This document shows positions 1 to 64,000 of a stretch of 64,000 bases of DNA, in pieces. This DNA comes from an uncultured OM43 clade bacterium. Lineage in GTDB: Bacteria; Pseudomonadota; Gammaproteobacteria; Burkholderiales; Methylophilaceae. The translations under genes were made by a program, and so were the position numbers. The stretch spans positions 5,884-69,883 of the forward strand of contig CACEEB010000001.1 in NCBI GenBank assembly GCA_902558495.1, given 5' to 3'. The first letter of the stretch is position 1. Every line of letters starts with the position of its first letter. The notes beneath the pieces were generated by a model that ran no database searches, was not told the origin of the DNA, and worked only from the letters and a program-made list of their open reading frames with translations.

Positions 1-188
1 AGATTCAGCTTACTGATGCTATCAAGGTTATGTTAAATGATTTGCCAGTATTTGCATATCAATTTGAGGGAACACGATATGATTGTGGAGATAAGCTTGG
101 GTTTATAAAAGCCAATATTGAATATGCATTAAAAAATGAAAAATTCGGAAATGAGTTAAAGGAATACCTTAAGCGAAGACTAGCTTGA
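1..188 (+). CDS. galU: UTP-glucose-1-phosphate uridylyltransferase, 3' end (partial)
   Basis: Frame from nt 3 reads IQLTDAIKVML...FEGTRYDCGDKLGFIKANIEYAL, the typical GalU C-terminus. Its TGA (186-188) overlaps the next ATG. Confidence 0.9.
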   Translation, partial: IQLTDAIKVMLNDLPVFAYQFEGTRYDCGDKLGFIKANIEYALKNEKFGNELKEYLKRRLA

Positions 189-727
189 TGAAGACTAATG
201 AGCTTATTGCAAATTCAACAATAGTCTACAAGCATGAGGAAATTATTGATTCGATTTCCAATCTAGCCTCTAACCTCAATGAAACTTACCATAACAAGCA
301 CGTAATAGTACTCCCAGTAATGAACGGTGCTTTACCTTTTGCAGGATATTTACTTCCAAGATTAGATTTTGATATGGAGCTTGATTATGTTCATGCCTCT
401 CGATACGAAAATAATAAAGGCGGAGATCAAATAAAATTGATTTATGAGCCTCAACAAAACAAACTTGAAGGTAAATATATTCTCCTATTAGACGATATTT
501 TAGATGAGGGACACACCTTAAGATATATTAAAGAAAGATTAACAAAATATAACCCATCGTCTGTTGAGACTGCAGTTTTATTCGATAAGCTTATTGATAA
601 GCAAAAACCCCTAGATGCTGATTATGTTGGGTTAAAAGTCCCAAATTTTTATGTGTATGGATTTGGTTTGGATTTTGATGGAATAGGGCGTAATATGCCC
701 CACTTATATGCCTATAAAACTGAATAA
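188..727 (+). CDS. hpt: hypoxanthine-guanine phosphoribosyltransferase
   Basis: PRPP-binding motif ILLLDDILDEGHTL and VYGFGLD. ATG at 188 is coupled to the galU stop (TGATG). Confidence 0.88.
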   Translation: MKTNELIANSTIVYKHEEIIDSISNLASNLNETYHNKHVIVLPVMNGALPFAGYLLPRLDFDMELDYVHASRYENNKGGDQIKLIYEPQQNKLEGKYILLLDDILDEGHTLRYIKERLTKYNPSSVETAVLFDKLIDKQKPLDADYVGLKVPNFYVYGFGLDFDGIGRNMPHLYAYKTE

Positions 728-735
728 CTATCTGA

Positions 736-2991
736 ATGGAAAATAAGAAAAATAATAGAAAGATTAGAGATCGTGACCCACAAAAAGCCCGCGAAATGGC
801 TCAGTACGAAAACCCAATTCCCAGCAGAGAATTAATACTTGAGGTAATGGCCGAAATAGGCGTACCTATTAAAAAAAATGACCTAGTTTCAGTTTTAGAA
901 ATTCAAGAAGAGGAATTAATTTTTTTTGAAAAACGCATAAGGGCCATGTCTAGAGAGGGACAAATTCTTATCAACCGTAAAGATGTTCTTTGTATTGCAA
1001 CTAAATTGAGCTTAATAGCTGGAAGGATTCAAGGACATCCCGATGGTTTTGGATTTTTGATACCGGATAATAAAGAAGATAAAGATGTATTTTTATCTCC
1101 TAGAGAAATGTCCAAAGTATTTAATAACGACCGAGCAATGATTCAGGTAACTGGGGAAGATAGAAAGGGAAGGCTTGAAGGAACTATTATAGAAGTTCTA
1201 GAAAGGGCAAATAATATTATTGTAGGAAGAGTGATTCAAGGTAATGGAGTGACTATAGTTGCGGCGGAAGATAAGAGAATCAATCAAGATATTTTAATAC
1301 CCTACAACCTTGATTTAAATGCTGAAGAAGGACAGGTAGTTGAGGTAGAAATTACTACACAACCGAGTATTCGTGAAAAGCCGATGGGTAAAATTATAAA
1401 AATACTTGGAAGCTATGCTGATAGTGGTATTGAAATTGAAATTGCTTTAAGAAAACATCACTTACCTTATGAGTTCTCAAAAGAAGCAATGAATCAAGCA
1501 AATCAATATGGATCAGAGATTGATCCTAAGGAAATAGCTGGAAGAATTGATTTAAGACAATTGTCTTTAATTACGATTGACGGCGAGACAGCTCGGGACT
1601 TTGATGATGCTGTTTATGCTGAACCATCAAAAGACGGATGGAGACTTATCGTTGCTATTGCCGACGTAAGTGCTTATGTAAACATGGGGTCAAATCTTGA
1701 TGAGGAGGCTTTAGAGAGAGGTAATTCGGTCTATTTCCCGAGAAGGGTTATTCCAATGCTACCTGAATCATTATCAAATGGATTATGTTCTTTAAATCCA
1801 AATGTTGATCGTCTTTGCATGGTTTGTGACATGAATATTAGTGACTTAGGGAAGGTTACCTCTTATACATTTTATCCCTCTGTGATGCAATCGAAGGCAA
1901 GACTGACATACACAATAGCGGACGAAATACTCAACAAACAAAATGAAGAGTTGAAAGAAAAGTACCAACATATTTATGAAAATTTAGAAAATCTTCATAG
2001 TATTTTTAAATTACTTTTTAGTCAGCGAAAAAAAAGAGGTGCATTAGAGTTTGATTCAACTGAAACTTCAATCATCTTTGATGCTAATGGCAAGATTGAT
2101 CATATTAAACCTATTTATCGAAATGAGGCTCACCGCATTATTGAGGAGTGCATGTTGGCAGCAAATGTCTGCTCTGCTGAATTTTTACAAGAAAAAGAGG
2201 TTGATGCCTTATTTAGAAATCATGAAACACCATCGGAAGAGAAATTGGAAACCCTTAGAGGTTTTCTTATTGAATTTGGATTATTTTTGGATGGAGGAAA
2301 CTCACCAACCGTCAAACATTATGGTCAATTAATAAAGCAAATATCAAGTCGCCCAGATGCCCACTTGTTGCAAACAGTGGTATTAAGATCAATGCAACAG
2401 GCTGTCTATAGTAATCAAAACAAAGGGCATTTTGGCCTTGCTTATGAGTCATATACACATTTCACTTCTCCAATAAGGAGATATCCAGACTTAATTGTGC
2501 ATAGAGCCATAAAAGCAAAAATTCAAAAAAAGAAATTAAAAATAAAAGATATCGAACGACTTGGTGAGCACTGTTCAGGAACGGAAAGACGTGCCGATGA
2601 TGCTACGCGTGATGTTGAATCATGGCTTAAGTGTTATTTCATGCAAGATAAAATTGGTGAGATATACGAGGGTACTGTATCAGGCGTCACTGGGTTTGGA
2701 TTGTTTGTTGAGTTAGATGGAATTTTTATTGAGGGATTATTACATGTAACTGAACTTGGTAATGATTATTTCACTTTTGAAAAAAGTAAACACGCTATGG
2801 TTGGGGAGAGAACCCACCTATCCTATAGATTGGGTGATCGATTGAAAGTTAAGGTAGTTAGAGTAGATATGGAAACATCAAAAATAGATCTTTCATTGAT
2901 GAATGTTAATAATGGAAAATCCAAAAAAATTAAGAGTAGAAAAGACACAAATCACTTTTCAAAAAATAAAAGGGTAAGAAAAAGAAAGTGA
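736..2991 (+). CDS. rnr: ribonuclease R
   Basis: GHPDGFGF, TIDGETARDFDDA, HFTSPIRRYPDL, a C-terminal S1 domain and a basic tail. Confidence 0.97.
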   Translation: MENKKNNRKIRDRDPQKAREMAQYENPIPSRELILEVMAEIGVPIKKNDLVSVLEIQEEELIFFEKRIRAMSREGQILINRKDVLCIATKLSLIAGRIQGHPDGFGFLIPDNKEDKDVFLSPREMSKVFNNDRAMIQVTGEDRKGRLEGTIIEVLERANNIIVGRVIQGNGVTIVAAEDKRINQDILIPYNLDLNAEEGQVVEVEITTQPSIREKPMGKIIKILGSYADSGIEIEIALRKHHLPYEFSKEAMNQANQYGSEIDPKEIAGRIDLRQLSLITIDGETARDFDDAVYAEPSKDGWRLIVAIADVSAYVNMGSNLDEEALERGNSVYFPRRVIPMLPESLSNGLCSLNPNVDRLCMVCDMNISDLGKVTSYTFYPSVMQSKARLTYTIADEILNKQNEELKEKYQHIYENLENLHSIFKLLFSQRKKRGALEFDSTETSIIFDANGKIDHIKPIYRNEAHRIIEECMLAANVCSAEFLQEKEVDALFRNHETPSEEKLETLRGFLIEFGLFLDGGNSPTVKHYGQLIKQISSRPDAHLLQTVVLRSMQQAVYSNQNKGHFGLAYESYTHFTSPIRRYPDLIVHRAIKAKIQKKKLKIKDIERLGEHCSGTERRADDATRDVESWLKCYFMQDKIGEIYEGTVSGVTGFGLFVELDGIFIEGLLHVTELGNDYFTFEKSKHAMVGERTHLSYRLGDRLKVKVVRVDMETSKIDLSLMNVNNGKSKKIKSRKDTNHFSKNKRVRKRK

Positions 2992-3734
2992 GTGAAAAAA
3001 AGATTATTTATGGGTTTCATTCTATAACGAGTCGAATAAGACTGGATGTCAATTCAGTCAAGGAAATCTATCTTGATGAGTCAAGAAACGACGCTAGAAT
3101 GAATGACCTTCTAAAATTAATTAAGTTACACGATATTAATTATCATCTAAGCTCCAAAAACAGACTGGATGGCATGATACCAAACTCAAAACATCAAGGC
3201 GTCATTGCAAATATCATTGAGAATAAACAAAAATACATTACAGTTGAAGATATCGTTGAAGAGGGGGCAAAAGAGCCTTTATTATTTTTAATACTTGATG
3301 GTATCGAGGATCCTCATAATCTCGGAGCATGCTTTAGAGTTGCAGATGCAATGGGTGTTCACGCGATTATTTGTCCCAAAGATAATGCAGTAGGGGTAAA
3401 TGCAACTGTTCGCAAGGTTGCTTGTGGGGGTGCTGAATCAGTACCATTTATTGCTGTTACCAATATAGGTAGAACAATAAGGTATTTAAAAGAAAATGGC
3501 TTATTTGTCATTGGGACTGATGGGGAAACGAGAAAAAATATATATCAAGAAAATTTATCTGGACCTATTGCGATAGTATTAGGTTCAGAGGGTAAGGGAA
3601 TGCGCAGACTTACTCGTGAACTATGCGATACACTTGTTTCAATTCCAATGTTAGGTCAGGTAGAGAGCTTAAACGTTAGCGTAGCAAGTGGGATCTGTCT
3701 GTCTGAAATAAGAAGACAAAGAACACTATCCTAA
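2988..3734 (+). CDS. rlmB: 23S rRNA (Gm2251) 2'-O-methyltransferase
   Basis: SPOUT motifs DPHNLGAC, GSEGKG and ESLNVSVA; directly follows rnr. Confidence 0.95.
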   Translation: MSEKKIIYGFHSITSRIRLDVNSVKEIYLDESRNDARMNDLLKLIKLHDINYHLSSKNRLDGMIPNSKHQGVIANIIENKQKYITVEDIVEEGAKEPLLFLILDGIEDPHNLGACFRVADAMGVHAIICPKDNAVGVNATVRKVACGGAESVPFIAVTNIGRTIRYLKENGLFVIGTDGETRKNIYQENLSGPIAIVLGSEGKGMRRLTRELCDTLVSIPMLGQVESLNVSVASGICLSEIRRQRTLS

Positions 3735-3860
3735 TCTTATTTTAGGGAAATCTTTTCTCAATCTGTTTTTTTAAATTCTTTGTCTTCGCTTTTATGACGG
3801 GAGCGAAAAAATTCTTTATATCATCATAAAATTCACCTTCGATTATTTTGAGATCTGTTC

Positions 3861-3889
3861 TTGTAATGCGAATGATTCTCATTTACAAT
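3861..3889 (+). promoter_or_regulatory. sigma70-type promoter (TTGTAA-17-TACAAT) overlapped by a Fur-type box (3865-3883)
   Basis: AATGCGAAT-G-ATTCTCATT is a 9-1-9 inverted repeat with one mismatch, resembling the proteobacterial Fur consensus. It spans the 17-bp spacer between -35 (3861-3866) and -10 (3884-3889). Confidence 0.8.
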
Positions 3890-3916
3890 TAGAAAAAATT
3901 GTAATTAAGGAAAAAA

Positions 3917-4396
3917 ATGAACAACGTAAGTAATCAAGCGAAAAAATTTCTTGCAGAATCGGTATCCTCCTTCGGACTTGAAAGTTCGGAAATGATGGTT
4001 GTTTGGTCACTAAGACATTTTACAGATTGCATTTCATCCAATGAGAACCCAAGAGATTTGTTTTCTTTATGCACAGAGCAACACAATCTACCTGATATTA
4101 CTTTTATATTCGAAGAAATAACCTTTGCGATAAAAGTTGGTGCAACAGAAAAAGGGGTGATTGGAGGAGAATTCTGTAATCATCTTCATTACGGAGAGTA
4201 TAAGACATTAGCAGCATTGTATTTTTTGCAAAATGATAATTATGCGAGTGCTAGAGAATTATTCTCATCCTGGCTCAAACCAGAGGAATCAAGGATTGTT
4301 TATAAATTAATGATTTCTTTATCAATTATCCTTGAAAAAGCAGATCTACTTATTCCACCAAGAAAAGAATTTCAATCTGTGTGGAGACCTCACTAA
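3917..4396 (+). CDS. hypothetical protein, first gene behind the Fur-type box
   Basis: 159-aa ORF with an AAGGA SD. No recognisable catalytic motif; contains a CxHxH cluster (FCNHLHYGE). Confidence 0.8.
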   Translation: MNNVSNQAKKFLAESVSSFGLESSEMMVVWSLRHFTDCISSNENPRDLFSLCTEQHNLPDITFIFEEITFAIKVGATEKGVIGGEFCNHLHYGEYKTLAALYFLQNDNYASARELFSSWLKPEESRIVYKLMISLSIILEKADLLIPPRKEFQSVWRPH

Positions 4397-4415
4397 ATTA
4401 ATTAAAGGAAAAAGA

Positions 4416-5042
4416 ATGGCTAATAGTAGTGTAAGGAAAAAACCAAAAAATAAATTATCTAGACAAATGGGCGAAAATATTTGGGGTCGTGAAAATTGCC
4501 CAACAGCAAACCGTGTTTATGGTCCTGGTCAACATGGACCAAAAGGAAATAGAAGAAGAAGTGATTATGGTGTTCAACTTCGAGAAAAACAAAAACTAAA
4601 AGGTTATTACGGCAATATCGGAGAAAAGCAGTTCAGAAATATTTTTAAAGAGGCTTTTGCTAAAAAAGGTGATACGAGTGAAAACCTTTTAATATTATTG
4701 GAATCACGACTTGATGCGATAGTTTACCGATCAAATTTTGTTGCTACTGTTTTTGCTGCAAGGCAATTTATCAATCATAAGCATGTAAGAGTAAATGGGA
4801 CAATAGTCAATATCCCGTCCTATCGTTGTAAGCCAGGAGATATTGTTGATATAAAAGAAAAAAGTAGGAACCTTGGCTTTGTAATTGAATCTACTACTAA
4901 ATTGGAAAGAGATGTGCCTGAATATCTCAATCTTGACTTAAAAACCTTTAGTACGACTTACACCAGGTTTCCTTCATCGGATGAAATACCTTATGCAACT
5001 ATTATGAGTCCTAAGGATGTTGTGGAATTCTACAGTCGCTAA
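4416..5042 (+). CDS. rpsD: 30S ribosomal protein S4, stand-alone alphaproteobacterial-type form lacking the four-Cys motif
   Basis: YGPGQHG, SDYGVQLREKQKLKGYYG, LESRLDAIVYR, AARQFINHKHVRVNG and the C-terminal VEFYSR. True start is ATG 4416 after AAAGGA (the ORF track start at 4332 is too long). Confidence 0.95.
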   Translation: MANSSVRKKPKNKLSRQMGENIWGRENCPTANRVYGPGQHGPKGNRRRSDYGVQLREKQKLKGYYGNIGEKQFRNIFKEAFAKKGDTSENLLILLESRLDAIVYRSNFVATVFAARQFINHKHVRVNGTIVNIPSYRCKPGDIVDIKEKSRNLGFVIESTTKLERDVPEYLNLDLKTFSTTYTRFPSSDEIPYATIMSPKDVVEFYSR

Positions 5043-5064
5043 TTAAAATATTAAAAGGAAAATT

Positions 5065-5511
5065 ATGAAAAGTATTAAGTTATATGCAATGTTATTTTTA
5101 TTAGCATTTTATGGGAACGCAATTTCAGCTGATCATGTAGTCAAAATGTTAAATGGAGCACCTCCTAACATGTTTGTATTTGATCCTCCTGTTATAAAGA
5201 TAGCAGTTGGAGACACTGTCACATGGGATGGTGATGCAATGCATAATTCTGTATCTATTGAAACTATGCTTCCAGCGGGAGCAAAACCATGGTCTGGAAA
5301 ACTCACTATGAAACCAGGCGAGAAGTCCATTACTGTGAAGTTTGATGTAGAGGGTGTGTACGGATATAATTGCACGCCACACGCCATGCTTGGTATGGTT
5401 GGAATAGTAGTAGTAGGTGATCCATCCTCTAATTTAGATGCAGCAAAAAAGGCGGTCGAAACTCAAGCTGGTGGAAAAGAAAGATTCATGAAATATTTGT
5501 CTGAAATTTAA
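5065..5511 (+). CDS. pseudoazurin-like blue copper protein with signal peptide
   Basis: Signal peptide followed by HVVKMLN, FDPPVIKIAVGDTVTW and HNS. Type-1 Cu ligand loop YNCTPHAMLGM. Confidence 0.9.
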   Translation: MKSIKLYAMLFLLAFYGNAISADHVVKMLNGAPPNMFVFDPPVIKIAVGDTVTWDGDAMHNSVSIETMLPAGAKPWSGKLTMKPGEKSITVKFDVEGVYGYNCTPHAMLGMVGIVVVGDPSSNLDAAKKAVETQAGGKERFMKYLSEI

Positions 5512-5524
5512 GATAAGTATAATC

Positions 5525-5556
5525 AAAAAAAAGGACTCTAATTAGAGTCCTTTTTT
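5525..5556. terminator. bidirectional intrinsic terminator
   Basis: A8-GGACTCTAA/TTAGAGTCC-T6, between the convergent pseudoazurin and tRNA-Asn genes. Confidence 0.9.
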
Positions 5557-5559
5557 ATT

Positions 5560-5635
5560 TGGCTCCCCAACCTGGGCTCGAACCAGGGACACATGGATTA
5601 ACAGTCCATTGCTCTACCGACTGAGCTATTGGGGA
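5560..5635 (-). tRNA. tRNA-Asn (GTT)
   Basis: Reverse complement is TCCCCAATAGCTCAGTCGGTAGAGCAATGGACT-GTT-AATCCATGTGTCCCTGGTTCGAGCCCAGGTTGGGGAGCCA, 76 nt with encoded CCA. Confidence 0.97.
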
Positions 5636-5698
5636 ATAATCGTAGGGTGAGATGATAAGCAGAAATTACATTCTGGTCAACCAATCTCACACTTTTTT

Positions 5699-6904
5699 TT
5701 AACCTTCTACCGCTTGTTTAATTCTCTTCATTGATTCAACAAGATTTTCCATGGAGGTTGCAAAAGATATCCTAAAGTAGCCACTAAGCCCAAAGGCTGA
5801 TCCAGGCACAACTGCAACACCTTGGCTTTCAATAAGGTATTCCGTAAGTGATAAATCATTGGCTTCTTTTATTTTTTTGTTATCAAACAAATTATTAATA
5901 GCTTTTTTAGCATCGATAAATGCATAGAAGGCACCTTCTGCTGGTATACATTTAAAACCATCAATATTATTAAGTTTTTCTACAACAAAATCATGCCTTT
6001 CCTTGAATGCTTTGATCATTGGCAGCATGCATTCCTTACCCCCATTTAATGCCGCCTCAGCAGCTACCTGGGAGATAGATGTTGGATTTGAAGTTGATTG
6101 TGATTGTAACTTGCTCATAGCTGCAATAATTAATTTAGGACCAGCAGCAAAACCAATCCTCCAACCAGTCATTGAGTAAGCTTTTGAAACGCCATTCAAA
6201 ATAATTACTCGATCTTTCAGACTAGGTTCAATCATAAGGATGTTATTAAATGATTCTCCTGTTAAATTAATGTGCTCATAGATGTCGTCAGTACCTATAT
6301 AAATTTGAGGGTGGCGCATTAGGATATCAGCTAATGCTCTAAGCTCTGATTCACTGTATACGGCACCGGTTGGATTGGATGGAGAATTTAAAAAAATGAG
6401 CTTTGTTTTTTTGGTGATATTTTGTTCAAGTTGGCTGGGTGTCATCTTAAAGCTTTGATCGATATCACACTCCACAACAATGGGTGAGGCCCCTGTAAGA
6501 TTTACTATATCTGTGTAGGACACCCAATACGGTGCTGGAATAATAACCTCATCACCATGTTCCAAAATGGCAAGACAAAGGTTAAAAATACTTTGCTTGC
6601 CACCAACGCTAACAACAACCTCATCAATTTTGTAATCTAAACCATTATCTCTTTTTAATTTACTTAATACCGCTTGTTTTAAAGATGCAGTCCCAGAAAC
6701 AGGTGTGTACTTTGTAAACCCATTATTAATTGCTTTTATTGCCGCCTCTTTAATAAAGTCAGGTGTGTCAAAATCAGGTTCACCAGCTGCAAGTGCAATA
6801 ATATCCCTTCCTTCTGCTTTGAGTTTTATGGCTTTGGCTGTTATTGCAAGGGTGGGGGACTCTTCTATGCGGTTTACGCATGAGGATAGTGGTGACTTTG
6901 ACAA
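5699..6904 (-). CDS. PLP-dependent aspartate aminotransferase (class I)
   Basis: GEPDFDTP, NSPSNPTG and SKAYSMTGWRIG. Confidence 0.93.
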   Translation of the reverse strand: MSKSPLSSCVNRIEESPTLAITAKAIKLKAEGRDIIALAAGEPDFDTPDFIKEAAIKAINNGFTKYTPVSGTASLKQAVLSKLKRDNGLDYKIDEVVVSVGGKQSIFNLCLAILEHGDEVIIPAPYWVSYTDIVNLTGASPIVVECDIDQSFKMTPSQLEQNITKKTKLIFLNSPSNPTGAVYSESELRALADILMRHPQIYIGTDDIYEHINLTGESFNNILMIEPSLKDRVIILNGVSKAYSMTGWRIGFAAGPKLIIAAMSKLQSQSTSNPTSISQVAAEAALNGGKECMLPMIKAFKERHDFVVEKLNNIDGFKCIPAEGAFYAFIDAKKAINNLFDNKKIKEANDLSLTEYLIESQGVAVVPGSAFGLSGYFRISFATSMENLVESMKRIKQAVEG

Positions 6905-6979
6905 ATTTATTCCAAGCTTAAGATTTAATTAATAGTTAATTTTACTGAAAAAAATCTTTTTAACAAATAAAAATTATAT

Positions 6980-7987
6980 CTAACAGTTGGTTTTACAATT
7001 AATGATCTCATCTAATTCGTCGGCTCTTGCAGGATTGAGATTATTTAAGGATGCATGAATTTTTATCGCTTCTTCTTTTAATCCTAATTTGTTATTGATG
7101 ATTCCCATGCGAAACAGGGCGTCAGAATTATTTTTATCAATAGCAAGTGATTTTTGATAAGCCACCAGAGCTTTATCATCTTTGAGAAGCATTTCATGTG
7201 CATATCCATGTTCGTACCAGGCTTCTGTATTATCTTTTTCTTCAGATACCCACTCTTCAGTAACTTTAATGAAATTCACCCAGTCTTCTTTAACTTTTGG
7301 AATAGCTATTTTTAAAAAGAAGGGTTTATCATCTTCATTTTCTTCCCAAAGAGCTTTACCAGTGATGGGAAATTCTTTTTCCATCGGCTGTTTTCTAAGT
7401 TGGTGAATCCATTCAGCAGGCATAGAAAAGTAAGAGCCATAACCTGTAGTTTTGAAGGTATTGATCCCTACAAGATTACCCTCCATATCAAAAAGACCGC
7501 TTCCACTAGCCCCCAATCTGAATTTAGCAGAACTTAAAATAATTCTCCCATTTTCCATATCGTAGGTTGATATCATGTAGCCTCCTGTTGTTAAGGGGAC
7601 TGGAGAACCATTAGAATGACCAATCCCTGCCAATTCCTGCCCTTTTATAAGGTCTTTGCTGTTACCTATAGGAACAGGCTCTCTATTGAGTTGAAACAGG
7701 GTAAGAAGGCAAAGATCTTGCCATCTATTGGCTTGGACTCCTTCTATCGAATAAGAAGTATCGCCTTGGGAGACCCAAGGCTTCTCTGTTCTTCTTAAAA
7801 CGTGACAATTGGTAATAACTTCATTTTTTCCGACAATGACCCCGGATCCGTATGCTAGAGAACCACTTTCGGTATATCCCCTGATCATTACAACGGAGGA
7901 CCATGCATTCATTAATTTAGCTTGATCGTAGGCGTTTGCATTGGAGGTGATTAGTAAAAGGAGAAGAATTTTGTAGACAATAGGCAT
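6980..7987 (-). CDS. secreted trypsin-like (S1) serine protease with C-terminal TPR
   Basis: Signal peptide, catalytic motifs TNCHV, DLCLL and GASGSGLF, then TPR-like helices (EAWYEHGYAH, DALFRMG). Confidence 0.85.
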   Translation of the reverse strand: MPIVYKILLLLLITSNANAYDQAKLMNAWSSVVMIRGYTESGSLAYGSGVIVGKNEVITNCHVLRRTEKPWVSQGDTSYSIEGVQANRWQDLCLLTLFQLNREPVPIGNSKDLIKGQELAGIGHSNGSPVPLTTGGYMISTYDMENGRIILSSAKFRLGASGSGLFDMEGNLVGINTFKTTGYGSYFSMPAEWIHQLRKQPMEKEFPITGKALWEENEDDKPFFLKIAIPKVKEDWVNFIKVTEEWVSEEKDNTEAWYEHGYAHEMLLKDDKALVAYQKSLAIDKNNSDALFRMGIINNKLGLKEEAIKIHASLNNLNPARADELDEIINCKTNC

Positions 7988-8090
7988 AATAATTTTCTTA
8001 TTGTAATTTTTATCATATTACAAGACTGTAAATAAACATTAAAGTTCTCAACCCTGTTAAAATTATTTTTTTTAAATTGAAGTTATTCCA

Positions 8091-10124
8091 TTGAGTCAGT
8101 CATTTCCAAATAGCCCATATACTCTCAATAAATTGTTTGATCCTGCAGGGGATCAACCTAATGCAATTGATAGGCTCACTGAAGGGGTAAACAACGGCGA
8201 GAAGTTCCAAACATTACTTGGGGTAACTGGCTCAGGTAAAACTTATACGATTGCTAATGTTATTGCAAGAACTGGAAGACCTGCAATTGTTATGGCTCCA
8301 AATAAAACACTAGCTGCACAACTTTATTCTGAATTTAGGGAATTCTTTCCACATAATGCCGTTGAATATTTTGTTTCTTACTATGACTATTATCAACCAG
8401 AAGCCTATGTACCAGGTCGAGATGTCTTTATTGAAAAAGATTCAAGCATCAATGATCACGTTGAGCAAATGCGACTTTCCGCCACCAAAGCGCTCCTTGA
8501 AAGAGACGACTCTATTATTGTTGCTACCGTATCCGCAATATACGGGATTGGTGATCCTGTGGATTATCAGGGTATGGTGCTTTACATGCAAGTTGGTGAA
8601 AAACTTTTACAAAGAAATATCATTCTTCGCTTAATTGCTATGCAATATGAAAGAAATGATTTTGATTTTTCCAGAGGGTGTTTTAGAGTTCGTGGGGATG
8701 TAATTGATATTTTTCCTGCAGAAAATTCAGAAACTGCTATTCGTGTGACTTTATTTGATGATGTTATTGAGGGGATATCAACCTTTGATCCATTAACTGG
8801 TCAAATTTTTGATAAGGTAAAACGATTCACAGTTTACCCATCAAGCCACTACGTTACCCCACGAGAAACTGTGTTAAACGCCATGGAGAATATTAAAGAG
8901 GAATTACAACTTCGAATAAAGGAATTTACTGAACAAAAGAAATTAGTCGAAGCACAAAGAATAGAGCAAAGAACTAAATTTGATCTCGAGATGCTAAACG
9001 AAATTGGTTTTTGTAAGGGTATCGAAAATTACTCTCGTCATTTGTCAGGAAGAAAACCAGGGGAGGCACCACCAACACTTCTAGACTACTTACCCAACAA
9101 TTCCTTGATGATTATTGATGAAAGTCATGTGACAGTTCCTCAAATCGGAGGTATGTCCAAAGGGGATAGAGCCCGAAAAAATAATCTTGTAGATTATGGC
9201 TTTAGATTACCATCAGCTCATGACAATAGACCCTTGCGCTTTGAGGAGTTTGAAAATATTCTGCCCCAAACTATCTTTGTCTCTGCAACTCCGGCAGATT
9301 ATGAAGCAGATCATTCAAAGATTATTATTGAGCAAGTGGCAAGACCAACTGGTTTGATAGACCCAGAAATTTTTGTGAAACCTGCAGATTCTCAAGTTGA
9401 TGATTTGCTTGGTGAGATTAAATTATGCGTAGAGAGCAAGGAGAGAGTTTTAGCTACAACTTTAACCAAAAGAATGGCTGAGGATTTAACAGATTATTTG
9501 ATTGAGCATGGAATCAAGGTGAGGTACCTTCATTCTGAGATTGACACAGTCGAAAGGGTAGAAATTATTCGTGACTTACGTATTGGAAAATTTGACGTGG
9601 TAGTGGGTATAAATTTACTTAGAGAAGGGTTGGATATTCCAGAGGTTTCTCTTGTGGCGGTTTTAGATGCTGATAAAGAAGGTTTTTTAAGATCAGAAAG
9701 GTCATTAATCCAGACAGCAGGAAGGGCCGCGAGAAACTTAAATGGAAAGGTAATTTTTTATGGAAATACAGTCACAAGAAGTATGAAGGCGGCAATAGAT
9801 GAAACCTCTCGGAGAAGATTAAAGCAAATAGCTTTCAACAAGGAAAATAACATCACACCTGTGGGCATTAAAAAAAGAATTAAAGATATTATCGATGGCT
9901 TAGAGGATGTCGAGGAGCACAAAAGACAACAAGATGCCAAGAAGGAAAATAGAAAATATGAGGATTTTACTGAGCCACAAATCATGAAAGAGATTTCTAA
10001 GCTAGAAAAGGTTATGCATAGATATGCTAGAGACTTAGATTTTGAGAGTGCAGCAAAAACAAGAGATCAAATTAAATTTTTAAAAGAGCAGTTATACGGA
10101 CCTAATATTAAAGACCGTATATAA
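8091..10124 (+). CDS. uvrB: excinuclease ABC subunit B
   Basis: [19 protein letters not shown] and [10 protein letters not shown]; TTG start. Confidence 0.98.
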
Positions 10125-10170
10125 ATCGGTTGATTTTATTAAAAAAAATAATATAATATCGTTTCTTTAA

Positions 10171-10216
10171 ATCCTTGTCTCACAGTCTAAGCTGGAGACT
10201 ATAAACCATAAGGAGA
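10171..10216 (+). promoter_or_regulatory. rpsF leader (S6:S18-binding autoregulatory RNA)
   Basis: CCTT can pair with the SD AAGG, with an inner GTCTC/GAGAC stem and an unpaired CCA just before TAAGGAG, matching the known S6:S18 leader layout. Confidence 0.65.
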
Positions 10217-10220
10217 GTCC

Positions 10221-10646
10221 ATGAGACACTACGAAGTTGTATTTGTTGTACATCCTGATCAAAGCGAACAAGTCCCCGCGATGATTGAGCGCCTTCAGAC
10301 ATTAATCAAAAACCATAAAGGTAATGTTCATCGATTGGAAGACTGGGGAAGACGCCAGCTTGCTTATCCAATTCAAAAAATTCATAAAGCACATTATGTT
10401 CTGATGAATATTGAATGTACTCTAGAAGCATTGGCTGAGCTTGAGCATAGTTTTAAGTTTAATGATGCTGTAATAAGGCACTTGGTATTTTCCACCAAAG
10501 TTGCAGTGACTGAGGCTTCACCAATGATGAAAGAGGAAAAATCAAAGTCTTTGGTTGGTGAAAAAGCAAAAGACGATGTACCTGAGGTAGAAAAAAAAGA
10601 TACTAAAGCAAAGTCAGAGAAAAAAGATGAGGAGGCGAAAGCTTAA
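10221..10646 (+). CDS. rpsF: 30S ribosomal protein S6
   Basis: MRHYEVVF...[12 protein letters not shown]. Confidence 0.98.
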
Positions 10647-10649
10647 ACA

Positions 10650-10934
10650 TTGAATAACTTTTCACTTGATGGTGAGATTGTTTATTTAGAAAAGATACGT
10701 TTTACGCCAGCTGGTCTGGCTGTTCTTAGTTTGCGAATTAAGCATACTTCGAGACAAAAAGAGGCATCACTGAGTAAGATAGTAAATTTAGAAATTGAAT
10801 CTGTGGTTATTGGAGAGTTAACTCAAGAGATTTTGACGGTTGGAGATAGGTATTTATTTCATGGTTTTATAGAAAAGAAATCATTAAAGTCAAATCAAAA
10901 TATTTTTCATATAACCCAAATTAAAAAAATATAG
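10650..10934 (+). CDS. priB: primosomal replication protein N
   Basis: RFTPAG motif; lies between rpsF and rpsR; TTG start. Confidence 0.88.
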   Translation: MNNFSLDGEIVYLEKIRFTPAGLAVLSLRIKHTSRQKEASLSKIVNLEIESVVIGELTQEILTVGDRYLFHGFIEKKSLKSNQNIFHITQIKKI

Positions 10935-10943
10935 GAGTTTGTT

Positions 10944-11171
10944 ATGGCAAGAGAAATGTACAAAAGAAGAAGGTATTGCAGATTTTCAGCAGAGGGTATT
11001 AAGGAGGTTGACTACAAAGATGTGGATCTACTTAAAGATTTTATTACGGAAAATGGTAAGTTAATTCCTGCCAGAATTACTGGAACTAAATCAAAATACC
11101 AAAGACAATTGGGTACTGCAGTTAAACGTGCAAGATTTTTAGCACTGCTACCGTATACTGATAAACATTAA
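10944..11171 (+). CDS. rpsR: 30S ribosomal protein S18
   Basis: DYKD...[11 protein letters not shown]...[11 protein letters not shown]. Confidence 0.98.
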
Positions 11172-11183
11172 GGGTAATTAATC

Positions 11184-11639
11184 ATGCAAATTATTTTACT
11201 AGAAAAAATTACTAATCTAGGTGAGCTAGGTGATGTGGTAAATGTTAAAGATGGTTTTGGCCGTAATTATCTGATACCGCAAGGTAAAGCTAAAAGAGCC
11301 ACAGATGCAAATAAGGCTGAGTTTGAGACTAAAAGGGCTGAGTTAGAAAAAGCACAAGCCACTATGCTTAAAGCAGCAGAAAAAAGAGCTAAAGATGTAG
11401 ATGGCACAAAAGTTGAGTCAAAACAAAAGGCAGGTATTGACGGTAAGCTTTTTGGCTCCGTAAGTAATATCGACATCGCTGAGTTATTAGTGGCCGCTGG
11501 GCATAAAATAGAAAAATCTGAAATACGTATGCCAGAGGGCCCAATTAAAAATGTTGGGGAATTTGAAATCACACTGGCATTCACTCAGGATGTAACTGCA
11601 AATATTATGGTATCTGTTGTTGCTGATGAAACTGAATAA
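11184..11639 (+). CDS. rplI: 50S ribosomal protein L9
   Basis: LGELGDVVNVKDGFGRNYLIPQG and GKLFGSV. Confidence 0.98.
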   Translation: MQIILLEKITNLGELGDVVNVKDGFGRNYLIPQGKAKRATDANKAEFETKRAELEKAQATMLKAAEKRAKDVDGTKVESKQKAGIDGKLFGSVSNIDIAELLVAAGHKIEKSEIRMPEGPIKNVGEFEITLAFTQDVTANIMVSVVADETE

Positions 11640-11657
11640 ATTAATTTAATTTTTTTT

Positions 11658-11684
11658 GGCTGCCAATAGGGCAGCCTTTTTTTT
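11658..11684 (+). terminator. intrinsic terminator after rplI
   Basis: GGCTGCC...GGCAGCC stem followed by T8. Confidence 0.88.
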
Positions 11685-11702
11685 ATTCGTTATAATCATA
11701 GA

Positions 11703-13082
11703 ATGGCTGATGATCAAATTGAAAATCTAAAATTACCTCCCCATTCCGTTGAGGCTGAGCAATCATTGCTTGGAGGGCTTTTAATTGACAATGAGGCGCT
11801 CGATAAAATTACTGATATTGTGACCGTTATAGACTTTTATCGCCATGACCACCAATTAATTTTTCAGCACATCATAAAAGTTATTGATGCTAATCAGCCA
11901 GCAGATATTGTCACTGTGGGCGAGTCCCTTGAGAAGAATGCTGAATTAGCTGGAGTCGGTGGGTTGGCTTACCTTGGTCTTTTATCAGAGAATACTCCTA
12001 CATCAGCGAATATCAAAGGTTATGCCACTATTGTACGAGAGCGCTCCATTATGCGAAGCCTTGTGCAAGTAGGGTCGGATATAGCAGAAAATGCTTATGC
12101 ACCGCAAGGTCGAGATGCGCAAGAACTTTTAGATGAATCGGAAGCAAAAATTTTCAAAATTGCAGAATCTGGCAAGCGAGAAAATATTGGTTTTGAGGAT
12201 ATACAGCATTTGCTTCCACGCGTAATTGAGGATGTGGAGGAAAGAATGGAAAATGGAAGCGACATCATTGGAGTTGCTTCAGGTTTCACGGACTTAGATA
12301 AGATGACATCTGGCCTCCAACCGGGTGATCTTATTATTATTGCTGGAAGACCATCCATGGGAAAAACTTCTCTTGCTCTAAATATCGCAGAAAATGTAGC
12401 AATTGACAAAAAATTACCTGTTGCAGTATTTTCAATGGAGATGGCATCTTCTCAGCTAACAACTAGACTTATCGGCTCTGTGGGTAAGGTTGATCAACAT
12501 AAAATGAGAACTGGACAGTTGGATGATGATGATTGGGAAAAATTAACGGATGCATTAGGTCAGCTTAACGAGGCACCTATTCACATTGACGAAGGGTCAG
12601 CACTCAACTCTTATGAAGTTAGAGCAAGAGCAAGAAGATTACAAAGGCAAACAGGCCAGTTGGGATTGATCGTTATAGATTATATTCAGCTCATGGCTGC
12701 ACCAAGTGGCAAGCAAGGGGAGAACAGAGCCACTGAAATATCAGAAATATCTCGATCCCTGAAGGCTTTAGCGAAGGAGTTAAATGCTCCTGTAGTAGTA
12801 TTATCTCAACTTAATCGAAGCTTGGAACAACGACCAGATAAAAGACCGGTAATGTCAGATCTTAGGGAATCAGGTGCAATTGAACAAGATGCAGATGTTA
12901 TCTTATTTATATATCGTGACGAAGTTTATAATCCCGAATCTGCAGATAAAGGGTTGGCTGAAATAATAGTTGCTAAACAGAGAAATGGGCCAATTGGAAG
13001 AGTAAAATTAACTTTCTTGGGACAATATACACGTTTCGAAAACTATGCAGGGCTAAATTATGATGTTGGTCTTGAGGAATGA
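11703..13082 (+). CDS. dnaB: replicative DNA helicase
   Basis: PPHSVEAEQ, GRPSMGKT and SDLRESGAIEQDAD; no intein. Confidence 0.98.
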   Translation: MADDQIENLKLPPHSVEAEQSLLGGLLIDNEALDKITDIVTVIDFYRHDHQLIFQHIIKVIDANQPADIVTVGESLEKNAELAGVGGLAYLGLLSENTPTSANIKGYATIVRERSIMRSLVQVGSDIAENAYAPQGRDAQELLDESEAKIFKIAESGKRENIGFEDIQHLLPRVIEDVEERMENGSDIIGVASGFTDLDKMTSGLQPGDLIIIAGRPSMGKTSLALNIAENVAIDKKLPVAVFSMEMASSQLTTRLIGSVGKVDQHKMRTGQLDDDDWEKLTDALGQLNEAPIHIDEGSALNSYEVRARARRLQRQTGQLGLIVIDYIQLMAAPSGKQGENRATEISEISRSLKALAKELNAPVVVLSQLNRSLEQRPDKRPVMSDLRESGAIEQDADVILFIYRDEVYNPESADKGLAEIIVAKQRNGPIGRVKLTFLGQYTRFENYAGLNYDVGLEE

Positions 13083-14146
13083 GAGCACTAAAAGCTACTT
13101 TTAATACCAAGGCATTTATTGGTAATTTTAATCGGGTTCGTTCCATAGCCCCAAACAGTAAAATTATGGCAGTATTAAAGGCAAATGCTTATGGGCATGG
13201 TCTTATAGAGGCCGCTCGTGCTTTATCATCTGCCGACGGATTTGCTGTATTATCTGTATCTGAGGCAATTGAATTAAGAGAATATGGATTTGATCAGTAT
13301 TTGCTATTGCTTGAAGGTTTTTTTAGTGCCTACGAAGTCAAAGTATGCAGTCAAATGAATATTAGTGCCGTAATTCACAACACTCAACAAATTGATTTTA
13401 TTAATCAAGTTAAACCTAAAAATCCAATCAATATTCATTTAAAAATTAACACTGGGATGAATAGGCTAGGATTTCCGCCATCCAAAGTAAAAAGCTTAAT
13501 ACAATCTTTAGAAACGAGTCCCTATATTGGAAATATTATTTTAATGACACATTTTGCTAATGCGGATGAAGCTATTGGCGTTCGAGATCAATTGGCATTG
13601 TTTAATAAGGTAGTAGATGATAGTTTCGATAGGTCGGTTGCAAATTCAGCAGCTATAATTAGATACCCTGAAACGCATATGGAATGGGTAAGGCCAGGTA
13701 TCATGTTATATGGAGCTAGCCCTTTTGAAGATCAGTCTAGTAAGGATATTGGCCTTCAGCCTGTGATGTCTTTGCATAGTAATATTATTGCTGTACAGAA
13801 TTTAGACAAAGGCCAGTCGGTAGGTTATGGGTCTACATTTGTTGCCACGAACAAAACGAGGGTTGGTATTGTTGCTTGTGGGTATGCGGATGGATATCCT
13901 CGACATGCCCCATCTGGTACCCCGATTATGGTAGCTGGAAAAATATCACGAACCCTGGGAAGAGTTTCAATGGACATGCTCTATGTTGATTTAACTGATA
14001 TACCATCAGCAGATATTCATAGTGAGGTTGAGCTTTGGGGGGAAAATATTTCGGTTGATGAAGTAGCCAAAGAAGCAAAAACAGTGGGTTATGAATTACT
14101 CTGTGCAATTTCTTCCTCTATCCGAGTACCTATGGAGTATGCCTGA
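13079..14146 (+). CDS. alr: alanine racemase
   Basis: AVLKANAYGHG, GYADGYPR and GRVSMDM. Confidence 0.96.
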   Translation: MRALKATFNTKAFIGNFNRVRSIAPNSKIMAVLKANAYGHGLIEAARALSSADGFAVLSVSEAIELREYGFDQYLLLLEGFFSAYEVKVCSQMNISAVIHNTQQIDFINQVKPKNPINIHLKINTGMNRLGFPPSKVKSLIQSLETSPYIGNIILMTHFANADEAIGVRDQLALFNKVVDDSFDRSVANSAAIIRYPETHMEWVRPGIMLYGASPFEDQSSKDIGLQPVMSLHSNIIAVQNLDKGQSVGYGSTFVATNKTRVGIVACGYADGYPRHAPSGTPIMVAGKISRTLGRVSMDMLYVDLTDIPSADIHSEVELWGENISVDEVAKEAKTVGYELLCAISSSIRVPMEYA

Positions 14147-15513
14147 TGGCTAAAAATAAAATAGCATACATTTGTACTGAGTGCGGCGGTCAATCTACTA
14201 AATGGCAAGGTCAATGCCCTCATTGTTTTGCTTGGAATACTTTAGTAGAAGAGGTTATTGAGGGAAAAACTAATAATAGATTTTCATCGCTTACGCAGTC
14301 ATCAAGCATACAAAAGCTCAGTGAGGTAGAAACGTCGGAGGTGCATAAAAGAAATACAGGCATCAGTGAGTTTGATAGGGTTCTAGGTGGAGGATTTGTT
14401 CTTGGTGGAGTCATTTTACTCGGTGGTGATCCTGGTATTGGAAAATCAACCATACTCATTCAGGCTTTATCTAAAATTACTTTACAGCCATCCACTCCTT
14501 GTAATGTTATTTATGTCAGTGGTGAGGAGTCCTCACAGCAAATTGCCATGCGAGCAAAACGTTTGGAATTGGAGGTATCCGATATTTCAATGTTGTCTGA
14601 GATCAACTTAGAGAAAATAATTAAAAATATTGATAAACACAAGCCTGAGGTAGTAGTTATTGACTCTATTCAGACGATTTACTCGGAGGAGCTTACTTCT
14701 GCACCAGGGTCAGTCACGCAAGTTCGAGAATGTGCCGCACAACTGACTCGAGTAGCTAAACAAAATGCTATCACTATGATCTTAGTGGGACATGTTACCA
14801 AGGAAGGAACGCTGGCTGGCCCAAGGGTTCTAGAGCATATTGTTGATACGGTACTTTATTTTGAGGGAGATACCAATTCTAGTTTCAGAATGATACGCGC
14901 TGCTAAAAATAGATTTGGTGCCGTCAATGAGCTGGGTGTATTTGCAATGACAGAGAAAGGTTTGAAAGAAGTTACTAACCCCTCAGCCCTTTTTTTATCG
15001 CATCATCAAGATCTAGTAAACGGGGCATGCATAACAGTCACGCAGGAGGGAACCAGACCATTACTTATTGAAATTCAAGCATTAGTCGATAATACACAAG
15101 CTCACTCACCAAAAAGACTTTCGGTAGGTTTAGAGAACAACAGATTAGCTATGTTACTCGCAGCATTACATAAACATGCAGGTATTGCATGCAACGATCA
15201 GGATGTTTTTGTTAATGCAGTAGGTGGCGTTAAGATATCTGAGCCTGGTGTAGATTTAGCTATTCTTTGTGCCGTGGTCTCTTCATTCAGAAATAAATCC
15301 ATAGATCAGAAAACCGTAATTTTTGGGGAGATCGGACTAGCTGGCGAGGTAAGACCAGTGCAAAGAGGTCAGGAACGGATAAAGGAGGCAGCAAAGCTAG
15401 GTTTTACTAAGGCAATTATTCCAAAAGCCAATCAAGCTAAACAAAAAATTAATGGTATTAAAATATATCCAGTAAACACCTTGATGGAAGCAATTAAACT
15501 AATCACCCATTAA
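14146..15513 (+). CDS. radA: DNA repair protein RadA/Sms
   Basis: C4 zinc finger, GGDPGIGKST and KNRFG. Confidence 0.97.
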   Translation: MAKNKIAYICTECGGQSTKWQGQCPHCFAWNTLVEEVIEGKTNNRFSSLTQSSSIQKLSEVETSEVHKRNTGISEFDRVLGGGFVLGGVILLGGDPGIGKSTILIQALSKITLQPSTPCNVIYVSGEESSQQIAMRAKRLELEVSDISMLSEINLEKIIKNIDKHKPEVVVIDSIQTIYSEELTSAPGSVTQVRECAAQLTRVAKQNAITMILVGHVTKEGTLAGPRVLEHIVDTVLYFEGDTNSSFRMIRAAKNRFGAVNELGVFAMTEKGLKEVTNPSALFLSHHQDLVNGACITVTQEGTRPLLIEIQALVDNTQAHSPKRLSVGLENNRLAMLLAALHKHAGIACNDQDVFVNAVGGVKISEPGVDLAILCAVVSSFRNKSIDQKTVIFGEIGLAGEVRPVQRGQERIKEAAKLGFTKAIIPKANQAKQKINGIKIYPVNTLMEAIKLITH

Positions 15514-16358
15514 TAAATCCATGTCTTTCCAAGAGAGGTTGTGATGGCAATCATCAATTTTTTATAAGTTGATAATGACACCCTATTATCAAGAGTATTC
15601 CCAGTATTACCTTTCATTATTTTCTGCAGTAAAATAAAATAAATATTTCCCATTATTAAACCGGGTTTTTGCATCTCTTTATCCTCATCAGGCAGATGGT
15701 TGATAGCAGATTGGTAATAGTTTTTTGCAAGCTTACTGAGCTCATCCACTAATAAAGCTATTTGTTTGTTATTTTGGTTTTGCAATATATCATTTTCAGA
15801 TATGTTGTATTTATCTAGCAGTTCTAATGGGATATAAATTCTCCCTCGCTCACTATCCTCGGCTATATCGCGAATGATATTAGTTATCTGTAAAGCTAAA
15901 CCGAGGTCATGTGCATACTTTAATGTAGATTTGTTGGTATACCCAAAAATATGAGCAGATAATAGACCCACTGCGGATGCAGCTCGATAGCAATAAATCT
16001 TGAGCTTTTTTAAATCATTATAACGGTTGCAATTTAGATCCATTTCCATGCCATCAATAATTTCGATAAAGTGTTTTTTGTCTAATTTACAAGGGGTGAT
16101 ATGGGGTGATAATGCAACAGATACTGGATGTTTAGGAGCTTGATCAAACAATCGATCGATTTCTAAACGCCACTCATCAAGCTTATTTTTTCCAACAGTT
16201 TTCTCTTTGCAGTTATCCACAATATCATCGACCTCCCTGCAAAATGCATATAACGCTGTCAGTGCAAGTCGTTTTTTCTTGCTCAGGAAGAAAAAGGCTA
16301 ATGCAAAGTTTGAATGACTAGCCTTGGTCTTTTGTTGGCAATATTGATCAGGGGTCAT
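15510..16358 (-). CDS. hpnD: presqualene diphosphate synthase (squalene/phytoene synthase family)
   Basis: MTPDQYCQQK, LYAFCREVDDIVD and LQITNIIRDIAED; follows hpnC. Confidence 0.85.
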   Translation of the reverse strand: MTPDQYCQQKTKASHSNFALAFFFLSKKKRLALTALYAFCREVDDIVDNCKEKTVGKNKLDEWRLEIDRLFDQAPKHPVSVALSPHITPCKLDKKHFIEIIDGMEMDLNCNRYNDLKKLKIYCYRAASAVGLLSAHIFGYTNKSTLKYAHDLGLALQITNIIRDIAEDSERGRIYIPLELLDKYNISENDILQNQNNKQIALLVDELSKLAKNYYQSAINHLPDEDKEMQKPGLIMGNIYFILLQKIMKGNTGNTLDNRVSLSTYKKLMIAITTSLGKTWIY

Positions 16359-17200
16359 ATAGATATTAACGCGCGTAAAAATTGAAAACCCCAGTCTAAT
16401 TTGGATAACTTGGGAGCATGGGAGAATAAATTTTTATTACTTATACGCATTCTTTTTACTAATAAATTACTGGCATAAATTAGCACCCTTATTTGCAGCT
16501 TTAATCTCCCTGTTAATTGAGTTTCTAGCAGTTTGCCTTGTTGCATATGATTATCTATTCTTACTAACCATCCCTCTTTAAATTTCTGCCAATTTTCCGT
16601 AAATTCCTTTTTTGCAATGTCTTGCTCAGTCAAATTGAATTGTGTGAAGTCATCTTGTGGGATATAAACACGATTTTTAAGATAATCTTCATGCATATCT
16701 TGTAACATGCCAATCATAGCCAAAGCAACGCATAGGTGATTGGAGTAGGTAATATTTTTTGGATGATTTTGGTTAAATAAGGTAAGAATCATTTCTCCTG
16801 CAGGGCAGGCTGCTTTATGGCAGTAATCTTCTACTTCATCCATATTTGCATAGCGATTTTTATGCACATCTTGGGTAAATGCTTTCATAAGACGGACTAA
16901 TAAGTCGGAATTGACATTAAACTCAGTACATACTTTTTGGATGTCGATAAAGAGCGGCATTGAAGGGGTAGTAGAATTTTTAATATGTTCAATATCATCC
17001 ATATATGGTTGTAATTGGGTCATACGCTCTTTAGCATCAGACATCCCTTCATCAGCAATATCATCACACTCTCTGGCATATTTATAAAGAATCACTGCAG
17101 CATTACGCTGCTTTTTTGGGAGCAATAAGGAGGCTACTGGAAAATTTTCGTAATGCCTTTTGATATTGCGAGCTTCATTTAACGTTATATAATGTGGCAT
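16355..17200 (-). CDS. hpnC: hydroxysqualene synthase
   Basis: Diagnostic HYENFPVASLLLP and DDIADEG. Confidence 0.85.
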   Translation of the reverse strand: MPHYITLNEARNIKRHYENFPVASLLLPKKQRNAAVILYKYARECDDIADEGMSDAKERMTQLQPYMDDIEHIKNSTTPSMPLFIDIQKVCTEFNVNSDLLVRLMKAFTQDVHKNRYANMDEVEDYCHKAACPAGEMILTLFNQNHPKNITYSNHLCVALAMIGMLQDMHEDYLKNRVYIPQDDFTQFNLTEQDIAKKEFTENWQKFKEGWLVRIDNHMQQGKLLETQLTGRLKLQIRVLIYASNLLVKRMRISNKNLFSHAPKLSKLDWGFQFLRALISI

Positions 17201-17250
17201 ATTAAAAGTATGCCATATGAAAGTTACAATTTTAATTTAACGGGAAAATT

Positions 17251-17997
17251 ATGCTTGGAATAATTGGTGGCACTGGCCTCAATAAAATTAAGAATTTGGT
17301 GGTCGATTCTGAAGAAAAAATTGATACTCCTTTCGGAGCAATGTCTGCACCCGTATCTATTTGTGATGTAGCCGGAAAAAAAATAGCTTTTTTACCGAGG
17401 CATGGCACAGACCATGCTATACCGCCGCACAAAATCAATTACCGAGCCAATCTTTGGGGACTTCATCATTTAGCGGTCCAAGATATTATTTCCATTGCAA
17501 CCGTCGGTGCTATAAAGCAGGATATTACAGCAGGTATGATGGTATTGCCTGACCAAATTATTGACTATACCTACGGTCGTGAACATACCTTTTTTGATGG
17601 GGTTAATGATGCATTAGAACATATTGATTTTACTTATCCCTTTGATACAACCTTACGAAAAAACTTGCTGAATGTGACTGATAATCTTCCTATTTCATTA
17701 GTATCTACTGGAGTTTATGCTGCAGTACAAGGTCCACGACTAGAGACAGCGGCCGAGATTGACCGTTATGAAAAAGATGGTGCCACCATTGTCGGCATGA
17801 CTTGTATGCCAGAGGCAGCGTTAGCCAGGGAATTAAAGATTGCCTATATGGCACTTTGCCCTGTAGCCAACAAAGCGGCGGGAAGAGGAAGTAGTAGTGA
17901 TGGTATATCCCATCAAGAAATCACTCAACAATCTAAAGGAATGATGGACGATGTAATTCAAATGATTACATCCTTTGTCGAGCATTATGGCAACTAG
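17251..17997 (+). CDS. mtnP: S-methyl-5'-thioinosine/thioadenosine phosphorylase
   Basis: GIIGGTG, PRHG...[19 protein letters not shown] and VGMT. Confidence 0.85.
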
Positions 17998-18502
17998 AGA
18001 AATTTTAAAAATGGGGCACCCAACCCTACTTGAAATCGCTAAGCCGGTAGAAAAATTTAATACATCCGAGCTCGATTCTATTATCGAAGATATGATTGAT
18101 ACTATGAAGGAAAATGACGGCGCAGGCTTAGCAGCGCCACAGATAGGTTTAGGTATGCAATTAGTCATCTTTGGTTTTGATTCCAATGAAAGATACCCAG
18201 AGGCAGACCAGGTTCCTTTTACGGTGCTCATTAACCCTGTAATTACCCCTATTGGTGACGAAGAAGAGGATGGATGGGAGGGTTGTTTATCTGTGCCTGG
18301 ACTTATGGGGGTAGTCCCAAGATTTAAAAAAATTCGCTATCAAGGTAAGGATCAGCATGGTAATGAGATTGATAGGGAGGTTGATGGCTTTCATGCTAGG
18401 GTGGTGCAACACGAATGTGACCACCTGATAGGAAAACTTTATCCGATGAGAATTCGTGACTTTTCCCAGTTCGGATATCTCGATACCTTAACAAAGGAAT
18501 AA
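17987..18502 (+). CDS. def: peptide deformylase
   Basis: [15 protein letters not shown] and QHECDHL; likely start ATG 17987. Confidence 0.95.
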
Positions 18503-18541
18503 CTTCAAGATTTTTCCAGCCTATGATAAAATTTCGCCTTC

Positions 18542-18631
18542 GGAAGAGTGGCAGAGTGGTTTAATGCACCGGTCTTGAAAACCGACGTGGGTTCGCGCCC
18601 ACCGTGAGTTCGAATCTCACCTCTTCCGCCA
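18542..18631 (+). tRNA. tRNA-Ser (TGA)
   Basis: GGAAGAGTGGCAGAGTGG...CT-TGA-AA, long variable arm, GTTCGAATC and CCA end; 90 nt. Confidence 0.97.
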
Positions 18632-18672
18632 ATTAAACTTCATAAAAATCAATATTTAAGTAGAATGAGTGT

Positions 18673-19086
18673 ATGAAAACTACTCTCTTTTTAATAATTT
18701 TATTATTTTCTATTAATGGATTTGCTATCAATTGGAAGAAGCTTAGTGAAAACAAAAGCGGAAGTTCCTTTTATGTTGATGTTGAAAACATAAAAAAACA
18801 TAACGGATTTGTTTATTATTGGATTCTAATCGATTATCTTAAATCAACTAAAATTGGCACCTATTCAGATATTAGCCAATACAAAGTTAATTGTGTGGAT
18901 GAAAAACAAACTTGGTTAAGTAATACTTTTTACAGTCAACCAATGGCCAAGGGAAAAATAATCACAGAGAATATTCCAGTTTGGAACTATTACGGTTCCA
19001 CGTTAAATGAAATTAGAAATTTAACTCCAGGTTCACTTGAACATAATATATTGAAAGAAGTATGTCATTTTGAAAGTATTAAATAA
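18673..19086 (+). CDS. secreted protein resembling the surface-adhesin E family
   Basis: Signal peptide; pattern W...FYVD..I...G.VYYW.L.D...NC...FYSQPM.KG...VC. Confidence 0.6.
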   Translation: MKTTLFLIILLFSINGFAINWKKLSENKSGSSFYVDVENIKKHNGFVYYWILIDYLKSTKIGTYSDISQYKVNCVDEKQTWLSNTFYSQPMAKGKIITENIPVWNYYGSTLNEIRNLTPGSLEHNILKEVCHFESIK

Positions 19087-19089
19087 TAG

Positions 19090-19965
19090 TTGAAAGATAA
19101 GACAGAAATAATGCCAAGTTTTGATAGATGGATATGGCTTCTTAAAAGAACAGTTCAAAGAAATAACTGGAGTCATTTACATGAGGGGTTTTTAACAGAT
19201 GAGTCATACTTGAGAGAGTTAGCAAATATGATAGATTATGTTAATGATGAGTCAAAAAATGTCCTACCTAACCACAAAGTAAGAGTCTCAATACTGCATA
19301 ACAAAAATCCGTTATATGAATTTCGACAAAACTTTGCAGTTGCAATGTATAAAAGACAAATTGCAAATCTAAAAGATATTGAGCTCGTTCAAGAGATGAT
19401 TAAAAGAACGATATGGTCTAAGGAATATGATATTGAATTGATGTCTTTAGTTGCAGATTCATTTGATAGGCATAAGAATGAAGATAAAGATCAAAGTCTT
19501 CATCAAGCCTTTCCATTAAAGAAGTTAAACATGGGCAGACCTGAGCCTGAATATAAAACCCCATACAACATACAAAGAATAGTAGCTATGATGTTAGATG
19601 AGGATATGTCAATGAACGCTTGCATTGAAGAGCTAGATAAGGAAGCCAATAATCACTCCCTTAAGACTTCAGATAATAGAGGATTATGGCGAAGTGCAAA
19701 TGAACTCCAAAGACCTAGCATATGGGATGTAAACCGATGGCAAAGTGAGATGACTAAATATAAATACACCGCTCTCAATGATTACTTATTGAATAGAATA
19801 GAGCAGGTTGGTAACCAGTTAAATGAAAGAAAAAGGCAAAGGATTAAGCTTAACTGGAAGATAGATATGCCTCAAGAGTTATTCATTTATCCAGACTTTA
19901 TAGATATTGGTATTGGAAAGTTAAGTGCAAAAGGAACAGTTATAAAAGCAAAAGACTTGCATTGA
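19090..19965 (+). CDS. hypothetical protein
   Basis: 291-aa open frame with no recognisable motif; the start may be the downstream ATG at 19111. Confidence 0.65.
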   Translation: MKDKTEIMPSFDRWIWLLKRTVQRNNWSHLHEGFLTDESYLRELANMIDYVNDESKNVLPNHKVRVSILHNKNPLYEFRQNFAVAMYKRQIANLKDIELVQEMIKRTIWSKEYDIELMSLVADSFDRHKNEDKDQSLHQAFPLKKLNMGRPEPEYKTPYNIQRIVAMMLDEDMSMNACIEELDKEANNHSLKTSDNRGLWRSANELQRPSIWDVNRWQSEMTKYKYTALNDYLLNRIEQVGNQLNERKRQRIKLNWKIDMPQELFIYPDFIDIGIGKLSAKGTVIKAKDLH

Positions 19966-19975
19966 GGGGGAAGGG

Positions 19976-20872
19976 ATGAAAATTGTAAGTTTATTACCCG
20001 CAGCTTCAGAAATTTTGTGTGACTTAGGTGTAATAGATAATATTCATGCAGTCAGTCATGAATGTAATTATCCAGAGTTATTAAAAGAAAAAGTGCAGAT
20101 AACTTCGAGTACTATCCCTAGTAATATGGAACAGAAGTTAATAAACGATGCAGTCTCGCAGGCAATTAAGAATAAACTCCCACTTTATAATATTGATACA
20201 GATAAACTCGATAGGATTAATCCAGATTTAATTATTACTCAGGGCTTATGTGACGTTTGTTCAATCTCTAAAAATGAAATTGAAGCAACACTTAAAGATA
20301 AAAGGTGCATATTACCTTCCAAAACCAAGATTGTTTCCTTAAATGGCAAATCGTTTGATGAAATCTGCTCAGATGTTTTGACAGTCGGCAAGCATATTAA
20401 TAAAGAAGATATTGCAAATAATATAGTTAGCAAAGCTAAAAAAACTAAAATTCAAATGAGTAAAAATCATACTAATAAAAGCATACTTTTACTGGAGTGG
20501 ATTGATCCATATTTTAGCGCGGGCCATTGGATCCCAGAACAAATTGAAATGGCAGGCCTTAAATCAGCATTGGGGAAGAAAGGAGAAAAATCAAGGCAAA
20601 TTAGTACTGATGAAATAATTCAATCAGATCCTGATTTTATTGGGTTGATATGTTGTGGTTACGATTTGATTCAAAATAAATCTTTTGCAAAACAAGTTTA
20701 TGATGACGAAAGAATAAATCATTTAACTGCCATTAAAGATGAAAAAATATATGCGTTTGATTCAGATTCTTATTTCAGCAGACCTTCTTTAAGAATTTTA
20801 GAAGGAGCTATGCAACTTAGAAATGCAATTATAAAAAAGGACAATCAGTATCATTGCAAAAGAGATATTTGA
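19976..20872 (+). CDS. BtuF/FhuD-like (helical backbone) substrate-binding protein without signal peptide
   Basis: MKIVSLLPAASEI, SHEC, PDLIITQGLCDVC, LEWIDP, GHWIPE and YFSRPS. Confidence 0.8.
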   Translation: MKIVSLLPAASEILCDLGVIDNIHAVSHECNYPELLKEKVQITSSTIPSNMEQKLINDAVSQAIKNKLPLYNIDTDKLDRINPDLIITQGLCDVCSISKNEIEATLKDKRCILPSKTKIVSLNGKSFDEICSDVLTVGKHINKEDIANNIVSKAKKTKIQMSKNHTNKSILLLEWIDPYFSAGHWIPEQIEMAGLKSALGKKGEKSRQISTDEIIQSDPDFIGLICCGYDLIQNKSFAKQVYDDERINHLTAIKDEKIYAFDSDSYFSRPSLRILEGAMQLRNAIIKKDNQYHCKRDI

Positions 20873-20987
20873 CTTACAGATGGAACAGCCAAGTATATTT
20901 TTAGTCCTAATCTTATTAGCTTTACTTCATTTTAGAAGAAAAGGTGCTGGCATAGCTTAAGCTTAATTATCTAGGCAAACTAGTTTT

Positions 20988-21482
20988 ATGAGAAAAATAC
21001 TCTTCCTATTATTTTTAATACCTTATTTAGTGTTTGGGGACACGGGACCTTTAGATAATAAAGGTTTGATATGTGCTCAGGTAGTGAAATGTGAAAATGA
21101 GTTTCCAGAAAGTGAATTTCATAATAATAAATATCAAGCCCTTATGGATTCAGGGGCATGTAAAAAAGGGTATGCCTCAATAAAAGATATAGATAATTCT
21201 GATTTTAAACCCACCTATATGGCACCTATAGGACTATGGTGCAACGCTTATACGTGTAGCCAACCCTTTATCGACGGTAATATGATTAAGGACAATGAAT
21301 TACCCTATGAAGCCAACACTGAAAAGATTTCAGTGCACAGATATAGTCTCGACAGGAAAACATTGATAATGTCTCAATATTTTATGAACAAACCCTTTTA
21401 CTATCGGTGCGACATGACTGAAGATAAAAAGGATGTATATAAGCCTTTGAGAGATGAAATCACAAAAAGCAAAGGAAAGTAA
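20988..21482 (+). CDS. hypothetical secreted Cys-rich protein
   Basis: Signal peptide and six Cys. Confidence 0.65.
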   Translation: MRKILFLLFLIPYLVFGDTGPLDNKGLICAQVVKCENEFPESEFHNNKYQALMDSGACKKGYASIKDIDNSDFKPTYMAPIGLWCNAYTCSQPFIDGNMIKDNELPYEANTEKISVHRYSLDRKTLIMSQYFMNKPFYYRCDMTEDKKDVYKPLRDEITKSKGK

Positions 21483-21494
21483 TAATAAATTAAA

Positions 21495-21944
21495 ATGAAG
21501 AAACTACTTATACTCTTATTGATGGCGCCAAACTTCCTATTGGCAATGCCATTAACGTTAAGCGAATATATAGCTAAAAATCCATCTTGGAATTCCTCTG
21601 ACAGATCATCTCTTTCCTATATAACATTGAGGTGCGGGGTGTTGTTTGAGCAGATAACTGAATTCTATAAAAATAATGCTGAAAAAAAAGAAATTTATAA
21701 AATAGCACCAACGGATGCAATAAATTTTTTTCGGTCATCATCTGATATTTATAAGACGAGTTGCATTAATTATGAGTGTATTAAAGTAGAAGAAAAAGAC
21801 TCACAAGAAAAGGAAAAAAAATGGGCATTAATATACAAAGAAGAGTTAATGAACAATATAAATAACAATGATGAAATGATCTATGGTTATATAAAAAGCG
21901 ATTTTTCAACTTGTAAGATTAAAGTAAAGCCTATTTTAAAATGA
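21495..21944 (+). CDS. hypothetical secreted protein
   Basis: Signal peptide MKKLLILLLMAPNFLLA and four Cys. Confidence 0.65.
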   Translation: MKKLLILLLMAPNFLLAMPLTLSEYIAKNPSWNSSDRSSLSYITLRCGVLFEQITEFYKNNAEKKEIYKIAPTDAINFFRSSSDIYKTSCINYECIKVEEKDSQEKEKKWALIYKEELMNNINNNDEMIYGYIKSDFSTCKIKVKPILK

Positions 21945-22516
21945 AAAAAATATTAATCATTTTTATGTTTTTAGCTAATTACGTAAATGCTATTGAAAAA
22001 AATATTAATGTAGAAACTGCATACCTTGCCGGAGGGTGTTATTGGGGTCTTGAAGAATTAATAAGAAAGCTACCTGGGGTGATAAATACCAAAGTAGGAT
22101 TTTCTGGAGGGCAATTAAAAAATGCCACTTATAAGGAGGTAAGCAAAGGTAATACTGGGCATGCTGAGAGTATCGAAGTAAAATACGATGCTAAGATTTT
22201 AGAGTATAAGGACTTGTTACTTTATTTTTTTAAAATACATGATCCTACGACAATCAATCAGCAAGGTAATGATAAAGGCACACAATATAGGTCGGCTGTA
22301 TTTTATATTTCTGAGCAACAAAAAGAAATTGCAAATAATATTATTGAGATTGTTGACCAATCAGGGTTATGGGATAGTCATGTTGTTACAGATGTAGTTC
22401 CTTTTTCTGCCTTTTATTTGGCAAAAGAATCACACCAAAAATACCTTAAAAAAAATCCAAAGGGCTATAGCTGTCATTTTGAGCGTAAGTTTGATTTCTT
22501 AAAGAAAAAAGAATAA
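21941..22516 (+). CDS. msrA: peptide-methionine (S)-S-oxide reductase, with signal peptide
   Basis: AGGCYWG, TGHAE, HDPT..QGND.GTQYRS and HQKYL. Confidence 0.95.
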   Translation: MKKILIIFMFLANYVNAIEKNINVETAYLAGGCYWGLEELIRKLPGVINTKVGFSGGQLKNATYKEVSKGNTGHAESIEVKYDAKILEYKDLLLYFFKIHDPTTINQQGNDKGTQYRSAVFYISEQQKEIANNIIEIVDQSGLWDSHVVTDVVPFSAFYLAKESHQKYLKKNPKGYSCHFERKFDFLKKKE

Positions 22517-22525
22517 AATTTCTAA

Positions 22526-23983
22526 TTACGTCCCACAAAAGGTTTGATAATTGGGAATTGGATTGATCGTTGCATTTCGATATGGCTCATTAAGTATTGT
22601 TGGTTCAAATGGTTCTTTTAAAGCTTCAAGTAGGCTTAAAAATACTTTCAAATCTCCTTCTTCTGATGCTTTTAATGCCTCTTCCACATGATAATTATTC
22701 GGAATTATTACAGGATTATTTGCTCGCATCATTTTTAAAGACGATTTTAGTGACATTGAATTTTTTGCTAATCTTTCTTTCCAGACTGCATTCCATTCCT
22801 GAAAGCCTTTTGAGCTATATATTTCATTGTCTGGAAGTGACTCCTGGCTCAAATCATAAAAAGTTTTTGTATAATCCGCTTTTTCAGTTTGCATCCAATC
22901 CAAAAGCTTCTGAATTAGAGATAAATCCTCAGCTTCATCATTATGAAGTCCTAATTTTCTGCACATACCTGAAATCCATGCATCATTAAAAATCTGACTG
23001 TACTCTGCAAGTGATGCCTCAGCTAACTTATTTGCCTCTTCCGTGTCTTTATGCAAAAGTGGAAGCAAGCTATCAGCCAATCTACCTAAATTCCAATGTG
23101 CAGCGTGTGCCTGACTACCAAATTTATAACGCCCTCTATAATCGATAGAGCTGAAGACTCTTTCCATAGAGAAAATATCCATAAAAGCGCAAGGTCCATA
23201 ATCAATTGTCTCTCCACAAATACTCATATTGTCAGTGTTCATAACACCATGTATAAAGCCTATGTGCATCCAAGAGGCAACGAGTTTTGCTTGCCGTTCA
23301 ATAACAGCATTAAGAAAACTAAGGTAGGTATTTTCATCATCTAGAACCTCTGGATAGTGACGTTCAATTGCATAATCAGCTAATTTTTTTAGTTGATTAT
23401 AGCCAAGCATTCTATGAGCATATTCAAATGTCCCTATCCTTATGTGACTTGAAGCTACACGAGTGAGAATAGCTCCATCCAATAGTGATGACCTCATAAT
23501 TGATTCACCAGTGGAAACAACCGCTAAACTTCGTGTGGTAGGAATCTTTAATGCGTGCATTGCTTCACTTATTAGGTATTCACGCAACATAGGCCCAACT
23601 GCGGCACGACCATCGCCTCCACGTGAGTAGGGTGTCTGACCCGAGCCTTTAAACTGGATATCATATCTTTTGCCATCTAGAGAAATTTTTTCTCCAAGAA
23701 GGTGTGCACGACCATCTCCCAATATTGAAAAATGACCAAACTGATGACCGGCATATGCCTGTGCAATTGGATTTGTATTTCTAGGGAGTGCGTTTCCAGA
23801 AAAAAGATTTGCTAGCATTGCCTTATCATTTAAATCTAATTCAATCCCTAAAGACTTTGCCAATTCCTCATTGAATATTAAAAGCTTTGGACTACTAACA
23901 GGCACAGGATTAATTTTTGTGAAGAATTGTTCAGGTAAATCAGAATAGCTATTTTCTAATTGCCAGTCTTGTGAGTAATTCAT
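22526..23983 (-). CDS. selO: protein adenylyltransferase SelO/YdiU
   Basis: YAGHQFG, LGDGRA, KGSGQTPYSRGGDGRA, HGVMNTDN and the C-terminal TFCGT. Confidence 0.95.
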   Translation of the reverse strand: MNYSQDWQLENSYSDLPEQFFTKINPVPVSSPKLLIFNEELAKSLGIELDLNDKAMLANLFSGNALPRNTNPIAQAYAGHQFGHFSILGDGRAHLLGEKISLDGKRYDIQFKGSGQTPYSRGGDGRAAVGPMLREYLISEAMHALKIPTTRSLAVVSTGESIMRSSLLDGAILTRVASSHIRIGTFEYAHRMLGYNQLKKLADYAIERHYPEVLDDENTYLSFLNAVIERQAKLVASWMHIGFIHGVMNTDNMSICGETIDYGPCAFMDIFSMERVFSSIDYRGRYKFGSQAHAAHWNLGRLADSLLPLLHKDTEEANKLAEASLAEYSQIFNDAWISGMCRKLGLHNDEAEDLSLIQKLLDWMQTEKADYTKTFYDLSQESLPDNEIYSSKGFQEWNAVWKERLAKNSMSLKSSLKMMRANNPVIIPNNYHVEEALKASEEGDLKVFLSLLEALKEPFEPTILNEPYRNATINPIPNYQTFCGT

Positions 23984-24091
23984 AATATAAGTGTTAAGCC
24001 TTGATCAGTAGCTAATATTATAGAGTGTTAGGTTTAAAAAAATAGTTTATTTAGTATAAGATATAGTTCTAATTATATTGGATAAATTAAC

Positions 24092-24745
24092 ATGACAATA
24101 AGAATTGGTGATGAGGCTCCTGATTTTACTATTGATACTACGCATGGAGAAATACATTTTCATGAATGGATTGGTGAAAGTTGGGCTATTCTTTTCTCTC
24201 ATCCAAAAGACTTTACCCCGGTATGCACTACTGAATTAGGCTATGTGTCAAAATTAAAACCTGAATTTGATAGTCGAAATACCAAAGCTATTGGTTTAAG
24301 TACTGACCCTGTAGAGGATCATCAAAAATGGATAGGTGATATTGAAGAGACGCAATCATGCACGATGAATTTTCCTTTGATAGGGGACAATAAGCTTAAG
24401 GTGTCCAAGCTATATGACATGATTCATCCTAATGCAAATCCTGGTCCAAGAACCGCTCAGGATAATGCAACCATACGATCAGTTTTTATCATTGGACCGG
24501 ATAAACAGGTTAAAGCTATGCTTATTTACCCTATGAGTGCTGGGAGAAATTTTGATGAAATACTAAGATTGCTTGATGCATTGCAAATGAATGCAAATCA
24601 TCAGGTAGCTACCCCTGTGAATTGGAAGAAGGGGGATGATGTGGTCATACCTCCAGCAATATCTGACGAGCAAGCAAATGATAAGTATCCAGAGGGATAT
24701 ACAACACTTAAACCCTACTTAAGGTTAGTAAAAACACCAGAGTAG
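24092..24745 (+). CDS. 1-Cys peroxiredoxin (Prx6)
   Basis: FSHPKDFTPVCTTE and GRNFDEILR. Confidence 0.93.
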   Translation: MTIRIGDEAPDFTIDTTHGEIHFHEWIGESWAILFSHPKDFTPVCTTELGYVSKLKPEFDSRNTKAIGLSTDPVEDHQKWIGDIEETQSCTMNFPLIGDNKLKVSKLYDMIHPNANPGPRTAQDNATIRSVFIIGPDKQVKAMLIYPMSAGRNFDEILRLLDALQMNANHQVATPVNWKKGDDVVIPPAISDEQANDKYPEGYTTLKPYLRLVKTPE

Positions 24746-24751
24746 TTTTCT

Positions 24752-26410
24752 TTACTTCTTTGATGCCTCTTCTTTAATTAATTTGCCGTCTTTCCAAAGG
24801 CCAGTGAATTTATTTTTAAATTTATCTGTAAAGGTTCCTTTACCATTTGCATCTCCATCTTTAAATTCTCCTGCATACACGGTACGGTCAGGAAATCTTT
24901 TTTTCCCCTTGCCATGAGCAAGTCCTTTTTTAAACTCTCCAGAATATTCAGATCCATCACCCGATTTCAAGACTCCATTTCCAGATGGGTCGCCATCCTT
25001 GAAATTTCCTTGATAAAAATCTCCGTTAGCAAAGTTCTTTTTCCCCTGCCCATTAGGAAAGCCTTGTAAAAAGGTTCCCGAATAGAGTGCATCGTCTTCA
25101 TATTTGAGCATACCTTGACCATGCATAAGATTATTTTTAAAGGTTCCAGAATACTTAGTTAGTTTAGTATAAGAGGCAACTGCTGATTTAATATTACTTA
25201 ACCAAAATTTCACATCTTGTTTGGATTTGAATTCAATACTTATCATTTTATCTATAACGTCATTTATCGACGATTCAGCAAAGTATGTTCTACCTTTGCC
25301 ATCCTTTTGGGCATTCTTAAATTCTCCAAAATAGAAGTCATCTGACTCTTTTTCATATTTTACCCCCTCACCATTAGGAGAACCTTGCTCCCATTCACCA
25401 AAATAAACTATACCTCGCTCCTCAAAGCGAATTATTCCAATCCCGTGAGGTTGCCCATTTTTAGTGTCACCCATGTATATTCCACCATTCTGAACCTTAA
25501 TTACCGACAGTGATTTTGGATTATCAAGGTTGCCTTTTTGCGCAAATTGCTCTTCACGAATGATATTTATTTCTGAATCTGGGGCTATAATTCTTTTATC
25601 TTTGTCACTGGCGTTGTATTCATTATCTCTATCAAGTTCCTCTCCAATTCTGCTATCAGATTCTTGATTAAGGTCATCGTTAATAATCATCTTTATGTTG
25701 CCACGGTCCACCAATTTAGCAGATTTTGTGTTTTGAGACTCAATATTGAACTCTTTTGCGACTTCCATTGCAGTTTCGTTAATTTTAAATCCAAGATTTG
25801 AATAAGTTGTTTTCTGTTCTGTTGAAAGTTTTTGCTTAGCTATTAAAGTGAGATTATCTAAACTAGAGTTTGAATCAAACGAAACAGGGCAGGCGTTAAT
25901 TTTTGCATTTTTTCTTGCTTTATCAAGATCTATATCATTGTTGATGGTTATTTTATTTATGGCACTTTTACCACCCCAACCTTTTTCCCATTTACCCATC
26001 CATGGCATTATTTTATCGGGGTTACCACCCAATTTATGTACAGCATTTGCTAAAAAATCGTTTTTATTCGTTCCAGGAGGTTGGGGAACTAGAACCCATA
26101 AATCTCCATAGTCAGAATTTATTTGTTTGTAGATATAACATCTACATTCTTTCACAGTCATTTCCCCAATACAATTATTTTGAACCCAGTAAGGAGAGCC
26201 ATTAAATTCACCTTCGTAAATATATGTGCCAGTGTAGTCACCACTTGGCGCACCAGTGGGGTTATCGTTCGGAGCAGAATTAATATTATCGCCACCATTT
26301 TTGTCCCAGGTATGTTCAACGATTAATGCTTTAGGGATTTCATCGCCCTCAATAGCTCTGGCATGAGTAACGATGAGTGAAGCTAGAGTTAAAAAAAGGA
26401 TGAATCGCAT
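24752..26410 (-). CDS. secreted MORN-repeat protein
   Basis: Signal peptide; the C-terminal half has multiple YxGxFKxGxxxGxG repeats. Confidence 0.85.
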   Translation of the reverse strand: MRFILFLTLASLIVTHARAIEGDEIPKALIVEHTWDKNGGDNINSAPNDNPTGAPSGDYTGTYIYEGEFNGSPYWVQNNCIGEMTVKECRCYIYKQINSDYGDLWVLVPQPPGTNKNDFLANAVHKLGGNPDKIMPWMGKWEKGWGGKSAINKITINNDIDLDKARKNAKINACPVSFDSNSSLDNLTLIAKQKLSTEQKTTYSNLGFKINETAMEVAKEFNIESQNTKSAKLVDRGNIKMIINDDLNQESDSRIGEELDRDNEYNASDKDKRIIAPDSEINIIREEQFAQKGNLDNPKSLSVIKVQNGGIYMGDTKNGQPHGIGIIRFEERGIVYFGEWEQGSPNGEGVKYEKESDDFYFGEFKNAQKDGKGRTYFAESSINDVIDKMISIEFKSKQDVKFWLSNIKSAVASYTKLTKYSGTFKNNLMHGQGMLKYEDDALYSGTFLQGFPNGQGKKNFANGDFYQGNFKDGDPSGNGVLKSGDGSEYSGEFKKGLAHGKGKKRFPDRTVYAGEFKDGDANGKGTFTDKFKNKFTGLWKDGKLIKEEASKK

Positions 26411-26588
26411 AAAGGAGCCATATTTTATATAAAAGTCATTTTAGTTTAGCAATAATTAAACTAAATACAACCTTATTCATCATGATGAATTAATTCAATG
26501 AATAGATAAATAATCTGGATATAAATAGTTATCGTTTTACATCTGTTTTGTTATAAACTGATTCTATTAATGTCATATCAATAAAAAC

Positions 26589-29500
26589 ATGCACAAAATA
26601 ATTTTTTTTACAAAAAAATTTATTTTTCCCTTACTTTTAGGATTAATTTTTGTATTGCTTACTGGAACGGTTGCGGCTTATTTCTTCCTTAAATCTAATA
26701 CAGTGTTTGTTAAAGGACTTATAGAAAAGGAATTAGAAGCACGAATAAGCTATGACGTAGAGATTGATTCTGTTGAAGCCCAATGGCATTTCACAAACCC
26801 AAGTATTATAGTCAATGGCTTTAAAATTTATAACAAAAACTACCAAAAATCTATAGCTGCGGATAAGATGGAATTTGATTTTTCATGGCTCTCACTGGTT
26901 AAGTTTTTTCCAGTTATTGATAGAGTGCAGCTTGATCGGCCAAATATAAATATCATAAGGGATGTAAATGGACTTATTTCTATTAATGGTATTGATTTTA
27001 CAATGGGTAAAAATAACCTTGATCTTTCAAGTTGGTTACTAAATCAAGACGACGTCATAATAAATGAAGGACAACTTAGCTGGCAGGACCTTACTAGAAG
27101 TAATGATATTTTACAGTTAAATGACCTTAATTTTAGCTATGGATCTTCAAAGTTATTATCCTTCATTGGCCGAAGAGAATTTATGGTTAATACACTTATC
27201 AATTCTGGCTCTGATGAGTATGTGGCTTTAAATGGGTTCATCGATATTAGGAGCATTGAAAATTATGATGATCTAGAGGGATATTTTAATATTAAGCTCA
27301 ATAATTTTGAGCTTGCTAAATTAAGCCCATGGCTTGATTACCCAGAAAATATATCAACGGGTGTTGGTGATTTAAGTGCGGATGTTTATCTTAAAGATGC
27401 GCAAATAATAAGGGTTGATGGAAGCACTAATCTTAATAATGTAACAATTATAAAAGAAAAATTTAAAGCAATTAAAATCAATAATTTAAATAGTTTTTTT
27501 GATGTAAATTATAGTAATAATCTAGCACAGATTAACCTCAATAATTTGTCCTTTATGGTTGACGGATTCAGTTTAGAATCGCTTAATCTTAATGCAAGTT
27601 TTAATTCATCTGACCAATTATATGCCATTAGCTTTGACATTGATGAGACTGATCTATTCTCTATTTCACAACTTAGCCAATATTTTCCTGATAATTTCAA
27701 TTTCTTAAAAGAACCTATGAAAAGATTATCTCCAACAGGAAAAATAAGTAACGTAAAATTTAATTGGGAGAAGGGAGATAATTTTTTTCGCGGTCTTGAG
27801 CTTAAAATGGATGTGGAAAAGATAAATTTTAAACCTCTTAACGGATATCCTGGTGTAAAAAATCTATCTGCTATTTTAAACATTGCTAACAATGAAGGTT
27901 CTCTCCAAATTAACTCCAATGACTTGGTAATTATTCATAATAATACTTTTAGACAGCCAGTCAAATTTGATCAAATTATAGGCGATCTTACTTGGTTGGA
28001 TAATAGATACCAGATTTCTAATTTAAAAATTAATAGCCAAGATTTTGTTTCGAATATGCAAGCAACCTACATTTCTTCAGATAGTGGTGCTGGAGATATT
28101 GACCTTGAAATTAATATACCCAATGCAGATATATCGCGGCTCAGTAATTATTACCCAAAATCTATTGGAGAAGACGGCCTTAAATGGTTAGACACTTCAC
28201 TTTTGAGAGGATTAGCTAGTAATACAAAAATAATAATTCGTGGAAATATGCAAGAATTTCCTTTTGTTGATGAGGAAAATAAGCCAGATTCTTTGGAAGG
28301 TTTATTTGAAGTTACTTCAAGCATTACGGGAAGTACCATTGAATATGGAACAGGATGGCCAAATGTAGAAAATTTTGATATTGATGTTAAGGTAACTGGA
28401 TCAAAAATAGAATTTACAAGCAATCAAGGCCATATACTTAATAATGAAATCGTATCCTTTTCAGGTGTTATCGATGATTTTACAAAAGAGGATGCATACC
28501 TAGATATTAACCTCAAGACTAATAGCTTTTTAGATAAGATGCTAAATGCGATAAACAATAGCCCTGTAAAAAAAGTCATGAAGGGTACTTCAGAGAGTAT
28601 GAAGGGAAGTGGTCCTGGTCAATTAGACCTTATGCTTAGTATTCCTCTTAAAGATGCAGAGGCTATTCGCTATACTGGGTCTTATTTCTTTAATGGATCT
28701 TCAATGGAAAATCAAGATCTTGACCTACCTTTGTTAAGTGACATTAAAGGTAAGCTAATTTTTGATAATAATGGTATATCGCTTAATAATGGGAGAGCAA
28801 TTTTATCTGATCAACCTTTATCAATAGCTCTTAAAAATAAAGATAAAGCAACTGTTATGGACTTTAGTGGTACTTTCGATAGCAAATTTATCGCTACAAA
28901 ATTGGGGGATGAATGGTCAAATAATATTAAAGGCCAAACCGAGTGGCAAGGTAGGTTAACCCTTTCAGATAAGGAATCTGATTTAATTTTAAGTACTAAT
29001 CTCATTGGGTTATCCATCAATTCAATGCATGATTTGAATAAAGAAAAGGATGAATCAATTCCGTTCCAATTAAAAAAGCGTACGTCAACATCATCAATCG
29101 ATTATATAGATATGACCTATGGCAAAATAATTACAGCCAGGTTTGTTCGAGAGAGTGATAATAAAATTAAACGTGGATTTATTGGTATAAACACCATTCC
29201 TTCAATGCCAGAAAATGGCATTATTATAAATGCAAGTATAGATTTCCTGGATACAAAAAGCATCAAATTTTTATTTGATCACCATAGTCAGGAGGGTAAT
29301 AACAGTAAAAATATTCAACAAAATTCACTATTTGAAAAAGTGATTTTAAATGTAGATGAGTTAATGATTAAGGGTAATAAATTAACCAAGGCATCCATCA
29401 ATTATGCTCCTACAATAGATGGTTCTAATATAAGAATTGATTCAAGAGAAGTAAGTGGTGATATAAGTTGGTCTCTTCCTGATAAATTATATAAGCTAAA

Positions 29501-30530
29501 TTTTAGTAAAATACACCTAATACGTGAGGAGAAAGACAGTAAAAATGAAGAAATCATTACTGAGGAAAATATAAAGACTGAAACTGATTCTGGACATGAA
29601 TCAAATACGGAATTGAGTAAGATTGATATGAAGGTAGACTCATTTAAAATCAATGAAAATGACTATGGAAAAATAATGTTAACGGCTCGTGAAGACCTTG
29701 AAGGCTTTGTTTTTGATTCGTTAAGTATTGTAAACGACGCATATACATTGAAAGGTAATGGATATTGGAAGTCTGATATTTTTCCTGAAAAAACTTCCAT
29801 GAGCTTTGAATGGGATATTAAAAACGTTGGTAACACACTTAATAATCTTGGATATCCTAACCTAATTGAAGATGGATATGCTTCAGTTATTGGATTAATT
29901 ACCTGGGACGATGACCCCGCTAATTTTAGTGCAGAAGATTTTTATGGAAATTTTACAATCAATACAAAAAAAGGAACCATAAAGAAAATTGAGCCTGGGG
30001 TGGCTGGTCGACTTGTAGGTTTAATTTCGCTACAAAATCTACCTAGACGTTTAACTTTAGATTTTAGTGATCTCTTTCAGGAAGGACTTCCTTATAAAAA
30101 GGTGCAAAGTCCAAAAATTATTATTAACAAGGGCGTACTGTCAACTAAGGAGCTTAATATAAAAGCACCATCAGCTAATATTAGGATGGAAGGTATAATT
30201 GATTTTGTGGATGAAACTCAGGATCTTCATGTCATTATTGAACCAAAAGTTAGTGATACTATTACTGCAGGTGCTCTTGTGGGTGGGCCTTTAGCAGCAG
30301 CAGCAGCATTTATTGCACAAAAAATCCTTGATGACCCTTTTAATAAAATTACTACGGCTGAATACCATATTACTGGGTCATGGGATGATCCACAAGAAAA
30401 GATAGTTGATACCAAGGTAGATAATTTCATTGAAGATTCAATTATAAATCCAGCAGGAGATGTCCTTGATGGAGTAGGAGGGGTAATCAATGATTTTATT
30501 ATTCAACCAGCCGAAGAGCTTAATAATTAA
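26589..30530 (+). CDS. yhdP: YhdP/AsmA-like phospholipid transport protein
   Basis: 1313 aa with an N-terminal TM anchor, GRLVGLISLQNLPRRLTLDFSD and YHITGSWDDP. Confidence 0.9.
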   Translation: MHKIIFFTKKFIFPLLLGLIFVLLTGTVAAYFFLKSNTVFVKGLIEKELEARISYDVEIDSVEAQWHFTNPSIIVNGFKIYNKNYQKSIAADKMEFDFSWLSLVKFFPVIDRVQLDRPNINIIRDVNGLISINGIDFTMGKNNLDLSSWLLNQDDVIINEGQLSWQDLTRSNDILQLNDLNFSYGSSKLLSFIGRREFMVNTLINSGSDEYVALNGFIDIRSIENYDDLEGYFNIKLNNFELAKLSPWLDYPENISTGVGDLSADVYLKDAQIIRVDGSTNLNNVTIIKEKFKAIKINNLNSFFDVNYSNNLAQINLNNLSFMVDGFSLESLNLNASFNSSDQLYAISFDIDETDLFSISQLSQYFPDNFNFLKEPMKRLSPTGKISNVKFNWEKGDNFFRGLELKMDVEKINFKPLNGYPGVKNLSAILNIANNEGSLQINSNDLVIIHNNTFRQPVKFDQIIGDLTWLDNRYQISNLKINSQDFVSNMQATYISSDSGAGDIDLEINIPNADISRLSNYYPKSIGEDGLKWLDTSLLRGLASNTKIIIRGNMQEFPFVDEENKPDSLEGLFEVTSSITGSTIEYGTGWPNVENFDIDVKVTGSKIEFTSNQGHILNNEIVSFSGVIDDFTKEDAYLDINLKTNSFLDKMLNAINNSPVKKVMKGTSESMKGSGPGQLDLMLSIPLKDAEAIRYTGSYFFNGSSMENQDLDLPLLSDIKGKLIFDNNGISLNNGRAILSDQPLSIALKNKDKATVMDFSGTFDSKFIATKLGDEWSNNIKGQTEWQGRLTLSDKESDLILSTNLIGLSINSMHDLNKEKDESIPFQLKKRTSTSSIDYIDMTYGKIITARFVRESDNKIKRGFIGINTIPSMPENGIIINASIDFLDTKSIKFLFDHHSQEGNNSKNIQQNSLFEKVILNVDELMIKGNKLTKASINYAPTIDGSNIRIDSREVSGDISWSLPDKLYKLNFSKIHLIREEKDSKNEEIITEENIKTETDSGHESNTELSKIDMKVDSFKINENDYGKIMLTAREDLEGFVFDSLSIVNDAYTLKGNGYWKSDIFPEKTSMSFEWDIKNVGNTLNNLGYPNLIEDGYASVIGLITWDDDPANFSAEDFYGNFTINTKKGTIKKIEPGVAGRLVGLISLQNLPRRLTLDFSDLFQEGLPYKKVQSPKIIINKGVLSTKELNIKAPSANIRMEGIIDFVDETQDLHVIIEPKVSDTITAGALVGGPLAAAAAFIAQKILDDPFNKITTAEYHITGSWDDPQEKIVDTKVDNFIEDSIINPAGDVLDGVGGVINDFIIQPAEELNN

Positions 30531-30551
30531 TAAAAATCAGAAGGGAAATGA

Positions 30552-30821
30552 ATGAAAAATTTTTTATGTTGTCTGTGGTCTACACCTACCGCTGTTGTGT
30601 TAGGTTCTTTAATAATTGCTTTTCACCATGTATGGATCAACAAATATGAGTTTATTCCATACGACAATGGGCAGTCATTTACGGTAGTTAATAAATGGAC
30701 TGGAAAGATATGCACTCACCCTGTCACCCTTGAATCGCACGATACCTTGTTTGACAAAGGGGCTGTTTTTCTTACTTGTGACGAATTCCCCTTAGAGTCT
30801 GGTAAGGTAGAGTTACCGTAA
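30552..30821 (+). CDS. hypothetical small membrane-anchored protein
   Basis: 89 aa with an N-terminal hydrophobic helix, a VNKWTGKIC motif and a purine-rich SD. Confidence 0.6.
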   Translation: MKNFLCCLWSTPTAVVLGSLIIAFHHVWINKYEFIPYDNGQSFTVVNKWTGKICTHPVTLESHDTLFDKGAVFLTCDEFPLESGKVELP

Positions 30822-30849
30822 ATCGTTTTGAAAATATCTTTTATATATA

Positions 30850-31353
30850 ATGGTTAATATCTACCGCACTATATTGTTAGTATTTATGGTTATGACATCA
30901 GCATATGCTTATGCAGATATCATTGGTATTGTGCAGAAAGTAGTTGATGGAGATACCATACATTTAACAGATGATAATGGGAAGCTACACAAGGTAAGGT
31001 TACTTGGAATTGACGCGCCAGAGATGGATCAATCCTTTGGGTTTGAGTCGCGAGAGATGCTTGTGAACCTAGTTGAGGGTGAACGAGTAATTATTGACTC
31101 TCGCAAGAAGGATAGATATAAGCGTATATTAGGGAAAATATACTTAGATGATATCGACGTTAATTTGACCATGATAAGCAAGGGTTTAGCTTGGCATTAT
31201 AAGCGTTATAGAAAAGATCAGTTGAAAAGAGATATACCAATTTATTCAGAGGCCGAACAAACAGCAAAGGATAATGCTATTGGTTTGTGGAGTGATACGG
31301 CATTTATTCCGCCATGGGAGTGGCGTCAAAATAAGCGACGAAAAAAACCTTAA
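30850..31353 (+). CDS. thermonuclease (staphylococcal nuclease-like) family protein, secreted
   Basis: VVDGDT, VRLLGIDAPE, DRYKRIL, GLW and PWEWR. Confidence 0.93.
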   Translation: MVNIYRTILLVFMVMTSAYAYADIIGIVQKVVDGDTIHLTDDNGKLHKVRLLGIDAPEMDQSFGFESREMLVNLVEGERVIIDSRKKDRYKRILGKIYLDDIDVNLTMISKGLAWHYKRYRKDQLKRDIPIYSEAEQTAKDNAIGLWSDTAFIPPWEWRQNKRRKKP

Positions 31354-31946
31354 ATTTTCTTTCTTTCGACAACTGCTTGAGCCAGTGTTCCGCTATCAAT
31401 ATATTCAATTTCTCCGCCCATAGGCAAGCCTCTTGCAATTCTTGTGATTTTTATATTAGTTTCTTTTAAAAGTTCCTGAATGTACTGAGCCGTTGCGTTC
31501 CCTTCAGCAGTAAAATTAGTTGCCAATATCACTTCTTTGATATCCGCGTTTTTTATGCGTTCAATCAGTTTATTAAGGTGAATTTCTTTGGGACCAATCC
31601 CATCAAGAGGAGATAATCTTCCCATTAAAACAAAGTACATACCCTTATAAGAGTGGGTTTGCTCCATCATTAAAAGGTCAGTGGGCATCTCCACTACACA
31701 TAGTGTATGTTGATCTCTTTTTGGTGATGAACAAATATTACAAATTTCTTCTTCAGAAAAATTATTGCATAATTTGCAGTTACCTAACTGTTCCAATGCG
31801 TCTGTAATTGAATCAGATAGATTCTTTGCCCCCTTGCGGTTCCTTTGAAGGAGATAATATGCAAGTCTTAATGCTGATTTGGGACCAACTCCTGGTAGGC
31901 ATTTCAAAGCATCAACTAAGCTTTCCAGGCGATCAGTTTCTTTCAT
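31350..31946 (-). CDS. recR: recombination mediator RecR
   Basis: LPGVGPKSA, C4 zinc finger and a Toprim domain. Confidence 0.97.
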   Translation of the reverse strand: MKETDRLESLVDALKCLPGVGPKSALRLAYYLLQRNRKGAKNLSDSITDALEQLGNCKLCNNFSEEEICNICSSPKRDQHTLCVVEMPTDLLMMEQTHSYKGMYFVLMGRLSPLDGIGPKEIHLNKLIERIKNADIKEVILATNFTAEGNATAQYIQELLKETNIKITRIARGLPMGGEIEYIDSGTLAQAVVERKKI

Positions 31947-31947
31947 C

Positions 31948-32256
31948 TTAGAAGGGAAGATTCATACCAGGTGGGACTAAGCCACCCATTTTTGTAGAGG
32001 TTGTTGATTCAATCTTCTGTAAGGCATCTTTTAAAGCTACCAGCACCATATCCTCTAACATTTCTTTGTCATCTAATATGGATGGATCTATATCAATTTT
32101 TTTTACTTCATGCTTACAAGTCATCAAAATTTTTACAAGGCCACTACTTGCTGATCCTTCCACTTCTATTGTTGCAAGCTCTGCTTGGGCTTTTTGCAAA
32201 TTAGCTTGCATCATTTGAGCTTGTTTCATAATATTGCCCATACCACCTTTACTCAT
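31948..32256 (-). CDS. ybaB: YbaB/EbfC nucleoid-associated protein
   Basis: MKQAQMMQ...EMLEDMV; between dnaX and recR; start ATG at 32256. Confidence 0.93.
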   Translation of the reverse strand: MSKGGMGNIMKQAQMMQANLQKAQAELATIEVEGSASSGLVKILMTCKHEVKKIDIDPSILDDKEMLEDMVLVALKDALQKIESTTSTKMGGLVPPGMNLPF

Positions 32257-32257
32257 A

Positions 32258-33895
32258 CTATTTCCCTTTTTTAATTGGTTCAATACTGGATGGAATAATT
32301 TCTGCATTAAAGTCAGAGATTAATTCCTTAACTAAACTATCTTGCATAATAGCAGATTCAATATTTTCCATTAACTCTGCTTTTTGAGCTCTCTTCTCTA
32401 AAGCTGGAGAGGTGCTTATTTTATCAACAGTTATTATCACCTTTATTTTTTTATTAAAGTGATTAATAAGTACCTCTTCAAGTTTTTCTGAGTAATGACC
32501 TCTTGAAAGATGAGTTTTTGATTCATCGATAGATAGATGGAAAGTATTATCTTGAAGTTCAATAAATTGGCACTCTTGCGCTAACGATTTAGCAACACCA
32601 TTTTTGAGTTGATTGACTAAGGTAGACCAATCTCCATCAAAAGTTATATTATTGTTTTCCTGCTTAGCTTCTGTTAATTCAATATTGGTGGACTTATTCT
32701 TAATTTCTCCATTTTCAGATTTTAATGGGAGTGGCTCATTGGGTTGACTTTTTTTTTCATGCGGTTTTTTATCGTTTTTTTTGATATTTTCTTGAGATGT
32801 TAATCCTAGGTTACTTGTTGGATAAAATGCTAACATCCTCAATAATGTCATATTAAAACCAGTTATAGGGTCTGGAGCTAGATATAAATCCTTTTTTCCA
32901 TGTATGCAGATTTGGTAAAATAATTGTAGACTTTCAGCAGTCAATTCATCTGCAAGCTTTTGGTACATATCTTTCTTGCTTGAATTTTTTAAATGATCTG
33001 GAATAATTTTACAGACTGTTAGTTCATGAAATAATTTTGCTAAATCATTCAAGGCACCTTCGAATGATATATTATTGGCATCCATTTCCCTTGCTAATTT
33101 ATTTAAACTAACTCCATTTTGCGCTATTAAGCATTCAATTATTTTAAATAAAATTTCATCATCTATGGTGCCTAGCATTTGAATGACTTTTTCAACACTA
33201 ACCTTACTTTGAGAGAAGGCTATGGCTTGATCTAAAATTGATAAGGAATCTCGCATACTTCCATTGGAAGCTTTTGCTATGATCTGTAAAGCTTCATCTT
33301 CTGCTTCAATTTTTTCTTCATTTAGAATATGTTTGAGATGGTTCGTGATATCGTCAACAGTCATTTGTCTTAAATTAAATTGAAGGCATCTTGATAAGAC
33401 AGTGACTGGAACCTTTTGTATTTCTGTGGTTGCAAGGATAAATTTAATGTGTTCAGGAGGCTCCTCTAAGGTTTTCAACATCGCATTAAATGCACTTTTG
33501 GATAGCATATGCACTTCGTCAATAATATAAATCTTAAAACGACCAGAGGTGGGCGCATATTGTGCATTTTCAAGAAGCTCAATCATATTATCCACACCGG
33601 TGTTAGACGCCGCATCAAGTTCAATAAGATCGACATAGCGGCCGACATCTATTTCTGTGCAGGCAGGACACTTCAAGCAGGGTTTAGATGTTATTCCAGT
33701 ATCACAGTTAAGGGACTTCGCCAGGATTCGTGCAATCGTAGTTTTACCAATTCCCCTGGTGCCGTTAAAGATATAGGCATGATGAAGGCGATTTTGGTCA
33801 AGTGCATTACTTAAAGCTTGCACAGCACTCTTCTGACCCACAAGAGTATCAAACGATTTTGGTCGCCATTTTCGGGCTAATACTTGATATGACAT
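32258..33895 (-). CDS. dnaX: DNA polymerase III subunit gamma/tau
   Basis: MSYQVLARKWRP, GTRGIGKTT, DEVHML and SRC. Confidence 0.98.
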   Translation of the reverse strand: MSYQVLARKWRPKSFDTLVGQKSAVQALSNALDQNRLHHAYIFNGTRGIGKTTIARILAKSLNCDTGITSKPCLKCPACTEIDVGRYVDLIELDAASNTGVDNMIELLENAQYAPTSGRFKIYIIDEVHMLSKSAFNAMLKTLEEPPEHIKFILATTEIQKVPVTVLSRCLQFNLRQMTVDDITNHLKHILNEEKIEAEDEALQIIAKASNGSMRDSLSILDQAIAFSQSKVSVEKVIQMLGTIDDEILFKIIECLIAQNGVSLNKLAREMDANNISFEGALNDLAKLFHELTVCKIIPDHLKNSSKKDMYQKLADELTAESLQLFYQICIHGKKDLYLAPDPITGFNMTLLRMLAFYPTSNLGLTSQENIKKNDKKPHEKKSQPNEPLPLKSENGEIKNKSTNIELTEAKQENNNITFDGDWSTLVNQLKNGVAKSLAQECQFIELQDNTFHLSIDESKTHLSRGHYSEKLEEVLINHFNKKIKVIITVDKISTSPALEKRAQKAELMENIESAIMQDSLVKELISDFNAEIIPSSIEPIKKGK

Positions 33896-33920
33896 GTTGT
33901 CTTTTCAATTAAGTTATTAA

Positions 33921-34015
33921 GGCGAGCCAGACCCCCGGCACTTGTATCTTTAGTTGTGGCTGCTTGCTTCCGCACCTGACCAGGTTAGCTAAATAACAAT
34001 GCGGGGAGGCCCGCC
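33921..34015 (-). ncRNA. ffs: signal recognition particle 4.5S RNA
   Basis: Reverse complement contains the SRP core GGTCAGGTGCGGAAGCAAGCAGCC, with paired GC-rich ends, upstream of dnaX. Confidence 0.93.
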
Positions 34016-34053
34016 AACAAATATTTTACCTGAATAAAACCTATCTTCACTAT

Positions 34054-34431
34054 TTACCCACATTTTTTTACTGGATGATCTTTAAGGTACTCCCATTCTT
34101 CATCAGTATAAATTCGAGAGCGAATAATGAATCGTAAGCCTGTTGGTCTCTCAAGCGAAAATTGACCACCAGTTCCTTTTATGGCATCCAAGGTAATATG
34201 CGTGTGCTCCCAATAGGCAAATTGCTCGGCACTCATATAAAAGGCGGTATTTCTTACGGTACCTATTTCAACGTCAGCATTCCCAACATAGAATTCGCCC
34301 TTGGTGTAGCACATAGGAGCACTTCCATCGCAACAGCCACCAGACTGATGAAACATGAGTTCTCCGTGCTGTGCTGTCAGCTCGTCAATGAGTTTGTTTG
34401 CAGATTCTGTAGTTGATATTCTTGTTATCAT
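34054..34431 (-). CDS. DUF779 family protein
   Basis: MFHQSGGCCDGSAPMC and FSLE; the usual partner of AldB-type dehydrogenases. Confidence 0.92.
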   Translation of the reverse strand: MITRISTTESANKLIDELTAQHGELMFHQSGGCCDGSAPMCYTKGEFYVGNADVEIGTVRNTAFYMSAEQFAYWEHTHITLDAIKGTGGQFSLERPTGLRFIIRSRIYTDEEWEYLKDHPVKKCG

Positions 34432-34434
34432 GAT

Positions 34435-34463
34435 AAATAAAGGCCAAGCAAATACTTGGCCTT
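34435..34463 (-). terminator. terminator-like hairpin between the aldehyde dehydrogenase and DUF779 genes
   Basis: AAGGCCAAG/CTTGGCCTT stem; on the minus strand it runs into TTTATTT. Confidence 0.65.
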
Positions 34464-34481
34464 ATCTATTTTCTATTCGAT

Positions 34482-36005
34482 CTAAAAGAAACCGAGTTTA
34501 GTTTCGCTGTAACTTACATATAAATTTTTCGTTTGCTGGTAATGATCGAGCATCATTTTGTGCGTTTCACGTCCGATACCTGATGATTTGTAACCACCAA
34601 ACGCTGCATGTGCAGGATAGGCATGGTAGCAGTTAGTCCACACTCGACCAGCCTGAATACCTTTACCCATTCTAAATGCAGTATTACCATCTCTAGTCCA
34701 TACCCCAGCCCCCAGACCATAAAGGGTATCGTTGGCAATTTCTAATGCCTCTGCCTCATCTTTAAAGGTTGTAACGGATACAACAGGACCAAAGATTTCT
34801 TCTTGGAAAATACGCATTTTATTATTACCTTTAAATACAGTTGGCTCAATATAGTAGCCACCTGTATGCTCCCCCTCGTGAGTAGTTTTATTTCCACCAA
34901 TTAAAAGTTCTGCACCTTCCTCTTTACCAAGCTTAATATAAGATAGAATTTTTTCCATTTGCTCACTAGAAGCTTGTGCACCAAGCATAGTCGATGCATC
35001 CAAAGGACTTCCTTGCTTAATTGCTTTCACTCGCTCCAGCGCTCTTTCCATAAACTTATCGTAAATAGATTCTTGAATTAGTGCGCGGGAAGGACAGGTA
35101 CATACCTCGCCCTGGTTAAGGGCAAACATGGTAAAGCCTTCTAATGCTTTATCAAAAAAGCTGTCATCTTGCTCTAAAATATCTTCAAAGAAAATATTTG
35201 GAGATTTACCACCTAACTCAAGAGTGACTGGAATAATATTTTGCGATGCATATTGCATAATCAATCGACCCGTTGTGGTTTCACCGGTAAAGGCAATTTT
35301 AGCAATTCGGGTTGAACTGGCTAGTGGTTTTCCTGCTTCCAGACCAAAACCATTAACAACATTCAATACACCTGGTGGCAAAAGATCCCCAATAATTTCT
35401 ATTAATACCATAATAGATACAGGTGTTTGCTCCGCAGGTTTCAATACAATACAGTTACCCGCAGCTAATGCTGGCGCTAATTTCCATACTGCCATCAAAA
35501 TAGGGAAGTTCCATGGAATGATTTGACCAACAACACCTAGTGGCTCATGAAAATGATAGGCCATGGACTCATGATCTATCTCCCCAATAGAACCCTCTTG
35601 GGCTCTAATTGCACTTGCAAAATAGCGAAAGTGATCAATTGCAAGGGGAATATCAGCTGCCATACATTCACGTATAGGTTTGCCATTATCCACTGTTTCC
35701 GCAAGGGATATGGTTTCAAGATTTTGTTCCATTCTGTCAGCAATTTTGAGAAGAATATTGGCACGTTCTGTTGCGCTCGTTTTACCCCAAGCATCTTTTG
35801 CAGCATGCCCGGCATCTAAAGCAAGATTTATATCTTTTTCATTAGAACGGGCAACCTCACAGAAAGGCTTTCCTGATATAGGTGTAATATTTTCAAAATA
35901 CTTACCATCAACTGGTTTAACCCATTGATTATTTATATAATTATCGTATTTTTCTTTTTTATATGGGCTGTCAATTCCAAGATCTTTAAGGGTGGTAAAA
36001 GCCAT
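34482..36005 (-). CDS. aldB: NAD-dependent aldehyde dehydrogenase (AldB/ExaC type)
   Basis: [33 protein letters not shown] and EEIFGPV. Confidence 0.92.
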
Positions 36006-36130
36006 GCTATCTCCTGATTTATTTATTGTTAGTGAACGAATTAAATTATTTTGTAAAATAAAACAATAATCCTATTAATATGATAAATCAAGGTAAATAA
36101 TGTTTGCAATTGCTATATAATTTGCAGCTC

Positions 36131-36222
36131 GGAAGGGTGGCCGAGTGGTTTAAGGCGCACGCCTGGAAAGCGTGTTTAGGGTATATTCCCTAACGAGGGT
36201 TCGAATCCCTCTCCTTCCGCCA
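36131..36222 (+). tRNA. tRNA-Ser (GGA)
   Basis: GGAAGGGTGGCCGAGTGG...CT-GGA-AA, long variable arm, GTTCGAATCC and CCA end. Confidence 0.97.
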
Positions 36223-36418
36223 AATTTCACCCTTGTTAGCTTTAATAACCCATCGAAAGTTTTATTTAAAATCAGTCATATAAACGTAATAATCTTATGA
36301 TGTTTATTTTATTTACTTATTTAAAGAGTGTCATATTTAATTTATTACTGATAGAGTTAGATTTATTAAGGTTCGGTTACTTTAAATAATTAAGCTTTAA
36401 TTTATATGGATAATTGAA

Positions 36419-37147
36419 TTGGACAAAAGTGTTTATAAAAAAATATTACTGATATGTACTTTTTTTTATGCTTCGCTATGCTTTGCTGAGGATGAAAATT
36501 TTTATACTGCATTCAAGAGTGGGGCATCATATGGACAAAACACTGGGCTGGTCAGTTATGATAATAATGTAGGTGAGGGTGGTGCAGCAACCCTTCAAAA
36601 TAGCGACTTAAGTTCTTCCTTAACTTCTGGCATAAGCGTTGGTATATATTTTACCAATAATCTTCGTGGAGATTTTTCACTCGAATATAAAAACAACCAA
36701 AAGCTATCTACTACCGATTCTCCAACACCTGCATTTGATTATACTGGTGGTTTTAGCAGTGTAAGCAGTTTTTTAACGGGGTTTTATGATTTTGATTCCG
36801 TCGATATCATAGATAGATCTATCACTCCCTTTGTGCTAGGCGGAATAGGCTACGCAATTAATGAAACAGGCAAAATCAAAATTCTTGAGATAGGAGCAGC
36901 CGAAGCCGATGCTGTCTTTATGGATAGTGACTTTGAGGAAAATATAGCTTGGAAGGTTGGGGCTGGTGCGAGCGTAAATATTACCAATAACTTAATATTT
37001 GACATGCAATATGAATTTGTGGATTTAGGTTCTTTAAAGGCGGGAGATTTCTTTAGAGCTGGGGAAATGATAGGTACGATGGAGATCCCCATGAAATTTG
37101 ATTACCGAACGCATGATTTTAACGTAGGTCTTCGATACAGCTTTTAA
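36419..37147 (+). CDS. outer-membrane beta-barrel protein (Opa/OmpA-like)
   Basis: Signal peptide, amphipathic strands (ITPFVLGGIGYA, AWKVGAG) and the C-terminal BAM motif GLRYSF. Confidence 0.88.
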   Translation: MDKSVYKKILLICTFFYASLCFAEDENFYTAFKSGASYGQNTGLVSYDNNVGEGGAATLQNSDLSSSLTSGISVGIYFTNNLRGDFSLEYKNNQKLSTTDSPTPAFDYTGGFSSVSSFLTGFYDFDSVDIIDRSITPFVLGGIGYAINETGKIKILEIGAAEADAVFMDSDFEENIAWKVGAGASVNITNNLIFDMQYEFVDLGSLKAGDFFRAGEMIGTMEIPMKFDYRTHDFNVGLRYSF

Positions 37148-37150
37148 TGA

Positions 37151-37258
37151 TTAATATGCATCTGCCCAGTTGTTGGGGTCTCATTAAGTCTTACGCTTTT
37201 TGTCTTTATTAACTCATTGAATTCCTCTTCAAAAGCCTTAAATAAAATATTAAAGGCC
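37151..37258 (-). pseudogene. decayed duplicate of the queD 3' end
   Basis: About 83% identical by manual alignment to 37956-38063. Reads AFNILFKAFEEEFNELIKTKSVRLNETP/NWADAY* with a 1-nt deletion. Confidence 0.88.
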
Positions 37259-37401
37259 ATTCAAATATTCTCTATTTCTGTCAATAGTGGATTTGTTTTA
37301 ATCTATTCCATCAATTTTGAAATAAAATATAGGTTATAGTAAGCTTTAAGTAAAAAATGCACCAAAAAGCTATTGTAATGTTTTTGAATAGGGATTAGAT
37401 C

Positions 37402-37947
37402 ATGATATTCAGATTTAAGATTATTTTATTTACAATCTTTATGTTTATTTCACAGATTGGTTTAAGTGCTTCTAAAGTTGAAATCGATGCTCAAATAGAT
37501 GAAGTTCTAATTAAACTATATGACTTTTCACCGGCAGCAAAAACTTTAGCAAGCAAAGCTGAGGGTATTTTAGTTTTTCCAAATATTGTTAAGGCTGGAT
37601 GGGTTATTGGTGGCTCCTATGGAGAGGGCGCCTTAAGAGTGAATGATCAGAACATTCAATACTATAATAATATTTCTGGTTCTGTTGGGTTTCAATTTGG
37701 AGTAGAAAAAAGATCTGAAGTAATTATTTTTTTAGACAAAACTGCTTTAATTTCTTTTCAAACAAGCGACGGTTGGGATGGCGGTGCTGATGGTAGTGTG
37801 GCTATTGCAACTTTTGGAACAGGTGAAGCTTTTACGTTAGAAAATATTAAAGATCCAATTGTTTCTTTTATATTCTCGCCTGAAGGCTTAATGATTAATG
37901 CCTCGCTTGAGGGTACAAAGATTAGTAAGATAAAAACTCCTGAATAG
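37402..37947 (+). CDS. Ysc84/SYLF lipid-binding domain secreted protein
   Basis: GILVFP.IVKAG..IGG.YGEG, GSVGFQFG and GLM..ASLEGTKISK. Confidence 0.88.
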   Translation: MIFRFKIILFTIFMFISQIGLSASKVEIDAQIDEVLIKLYDFSPAAKTLASKAEGILVFPNIVKAGWVIGGSYGEGALRVNDQNIQYYNNISGSVGFQFGVEKRSEVIIFLDKTALISFQTSDGWDGGADGSVAIATFGTGEAFTLENIKDPIVSFIFSPEGLMINASLEGTKISKIKTPE

Positions 37948-37955
37948 CTTTAATC

Positions 37956-38393
37956 CTAGTATGCATCTGCCCAGTTGTTTGGGGTCTCAAACAGTCTTAC
38001 CCTCTTGGGCTTTATCAACCCTTTGAATTCCTCTTCAAAAGCCTTGGATATGATATCAAAGGCTACTAAGGCCATATTTTCAGCTGTAGGTACTTTAGGA
38101 AAGATTACGGTTTTATGATTTTCTAAGCTATTTAAAAAATCGAGCACCTCTTTATCTTTTTCATAGACAATAAAAGCATGATCCCAAGGTTCTACGATGA
38201 CCTTTTTGATGAGACTTTTTGCATCCTTAAAATCCATTACCATTCCAAAATCAGAAATATCTTCCTGATCAATAATATCTCCTACAATAGTAACCTCCAG
38301 GGCATATCTGTGCCCGTGCAAGTTTCTACAGTTACTTTTATGATTAGGTATTCTATGACCAGAATCAAATTCCATTCTTGTGGTAATTTCCAT
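37956..38393 (-). CDS. queD: 6-carboxy-5,6,7,8-tetrahydropterin synthase
   Basis: FDSGH, C.NLHGH, DH, PTAEN and ETP. Confidence 0.92.
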   Translation of the reverse strand: MEITTRMEFDSGHRIPNHKSNCRNLHGHRYALEVTIVGDIIDQEDISDFGMVMDFKDAKSLIKKVIVEPWDHAFIVYEKDKEVLDFLNSLENHKTVIFPKVPTAENMALVAFDIISKAFEEEFKGLIKPKRVRLFETPNNWADAY

Positions 38394-38396
38394 AGA

Positions 38397-39638
38397 CTAG
38401 AGGTTATCTATTGCTTTAATCCTCATTAGAGCAGGTGGGTGAGAATGATTGAATGATGAATAAAGTGGGTCAGGTGTCAATGTAGAAGCATTGTCTCGAT
38501 AAAGTTTAGTTAGCGAACGCTTTAAATCGTCTCCTTTTGCAACAAGGCATGCATAAGCATCTGCTTCGTATTCATTTTTTCTTGAAATAAAAGCCATAGC
38601 TGGTTTAATGAAAAAGAATAGATAGTTCAATAATACAAAATTAAAAAGCATCAAGAAATTAGCGTCTGACATGATCTCAACACCCAGTACCTCATAAAAA
38701 AGAGGATTATCTTTTAGCCCACCTAATACATATAAACTTAAAAATAAAATGGTAATCATGATTGCCATAAACTTTTTCACATGATTCATTTTAAAATGCC
38801 CTAATTCATGTGCAATAACTGCCTCTATTTCTTTATGGGTAAGCTTATCTAAAAGAGTATCAAAAAATATGATGCGTTTTGTTTTTCCAAAACCACCAAA
38901 AAAGGCATTACCATGCGAACTTCTTAAAGAGCCATTCATAATAAAAAGTCCTTGCGATTCGAAACCACATTTCTTTAATAACTTTTCAATGATGACTTTT
39001 AGTTTCTTATCCTCTAAGGGAGAAAATTTATTTTTCAGTTGCTGCAAAAGGGGCCCTAATGCCGACATAATGATAATAACACTACTTAAAAATACCCATA
39101 GCCAGAACCACCAGGATGCACCAAGCGCAGAAATTATCCATAGAGAAATGTATATGATAACAAATGTAACTGCTGCAGTAGTGGTTAAATCAATAAGCAC
39201 ATCACTTATGAAGGTCTTAGTTTTAGTTTTATTGAATCCAAATTTTTCTTCAATAACAAACGTACTATAAAAATTACTTGGTATTTCTATTGCGGATAGA
39301 AGAACTGCAAGGATGGTAACAACTAGAGAACCCCCAATTAATGAAGTAACATCGATATGAGTAAAGAAGCTATTCAGTTGATTAATACCTCCACCAATGG
39401 TTAAGTAATAGGTAATAATGGCGGAAATAACTAAACCAAAAGATCCAAATTGTGTTTTAGCAACGGTATAGTCTGCTGCTTTTTGATGATCCTTTAATTT
39501 AATATTTTTTGCAAAAGCTTCTGGGACTTTATTTTTATTTTTACAAACAAAATTTATTTGTCTTTTATTGAGCCATAATTCAAAAATTGCGGCAAATAAA
39601 ATTAAAAAAATAAAAAAATACTGGTAATTGATTGTCAT
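38397..39638 (-). CDS. M48 family (Ste24-like) membrane zinc metallopeptidase
   Basis: HELGH, SRKNEYEAD, SHPP and multiple TM helices. Confidence 0.93.
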   Translation of the reverse strand: MTINYQYFFIFLILFAAIFELWLNKRQINFVCKNKNKVPEAFAKNIKLKDHQKAADYTVAKTQFGSFGLVISAIITYYLTIGGGINQLNSFFTHIDVTSLIGGSLVVTILAVLLSAIEIPSNFYSTFVIEEKFGFNKTKTKTFISDVLIDLTTTAAVTFVIIYISLWIISALGASWWFWLWVFLSSVIIIMSALGPLLQQLKNKFSPLEDKKLKVIIEKLLKKCGFESQGLFIMNGSLRSSHGNAFFGGFGKTKRIIFFDTLLDKLTHKEIEAVIAHELGHFKMNHVKKFMAIMITILFLSLYVLGGLKDNPLFYEVLGVEIMSDANFLMLFNFVLLNYLFFFIKPAMAFISRKNEYEADAYACLVAKGDDLKRSLTKLYRDNASTLTPDPLYSSFNHSHPPALMRIKAIDNL

Positions 39639-39733
39639 TAATAATAGTTCTATGTAAAAGTGTGTATTGTGCAGTAAAATTGCAATTAAAGTAAGTCGAA
39701 AGAGCGGAAAACCTGCGCTATTAAAAAAAATTA

Positions 39734-40309
39734 ATGGAAATCATGATGGAAAATAAAGTTAAACATAACAATAATTTAATTTGGCTCGATATGGAAATGA
39801 GCGGACTAGATCCTGAAAATGATAAGGTGCTGGAGATCGCGGTAGTAATAACGGATCCATTTCTAAAAATTATTGCAGAAAGTCCTGTTTTTGTAATCCA
39901 TCAAGATGATGAAGTATTAGCCCGAATGGATAATTGGAATCAGTCTACACATGGAAAGTCCGGGTTAATTGAAAAAGTAAAGAATTCCAAAAATTCTGAA
40001 GAGACCGTAACGCGTCAATTGATTGAATTCATGGAAAAATATGTGGATAAAAATAAATCCCCCATGTGTGGAAACTCGATATGTCAGGATCGAAGATTTA
40101 TGGCCAAACACATGCCTGAATTAGAAAAATTTTTTCATTATAGGAATCTTGATGTAAGTGTATTTAAAGAATTATCAAAAAGATGGAAGCCTGAGATTGT
40201 TGATGGATTTAAGAAGGCAGGTAAGCATGAGGCGCTTGCAGATATCATAGAATCCATTGAGGAATTAAGATATTACCGCGAACACTTTATTAAAATAAAA
40301 GATGACTAA
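39734..40309 (+). CDS. orn: oligoribonuclease
   Basis: [21 protein letters not shown] and HYRNLDVS; the start may be 39743 or 39746. Confidence 0.96.
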
Positions 40310-40685
40310 TTTTCTTCTCATTGGATTTTCGGCTGCTATTGGTGCTTGGCTTCGTTGGCTGATAGGCGTCGGCTTTTCTGGATTATTTCCTGGATTACCC
40401 CTCGGAACACTCGCAGTCAATTTATTAGGTGGCCTTCTTATGGGCATCTCAATTGCTTTTTTTCAATCATTAACGAATATCTCTGAGGAAATAAAGCTCA
40501 TCGTTAATGTGGGTTTTTTGGGAGGGCTAACTACTTTCTCAGCTTACACAGCAGATATATTTGCATTAATGCAAAAAGGAGAGTTATATGTGGCTCTCCT
40601 TTTAATTTTTGCTCATATTATTGGTGCCTTAGCGCTTTGTTACATAGGCTTTTATTTTACTAACCTTTCTTTGCGGTCTTTTTAG
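40302..40685 (+). CDS. crcB: fluoride channel Fluc/CrcB
   Basis: GTLAVNLLG and [10 protein letters not shown]. Confidence 0.93.
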
Positions 40686-42906
40686 GCTTAGAAGTTGTTT
40701 TTTTCTTAGTCTCAACCATCTCCAGCTTTCCAGTCGATTTCGCTTCAACTTTATCCTTTTGCCAATCTGCTTTTTTTCTTGGCTTAGGTTTTGAAGCCTT
40801 TTTTTCCTGAACCTCTTTATCGGATTTCTTCGTTTCCACTAATTTTAATCCTGCTTTCTCAAGGTCTACCTTTGGTGTTGGAGTTTTTCTTCTTACAGGT
40901 TTTTTCTTTAATTCTTTTTTTTCAGATTTGACTTCGGCAATTGTTTCAACAGCCTTATTGTTGGTTTTGTCTTTTACTTTTTCAACTGCTTTATTTACAG
41001 CATTTTGCTTATCCGCCAAATCATTTGAAGCTAGAGCAGGTTTTTCTTTTTCAGTGATAGCATTGTTAACATTCTTTGATGAATCTCTTTTTTGATAAGA
41101 ATCTTTGTGAACATTTGGTCTTCTATTACGATTTCTCCCTGGCTTTTTATTGGTATAGTGATTAGATTTTTTATGGCTTGAGTTTTCAGATGATTGCTCA
41201 CTATCTTTTAATGTATTTTCAATTTGTTTATCACCCAAGGTTTGAATTTGTCTATCTTCCTCATCTGATCCAATAAGGTTTTTAAAGAATCCAAATAATG
41301 ATTTATTCTTTTTGCTATTTCCTTTATTTGGTATTAGTGATTTGACTGCTGGAATAAGCTTCTCCTTAACCTCGTCTTCATTTCCGTTTATCATTTCCTC
41401 AGATGGCGGTTCAACTGCTGTATAGCTGACTTTTCCTGCTTTTTGAGCAGATTTCTCTATAAGATATTTTGGTATCTCGTAATAACGATTAGGAATAATT
41501 ACAATGTTATTACCACTTTTTTCTTCTATTGCATTAATGGATGATCTTTTTTCATTAAGGAGCAGAGTAGCAACCTCCACAGGGAGTTGAATAGCAATTG
41601 TCTGATTTTCTTCTTTAGTTGATTCATCCTCAATTAACCTTAACATGTAAAGGGCAGTTGATTGCGTATCTCTGACTCGACCGGTACCATTACATTTTGG
41701 ACATACACCATTTATGGTATCACCTAAACTTGGTCTTAATCTTTGTCTGGATAATTCCATCAAACCAAAGCGAGATATCTTGCTGGTCTGAATTCTAGCT
41801 TTATCATTTTTTAATGCATCGCGTATTTTATTTTCAACGTCCCTTTGATTTTTTTGATATTCCATATCAATAAAATCAACTACCACCAATCCACCTATAT
41901 CTCTTAATCGTAATTGTTTGGCTAATTCCTCAGCAGCCTCAAGGTTGGTGTTAAAGGCTGTATTTTCAATATCGCGACCTTTGGTAGACCTACTCGAGTT
42001 AACATCAACGGATACTAGCGCCTCGGTATGATCGATAACAATAGATCCTCCAGATGGAAGTTGAACTTCTCTTAAAAATGCAGATTCTATTTGATTTTCA
42101 ATATTAAATTTTGAAAAAAGGGAAGTGTCATCTTCGTAAAGTTTTATACGATCAACATAATCCGGCATAACATGGCTCATGAACTGATGAGCTTGATCAA
42201 ATATTTCTTGCCTATCAATGAGAACTTCTGCAATATCTTCACTAAAGTAATCTCGTATTGCCCTGATGACCAAATTACTTTCTTGGTATATAAGAAATGG
42301 CCCTTCTTGAGCATTAGCTGCATTTTCAATAGCTTCCCAAAGCTGGTTCAGATAATCCAAATCCCATTGGATTTGTTCAACTGATGCGCCGATCCCTGCC
42401 GTCCTGCCAATAACACTCGTACCTTTTTTTACTTTTAGTTTTGATAATACTTCTTTAAAATTGGTTCTTTCTTCACCTTCAATTCTTCTAGAAATACCAC
42501 CGCCATCCTTGTTATTTGGCATTAAAACAATATATCTTCCAGCTAGGGATAAATAACTCGTCAAGGCAGCGCCTTTATTTCCTCGTTCATCTTTGCTAAC
42601 CTGAACAATTATTTCTTGGCCTTCTTTCATAATATCTTTAATAGAAAGATCTTTTTTTCTTGATTTTTTTGAGTAGTATTCTGGGGCTATTTCTTTGAAG
42701 GGGAGAAATCCATGCCTATCAACACCATAGTTTACAAAGGCTGCTTCTAGGGAGGGTTCTATTCTGGTAACTACGGCTTTATATATATTGCTTTTTCTTT
42801 GTTCTCGATTACCCCTTTCAAAATCTAGGTCTTCTAGCTTTGAATCACTTACAATTGCAACTCTAAGCTCTTCAGATTGTGTTGCATTGAATAACATTCT
42901 TTTCAT
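40660..42906 (-). CDS. rne: ribonuclease E
   Basis: MKRMLFNATQSEELRVA, DVNS, CPKC and a low-complexity basic C-terminal tail. Confidence 0.97.
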   Translation of the reverse strand: MKRMLFNATQSEELRVAIVSDSKLEDLDFERGNREQRKSNIYKAVVTRIEPSLEAAFVNYGVDRHGFLPFKEIAPEYYSKKSRKKDLSIKDIMKEGQEIIVQVSKDERGNKGAALTSYLSLAGRYIVLMPNNKDGGGISRRIEGEERTNFKEVLSKLKVKKGTSVIGRTAGIGASVEQIQWDLDYLNQLWEAIENAANAQEGPFLIYQESNLVIRAIRDYFSEDIAEVLIDRQEIFDQAHQFMSHVMPDYVDRIKLYEDDTSLFSKFNIENQIESAFLREVQLPSGGSIVIDHTEALVSVDVNSSRSTKGRDIENTAFNTNLEAAEELAKQLRLRDIGGLVVVDFIDMEYQKNQRDVENKIRDALKNDKARIQTSKISRFGLMELSRQRLRPSLGDTINGVCPKCNGTGRVRDTQSTALYMLRLIEDESTKEENQTIAIQLPVEVATLLLNEKRSSINAIEEKSGNNIVIIPNRYYEIPKYLIEKSAQKAGKVSYTAVEPPSEEMINGNEDEVKEKLIPAVKSLIPNKGNSKKNKSLFGFFKNLIGSDEEDRQIQTLGDKQIENTLKDSEQSSENSSHKKSNHYTNKKPGRNRNRRPNVHKDSYQKRDSSKNVNNAITEKEKPALASNDLADKQNAVNKAVEKVKDKTNNKAVETIAEVKSEKKELKKKPVRRKTPTPKVDLEKAGLKLVETKKSDKEVQEKKASKPKPRKKADWQKDKVEAKSTGKLEMVETKKKTTSKPKKTAKKG

Positions 42907-43265
42907 TACCTATCTCCATATAGTCTGAAGATTTAGATAAAGAAATCAATATAAATTACATGTGCATAAGCAGACAAGCGAAAACTTCAATAGCTTCGGA
43001 TTGTTTATCTTATTCTTATTTTAATAGCGTACTTACTTTTAACTGTTTAATAATAAATTACCGCTTATTTATTTTAATTAATTTATTTTAAATTCTTTAT
43101 ATAAAAATCTTTTTTTAATCTACTTCTTATCTATTTTTGGTGAGTAGATCGAACCTTAAATTCTGTTGTCTTTATGTATAATTCAGAATTGTTTTTCTCT
43201 TTAATATTTAAAGATATCTGAACAAGTAAAGTATATGTTATAAATCAATAAAAGAAAACTAATAA

Positions 43266-44240
43266 ATGGTAGGTATTTTGAACAATAGCATAAGATATGA
43301 AGTGATCGATGAGGGTAGCAATGGTCAAAAAATCGATAATTATCTTATAAAGATTATCAAGAATGTTCCAAAAAGCCATATTTATAAATTATTAAGAAGT
43401 GGTCAGGTAAGGGTAAATAAAAAAAGAGTTAAAACAGATTTTAGACTTTCTATTGGAGATAGCGTTCGTATACCGCCTTTTAGATCATCATCAAAGCAAT
43501 CCAAAAAAATTGTCTCTATAAGACCGGGGCAAAAAGTACTGATTGAAGATGCAGTAATATATGAGGATGATGCGCTTATTGCAATTAATAAACCCTCTGG
43601 TTTAGCAGTACATGGAGGCAGTGGTTTAAATTTTGGACTTATTGAGCTTTTAAGAAATTCTCGGCCAAAGGCAAAATTTTTAGAACTGATACATAGGATT
43701 GATAAAGAAACATCTGGAATTATTTTGATTGCCAAAAAAAGAAAGGCATTGGTTGAGATACATCGGCAAATGAGAAAAAGATCTATACATAAAAAGTACC
43801 AAGTGATGGTTAATGGTAGGTGGGAAAAAAAACAATTGATAGTGGATCTAAATTTATTAAAAAGTTCTTCAAATGATGGCTCAAAAAAAGTAAAGGTCTT
43901 GCCTCAACATCAAAATAAAGATGGATCTAAAGATTCTCGCTCTATTTTTTTCTTACAGAAAACTTTTACTGACTTAAGCATGCTGAGTGTTAAATTGGTT
44001 ACGGGAAGAACTCATCAAATTCGAGTACATCTCAGTCATTTAGGGTTCCCCATTGTGGGGGATGATAAATATGGTAATTTTAGTTTAAATAAAAATCAAA
44101 AAAAATTTGGTTTTAAAAGAATGTTCCTCCATGCGAGTGAATTAGGATTTGTTCATCCTATAACTGAAAAAGACTTATTTCTTTCAGCACCTCTTCCAAA
44201 AGAATTTATTGAATTGCAGGAATATGCCAAAAAACACTAA
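43266..44240 (+). CDS. rluC: 23S rRNA pseudouridine synthase C
   Basis: S4-like N-terminus, NKPSGLAVHGG, HRIDKETSG and GRTHQIRVH; divergent from rne. Confidence 0.93.
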   Translation: MVGILNNSIRYEVIDEGSNGQKIDNYLIKIIKNVPKSHIYKLLRSGQVRVNKKRVKTDFRLSIGDSVRIPPFRSSSKQSKKIVSIRPGQKVLIEDAVIYEDDALIAINKPSGLAVHGGSGLNFGLIELLRNSRPKAKFLELIHRIDKETSGIILIAKKRKALVEIHRQMRKRSIHKKYQVMVNGRWEKKQLIVDLNLLKSSSNDGSKKVKVLPQHQNKDGSKDSRSIFFLQKTFTDLSMLSVKLVTGRTHQIRVHLSHLGFPIVGDDKYGNFSLNKNQKKFGFKRMFLHASELGFVHPITEKDLFLSAPLPKEFIELQEYAKKH

Positions 44241-44886
44241 TTATGATTTGATCATCTTTGATTGGGATGGAACCATTGCAAATTCTGCAGGGATTATAGT
44301 GGAATCTATAAAGCAAGTTTGTGCATCTAAGCAGATCTCAACACCGACAGACCAGATGATAAGCTCAATTATAGGCCTAGGCCTATCAGAGGGCTTTAGA
44401 AAAATTTTCCCATATATGAATCTTGCCGAGCAGCAAAAGACCGAACAACTATATCGGGAGGAATATCTCAAAAGAGTGGATGATATTTGTTTATTTGATG
44501 GTGTAGAAATTGGGATAAAAGGTCTTGCATTACAGGGGTACTATTTGGCAGTGGCAACTGGGAAAAGTAGGCGTGGACTCAATAATGCACTTAATAAATC
44601 TAATCTTAATGAATTTTTTAAAATAACCAAGACTATGGATGAATGTTTCTCAAAGCCACATCCACAGATGGTGAATGAAATTTTAGATGCGTTTATGGTT
44701 GAGCCCCCTAGAGCACTCATGATAGGAGACTCTTCCTATGATCTTGAAATGGCAAAGAATGCCATGATTGATTCAGTAGGTGTAAGTTATGGAGCACAAC
44801 ATGAATCACAGCTCATAGAATATAATCCATTAGTTATTGTGGATAATGCATATGATCTGTTTGCATGGTTGAATAAAAATGGATAA
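44224..44886 (+). CDS. HAD-IA family hydrolase (phosphoglycolate phosphatase-like)
   Basis: IFDWDGT, ATGK, SKPHP and IGDS; likely start ATG 44224. Confidence 0.9.
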   Translation: MPKNTNYDLIIFDWDGTIANSAGIIVESIKQVCASKQISTPTDQMISSIIGLGLSEGFRKIFPYMNLAEQQKTEQLYREEYLKRVDDICLFDGVEIGIKGLALQGYYLAVATGKSRRGLNNALNKSNLNEFFKITKTMDECFSKPHPQMVNEILDAFMVEPPRALMIGDSSYDLEMAKNAMIDSVGVSYGAQHESQLIEYNPLVIVDNAYDLFAWLNKNG

Positions 44887-45217
44887 AAAGATAAAAATAG
44901 CTGTCTCTAATTTTAAGAAAGATCCTTCTACTGTTAAATTTAAATTTTTAATTAATGGTGAAAAGAGAACTGGTTTTGCATTGTTATTTGAGGGGGGCTA
45001 TTATGTTTATAAAAATCAATGCCAACATCTTCCAGTGGAACTAGATTGGGAGGATAATGATTTTTTTGATGAGACTAATAAATTTATTGTGTGTGCTACG
45101 CACGGAGCATTATATGAACCTCAATCAGGACTTTGCATAGCGGGTCCATGTAATGGTGAAAATTTAATTTCTATGGCATTCGAGGTAACAAAAAATAATA
45201 TTGTAATAACGGTTTAA
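44879..45217 (+). CDS. Rieske [2Fe-2S] ferredoxin
   Basis: CQH...CATHGA motifs. Confidence 0.9.
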   Translation: MDKKIKIAVSNFKKDPSTVKFKFLINGEKRTGFALLFEGGYYVYKNQCQHLPVELDWEDNDFFDETNKFIVCATHGALYEPQSGLCIAGPCNGENLISMAFEVTKNNIVITV

Positions 45218-45227
45218 TAGGATAATT

Positions 45228-46184
45228 ATGACTGAAAATAAAAAGCAAGAACCAGATTATAAGATTTTAGAAAATGTTCTCAATACAGCCTTCATTGAGC
45301 AAAGAAGGTCGCGCCGCTGGGGTATTTTTTTCAAATTAGTCACATTTGGCTATTTAATCGCGCTGTTGGTTTTGTTTATGCAGGGAAACAATCAAGTCAA
45401 AGTATCATCAGGAAATTTTACGGCTCTTATAAATTTACAAGGTGAGATAGGTACAGAACTCCCAGTTAACGCATCAGACTTTAGGGAAAGTTTAAAGAAT
45501 GCATATAGTGATCCAGGAACAAAAGGAGTAATTATTGCTGTTAATAGCCCAGGAGGAAGTCCAGTGCAATCAGGAATGATTAATGATGAAATTTATCGTT
45601 ATAAAAATGAACATCCAGAAATTCCTATTTATGCTGTGATTGAGGATATATGTGCTTCTGGCGGTTATTATATTGCGGTAGCCGCTGATCAAATCTATGT
45701 TGATAAAGCTAGTATTGTTGGTTCAATAGGGGTATTGATGAATGGTTTTGGATTTGAAGAAGCAATAAAAAAACTTGGTATCGAGCGCAGGTTAGTTACT
45801 GCTGGAGAGAATAAAGCAATTATGGACCCATTTCTTCCTATAAATCCAAAACACAAAAAACATATTGATGAGTTGTTGACTGACGTTCACCAGCAGTTTA
45901 TTGATGTCGTTAGATTAGGAAGGGGAGATCGACTAGCAGATAATAAAGATATTTTCTCAGGCCTATTCTGGACTGGGGAGAAGGCAATACAACTCGGACT
46001 TGCAGATAAATTAGGTAACATCCAATCAGTAGCAAAAGATGAAATAGGCTTCGAGGAGATAGTTGATTTTACAAACTATGAGACTTTTGCAGATCGCTTT
46101 GCTAAGCAACTTGGGGCGGGGATAGGCACAACATTTAGTAATTTTTTCTATAAAAAAATATATAATAATTTTGAATTAAATTAA
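45228..46184 (+). CDS. sppA: S49 family peptidase (SppA-like)
   Basis: NSPGGSP, ASGGYYIA and GSIGV. Confidence 0.9.
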   Translation: MTENKKQEPDYKILENVLNTAFIEQRRSRRWGIFFKLVTFGYLIALLVLFMQGNNQVKVSSGNFTALINLQGEIGTELPVNASDFRESLKNAYSDPGTKGVIIAVNSPGGSPVQSGMINDEIYRYKNEHPEIPIYAVIEDICASGGYYIAVAADQIYVDKASIVGSIGVLMNGFGFEEAIKKLGIERRLVTAGENKAIMDPFLPINPKHKKHIDELLTDVHQQFIDVVRLGRGDRLADNKDIFSGLFWTGEKAIQLGLADKLGNIQSVAKDEIGFEEIVDFTNYETFADRFAKQLGAGIGTTFSNFFYKKIYNNFELN

Positions 46185-46188
46185 TAGT

Positions 46189-47838
46189 TTATATATTTTT
46201 TTTAAAGTAATTAATTAAATGATCAGTTGATGAATCAAAGTTGTCAGCTTGCGTGTTTTGATCTAGAACAGGTAAAACTAACGAAGCAATTTGTTTGCCG
46301 TATTCGACTCCCCATTGATCAAAAGAATTGATATTCCAAATAATGCCCTGCACAAAGACTTTATGTTCATATATCGCCAACAAGCGACCAAGTGATTTTG
46401 GGTTCAGCTCCTTAAAAAGGAATGAATTGGAAGGACGGTTACCCTCGAACGATTTATGAGGGATCATTTCTTCAATATTTTTATTACCCTCATTATCTTT
46501 TATTTCAGCACGGACATTGTCTTCTGTTTTTCCAAGCATGAGTGCTCTGGACTGAGCAACAAAATTTGAAAAAAGAATCTTATGATGTTTTTCTCCATTA
46601 CGACCAATTTTATATTGCGATTTGATAGGCATAATAAAATCTGTGGGGATAATGTCGGTGCCCTGGTGAATTAGTTGGTAAAAAGCATGTTGTCCGTTAG
46701 TACCTGCCTCACCCCATACAATTGGACCGGTATGAAGACAAACCTTCTTTCCATCTCTTCCAATAAATTTTCCATTACTTTCCATATCCGCTTGCTGGAG
46801 GTAGGAAGGAAGCAGTGAGAGTCCTTGATCGTATGGGAGAACCGAAAGTGTATTGTAGTTATAAAAATTAATGTACCAAATACCAATCATTGCTAATGTA
46901 ACAGGGATATTTTTTTCTAGTGGCTCATTTTTAAAATGATTATCAATTTCGTGTGCCCCAAGTAATAAATCTTCAAAATTATCCATACCAATGTAAATAG
47001 CAATAGAAAGGCCAATTGAGGACCAAAGCGAATATCTACCACCAACCCAATCCCAAAATGTAAACATATTGTCTGCTTTAATACCAAAAGCTTTTACGGC
47101 TGACTCGTTTGTTGATATTGCTACAAAATGATGCTTTATTGCATCTTCGTTACTTAGTTCATTTAATAACCATTCTCTTGCTGAGAAGGCATTCGTCATG
47201 GTTTCTTGGGTGGTAAAAGTTTTGGAGGCAATAACAAATAACGTGGTTTCTGGGTCACATTTTTCTAACGCTTGTGATATATCGGAACCATCAACATTTG
47301 AAACAAAAATAGGGGTAATATCTTTATGACCATAAGATTTTAAGGCATTACATACCATGGCAGGTCCAAGATCAGACCCACCTATACCAATATTAACTAT
47401 TGTTTTAAACTTTTTACCTGTGCAACCTTTTGTCTTACCATTCCTTATTGCTTCAGAGAATAGATGCATCTTCTCAAGGATAGCATTCACTTCAGGCATG
47501 ACATCTTTGCCATCAACTAAAATAGGCTTATTTGATCTATTTCGCAATGCGATATGAAGTGCCGCTCGGTTCTCTGTAAAGTTTATTTTTTCACCGTTAA
47601 ATAAAGTATTAACCCAATCACTAAGATGAGCTTCTTTTGCTACATCATATAGAAGATTGAGTGTGTCTTGACTAACTATGTTTTTAGAAAAATCATACAA
47701 TAAATCATCAAACTGTAAATTAAATTTATTAAATCTATCAGGATCGTCATTGAACAAATCGCGCATATGAGAATTTGAAAATTCATCATGATGCTTTTTA
47801 AGTTTAATCCAACTTTTAGAGTGGGTAATTGATGTCAT
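46189..47838 (-). CDS. pgi: glucose-6-phosphate isomerase
   Basis: GIGGSDLGP, SKTFTTQET, WVGGRYS and FDQWGVEYGK. Confidence 0.98.
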   Translation of the reverse strand: MTSITHSKSWIKLKKHHDEFSNSHMRDLFNDDPDRFNKFNLQFDDLLYDFSKNIVSQDTLNLLYDVAKEAHLSDWVNTLFNGEKINFTENRAALHIALRNRSNKPILVDGKDVMPEVNAILEKMHLFSEAIRNGKTKGCTGKKFKTIVNIGIGGSDLGPAMVCNALKSYGHKDITPIFVSNVDGSDISQALEKCDPETTLFVIASKTFTTQETMTNAFSAREWLLNELSNEDAIKHHFVAISTNESAVKAFGIKADNMFTFWDWVGGRYSLWSSIGLSIAIYIGMDNFEDLLLGAHEIDNHFKNEPLEKNIPVTLAMIGIWYINFYNYNTLSVLPYDQGLSLLPSYLQQADMESNGKFIGRDGKKVCLHTGPIVWGEAGTNGQHAFYQLIHQGTDIIPTDFIMPIKSQYKIGRNGEKHHKILFSNFVAQSRALMLGKTEDNVRAEIKDNEGNKNIEEMIPHKSFEGNRPSNSFLFKELNPKSLGRLLAIYEHKVFVQGIIWNINSFDQWGVEYGKQIASLVLPVLDQNTQADNFDSSTDHLINYFKKNI

Positions 47839-47901
47839 TGAGAACGTAAAATATTGAGTTTGTAGTTAATGCGTAATTGTAGCAAATAATAATAAATTTT
47901 T

Positions 47902-48957
47902 TTACTTATGTTGCTCAACGGCCCATAAAATATGTTCTTTTAGCATCGAAGAGGCAGAATCTAGTCTACTTTCCAGCACTTTAATTATTTCTCTTGATTT
48001 TGGTGCATTGCCAAGTCCTACAGCAATATTTCTAAGCCATTGGTCATATCCAATTCGGTAGATAGCGCTTCCTTGAAATAATTTATCAAAATCCTTCCGC
48101 GATAACTTAAATGATTCGATTAAGGATAGTTTATCCAAATCATGCCTTACTAAAAAATCATTTTCGGATGTTATTTTCGCATATTTATTCCATGGACAAA
48201 CGAATTGACAGTCATCACAGCCATAAACACGGTTACCTATAGCTTTTCTATATTCGATGGGAATTGATTCTCTATGCTCGATGGTCAAGTAAGAAATACA
48301 CTTCCTAGCATCTAGCTTATATGGAGCAATGATTGCTGAAGTTGGACAAATATCGATACAGGCCGTGCATGAACCGCAGTGTTTTGATGTACTTTTATCA
48401 GATGGTAAAGGAAGATCCGTATATATCTCACCCAAAAAAAACCATGAGCCATGTTCCTTATTGAGTAACAGTGTATGTTTTCCTCTCCAACCTAAACCAG
48501 CTTTTTCTGCTATATCAACCTCGAGAACAGGCGCACTATCAGTAAACAGTCTAAAATGAAATTCTTTATCTAGGTTAGATTTAATCTGAGCAACGAGTTT
48601 TTTTAATTTTGCTCTTATTACTTTATGGTAATCCCGCCCTAATGCATATCGTGATATGTATGCTATATTTTTATTTTTTAATGCTACCAAAGCTTTAGCC
48701 TCAAGAGGGAGATAGTCAAGCCTTACTGAGATTACACTTTGTGTATTCGGAAGAAGCTTGGAGGGATCAAATTTTTGTTCTTGATGTTTTTCGAGATACC
48801 CCATATGACCATGATAGCCTGACAAAATCCATTTTTTATAAGGTAATTTATTTTTTTCAAGTTTGACATCAGAAATTCCAACATCATTAAAACCGAAATC
48901 TTTTGCCCAAGATTTAATATTTTTCGCTATTTCGTCAAAGTTTAACTTATCATTCAT
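47902..48957 (-). CDS. queG: epoxyqueuosine reductase
   Basis: YALGRDYH, CGSCTACIDICPT and GCDDCQFVCPWN. Confidence 0.95.
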   Translation of the reverse strand: MNDKLNFDEIAKNIKSWAKDFGFNDVGISDVKLEKNKLPYKKWILSGYHGHMGYLEKHQEQKFDPSKLLPNTQSVISVRLDYLPLEAKALVALKNKNIAYISRYALGRDYHKVIRAKLKKLVAQIKSNLDKEFHFRLFTDSAPVLEVDIAEKAGLGWRGKHTLLLNKEHGSWFFLGEIYTDLPLPSDKSTSKHCGSCTACIDICPTSAIIAPYKLDARKCISYLTIEHRESIPIEYRKAIGNRVYGCDDCQFVCPWNKYAKITSENDFLVRHDLDKLSLIESFKLSRKDFDKLFQGSAIYRIGYDQWLRNIAVGLGNAPKSREIIKVLESRLDSASSMLKEHILWAVEQHK

Positions 48958-48981
48958 AGAAAAAAATAATAAACTAAAACC

Positions 48982-49443
48982 ATGATAAAAGAACTATCCT
49001 TTTTAACAAATGATGCCAATGAAACAGCTTTACTGGCTGAAAAACTTGCTAAAATAGTTAAACCTAGGGATTTAATTTTCCTTCAAGGAGATTTGGGCTC
49101 AGGAAAAACCACTTATATGAGAGGATTTTTACGTGGCTTAAATTTTACAGGGAAGGTGAAGAGTCCTTCATATACATTGCTTGAGCAATATTACTTAGAA
49201 CTAACAATCAACCATTTCGATTTATATCGCTTTAAGGACCAAAGAGAGTGGGATGATGCTGGTTTTAACGAATTTATTAATGGTAACGATGTAAATGTTA
49301 TTGAGTGGCCAGAGAAGGCTGTTGACGTGATTCCAATTTCAGATCTTACAATTTTTTTTACATACCTTGATGATAAAAAAAGAAAAATTGTAATTGAAGG
49401 TAATTCATCTAGAGGGAGACAATGCATAGATTTATTAAGTTAA
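48982..49443 (+). CDS. tsaE: tRNA t6A biosynthesis ATPase
   Basis: GDLGSGKTT, VKSPSY, HFDLYR and IEWPE. Confidence 0.96.
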   Translation: MIKELSFLTNDANETALLAEKLAKIVKPRDLIFLQGDLGSGKTTYMRGFLRGLNFTGKVKSPSYTLLEQYYLELTINHFDLYRFKDQREWDDAGFNEFINGNDVNVIEWPEKAVDVIPISDLTIFFTYLDDKKRKIVIEGNSSRGRQCIDLLS

Positions 49444-50654
49444 ACCATTTTATTTTTTATTTCTTTAGCTTGGTGAGCTTCTCAGTTTTTGCAGCACAGC
49501 AAGTTAAAGAAACAAGGGTATGGCCTTCTCCTGAATATACGAGGATAACCATAGAGTCGAGTAAAGAAATAAAAAAAACTCATATGATGTTAAAAAATCC
49601 TGATCGCATAGTTGTAGATCTTAAAGAAGTTATTATTAACGATGCATTAAAAAAATTGTCACAAAGTGTTCAAGAGCGCGATCCTTCTATTAAAGGAATT
49701 AGAACTGCTCAATTCAAACCATATGTTTCTAGGGTTGTGATTGATCTTAAAGCCATGGCAAGCGTTAAGGTTTTTAATCTTAAACCATTTGGATCTTATG
49801 GCCATAGGCTTGTGATAGATGTGTACCCAAGTAATTTTGACCCACTTGCCAATTTATTAAAACAATTGGAAGAGAAAGATAGCAAACCCAAAGATAAGGT
49901 AATTGACAAGAAGATCGCTAAACCAATCATCCCTAAAAAAGAACTAATTATCATTGCAATTGACGCAGGTCATGGGGGTGAGGATCCAGGGGCTATCGGT
50001 TCAAGAGGTACATATGAAAAACATTTAACATTAAAAATTTCTAAGAAACTAAAAGCCATTATCGATAAAGATAAAGATATGAAAGCCGTATTGATAAGAA
50101 CAAATGATTATTATGTTTCTTTAGGAAAGAGAGTATCCAAAGCAAGAGCTGCGAAGGCAGATTTATTTGTATCTATCCACGCTGATGCTTTTAGAAAAAA
50201 AACTGTAAGAGGCTCCTCGGTATTTGCTCTATCAGAAAAGGGTGCGTCTAGTGCATTCGCAAAATTCATGGCAAATAAAGCGAATGAATCAGATTTAATA
50301 GGTGGCGTAAGCATTGAGAATAAGCAACCAGCTTTAGCTCGGACATTATTAGATTTGTCGCAATCTGCTACGATCAATGATAGTTTAAAATTTGGTAATC
50401 ATGTTTTAAAAGAAATTAAGAAAGTTAATAAACTGCACAAGAAATATGTCGAGCAGGCAGGTTTTGCAGTGTTAAAGGCCCCAGACATTCCATCCATTCT
50501 TATTGAGACTGCTTTTATTAGTAATCCAGCCGAAGAAAAAAAATTATTGTCTGCTGGCTATCAAAATAAAATGGCTAAGAGTATTTATCTTGGCATTAAA
50601 AGTTATTTAAAAACAAAACCATCTATAGCATTTTATTTGAATAATGACCTTTAA
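49422..50654 (+). CDS. amiC: N-acetylmuramoyl-L-alanine amidase (AMIN + Amidase_3)
   Basis: AMIN domain, IDAGHGGEDPGA, SIHADA and ETAFISN. Confidence 0.92.
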   Translation: MHRFIKLNHFIFYFFSLVSFSVFAAQQVKETRVWPSPEYTRITIESSKEIKKTHMMLKNPDRIVVDLKEVIINDALKKLSQSVQERDPSIKGIRTAQFKPYVSRVVIDLKAMASVKVFNLKPFGSYGHRLVIDVYPSNFDPLANLLKQLEEKDSKPKDKVIDKKIAKPIIPKKELIIIAIDAGHGGEDPGAIGSRGTYEKHLTLKISKKLKAIIDKDKDMKAVLIRTNDYYVSLGKRVSKARAAKADLFVSIHADAFRKKTVRGSSVFALSEKGASSAFAKFMANKANESDLIGGVSIENKQPALARTLLDLSQSATINDSLKFGNHVLKEIKKVNKLHKKYVEQAGFAVLKAPDIPSILIETAFISNPAEEKKLLSAGYQNKMAKSIYLGIKSYLKTKPSIAFYLNNDL

Positions 50655-51592
50655 TGAGTTTTAATCCAAAAATTTTTTTACTAGGACCAACTGCATCAGG
50701 GAAAACTGAGCTAACCAAGTTTTGTTATGATAACTTTCAGTTAGAACTGGTTAATGTGGATTCAGCACAAATATATAGAGGTTTTAATATTGGATCAGCT
50801 AAACCTTCTGCAATGGATCTTAAAAAATACCCGCATCATCTTATTGATATTGTTGAGCCAGATACCTCATATTCAGTGTCACATTTTAGGAAAGATGTAG
50901 ATAGTATTTATAAAAATGCAGAAGTTATGAATCGTACCCCTTTTTTAACTGGGGGCACGATGATGTACTTTCATTCATTGGAGTTTCCATTAGATGATAT
51001 TCCACCAACAACTCCCAAAATTCGATTAAAGGTAGAAAAGGAATTATTACAGCTTGGCCTACCTTCTATGTATGAAAAATTGGTTAAAGTTGATTCTATT
51101 GCCGCCAAAAGTATTCATGCAACAGATAAACAAAGAATTTTAAGGGCAATTGAGGTGTTCTATGAATCGGGTAAGCCAATATCTTCTTATTACCAAAAGA
51201 ATAAAGACAATGAATTGCCTCAATATCCTTTACTAAAGTTGGGTCTATACCCCGAGGATAGATCAACTCTTCATGATGCTATTGAAGAAAGAGTAGAAAA
51301 GATGTTAAGGGATGGTTTAGTCAACGAGGTAAAGGGTATTTTAAAAAGGTATCCTAATCTAAATGAGAGCTTCTCTTCATTGAGGTCGGTGGGCTATAAA
51401 CAGACATATTTATATCTTAAGGGAGCATTATCCTACGAAGAATTGAAAGATAAAATTATTTTTTCAACAAGACAGCTAGCAAAAAGGCAATTGACCTGGA
51501 TGCGTAAAATGAAGAATATTGAATTTTTTAATCCTTATGATAAAAAGTTAACATCGAAAATTAAAGAAAGGATTAAAAAATTTCTAGATTAA
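50654..51592 (+). CDS. miaA: tRNA dimethylallyltransferase
   Basis: GPTASGKT, DSAQIYRG, GGTMMY and TRQLAKRQLTW. Confidence 0.96.
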   Translation: MSFNPKIFLLGPTASGKTELTKFCYDNFQLELVNVDSAQIYRGFNIGSAKPSAMDLKKYPHHLIDIVEPDTSYSVSHFRKDVDSIYKNAEVMNRTPFLTGGTMMYFHSLEFPLDDIPPTTPKIRLKVEKELLQLGLPSMYEKLVKVDSIAAKSIHATDKQRILRAIEVFYESGKPISSYYQKNKDNELPQYPLLKLGLYPEDRSTLHDAIEERVEKMLRDGLVNEVKGILKRYPNLNESFSSLRSVGYKQTYLYLKGALSYEELKDKIIFSTRQLAKRQLTWMRKMKNIEFFNPYDKKLTSKIKERIKKFLD

Positions 51593-52443
51593 TAGGCGAG
51601 AACTATAAAGGTATTTCCTTTCTTTTAATCGGCACAGTGGTTTGGGGCTTAATTTGGTATCCTTACCGTGTTCTTGATGATCTTGGATTCTCTGCTATTC
51701 ATTCTAGTTTTTTTATTTTTTCATCTGCAATTGCAGTAAGTCTATTTTTTTACCCGCTAAACAGCTATGAAATTGTTAAGAAAAAAAATTTTTGGATTTA
51801 TGCTTTTGTAGGAGGGGTGACCAATATAGCTTATGCATTGGCGGTTATTGAGGGCGAATTAGTAAGGGTTATGCTACTTTTTTTCTTATCACCTGTATGG
51901 ACACTTCCTTTTACTTTTTTATTCTTGGATGAGGCTATAAAACCCCGCCATGTCCTTGCTGCAACGGTAAGTATTATTGGGGCTTGTATAATTCTGTGGA
52001 AACCAGATATTTTTGTTACTAAAATTGGGCTTGGGGATATGTTTGCAATTATCGGAGGAATTGGTTTTGCATTAACTAATGTGTTGGCTAGAGCTTTTCA
52101 TCAGCTCTCAGTGAAAGAAAAATCATATGCTATTTGGGTGGGTGTCGTCATAATTGCTGGCCTAACGATATTTTTGTTATCCATGGATCTTAAATTTAAT
52201 CAAATAAATCTGTCATCAATGGGATTATTTATATTCGTAGGGATCACATTACTATTGATAACAATGATTATTCAGCATGGACTTAGGCTGGTTGATGCTG
52301 TTCGTGCAAGCCCTATCTTTTTATTTGAAATTATCGTGGTCGCTATTTCAGGTTATTATTTGGCCAATGAGATTTTAACGTTGAAGGATTTGGTTGGAGG
52401 TTTATTTATTATTACTGGAGTTTTGATATCAAGTCGTCAATAA
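51592..52443 (+). CDS. DMT/EamA family transporter (probable ATA start at 51592; the first canonical start is GTG 51637)
   Basis: Multi-TM EamA duplication with WGLIWYPYR. The first TM helix extends upstream of the GTG in an open frame. Confidence 0.8.
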   Translation: MGENYKGISFLLIGTVVWGLIWYPYRVLDDLGFSAIHSSFFIFSSAIAVSLFFYPLNSYEIVKKKNFWIYAFVGGVTNIAYALAVIEGELVRVMLLFFLSPVWTLPFTFLFLDEAIKPRHVLAATVSIIGACIILWKPDIFVTKIGLGDMFAIIGGIGFALTNVLARAFHQLSVKEKSYAIWVGVVIIAGLTIFLLSMDLKFNQINLSSMGLFIFVGITLLLITMIIQHGLRLVDAVRASPIFLFEIIVVAISGYYLANEILTLKDLVGGLFIITGVLISSRQ

Positions 52444-54297
52444 AGATGAGTAGATGTCTTCAAGGTTTTTAACAAATGTTTTTGGCTTAAATAATGAGGA
52501 GTTTGTTCTGCCTCTGGCAATTCTTTTTTTTAATTCCATTAAATCTTTTTCATTGTTTGCAAGATATAGAGCCTTATTAAAATATTCCTTAATATCATTA
52601 GTAATTAAATCATCACAACCTATTTCTTTTAAAATACTCCCCGCCACTCTGCTTGCAAATGTATCTCCTGACATGGTTAAAATAGGGCAGCCTGCCCATA
52701 ATGCATCACTTGCTGAAGTATGTGCATTATAGGGATAAGTATCTAGGAAAAGGTCAATTATTGTGTGTCTAGAGATATGCTCTTGAAACTCAACCTTATC
52801 AGCAAAGATAATGCGGTCTGAATCAATTCCATATTCTCTCGCATATGCCTTTAGGTTTTCATGGGCATGAGCATTAGATTCCAAGAGCCACAAAATAGAG
52901 TTATTTTTATTCTTAAGCAAGTTCAACCATACTTTAAACATATCTTCTGATATTTTTACGGATTGACCAAATGAAGCGAAGATAAATGTTGTATCATCAA
53001 TGCCATAATGAGACTTTTCCATTGCTTTAGGTTGAGGACGATTACCTATATTAGGTTGGTAACAATTTGGTAGTTTAATAATTTGCTCGGCATAAAATGT
53101 TTCTTGATTTTCTGGAATGATATAGTCATCAGATAATAAAAAGTCATACAAGGGTTCTTTATCAAAATATCCCATTGTTCCAGGAAATCCAAGCCAATTA
53201 ATGCTAATCGGGGCAGGTTTATAGGCAGCAATCATAGATCTACTTGACATAGTAAAACCAGATAAATCAATTAAGATATCCACTTTTTCTTCAATAATTT
53301 TATCGCATAACATCTTATCTGACAGTTGACTGATGTCGATAAAATCAGCCTTTAATGATTTAAATTCTTTCATTTCTGCTGAGTTATCATTTTTTCCAGA
53401 ATATAACAGTTTTATTTCAAATTTTTCAAGGTTGTGTAGTTTCAGGATATCGATAATTAAGTAATAAAGAGGGTGCATCCTAAAGTCTGCTGACATATAC
53501 GCAATAGTAATTTTTGCATCTGAACCTTTTGTCGATATTTTTTTACTATTTTCCAAGTCCAAATTGTGAGAATTAATCCATGAATTAGCAATTGCAAGAT
53601 GTTCTTTATTATTAAGATCAGGCATGGACAATGCAGCAAAGGGGGATATTTGGCTGACTTTATGATTTGCGACGTGAACTTTTAATTTTCTAATAAGCTC
53701 AGATATATCATCCCAATCACAAGTATTTTGCTTAAGTTGAATTAATTCTACAATTGTATGAATTTGAGTTTCTTTTAAATCTAATGCTAATTTATAATTA
53801 ATTTTTGCATTAGTGAAATCATTTATTTTTTTTAATGTATTGCCTATGTTGTGGTATGTGTCTGAATCAGATACTAAAGATGATGATTGCTCAAACGATT
53901 CTAAGGCCATTTGAAAATTACTTTGAGCGTAATATGCATTTCCCAAATTATAGAAATGAGATGCATCTTGAGGACAAAAAGAGGTAGCCTCTTCAAACGC
54001 TGCCTGGGCCATACTAAAATTTCTAAGAGCGTGATATTTGTTACCTATTTGACTGAGGCAAAACCCTAAACCAACCTTAATATCCTCATTATCTGGAAAG
54101 CGACGATTTGCTCGCCTAAAACAACCAGCTGCCTCTTCAAATTTATTGCAAAGAGCAAAAACGTTACCAAGCTCTATTTGCAGAAAAAAATTTTTAGGAT
54201 CTTTTTCAAAAGCCTCTTTAAAGAGATTTATAGCTTCATCATATTCTTTTTCGCTCTCTTTTTTTCTAGCTAATTCAATTAAGTCATTACCTTTCAC
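52429..54297 (-). CDS. TPR-containing O-GlcNAc/O-fucose transferase-like protein (GT41, SPINDLY family)
   Basis: N-terminal TPRs, then YMSADFRMHP, DILIDLSGFT, WLGFPGT, DLFLDTYPYNAHTSASDALWAG and FASRVAGS. Confidence 0.92.
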   Translation of the reverse strand: MKGNDLIELARKKESEKEYDEAINLFKEAFEKDPKNFFLQIELGNVFALCNKFEEAAGCFRRANRRFPDNEDIKVGLGFCLSQIGNKYHALRNFSMAQAAFEEATSFCPQDASHFYNLGNAYYAQSNFQMALESFEQSSSLVSDSDTYHNIGNTLKKINDFTNAKINYKLALDLKETQIHTIVELIQLKQNTCDWDDISELIRKLKVHVANHKVSQISPFAALSMPDLNNKEHLAIANSWINSHNLDLENSKKISTKGSDAKITIAYMSADFRMHPLYYLIIDILKLHNLEKFEIKLLYSGKNDNSAEMKEFKSLKADFIDISQLSDKMLCDKIIEEKVDILIDLSGFTMSSRSMIAAYKPAPISINWLGFPGTMGYFDKEPLYDFLLSDDYIIPENQETFYAEQIIKLPNCYQPNIGNRPQPKAMEKSHYGIDDTTFIFASFGQSVKISEDMFKVWLNLLKNKNNSILWLLESNAHAHENLKAYAREYGIDSDRIIFADKVEFQEHISRHTIIDLFLDTYPYNAHTSASDALWAGCPILTMSGDTFASRVAGSILKEIGCDDLITNDIKEYFNKALYLANNEKDLMELKKRIARGRTNSSLFKPKTFVKNLEDIYSSLLTT

Positions 54298-55487
54298 TAA
54301 TTAAACCTTACCCCCTGTTTTTTGATCCCCTGTTTTTTAAAAAATTGTCTTTCTGGGTTAAGGTAGTTTAATATAAATTTATCATCATCATTCAGATTAT
54401 GAGTTATAAGTTTTGCAAGACTCAAAGAAGCCAAAGGAGCAAAACTAAAACCCCTTGATCCATAGCAAGTGTTTATAAAAAGACCTTCATACCAATCTAG
54501 ATCCTCCGCAGAATATTTTATCGGTGATATTAAACTATTCCTTGTCTTCAGCACTCTACCCACAAAGGGTTTTTTATCAAAGCTAGCCGCTCTTTGACCT
54601 ACCCAGTTATTTATTCTATCGTTCAAAAGAGAGTATTTTAAGCTTGGCATTAATTTTTTTAGCTTATTAATATTATTGACTGTATCAGTGTGGGAGGGCT
54701 CAGTATTAAAATTATTTTTTTCATATGAGGAGCCAAATATAATTTTCTTATTAACATCAGGAATTACATACCCATCGTTTGATAAGACTTCCCTAAAGCT
54801 ATTTTTTTTATTGGATAACCAATCAACCTGACCCCTGTACTCATCTAATTTAAGTGCGCTAAAATATTTATAATTTTTTATATTACTTGCCGAGCAAAAT
54901 ATTATATTTTTGGCTGTAAACATTTTTTTATCTTCAGTCAAAATTGTCCAATATCCTTTAATTCTCTCTACTGAAATAATTTTCGAAGAAAATATTTTCT
55001 TAATATTTTTATCTTCGATTAATTTTTTACAAAAGGCCTTTGGGTTGATCCATCCACCTTTTTTAAAATGAAATCCAATATAATCAATAATGCCAAAGCG
55101 TTTTTTTATTATCTCTTGATCAATAAGTTCTACATCATGAGATGTGTAGGATGTATTTTTTATGAGCTTTTCATACCTTGAAATACCATCTTTCATCTCA
55201 TATAGATGAATCGCACCCGCCTTACGAGTATATTCTTCTTTCAAGCCTATTGCTTTTATTAAGCTCCATACATAATCCGTAGATAAAAGCATAAATTTAT
55301 TAAAGTTGGGATCATTAAGCATTATTTTTGGATACACGCATACAGCAGGATTCGAATAAATCTGTATATCATCTTCTTTTTTTTCATCTATGACTGTAAC
55401 ATCGCATCCAGCTTTATTTAAATGATATGCAGTACATGAGCCCGAAATACCTGCTCCAATGACTATCGTTGAATTTTCTTCGATCAT
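54297..55487 (-). CDS. FAD-dependent oxidoreductase, stand-alone C-terminal domain of MnmC
   Basis: VIGAGISG, GGWINP, RGQV, DGYVIP, R...D..P.VG and YGSRG...APL; no methyltransferase domain. Confidence 0.75.
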   Translation of the reverse strand: MIEENSTIVIGAGISGSCTAYHLNKAGCDVTVIDEKKEDDIQIYSNPAVCVYPKIMLNDPNFNKFMLLSTDYVWSLIKAIGLKEEYTRKAGAIHLYEMKDGISRYEKLIKNTSYTSHDVELIDQEIIKKRFGIIDYIGFHFKKGGWINPKAFCKKLIEDKNIKKIFSSKIISVERIKGYWTILTEDKKMFTAKNIIFCSASNIKNYKYFSALKLDEYRGQVDWLSNKKNSFREVLSNDGYVIPDVNKKIIFGSSYEKNNFNTEPSHTDTVNNINKLKKLMPSLKYSLLNDRINNWVGQRAASFDKKPFVGRVLKTRNSLISPIKYSAEDLDWYEGLFINTCYGSRGFSFAPLASLSLAKLITHNLNDDDKFILNYLNPERQFFKKQGIKKQGVRFN

Positions 55488-56693
55488 TTGATTATGTTGC
55501 GATAACGTGGCTTAGTAATATGTATATGTAAATCACTAATAGCTTTTTCCATAAAACCTCCCTCACAGTAACATAGATAAAAAATCCACATTCTAGAAAA
55601 TGACTTATCAAAACCTAGTTTATAAATTTCATTTATATTGGCATTGAAATTTTTGCGCCATTGTCTTAACGTGATTGCGTAATGATGTCCAATATCATCT
55701 ACTTGGTTGATTACCATATCGGTTGAATCAGTGAGGCTATTTTGAATAGCAGTTAGGGACGGTATACAGCTTCCTGGAAATATATATTTTTGAATAAAAT
55801 CAATGGATTTAATTGCTTGCTTGTATCTCTGATCTTTAATCGTAATAGCTTGAATTAGTGCCTCTCCATCTTCTTTTAAAAGATTCGAAATTACTTGAAA
55901 ATAGGAATCATAATATTGATGCCCAACAGCCTCAATCATTTCAATAGAAACAAGCTTGTCATAGGATCCAGAGAGATCTCGGTAATCCTTAAAAAGCACA
56001 GTAACCTTTTTTTCTAGTTTAAGCTTTTTTATTTTTGATTTTACGTACTGAAACTGTTGCTTAGAGATAGTTGTGGTGGTTACATGACAACCATATTTAT
56101 TTGCAGCATAGATAGCAAAGCCCCCCCCAACCAGAGCCAATTTCAATAATTTTATCTGATCTTTTAAGATGTAATTTGCGACATATGATATCTAGTTTAT
56201 TTAAAGAGGCACTCTCAAGACTCATAGATCGACTCTTATATATTCCAGATGAGTACATCATCGTTGGGTCAAGAAATAATGAGAAAAAATCATTACTTAA
56301 ATCATAGTGCTGAGCAATATTTTTTTTGCTACCTTCCAAAGTATTTTTGTTGAGATAGTGCATTATTTTAAAGATGGGTCTTACCAATAATTTAAACCAA
56401 CCTTCCATTTTATCCATGGTTTGCTCATTAATAGCCATAATTTCAATTACTTTGGTTAGATCGGAGGAATCCCAATAGCCTTGGATGTAAGATTCACTAG
56501 AACCTATTGAACCACCAAACAATACATGACGATAAAAAAGAGGATTTTTTACATGGATATTAGCAATAATATCTTTACTGTGACCAAAGGTATATTTTTT
56601 TCTCCCTTCAACAATATTTAACTTTCCATGCTTTATCTTTTTGAGTTGTGAGAATAAAGTTTTCTTTGCAAATGTATCTATAGAATTCTTCAT
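55484..56693 (-). pseudogene. cfa: cyclopropane-fatty-acyl-phospholipid synthase family methyltransferase, frameshifted at a G8 tract (56121-56128)
   Basis: The 5' ORF (NIAQHYDLSNDFF, MMYSS, EIGSGWGG) and the 3' ORF (GGFAIYAA, SIEMIEAVG, YIFPG, YLCYCEGGF) join into one 402-aa protein if one G is removed. Confidence 0.88.
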
Positions 56694-56695
56694 TT

Positions 56696-57427
56696 TTATG
56701 GGTGCGGATAAAATTTAATTCTTTTTACAGCCAAAAAAAATGCATTCCAATATATAAGTATGATCCCTTTTATTGACATTGGCATAGTGAGAAAAAGTAT
56801 TTTGTTAAGTGCCTGAGGAGTCCAAGCCTTTTTGGTTAACTTTAAGGTTGCATTGAAATATAAATTATCATTTTTAATGTTATCCATGGAAACAAATAAA
56901 AAATCTTTGGGTGTTGAAAAAATCCATTTATATGTCATATCCATCGGCATAAATGGTGAGACATGAAAGGCTTTATCAAATTCAAAGTGTTTTGAGGAGG
57001 AGGGCATATCTCGGCAATCATTAACATAGGCATATTTTTCGTTCCAAGGCGTGTTAGTTATATGCGACACAATAGCGACCAACTTGCCCTTTGGATCCTC
57101 GCAATAATAAAAACTGACTGGGTTAAAGCAATATCCAAAATAGCGTATATTGGTAAGAAGATAAATCTTTCCAACATGCTTGTGTTGTAAAGTTTTTATT
57201 AATAATTGGTTTATTGCATCCTTAATTGAAACTTCTTTATCCCCAAAATAATCGGTTCTTTTGAATGTAGCAAGATTTAATTTATTAACACTCCAAAACC
57301 AATTTTTTGCAAATGCATCTTTGATTTCATCAAGATCTATAAAAAGCATATTCACTTTATATTCAAATGTATGCTTTTTGGGTAGAAACCTAGTATGGCT
57401 AATAGTGCCCTTGTAAATGGCATTCAT
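56696..57427 (-). CDS. DUF1365 family protein (UfaO-like)
   Basis: H.RF.P..H.F.Y, FGYCFNPVSFYYC, NTPWNE and KAFHVSPFM. Confidence 0.9.
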   Translation of the reverse strand: MNAIYKGTISHTRFLPKKHTFEYKVNMLFIDLDEIKDAFAKNWFWSVNKLNLATFKRTDYFGDKEVSIKDAINQLLIKTLQHKHVGKIYLLTNIRYFGYCFNPVSFYYCEDPKGKLVAIVSHITNTPWNEKYAYVNDCRDMPSSSKHFEFDKAFHVSPFMPMDMTYKWIFSTPKDFLFVSMDNIKNDNLYFNATLKLTKKAWTPQALNKILFLTMPMSIKGIILIYWNAFFLAVKRIKFYPHP

Positions 57428-58668
57428 TTTACAAATGTGTGGAAATGTTTTACAGCGCTATAGGCGCTTTTAACACCATCCTCATGGAATCCATTACCCC
57501 AATAAGCGCCAGCATAGCTAGTATTCTTAAAACCAGAAATAATACTATGTTTTTTTTGAGCCATAATTCCATCTCGACTAAATTTTGGGTGACTGTATTT
57601 TAACCTCTTAAAAACTTTATCATTTTTAATTGGTTTATTAGGGTTAAGTGTAACTAAAATAGGTTGCTTACTTTTTATATTTTGTAAGATATTCATGTTG
57701 TAAGTCAAAGTTATTGGGTCCTCAGGATTTTTATCAATATTATAATTCCATGCCGCCCAAGCTAACTTATTTTTTGGCATAAATGAACTATCTGTATGCA
57801 ACACCACATCATTACTTACATAAGGCAACGCCCCTAAAATATTCTTTTCATTACTCGTCGCATCATTAAGTAATTCTAATGCCTGATCGCTATGACAGGC
57901 AAAGAAAATATAATCAAAGAATTCCTCAGAGTTTTGATGTGATATTTTTACTTTATTTTCTAATCTAGAAATAGATTTAATCTTTGAATTGAGTTGAATT
58001 TTGCCTCTAAAAGGATGGCATAATTTATTGACATATTGTTTTGAACCCCCACTAATAGTTAACCATTGTGGCCTATCATTGACTGATAACATGCCATGAT
58101 TATGAAAAAAAGTAACAAAAAATTTTGCAGGGAAATTTAACATTGTTTTAATATTGGATGACCAAATGGCAGACCCCATTGGCAAAATATAGTGATCTGA
58201 AAAAAACTTTGAATAATTATTTTGTTTAAGAAATTCTCCCAATGTCTGATTAGAATCATCGTTCAAAAGGGATAAAGATTCTTTATTAAAACGAAGTATT
58301 TCAAAAATCATTTTTATAAAACGCGGTTTAAAAAGATTTTTTCTTTGAGCAAAAAGGGTATTTAGGTTGGTACCGTTATATTCGAGTCGGCTAAGTTCAG
58401 AAAATACACTAAAGCTCATATTGCTTTGTTCATAATCAATTTTTAACTCATCAAGCAATGATGTAAAGAGGGGATATGTCTTTTTATTGAAAACAATAAA
58501 GCCGGTATCTACTGTTATTTCTTTATTTTCTTCAACTGAAATATTGTGTGTGTGAGAATGACCGCCAATTCGACTATCATTTTCAAAGACTTGTATATCA
58601 TGATCTTTATATAGTAAGTGAGCAATTGTATTACCAGATATGCCAGACCCTATGATTGCTATTTTCAC
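57424..58668 (-). CDS. NAD/FAD-binding amine-oxidase-family protein (UfaD-like)
   Basis: IIGSGISG, GGHSHT, VDTGFIVFN, AWAAWNY and GFHEDG. Confidence 0.9.
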   Translation of the reverse strand: MKIAIIGSGISGNTIAHLLYKDHDIQVFENDSRIGGHSHTHNISVEENKEITVDTGFIVFNKKTYPLFTSLLDELKIDYEQSNMSFSVFSELSRLEYNGTNLNTLFAQRKNLFKPRFIKMIFEILRFNKESLSLLNDDSNQTLGEFLKQNNYSKFFSDHYILPMGSAIWSSNIKTMLNFPAKFFVTFFHNHGMLSVNDRPQWLTISGGSKQYVNKLCHPFRGKIQLNSKIKSISRLENKVKISHQNSEEFFDYIFFACHSDQALELLNDATSNEKNILGALPYVSNDVVLHTDSSFMPKNKLAWAAWNYNIDKNPEDPITLTYNMNILQNIKSKQPILVTLNPNKPIKNDKVFKRLKYSHPKFSRDGIMAQKKHSIISGFKNTSYAGAYWGNGFHEDGVKSAYSAVKHFHTFVK

Positions 58669-58673
58669 AAGAT

Positions 58674-59633
58674 TTAACGAGAGATAGGTTTTTTTATCTG
58701 ATTAGTTTCACGTATATCTGTGGAAACAGTTCGAATGTCCCATATAAAACCAAACAAAGACATCATCTTCAGCAGGTAATAAGTTAGATCAACCTCCCAC
58801 CAATAAAAACCTTGCTTAGCAGATCCAGGAAAATGATGATGGTTATTATGCCATCCTTCTCCAAAGGTCAACAAAGCGATGAGAAAGTTGTTTCTGCTGG
58901 AGTCATCTGTATCGTATCTTCTTGTACCCCATAAATGCGCTACAGAGTTCACTAAAAAGGTCGAGTGATAAAGGACTACTGTAGATAAAATAAAACCCCA
59001 GGAAACCAATTGTAAGCCACTCGTATTAAGGTCAGGGTAAAAGGTAAGTAACCATTCTCCAGCTCCATAAAGAATAATGCACGTTAGAATCGGAATAACA
59101 ATATCAAATCTATCGATTAATCTTAACTCAGGATAACGCGAGAGTTCTTTTACCATTTTAGTATGCGTTAAAAAGTTTGCTTTGGTAAGAAACCATCCTG
59201 TATGACTCCAAAAGAAACTATGGGCCTTGGGTGAATGTTTATCATGTATGGTATCGGAGTGCATATGATGCTCTCGATGATGTGCAGCCCACCATATGGG
59301 GCCTCTTTGAACAGCTGACGCACCAATCACAGCAAATATAAATTGCATCAGGCGGCTTGTTTTGAAGGTCTTATGAGAAAAATAACGATGATAAAAACCA
59401 GTTATTGCAAACATTCGAATGGCATACATCATAATAAATACAAAAAAAGCCGTAGAGCTAATTCCAACAAAAAAGACTGAAAAAATCGATAGGTGAATAA
59501 TGATGTACGGAATCACTCTTCCCCAGTCTATCTCCTTACCATGAAGATTTAAATTGAGGTATTTGTTTTCAACTAATTTATTATCAAGCCAGCCAAAAAA
59601 ATAACTTGTAATTAATTTACTTATATTTTTCAT
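58674..59633 (-). CDS. acyl-CoA/acyl-lipid delta-9-type desaturase
   Basis: His boxes HRYFSH, HREHH and GEGWHNNHH. Confidence 0.93.
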   Translation of the reverse strand: MKNISKLITSYFFGWLDNKLVENKYLNLNLHGKEIDWGRVIPYIIIHLSIFSVFFVGISSTAFFVFIMMYAIRMFAITGFYHRYFSHKTFKTSRLMQFIFAVIGASAVQRGPIWWAAHHREHHMHSDTIHDKHSPKAHSFFWSHTGWFLTKANFLTHTKMVKELSRYPELRLIDRFDIVIPILTCIILYGAGEWLLTFYPDLNTSGLQLVSWGFILSTVVLYHSTFLVNSVAHLWGTRRYDTDDSSRNNFLIALLTFGEGWHNNHHHFPGSAKQGFYWWEVDLTYYLLKMMSLFGFIWDIRTVSTDIRETNQIKKPISR

Positions 59634-60148
59634 TGCTGGGGCACCATCCTTAAGTTATCTATGTTGTAACCCATAGCCTTTATTTTTTCAGTGAACATAG
59701 CTATTTCTTCAGGTGAGAGTGTTTTTTGTCGAGACATTAACCATACATAATCAAGTGCATCCCTAGCGACTATCGTATTTTGATAGGCATCATCAAGATA
59801 TACAATTTTGTATTGGGCTTTGATAGGCCAAATGAATTGCATTCCCCATTCTGCATTATTTGTCCCTTCTATAACAAAACCTTTCGGATAATACTGTTTT
59901 ACAGGGCCGTAAGGATCCCCTTTATTGAAGGTGAATGTTGTTGCAATGGAGCCATCATCATTTAAAGCATAGGATTCTACAGCGTTGTATGCATTTTTTT
60001 CTATGAATGCAGGAATGTGTGCGATAACATACCAGTCACCCATGAATTTATTAATGTCTACATTATCAACTAGTTTAAGTGATTTAGATTGCATAGCACA
60101 TCCTGATAAAAATAAAAAAAATATTAAAAATCTATTAAAAACATTCAT
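59630..60148 (-). CDS. blc: outer-membrane lipoprotein lipocalin
   Basis: Lipobox LSGC, FMGDWYVIA and YVWLMSR; start ATG 60148. Confidence 0.88.
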   Translation of the reverse strand: MNVFNRFLIFFLFLSGCAMQSKSLKLVDNVDINKFMGDWYVIAHIPAFIEKNAYNAVESYALNDDGSIATTFTFNKGDPYGPVKQYYPKGFVIEGTNNAEWGMQFIWPIKAQYKIVYLDDAYQNTIVARDALDYVWLMSRQKTLSPEEIAMFTEKIKAMGYNIDNLRMVPQQ

Positions 60149-60161
60149 ATATGTATAATTA

Positions 60162-60788
60162 TTAAAGTAATTTATAGAAAATATCACCAATTGGTGTGGG
60201 TGATTTAAGCGCTACCCATTGCATATTTTGGTCATACCACAATTGAATTTTAAGCTTTTCTACGCCATTTTTACTGGCTATCATCTCATAGCAATTTGCT
60301 GAAACATTTTTACCCTTTATGGCTATTTTTTCTTGCTTTAATAGCGTTGTTTTAACATCCAGATATTCTCCATTTTGAGAATTCATCAATTTATCCTGCT
60401 CAAGAATCTTTGGGTTCCAGTATGCAAAAGTCATAATGCATCCTGGCAGAGCAGTTTTTACGTTGTTGGCAATTATTGAAAAATTATTTGATTCTCTAAT
60501 ACCATTAACAACAAATTTATCACCATCATCATTTGTTTGACTTGAAATAGAATTGAGACAGTTACCAGACCATAATTCTTCCGACTTATGTTGATAATAT
60601 ATGTCCATAAAGAGAAATTCAATATGAAAGTCAGCTTTACTGATTATTTTTTCATTATTAACGCTAAAAGTATGCTTACCTATAACTTTATCTTTCATAA
60701 TGGCGTCAAAATTCCATTCTTCAGCTAAAGCGCTAGTCATTGAAAATATCAAGCAGGTGATGATACTAATTATTTTTTTGGTGGCCAT
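60162..60788 (-). CDS. secreted DUF6134-like protein
   Basis: Signal peptide, IGKH.F, Y.H...E.W...CL, FAYWN, L.NSQ.GE and LWYD. Confidence 0.7.
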   Translation of the reverse strand: MATKKIISIITCLIFSMTSALAEEWNFDAIMKDKVIGKHTFSVNNEKIISKADFHIEFLFMDIYYQHKSEELWSGNCLNSISSQTNDDGDKFVVNGIRESNNFSIIANNVKTALPGCIMTFAYWNPKILEQDKLMNSQNGEYLDVKTTLLKQEKIAIKGKNVSANCYEMIASKNGVEKLKIQLWYDQNMQWVALKSPTPIGDIFYKLL

Positions 60789-61534
60789 GGGATAAAACTC
60801 GAGGTATTTTTTATGTAATTAGGATAATCTGGCCTTCTAGATGAAATGGTTTGTTCCATTAACCCAACCCCAGATACCTTTAAGAGTAGGATTGTCATGA
60901 GAATAGGAGACAGAATGATTAACCATGAGGAGCTACCAACTGCAGCGATAAAGAATCCCCACCAGATGAGGAATTCTCCAAAGTAATTGGGATGCCTTGT
61001 ATACTTCCACAATCCCGTATTAAGCACTCCCATGTTTGTATCTTTTCTTAAAAAACTTCTTAGCTGAAGATCTGCAATGGTTTGAAAAACTAATCCAAAT
61101 AAGATGGCAGCTAAAGCAATTTTATCTTGAAGGTCATAGGGTCGATCATCTAGCATTATGGCAACTAGGGGAAGGGCTATGATTGCCGCCATAAAGGCTT
61201 GCAAAAGAAAAATAATATAAATACTTTTTAGGTGAAAGTTTGGTTGATTATTTGCTCTAATATTTCTATATCTAACATCTTCGGGTTGCCCCCAATTCCT
61301 AATGGTAAGAAAAATACATAACCTTGATGACCATAAAAGCAAGGCTGCCATGAGAGCAATATGCCTATCAGTTAATTCTGGCACTTGAGATGCAGTAATT
61401 AACATAGCAATTACAAAAAATAAACTCCACATGCTATCGACGTGGGTTACATTTTTAGTCCCAAGACTTACGAGCCAACCTAAAATAGCAAACAATATTA
61501 AGCCAATTAGCACTGGAATATAAATTTCAGTCAT
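60770..61534 (-). CDS. DUF1295 (steroid 5-alpha reductase-like) membrane protein
   Basis: VD..W, ED.RY, GLWKYTRHPNYFGE and Y...TSSFIPWPP; start ATG 61534. Confidence 0.9.
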   Translation of the reverse strand: MTEIYIPVLIGLILFAILGWLVSLGTKNVTHVDSMWSLFFVIAMLITASQVPELTDRHIALMAALLLWSSRLCIFLTIRNWGQPEDVRYRNIRANNQPNFHLKSIYIIFLLQAFMAAIIALPLVAIMLDDRPYDLQDKIALAAILFGLVFQTIADLQLRSFLRKDTNMGVLNTGLWKYTRHPNYFGEFLIWWGFFIAAVGSSSWLIILSPILMTILLLKVSGVGLMEQTISSRRPDYPNYIKNTSSFIPWPPKK

Positions 61535-62031
61535 TTTTTCTCGCCAAAAGATATTAGAAGAGGGGTTATTAAAGCCCAACCAATAGCCAAAACTATAAGC
61601 GTATTCGGACTAGCAATGGTGACGGCCATTAATTTTTCTCCAGCCAAATAGACAAGAGGCCCACCCATTAGGCCAAAAAGCATTGCCAGTAATGTCCGTC
61701 CTTTAAGCCATGTAAGACTGTGATTCAGGGTAATTGCAAAAAGAATCCATAAAATTACAATCCAGATAGGAGTAAAAGGATAGGGTACCCCAGGATTATT
61801 GTAGATAATCATATTATTAAACTGCATGAATCCATCAAAAATAAATCCAAAGGTGGCAGCAATAGCGGATAATTTAATATCATTTGCATTCTTGTCAGTA
61901 AGGTATAAATGAAGAAATAAAATACCTATACTTATTGCGATTGCAATATATGTATAGTTCCAAGCAGCGCCGAGTATGCAAACAAACCACCCCACCTGAA
62001 ATAAACAAAAATTTATAATATTATTTATCAT
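61531..62031 (-). CDS. DUF2878 family membrane protein
   Basis: NF.LFQ.GWF.C, P.W...LW..FA.TLNHSL.WL and GGPL.Y.AG; start ATG 62031. Confidence 0.85.
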   Translation of the reverse strand: MINNIINFCLFQVGWFVCILGAAWNYTYIAIAISIGILFLHLYLTDKNANDIKLSAIAATFGFIFDGFMQFNNMIIYNNPGVPYPFTPIWIVILWILFAITLNHSLTWLKGRTLLAMLFGLMGGPLVYLAGEKLMAVTIASPNTLIVLAIGWALITPLLISFGEKK

Positions 62032-63058
62032 TTTCAAACAGGTAGTGAGAAACAAACCATTCCTGCCCACCCTTGTATCCCCAGAGTTCTGCACATGCCA
62101 TAAAGAAAATTCTCCACCGATTAAACCATTTAACGGAATCAGCCTTGCCATATATTTTTTCTAAAACCGTCAGAGCTTTTGCATGGTTCTTATCCATATT
62201 TTCCAGCCAGGCATTAGCAGTTTTTTCATAATGTTCGCCTGACCATTGCCACTTATTTTTTAAGGTAAGATTATCTTGAAAGAAGCTCGGAAGATCATCA
62301 CTTGGCATCATCCCACCTGAAAAAAAGTATTTACTCATCCAATCATCATCGTCTTTAACTTCAAATAAATAGGGCTGTGATTTATGAACAAAAATATGCA
62401 TCATAAAATTACCCCCAGGCTTTAACCAACTTTTAATATTGGCAAATAACATTCTGTGATTACGCATATGCTCTATCATTTCAACTGACACAACCCGATC
62501 ATATTTCTTTTTGGTAGAGAAATCATTCATGTCACAGGTTATGACTTTAAGATTGCTTATATCTCTTTTTTTGGCTTCTTTATCAATATAAGCCTTTTGC
62601 GAGGATGAATTTGAGACTGAGGTAATGGAAGCTTTAGGAAAACGGGAAGCCATCCATAAGGATAATGAACCCCAACCACATCCAAGCTCTAAGATATCTA
62701 AACCATCTTTAAGATTTGCATGCTCTGCAGTAAGTTTTAGGGATACATCCTCAGCTTCATCCAGATTATTGGTATTTTTTTCCCAAAAACAGGAGCTATA
62801 TTTTTTATTGTTTCCTAGACATAAATCATAAAACTCAGCTGGTATCTCGTAATGTTGTTCGTTTGCTAAATCTGGAACTAGAGCAATGGGTGAGGTATCC
62901 ATATCCTTAATAAACTTATCTTTATTAGTCACATTAAGTTGTTGGTCACCAGAAATTAAGTCCTCAATTCTTTTTCCTAATAAATGTCTTATTCCCATGC
63001 GAATAAACATGTCTGGAACAAAGCCTTTTTCTGATAGTGCTATAAGTTTTTTTATCAT
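62021..63058 (-). CDS. SAM-dependent methyltransferase, cfa/coclaurine N-methyltransferase-like
   Basis: ANEQHYE, KYSSC, LELGCGWGSL, SVEM.EHMRN, FFSGG.MPS and W.VSHYLF. Confidence 0.9.
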   Translation of the reverse strand: MIKKLIALSEKGFVPDMFIRMGIRHLLGKRIEDLISGDQQLNVTNKDKFIKDMDTSPIALVPDLANEQHYEIPAEFYDLCLGNNKKYSSCFWEKNTNNLDEAEDVSLKLTAEHANLKDGLDILELGCGWGSLSLWMASRFPKASITSVSNSSSQKAYIDKEAKKRDISNLKVITCDMNDFSTKKKYDRVVSVEMIEHMRNHRMLFANIKSWLKPGGNFMMHIFVHKSQPYLFEVKDDDDWMSKYFFSGGMMPSDDLPSFFQDNLTLKNKWQWSGEHYEKTANAWLENMDKNHAKALTVLEKIYGKADSVKWFNRWRIFFMACAELWGYKGGQEWFVSHYLFENDK

Positions 63059-63327
63059 TGTTGTTTCAATTGATTATATAAAAAATCTGATAGCAAAACA
63101 TTCCTTAAGTTTCATTTAACAGCAAGTAAATTAAGCTAAAAAAATTTATTTAAATTACAAATTATATTTTTTGATATTTTAATTTTATCACCATAATTTG
63201 TTGATCCATTTTTTTCTTTTATACATAATAAGAGTTATTTGGTAAATCAACTATTTGTATATTATTATATTTATATATTTGTTATTTTACTTAAACCCTC
63301 AAACCACTATCAAAATTTACGTAAATC

Positions 63328-64000
63328 ATGATTAATAATAAATTTCATAAATACTTCTTAATTTTATTCTTTTTATCAATATTGCCAGGTTGTAGTAAGC
63401 CAGATGCCGGAGAGTTTATAGATAAAGCCTTAAAGGCTGAACATAGAACGCCTGCCTATGTAGAGCGTGATAAATACCGCAACCCAAAAGAAACATTACT
63501 ATTTTTTGGTCTGAACCCAGAGCAGTCTGTTATTGAAATTACTCCAGGTTACGGGTGGTATGCAGAGATTTTAGCACCCCTGATTCGCAATAAAGGGCAG
63601 TATTACTATACCTCCCTGGAGTTACATGAAAAAATAAACCCTTACTTTGTAAAAGTTGAGAAAGCTTTTAAAGAAAAAATGAAAATAAGTCCTGACATAT
63701 ATGACCAACTTCGTTGGGTTCATTTTAATCCAAAACAGCCTGAATTTGCACCGGATGGCCCTGTAGATATAGTTCTTACTTTTAGAAACGTTCATAACTG
63801 GGTAAAAGCTGGTTCGGCTGAGTCGATGTTTGCTGGTTTTGCAAATGCACTTAAGCCAGGCGGTGTTCTTGGGTTGGTCGAGCACAGGGCAAAGGAGGGA
63901 ACACCATTAGAAAAGCAGATTCAAAGTGGTTATATGACCGAGGCATATGTTATTCAGATGGCTAAAGATGCAGGATTTCGACTTGATGCTAAATCAGAAA
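63328..64000 (+). CDS. predicted lipoprotein class I SAM-dependent methyltransferase (partial, runs off the window)
   Basis: Not in the ORF track. Reads MINNKFHKYFLILFFLSILPGC (lipobox), RDKYRNPKETLLFFGL, EITPGYGWY, LTFRNVHNW and LKPGGVLGLVEHRA. Confidence 0.85.
   Translation, partial: MINNKFHKYFLILFFLSILPGCSKPDAGEFIDKALKAEHRTPAYVERDKYRNPKETLLFFGLNPEQSVIEITPGYGWYAEILAPLIRNKGQYYYTSLELHEKINPYFVKVEKAFKEKMKISPDIYDQLRWVHFNPKQPEFAPDGPVDIVLTFRNVHNWVKAGSAESMFAGFANALKPGGVLGLVEHRAKEGTPLEKQIQSGYMTEAYVIQMAKDAGFRLDAKSE

What the first reader, a model, noticed from the sequence alone, without database searches (positions are those of the whole stretch)
3861..5556. Candidate iron-sparing operon: Fur box + unknown protein + metal-free ribosomal S4 + pseudoazurin
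Seen: a self-contained unit made of a sigma70 promoter, a near-perfect 19-bp Fur-type palindrome (AATGCGAATGATTCTCATT) covering the -35/-10 spacer, three co-oriented genes separated by about 20 nt, and a strong terminator, at the 3' side of tRNA-Asn. Established: Fur boxes in this position repress under iron sufficiency. Cu proteins can replace heme c carriers. S4 exists as four-Cys (C+) and Cys-less (C-) forms, alternative C- ribosomal proteins are normally controlled by Zur (zinc), and the C+ S4 site has been modelled with a [4Fe-4S] cluster in Thermus ribosome structures. The box here resembles Fur, not the Zur consensus (TGTTA-N-TAACA core). Inference: under iron starvation the cell swaps an Fe-binding S4 for a metal-free one and a cytochrome c for a cupredoxin, which would be iron-regulated ribosome remodelling. 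I do not know of this being described.
Basis: partly seen in the sequence, partly recalled or inferred. Interest (0 to 1): 0.92.

Follow-up and report, generated by a model that had tools for sequence, protein, structure and literature searches.

The report
Iron-sparing ribosomal S4 operon, marine methylotroph
A small marine methanol-eating bacterium keeps a foreign spare copy of the essential ribosomal protein S4, lacking the four-cysteine metal site, in a three-gene cassette behind the same DNA motif that precedes its iron-uptake genes, so it likely builds iron-free ribosomes when iron runs short, an iron version of a trick so far described only for zinc.

Summary
The anatomy is real. A 19-bp palindrome (3865-3883) lies across a sigma70-like promoter. 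It precedes an unknown 159-aa gene, a second S4 without the four-Cys site, and a pseudoazurin.

The box is best read as a Fur site. It recurs before FTR1, FeoA, ferritin-like and porin genes. Each of 40 genus genomes with a match has one Fur-family gene, and this genome's copy is Fur, not Zur. The box precedes the cassette in 67 of 67 metagenomic copies.

This assembly lacks the alpha operon, but 11 of 13 cassette carriers also hold a four-Cys S4 whose cysteines align with the Thermus [4Fe-4S] ligands. A separately acquired Cys-poor S4 lineage in other Betaproteobacteria also carries such boxes (14 of 25 loci), whereas five sole-copy cases have none.

Iron-starvation induction is strongly inferred. 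An Fe-S cluster in the resident S4 and its replacement in ribosomes are untested. The cytochrome-to-pseudoazurin swap is weaker, because five genomes keep pseudoazurin without box or intact S4. I found no description in the papers searched; other reports of this scan reached the same idea in other genomes.

The parts
3785..3807 (+). terminator-like hairpin closing the upstream rlmB-type gene; separates the cassette from the rnr-rlmB genes
3861..3889 (+). sigma70-like promoter, -35 at 3861-3866, -10 at 3884-3889 (predicted)
   Evidence: 9 of 12; the -35-like hexamer directly before the box recurs in relatives
3865..3883 (.). Fur-type 9-1-9 palindrome overlapping the -35 end and filling the spacer
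   Evidence: same motif before FTR1, FeoA, ferritin-like, porin O/P and NAD-dependent formate dehydrogenase genes
3917..4396 (+). orf159: all-helical cytoplasmic protein of no known family, conserved W-x-x-R-H and C-x-H-x-H-x-G-E motifs; followed by the second S4 in all 65 metagenomic loci with room
   Evidence: dN well below dS
4416..5042 (+). accessory ribosomal protein S4 (S4b), C- type without the four-Cys site, alphaproteobacterial-like
   Evidence: dN 0.006-0.05 against dS 0.39-1.7
5065..5511 (+). pseudoazurin-like blue copper protein with a likely signal peptide; ligand positions H60, C103, H106, M111
   Evidence: best solved relatives are all pseudoazurins or one blue copper protein
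5527..5556 (.). bidirectional-looking intrinsic terminator shared with tRNA-Asn
5560..5635 (-). tRNA-Asn(GTT), convergent neighbour

Best explanation
This three-gene cassette carries a second S4 without the four-cysteine site behind a Fur-type box and is likely an iron-starvation operon that supplies a metal-free S4 in place of a resident S4 predicted to hold an iron-sulfur cluster. Shown: the anatomy; the box and its recurrence before iron-uptake and iron-storage genes; a single Fur-family regulator per genome; a four-Cys alpha-operon S4 in the carriers that have that operon assembled; foreign origin of S4b. Inferred: Fe-loaded Fur blocks the promoter and low iron releases it. The resident S4 binds [4Fe-4S] as Thermus S4 does. 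Because S4 is a primary assembly protein, S4b would enter newly made 30S subunits rather than exchange on mature ones, saving four Fe per ribosome and uncoupling ribosome assembly from Fe-S supply. Pseudoazurin is probably co-induced here as a copper electron carrier that could relieve a soluble cytochrome c, but this step is weaker. The role of orf159 is open; my guess is an accessory factor of the iron response or of S4b use.
For: Box conserved in 10 of 11 genus relatives with upstream DNA, tandem in three, and in 67 of 67 metagenomic loci; S4b follows in 65 of 65 and pseudoazurin in 50 of 54 with room. The cassette lies at several different chromosomal sites and keeps the box. Other >=17/18 sites in this genome precede an FTR1/EfeU permease and a porin O/P-FMN_bind-PepSY cluster; in relatives FeoA, a ferritin-like gene, FTR1, porins, and a metal-free NAD formate dehydrogenase in a genome that also has the molybdopterin Fe-S enzyme. 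One Fur-family match in each of 40 of 42 genomes, none with two; this genome's passes the Fur model (199.6, cut-off 146) and not Zur (31.4, cut-off 167) and sits divergent to bamE. All 34 readable alpha-operon S4s of the genus have four Cys, aligned gap-free with C9/C12/C26/C31 of PDB sequence u302 (taken as Thermus thermophilus from its entry codes, recalled). Thermus S4 binds [4Fe-4S] (PMC11791143, PMC10450194, passages). Independent recurrence: a cyanobacterial/myxobacterial-like C- S4 lineage in other Betaproteobacteria, not one clade with S4b (AU p 3.9e-5), has the box within 500 nt in 14 of 25 loci (shuffled mean 0.04) and iron-type neighbours in 18 of 26. In the order survey 6 of 10 accessory copies have the box. 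Five genomes where the C- gene is the only S4 match have no box before it. No Zur sites were found at S4 paralogues by Chen et al. (PMC3087516, section read).
Against: No experiment on iron response, Fur binding, metal content or ribosome incorporation. Thermus is the only bacterium with a shown S4 Fe-S cluster (PMC11791143); four-Cys S4 is classed as zinc-binding in PMC3087516. The resident rpsD of this genome is not assembled. The cassette is in only 13 of 42 genus genomes, 3 of 20 near-complete ones, and was deleted in some, so it is dispensable. G017 has orf159-S4b with no box. 4 of 10 accessory copies in the order survey and 11 of 25 named betaproteobacterial loci lack a >=15/18 site within 500 nt, though several lie in operons with TonB/ExbB, PepSY or ferritin genes. 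Copy number was checked for only 5 of the 80 loci. TonB receptors also serve zinc and B12. Pseudoazurin is kept without the box in five genomes. Kin are not independent.
Confidence: 0.62

Rival explanations
1. The operon is Fur-controlled, but the resident S4 binds zinc. S4b serves another iron-stress purpose, such as an oxidation- or mismetallation-proof S4, altered decoding accuracy, or an extraribosomal RNA-binding role, and saves no iron.
For: Four-Cys S4 is classed as zinc-binding (PMC3087516); Fe-S is shown only in Thermus (PMC11791143); rpsD changes alter fidelity and stress resistance (PMC12186496, passages).
Against: Two unrelated C- S4 lineages sit behind Fur-type boxes beside a four-Cys resident, and sole copies lack the box, which is what cofactor sparing predicts; all four Cys match the Thermus ligands.
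Confidence: 0.2
2. With no Zur, the single Fur-family protein of these streamlined cells also senses zinc, and the cassette is ordinary zinc sparing run through that regulator.
For: No second Fur-family gene in 40 of 42 genomes; known C- paralogues are zinc-regulated (PMC6103462, PMC11672702, passages).
Against: The other box targets identified are iron genes or an Fe-S-free isoenzyme; no ZnuA, CobW/COG0523, L31 or L36 family among 106 neighbour proteins scanned; the same box precedes the second S4 of Nitrosomonas europaea, which has three Fur homologues (PMC3050691).
Confidence: 0.09
3. S4b is a passenger or an xenologue on its way to displacing the resident gene; the box serves orf159 or pseudoazurin.
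For: Displacement has happened elsewhere (G071, G538: rpsK directly followed by rpoA; Methylobacillus in PMC3087516); the cassette is patchy and decays.
Against: S4b is under strong purifying selection; the box is lost together with S4b while pseudoazurin stays; in G335, G042 and G169 the best box lies 56 to 159 nt before the S4 start, with no orf159 found.
Confidence: 0.07

Closest known systems
Zur-controlled C- ribosomal protein paralogues (L31B/YkgM, L36B/YkgO, S14, S18, L28, L33; PMC6103462, PMC11672702, passages)
   Same: A spare ribosomal protein without the Cys metal site, outside the ribosomal operon, behind a Fur-family repressor box, beside a Cys-rich resident copy.
   Different: The protein is S4, which is not in the Zur regulon passages read; the box and regulon are Fur/iron type; the genus has no Zur match; the spared cofactor would be Fe-S.
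C+/C-(IV) S4 pairs of Nitrosomonas europaea, Myxococcus, Sorangium, Bdellovibrio (Chen, Roberts, Luthey-Schulten 2009, PMC3087516)
   Same: C+ gene in the alpha operon plus a horizontally acquired C-(IV) gene elsewhere; no Zur site.
   Different: That paper frames the pair as zinc/non-zinc and does not contain the word iron. S4b is alphaproteobacterial-like, a separate acquisition from the Nitrosomonas/Methylobacillus lineage.
Thermus thermophilus S4 with a [4Fe-4S] cluster (PMC11791143, PMC10450194)
   Same: The resident S4 of the relatives has the same four Cys at the same positions.
   Different: No paralogue swap is described; the metal of betaproteobacterial four-Cys S4 is unmeasured.
Iron-sparing substitutions such as flavodoxin for ferredoxin and plastocyanin for cytochrome c6 (recalled)
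   Same: An iron-free stand-in induced at low iron; pseudoazurin and the boxed NAD formate dehydrogenase of G063 fit this logic.
   Different: Here the main target would be the ribosome; pseudoazurin is also kept without the box.

Membership tests
Fur regulon member | Fur-type inverted repeat overlapping the promoter | tested here: met
   3865-3883 over -35/spacer; 11 of 14 to the recalled 7-1-7 consensus; conserved
Fur regulon member | Same motif before iron-uptake and storage genes, and a true Fur in the genome | tested here: met
Fur regulon member | Fe-dependent Fur binding and derepression at low iron | not testable with these tools
   only assembled RNA contigs were available; they cannot give levels
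Zur-controlled C- ribosomal paralogue | C- copy beside a C+ resident | tested here: met
   11 of 13 carriers hold both; alpha operon unassembled in G000 and G017
Zur-controlled C- ribosomal paralogue | Zur gene present | tested here: not met
   one Fur-family match per genome in 40 of 42, 20 of 20 near-complete; tested as Fur by NCBIfam for G000 only
Zur-controlled C- ribosomal paralogue | Zur box upstream | tested here: not met
   best match to the E. coli Zur motif of PMC6103462 is 14 of 18 at 3809, a level reached by 2685 sites in this genome
C-(IV) S4 (Chen 2009) | [quoted passage not shown] | tested here: met
   sequence, TIGR01017 over cut-off, groups with alphaproteobacterial-like S4
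C-(IV) S4 (Chen 2009) | Incorporated into ribosomes | not testable with these tools
   purifying selection only
Fe-S-binding S4 (resident copy) | Four Cys at the Thermus ligand positions | tested here: met
   G063 resident aligned with PDB sequence u302
Fe-S-binding S4 (resident copy) | [4Fe-4S] rather than Zn bound in vivo | not testable with these tools
   needs metal analysis
Pseudoazurin | Cupredoxin with His, Cys, His, Met ligands in pseudoazurin spacing | tested here: met
Pseudoazurin | TIGR02375 cut-off | tested here: inconclusive
   104.3 bits against 109.85; best family by a wide margin
Pseudoazurin | Copper nitrite reductase partner in the genome | tested here: not met
   TIGR02376 in 0 of 5 carriers, 3 of them near-complete

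The most novel reading that the evidence does not exclude
Four-cysteine S4 is an iron-sulfur protein well beyond Thermus, and bacteria have repeatedly recruited foreign Cys-poor S4 genes under Fur to build iron-free ribosomes. Streamlined marine methylotrophs did so with their own alphaproteobacterial-type S4, a dedicated unknown partner protein and a copper electron carrier, making the cassette a marker of adaptation to low-iron seawater.
Probability: 0.5. Interest if true: 0.9.

Novelty: new variant of a known kind. Interest (0 to 1): 0.77.

Why it matters
Ribosome remodelling by metal-free paralogues is established for zinc only. A Fur-boxed spare S4 gives a genetic argument that the four-Cys site of S4 holds iron-sulfur in many bacteria, and it would explain why Chen et al. 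found no Zur sites at S4 paralogues. This case adds an independent acquisition, a genus with no Zur, and natural deletions. The idea is directly testable in a culturable strain such as Nitrosomonas europaea or Methyloversatilis universalis, which have the C+ gene plus a boxed C- gene. In the ocean it would add the ribosome to the iron budget of abundant heterotrophs.

Tried and rejected
Resident rpsD in this genome: not found, but rpsK is missing too in a 64% complete assembly, so this is not evidence of a sole copy.

Zur reading: rejected.

orf159 identity: no Pfam/NCBIfam family; 11 hits among 50% representatives, one of them apparently a chimera with an ATP synthase-like start; atlas neighbours unnamed, DUF6628 at 0.88 is a lead only; model pLDDT 82 from 11 rows, no Foldseek match at E<=0.001, best VIA Z 6.4 (rmsd 3.4, 111 aligned), uninformative for a helical protein. 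No similarity to the ~100-aa leader protein that precedes the other S4 lineage. Complex prediction of orf159 with S4b gave no answer.

Expression: RNA contigs of four studies cover the cassette, one spanning 4128-5468, and scattered pieces cover the FTR1 locus and its neighbours. The runs were chosen for holding the cassette, no silent-stretch or DNA control was laid, and contigs give no levels, so this says nothing on iron response.

Phage carriage: no relative of S4b found in viral contigs with a single-protein query. NirK partner: none. Class survey: 3 of 399 other genomes have an S4b-like gene at E<=1e-60, two as sole copies without a box, one truncated at a contig end. Two second copies in the order survey (G202, G266) lie in second alpha operons and were set aside before the 6 of 10 count.

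Outside Betaproteobacteria 0 of 54 loci reach 15/18 with this motif; a looser recalled motif picks tandem sites in two Nannocystis loci and one Vicinamibacteraceae locus, without clear iron neighbours in 24 proteins scanned.

The careful S4 tree did not finish; supports are SH-aLRT from quick trees. Low-iron biogeography was not attempted. Vajrala et al. 2012 (N. europaea iron starvation stimulon) is not held and may report the second rpsD.

Full report
Setting. The window is part of contig C1 of a 64% complete, 35% GC assembly. Near relatives of its second S4 are labelled Methylophilaceae bacterium, genus genomes are 1.2-1.4 Mb when near-complete, and the DNA occurs in marine metagenomes. I infer an OM43-type marine methylotroph.

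Observation. The S4 has two cysteines but not the four-Cys site. The third gene is a pseudoazurin with its four copper ligand positions.

Is the S4 a spare? It is the only S4 in this assembly, but rpsK is missing too. Of 36 other genus genomes, 10 had two or more S4 matches, and G063, which has the cassette at the same chromosomal site, has two. The alpha-operon copy has CxxC...CxxxxC in 34 of 34 readable genus loci (28, 6; L030 was not read). It aligns without gaps to the four Cys of PDB sequence u302, which I take as Thermus thermophilus S4 from recalled entry codes. orf159 is in 13 of 42 genus genomes; 11 of these hold both S4 forms, and G000 and G017 lack the assembled alpha operon. S4b is under purifying selection. 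In a quick tree of 98 rows it nests among alphaproteobacterial- and Magnetococcales-like S4s, away from the residents (AU p 0.024 against grouping with them). Most of those neighbours are unnamed, so the donor is not fixed.

Which regulator? The box is present in 10 of 11 relatives with upstream DNA, in tandem in three, although the cassette lies at different chromosomal sites. In 69 metagenomic loci it scores >=16/18 in 67 of 67 with upstream DNA; S4b follows in 65 of 65 and pseudoazurin in 50 of 54 with room. These are kin, not independent cases. In this genome four sites score >=17/18 against 0.2 in shuffles: the cassette, an FTR1/EfeU iron permease, a porin O/P followed by FMN-binding and PepSY genes, and a contig end. 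In five relatives searched, the motif precedes FeoA, a ferritin-like gene, FTR1, porins, a DUF3313 gene, a small unknown ORF and a NAD-dependent formate dehydrogenase. That enzyme is in 1 of 42 genomes, G063, which also has the molybdopterin Fe-S enzyme found in 37 of 42; it looks like a second iron-sparing stand-in. Each of 40 of 42 genomes has exactly one Fur-family match. This genome's passes the Fur model and fails the Zur model. A 14 of 18 Zur-motif match at 3809 is background.

Does the link recur independently? Among 400 other genomes of the order, 12 had two S4 matches. Two were second alpha operons and were set aside. Of the other 10, the nine residents read are four-Cys, and 6 accessory copies have a >=15/18 box within 450 nt; G167, G376, G421 and G075 do not. 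One boxed copy (G335, 18/18 at -56) is near S4b in the tree; the rest belong to a cyanobacterial/myxobacterial-like lineage that cannot be grouped with S4b (AU p 3.9e-5, 33 rows). A scan with that lineage gave 80 loci. Of 26 betaproteobacterial-type loci, 25 had 500 nt upstream and 14 carry the box, Nitrosomonas europaea among them, against 0.04 in shuffles; 0 of 54 other loci do. One locus overlaps the order survey. TonB, ExbB, TonB-receptor, FeoA or ferritin families flank 18 of 26, and no zinc-uptake or L31/L36 family appeared (106 of 155 candidate ORFs scanned). Copy number was checked for 5 of the 80: four have two S4 and Methylobacillus glycogenes one. Where the C- gene is the only S4 match (G071, G124, G845, G538, G706) no box precedes it; in G071 and G538 rpsK runs straight into rpoA. 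A repressor site would be expected to go once the gene became essential.

Results against the full first reading. Cupredoxin matches occur in 19 of 42 genomes, orf159 in 13. G014 has the same site as the window with a deletion from mid-box to about codon 146 of rpsD, leaving a decayed 3' remnant and an intact pseudoazurin; G062 also has a remnant; G022, G029 and G065 have pseudoazurin alone, with no box. So box, orf159 and S4b are lost as a unit while pseudoazurin stays. On a host tree the 10 carriers among 34 genomes need 5 changes, consistent with old acquisition and repeated loss or exchange. No cytochrome c gene with a box was found among this genome's >=15/18 sites, and NirK was not found in 5 carriers. 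The pseudoazurin swap stays a moderate guess, about 0.4. G017 has orf159 and S4b without a box. RNA contigs cover the cassette in four studies but cannot show level or control. orf159 remains unassigned.

Mechanism. Shown: anatomy, box, regulon context, single Fur-family gene, paired S4 forms, foreign origin. Inferred: Fur-Fe represses and low iron releases (about 0.9). Inferred and untested: the resident S4 holds [4Fe-4S] and S4b replaces it in new 30S subunits (about 0.6 jointly). S4 nucleates 16S 5' domain assembly (abstract start of PMC10296100 in the listing), so replacement at assembly is more plausible than exchange. By analogy with L31B repressing L31 (PMC11672702, passage), S4b might also lower synthesis of the resident; this is speculation.

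Literature. Read as passages: PMC3087516 (plus its regulation section; no Zur sites at S4 paralogues, the word iron absent), PMC11791143 and PMC10450194 (Thermus S4 Fe-S; the former names it the only bacterial case), PMC6103462, PMC11672702 (first 300,000 characters held) and PMC12186496 (C- paralogues tied to Zur and zinc), PMC3050691, PMC11024918, PMC5120137 (passages and a supplement search: one S4 row shown of three places, no azurin). Ten full-text searches listed no paper on a Fur- or iron-controlled S4 paralogue; I saw listings only for the rest, one search was swamped by an unrelated term, and subscription journals are mostly missing. Vajrala et al. 2012 was not held and could contain the expression result. 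Eight earlier AI reports of this scan propose the same idea in other genomes, seen after I had reached it; they are not independent evidence. None covers this stretch or this S4 sequence.

Verdict. A real, conserved, Fur-boxed accessory S4 operon; a new variant of a known kind, with iron in place of zinc. Interest 0.77.

Noticed in passing
L298:1059-2293 (G063:C28): A NAD-dependent, metal-free formate dehydrogenase directly behind the same box, in a genome that also has the molybdopterin Fe-S formate dehydrogenase; found in 1 of 42 genus genomes. Possible second iron-sparing swap.
   Followed up: partly
L197:2330-3168 (G014:C10): Deletion from mid-box to rpsD codon ~146 at the window's site. 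The retained pseudoazurin is nearly identical to the window's (dN 0, dS 0.076) although the region overall is ~80% identical, suggesting recent exchange of this tRNA-adjacent segment.
   Followed up: partly
L103:3673-3987 and equivalents in L092, L097, L101-L109, L116, L121, L124: A ~100-aa unknown helical-looking leader ORF between the box and the accessory S4 of the other betaproteobacterial lineage; not similar to orf159. Many of these, and orf159 and its distant relatives, end in His or Gln.
   Followed up: partly
L059:2077-4977 (G000:C7): Tandem boxes before a porin O/P gene, a weaker site before FMN-binding and PepSY genes: a likely iron-uptake cluster.
   Followed up: partly
L058:6096-7820 (G000:C4): Box before an FTR1 permease followed by a His-rich lipoprotein-like ORF of no Pfam family.
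   Followed up: partly
L060:20-38 (G000:C45): A 17/18 box at a contig end whose target gene is not assembled.
   Followed up: partly
L291:1291-1518 and L295:1502-1729: A small (~60 aa) unknown ORF directly behind a box in G021 and G034.
   Followed up: no
L141:3870-4000, L142, L148:428-715: AT-rich palindromes over the promoter of accessory S4 in Nannocystis (tandem, 75% GC genome) and a Vicinamibacteraceae genome; Nannocystis has a four-Cys resident.
   Followed up: partly
L040:5738-6849 (G017): Divergent orf159-S4b pair with no box and no pseudoazurin; alpha operon unassembled, so sole-copy status is unknown.
   Followed up: partly
L033:6732-7191 and L221:2501-2977: Frameshifted pseudoazurin in G018 and a stop codon in one metagenomic orf159; decay or sequencing error.
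   Followed up: no
L087, L088, L100: In genomes with only the C- S4, the gene still sits just upstream of a boxed TonB-type operon but has no box of its own.
   Followed up: yes
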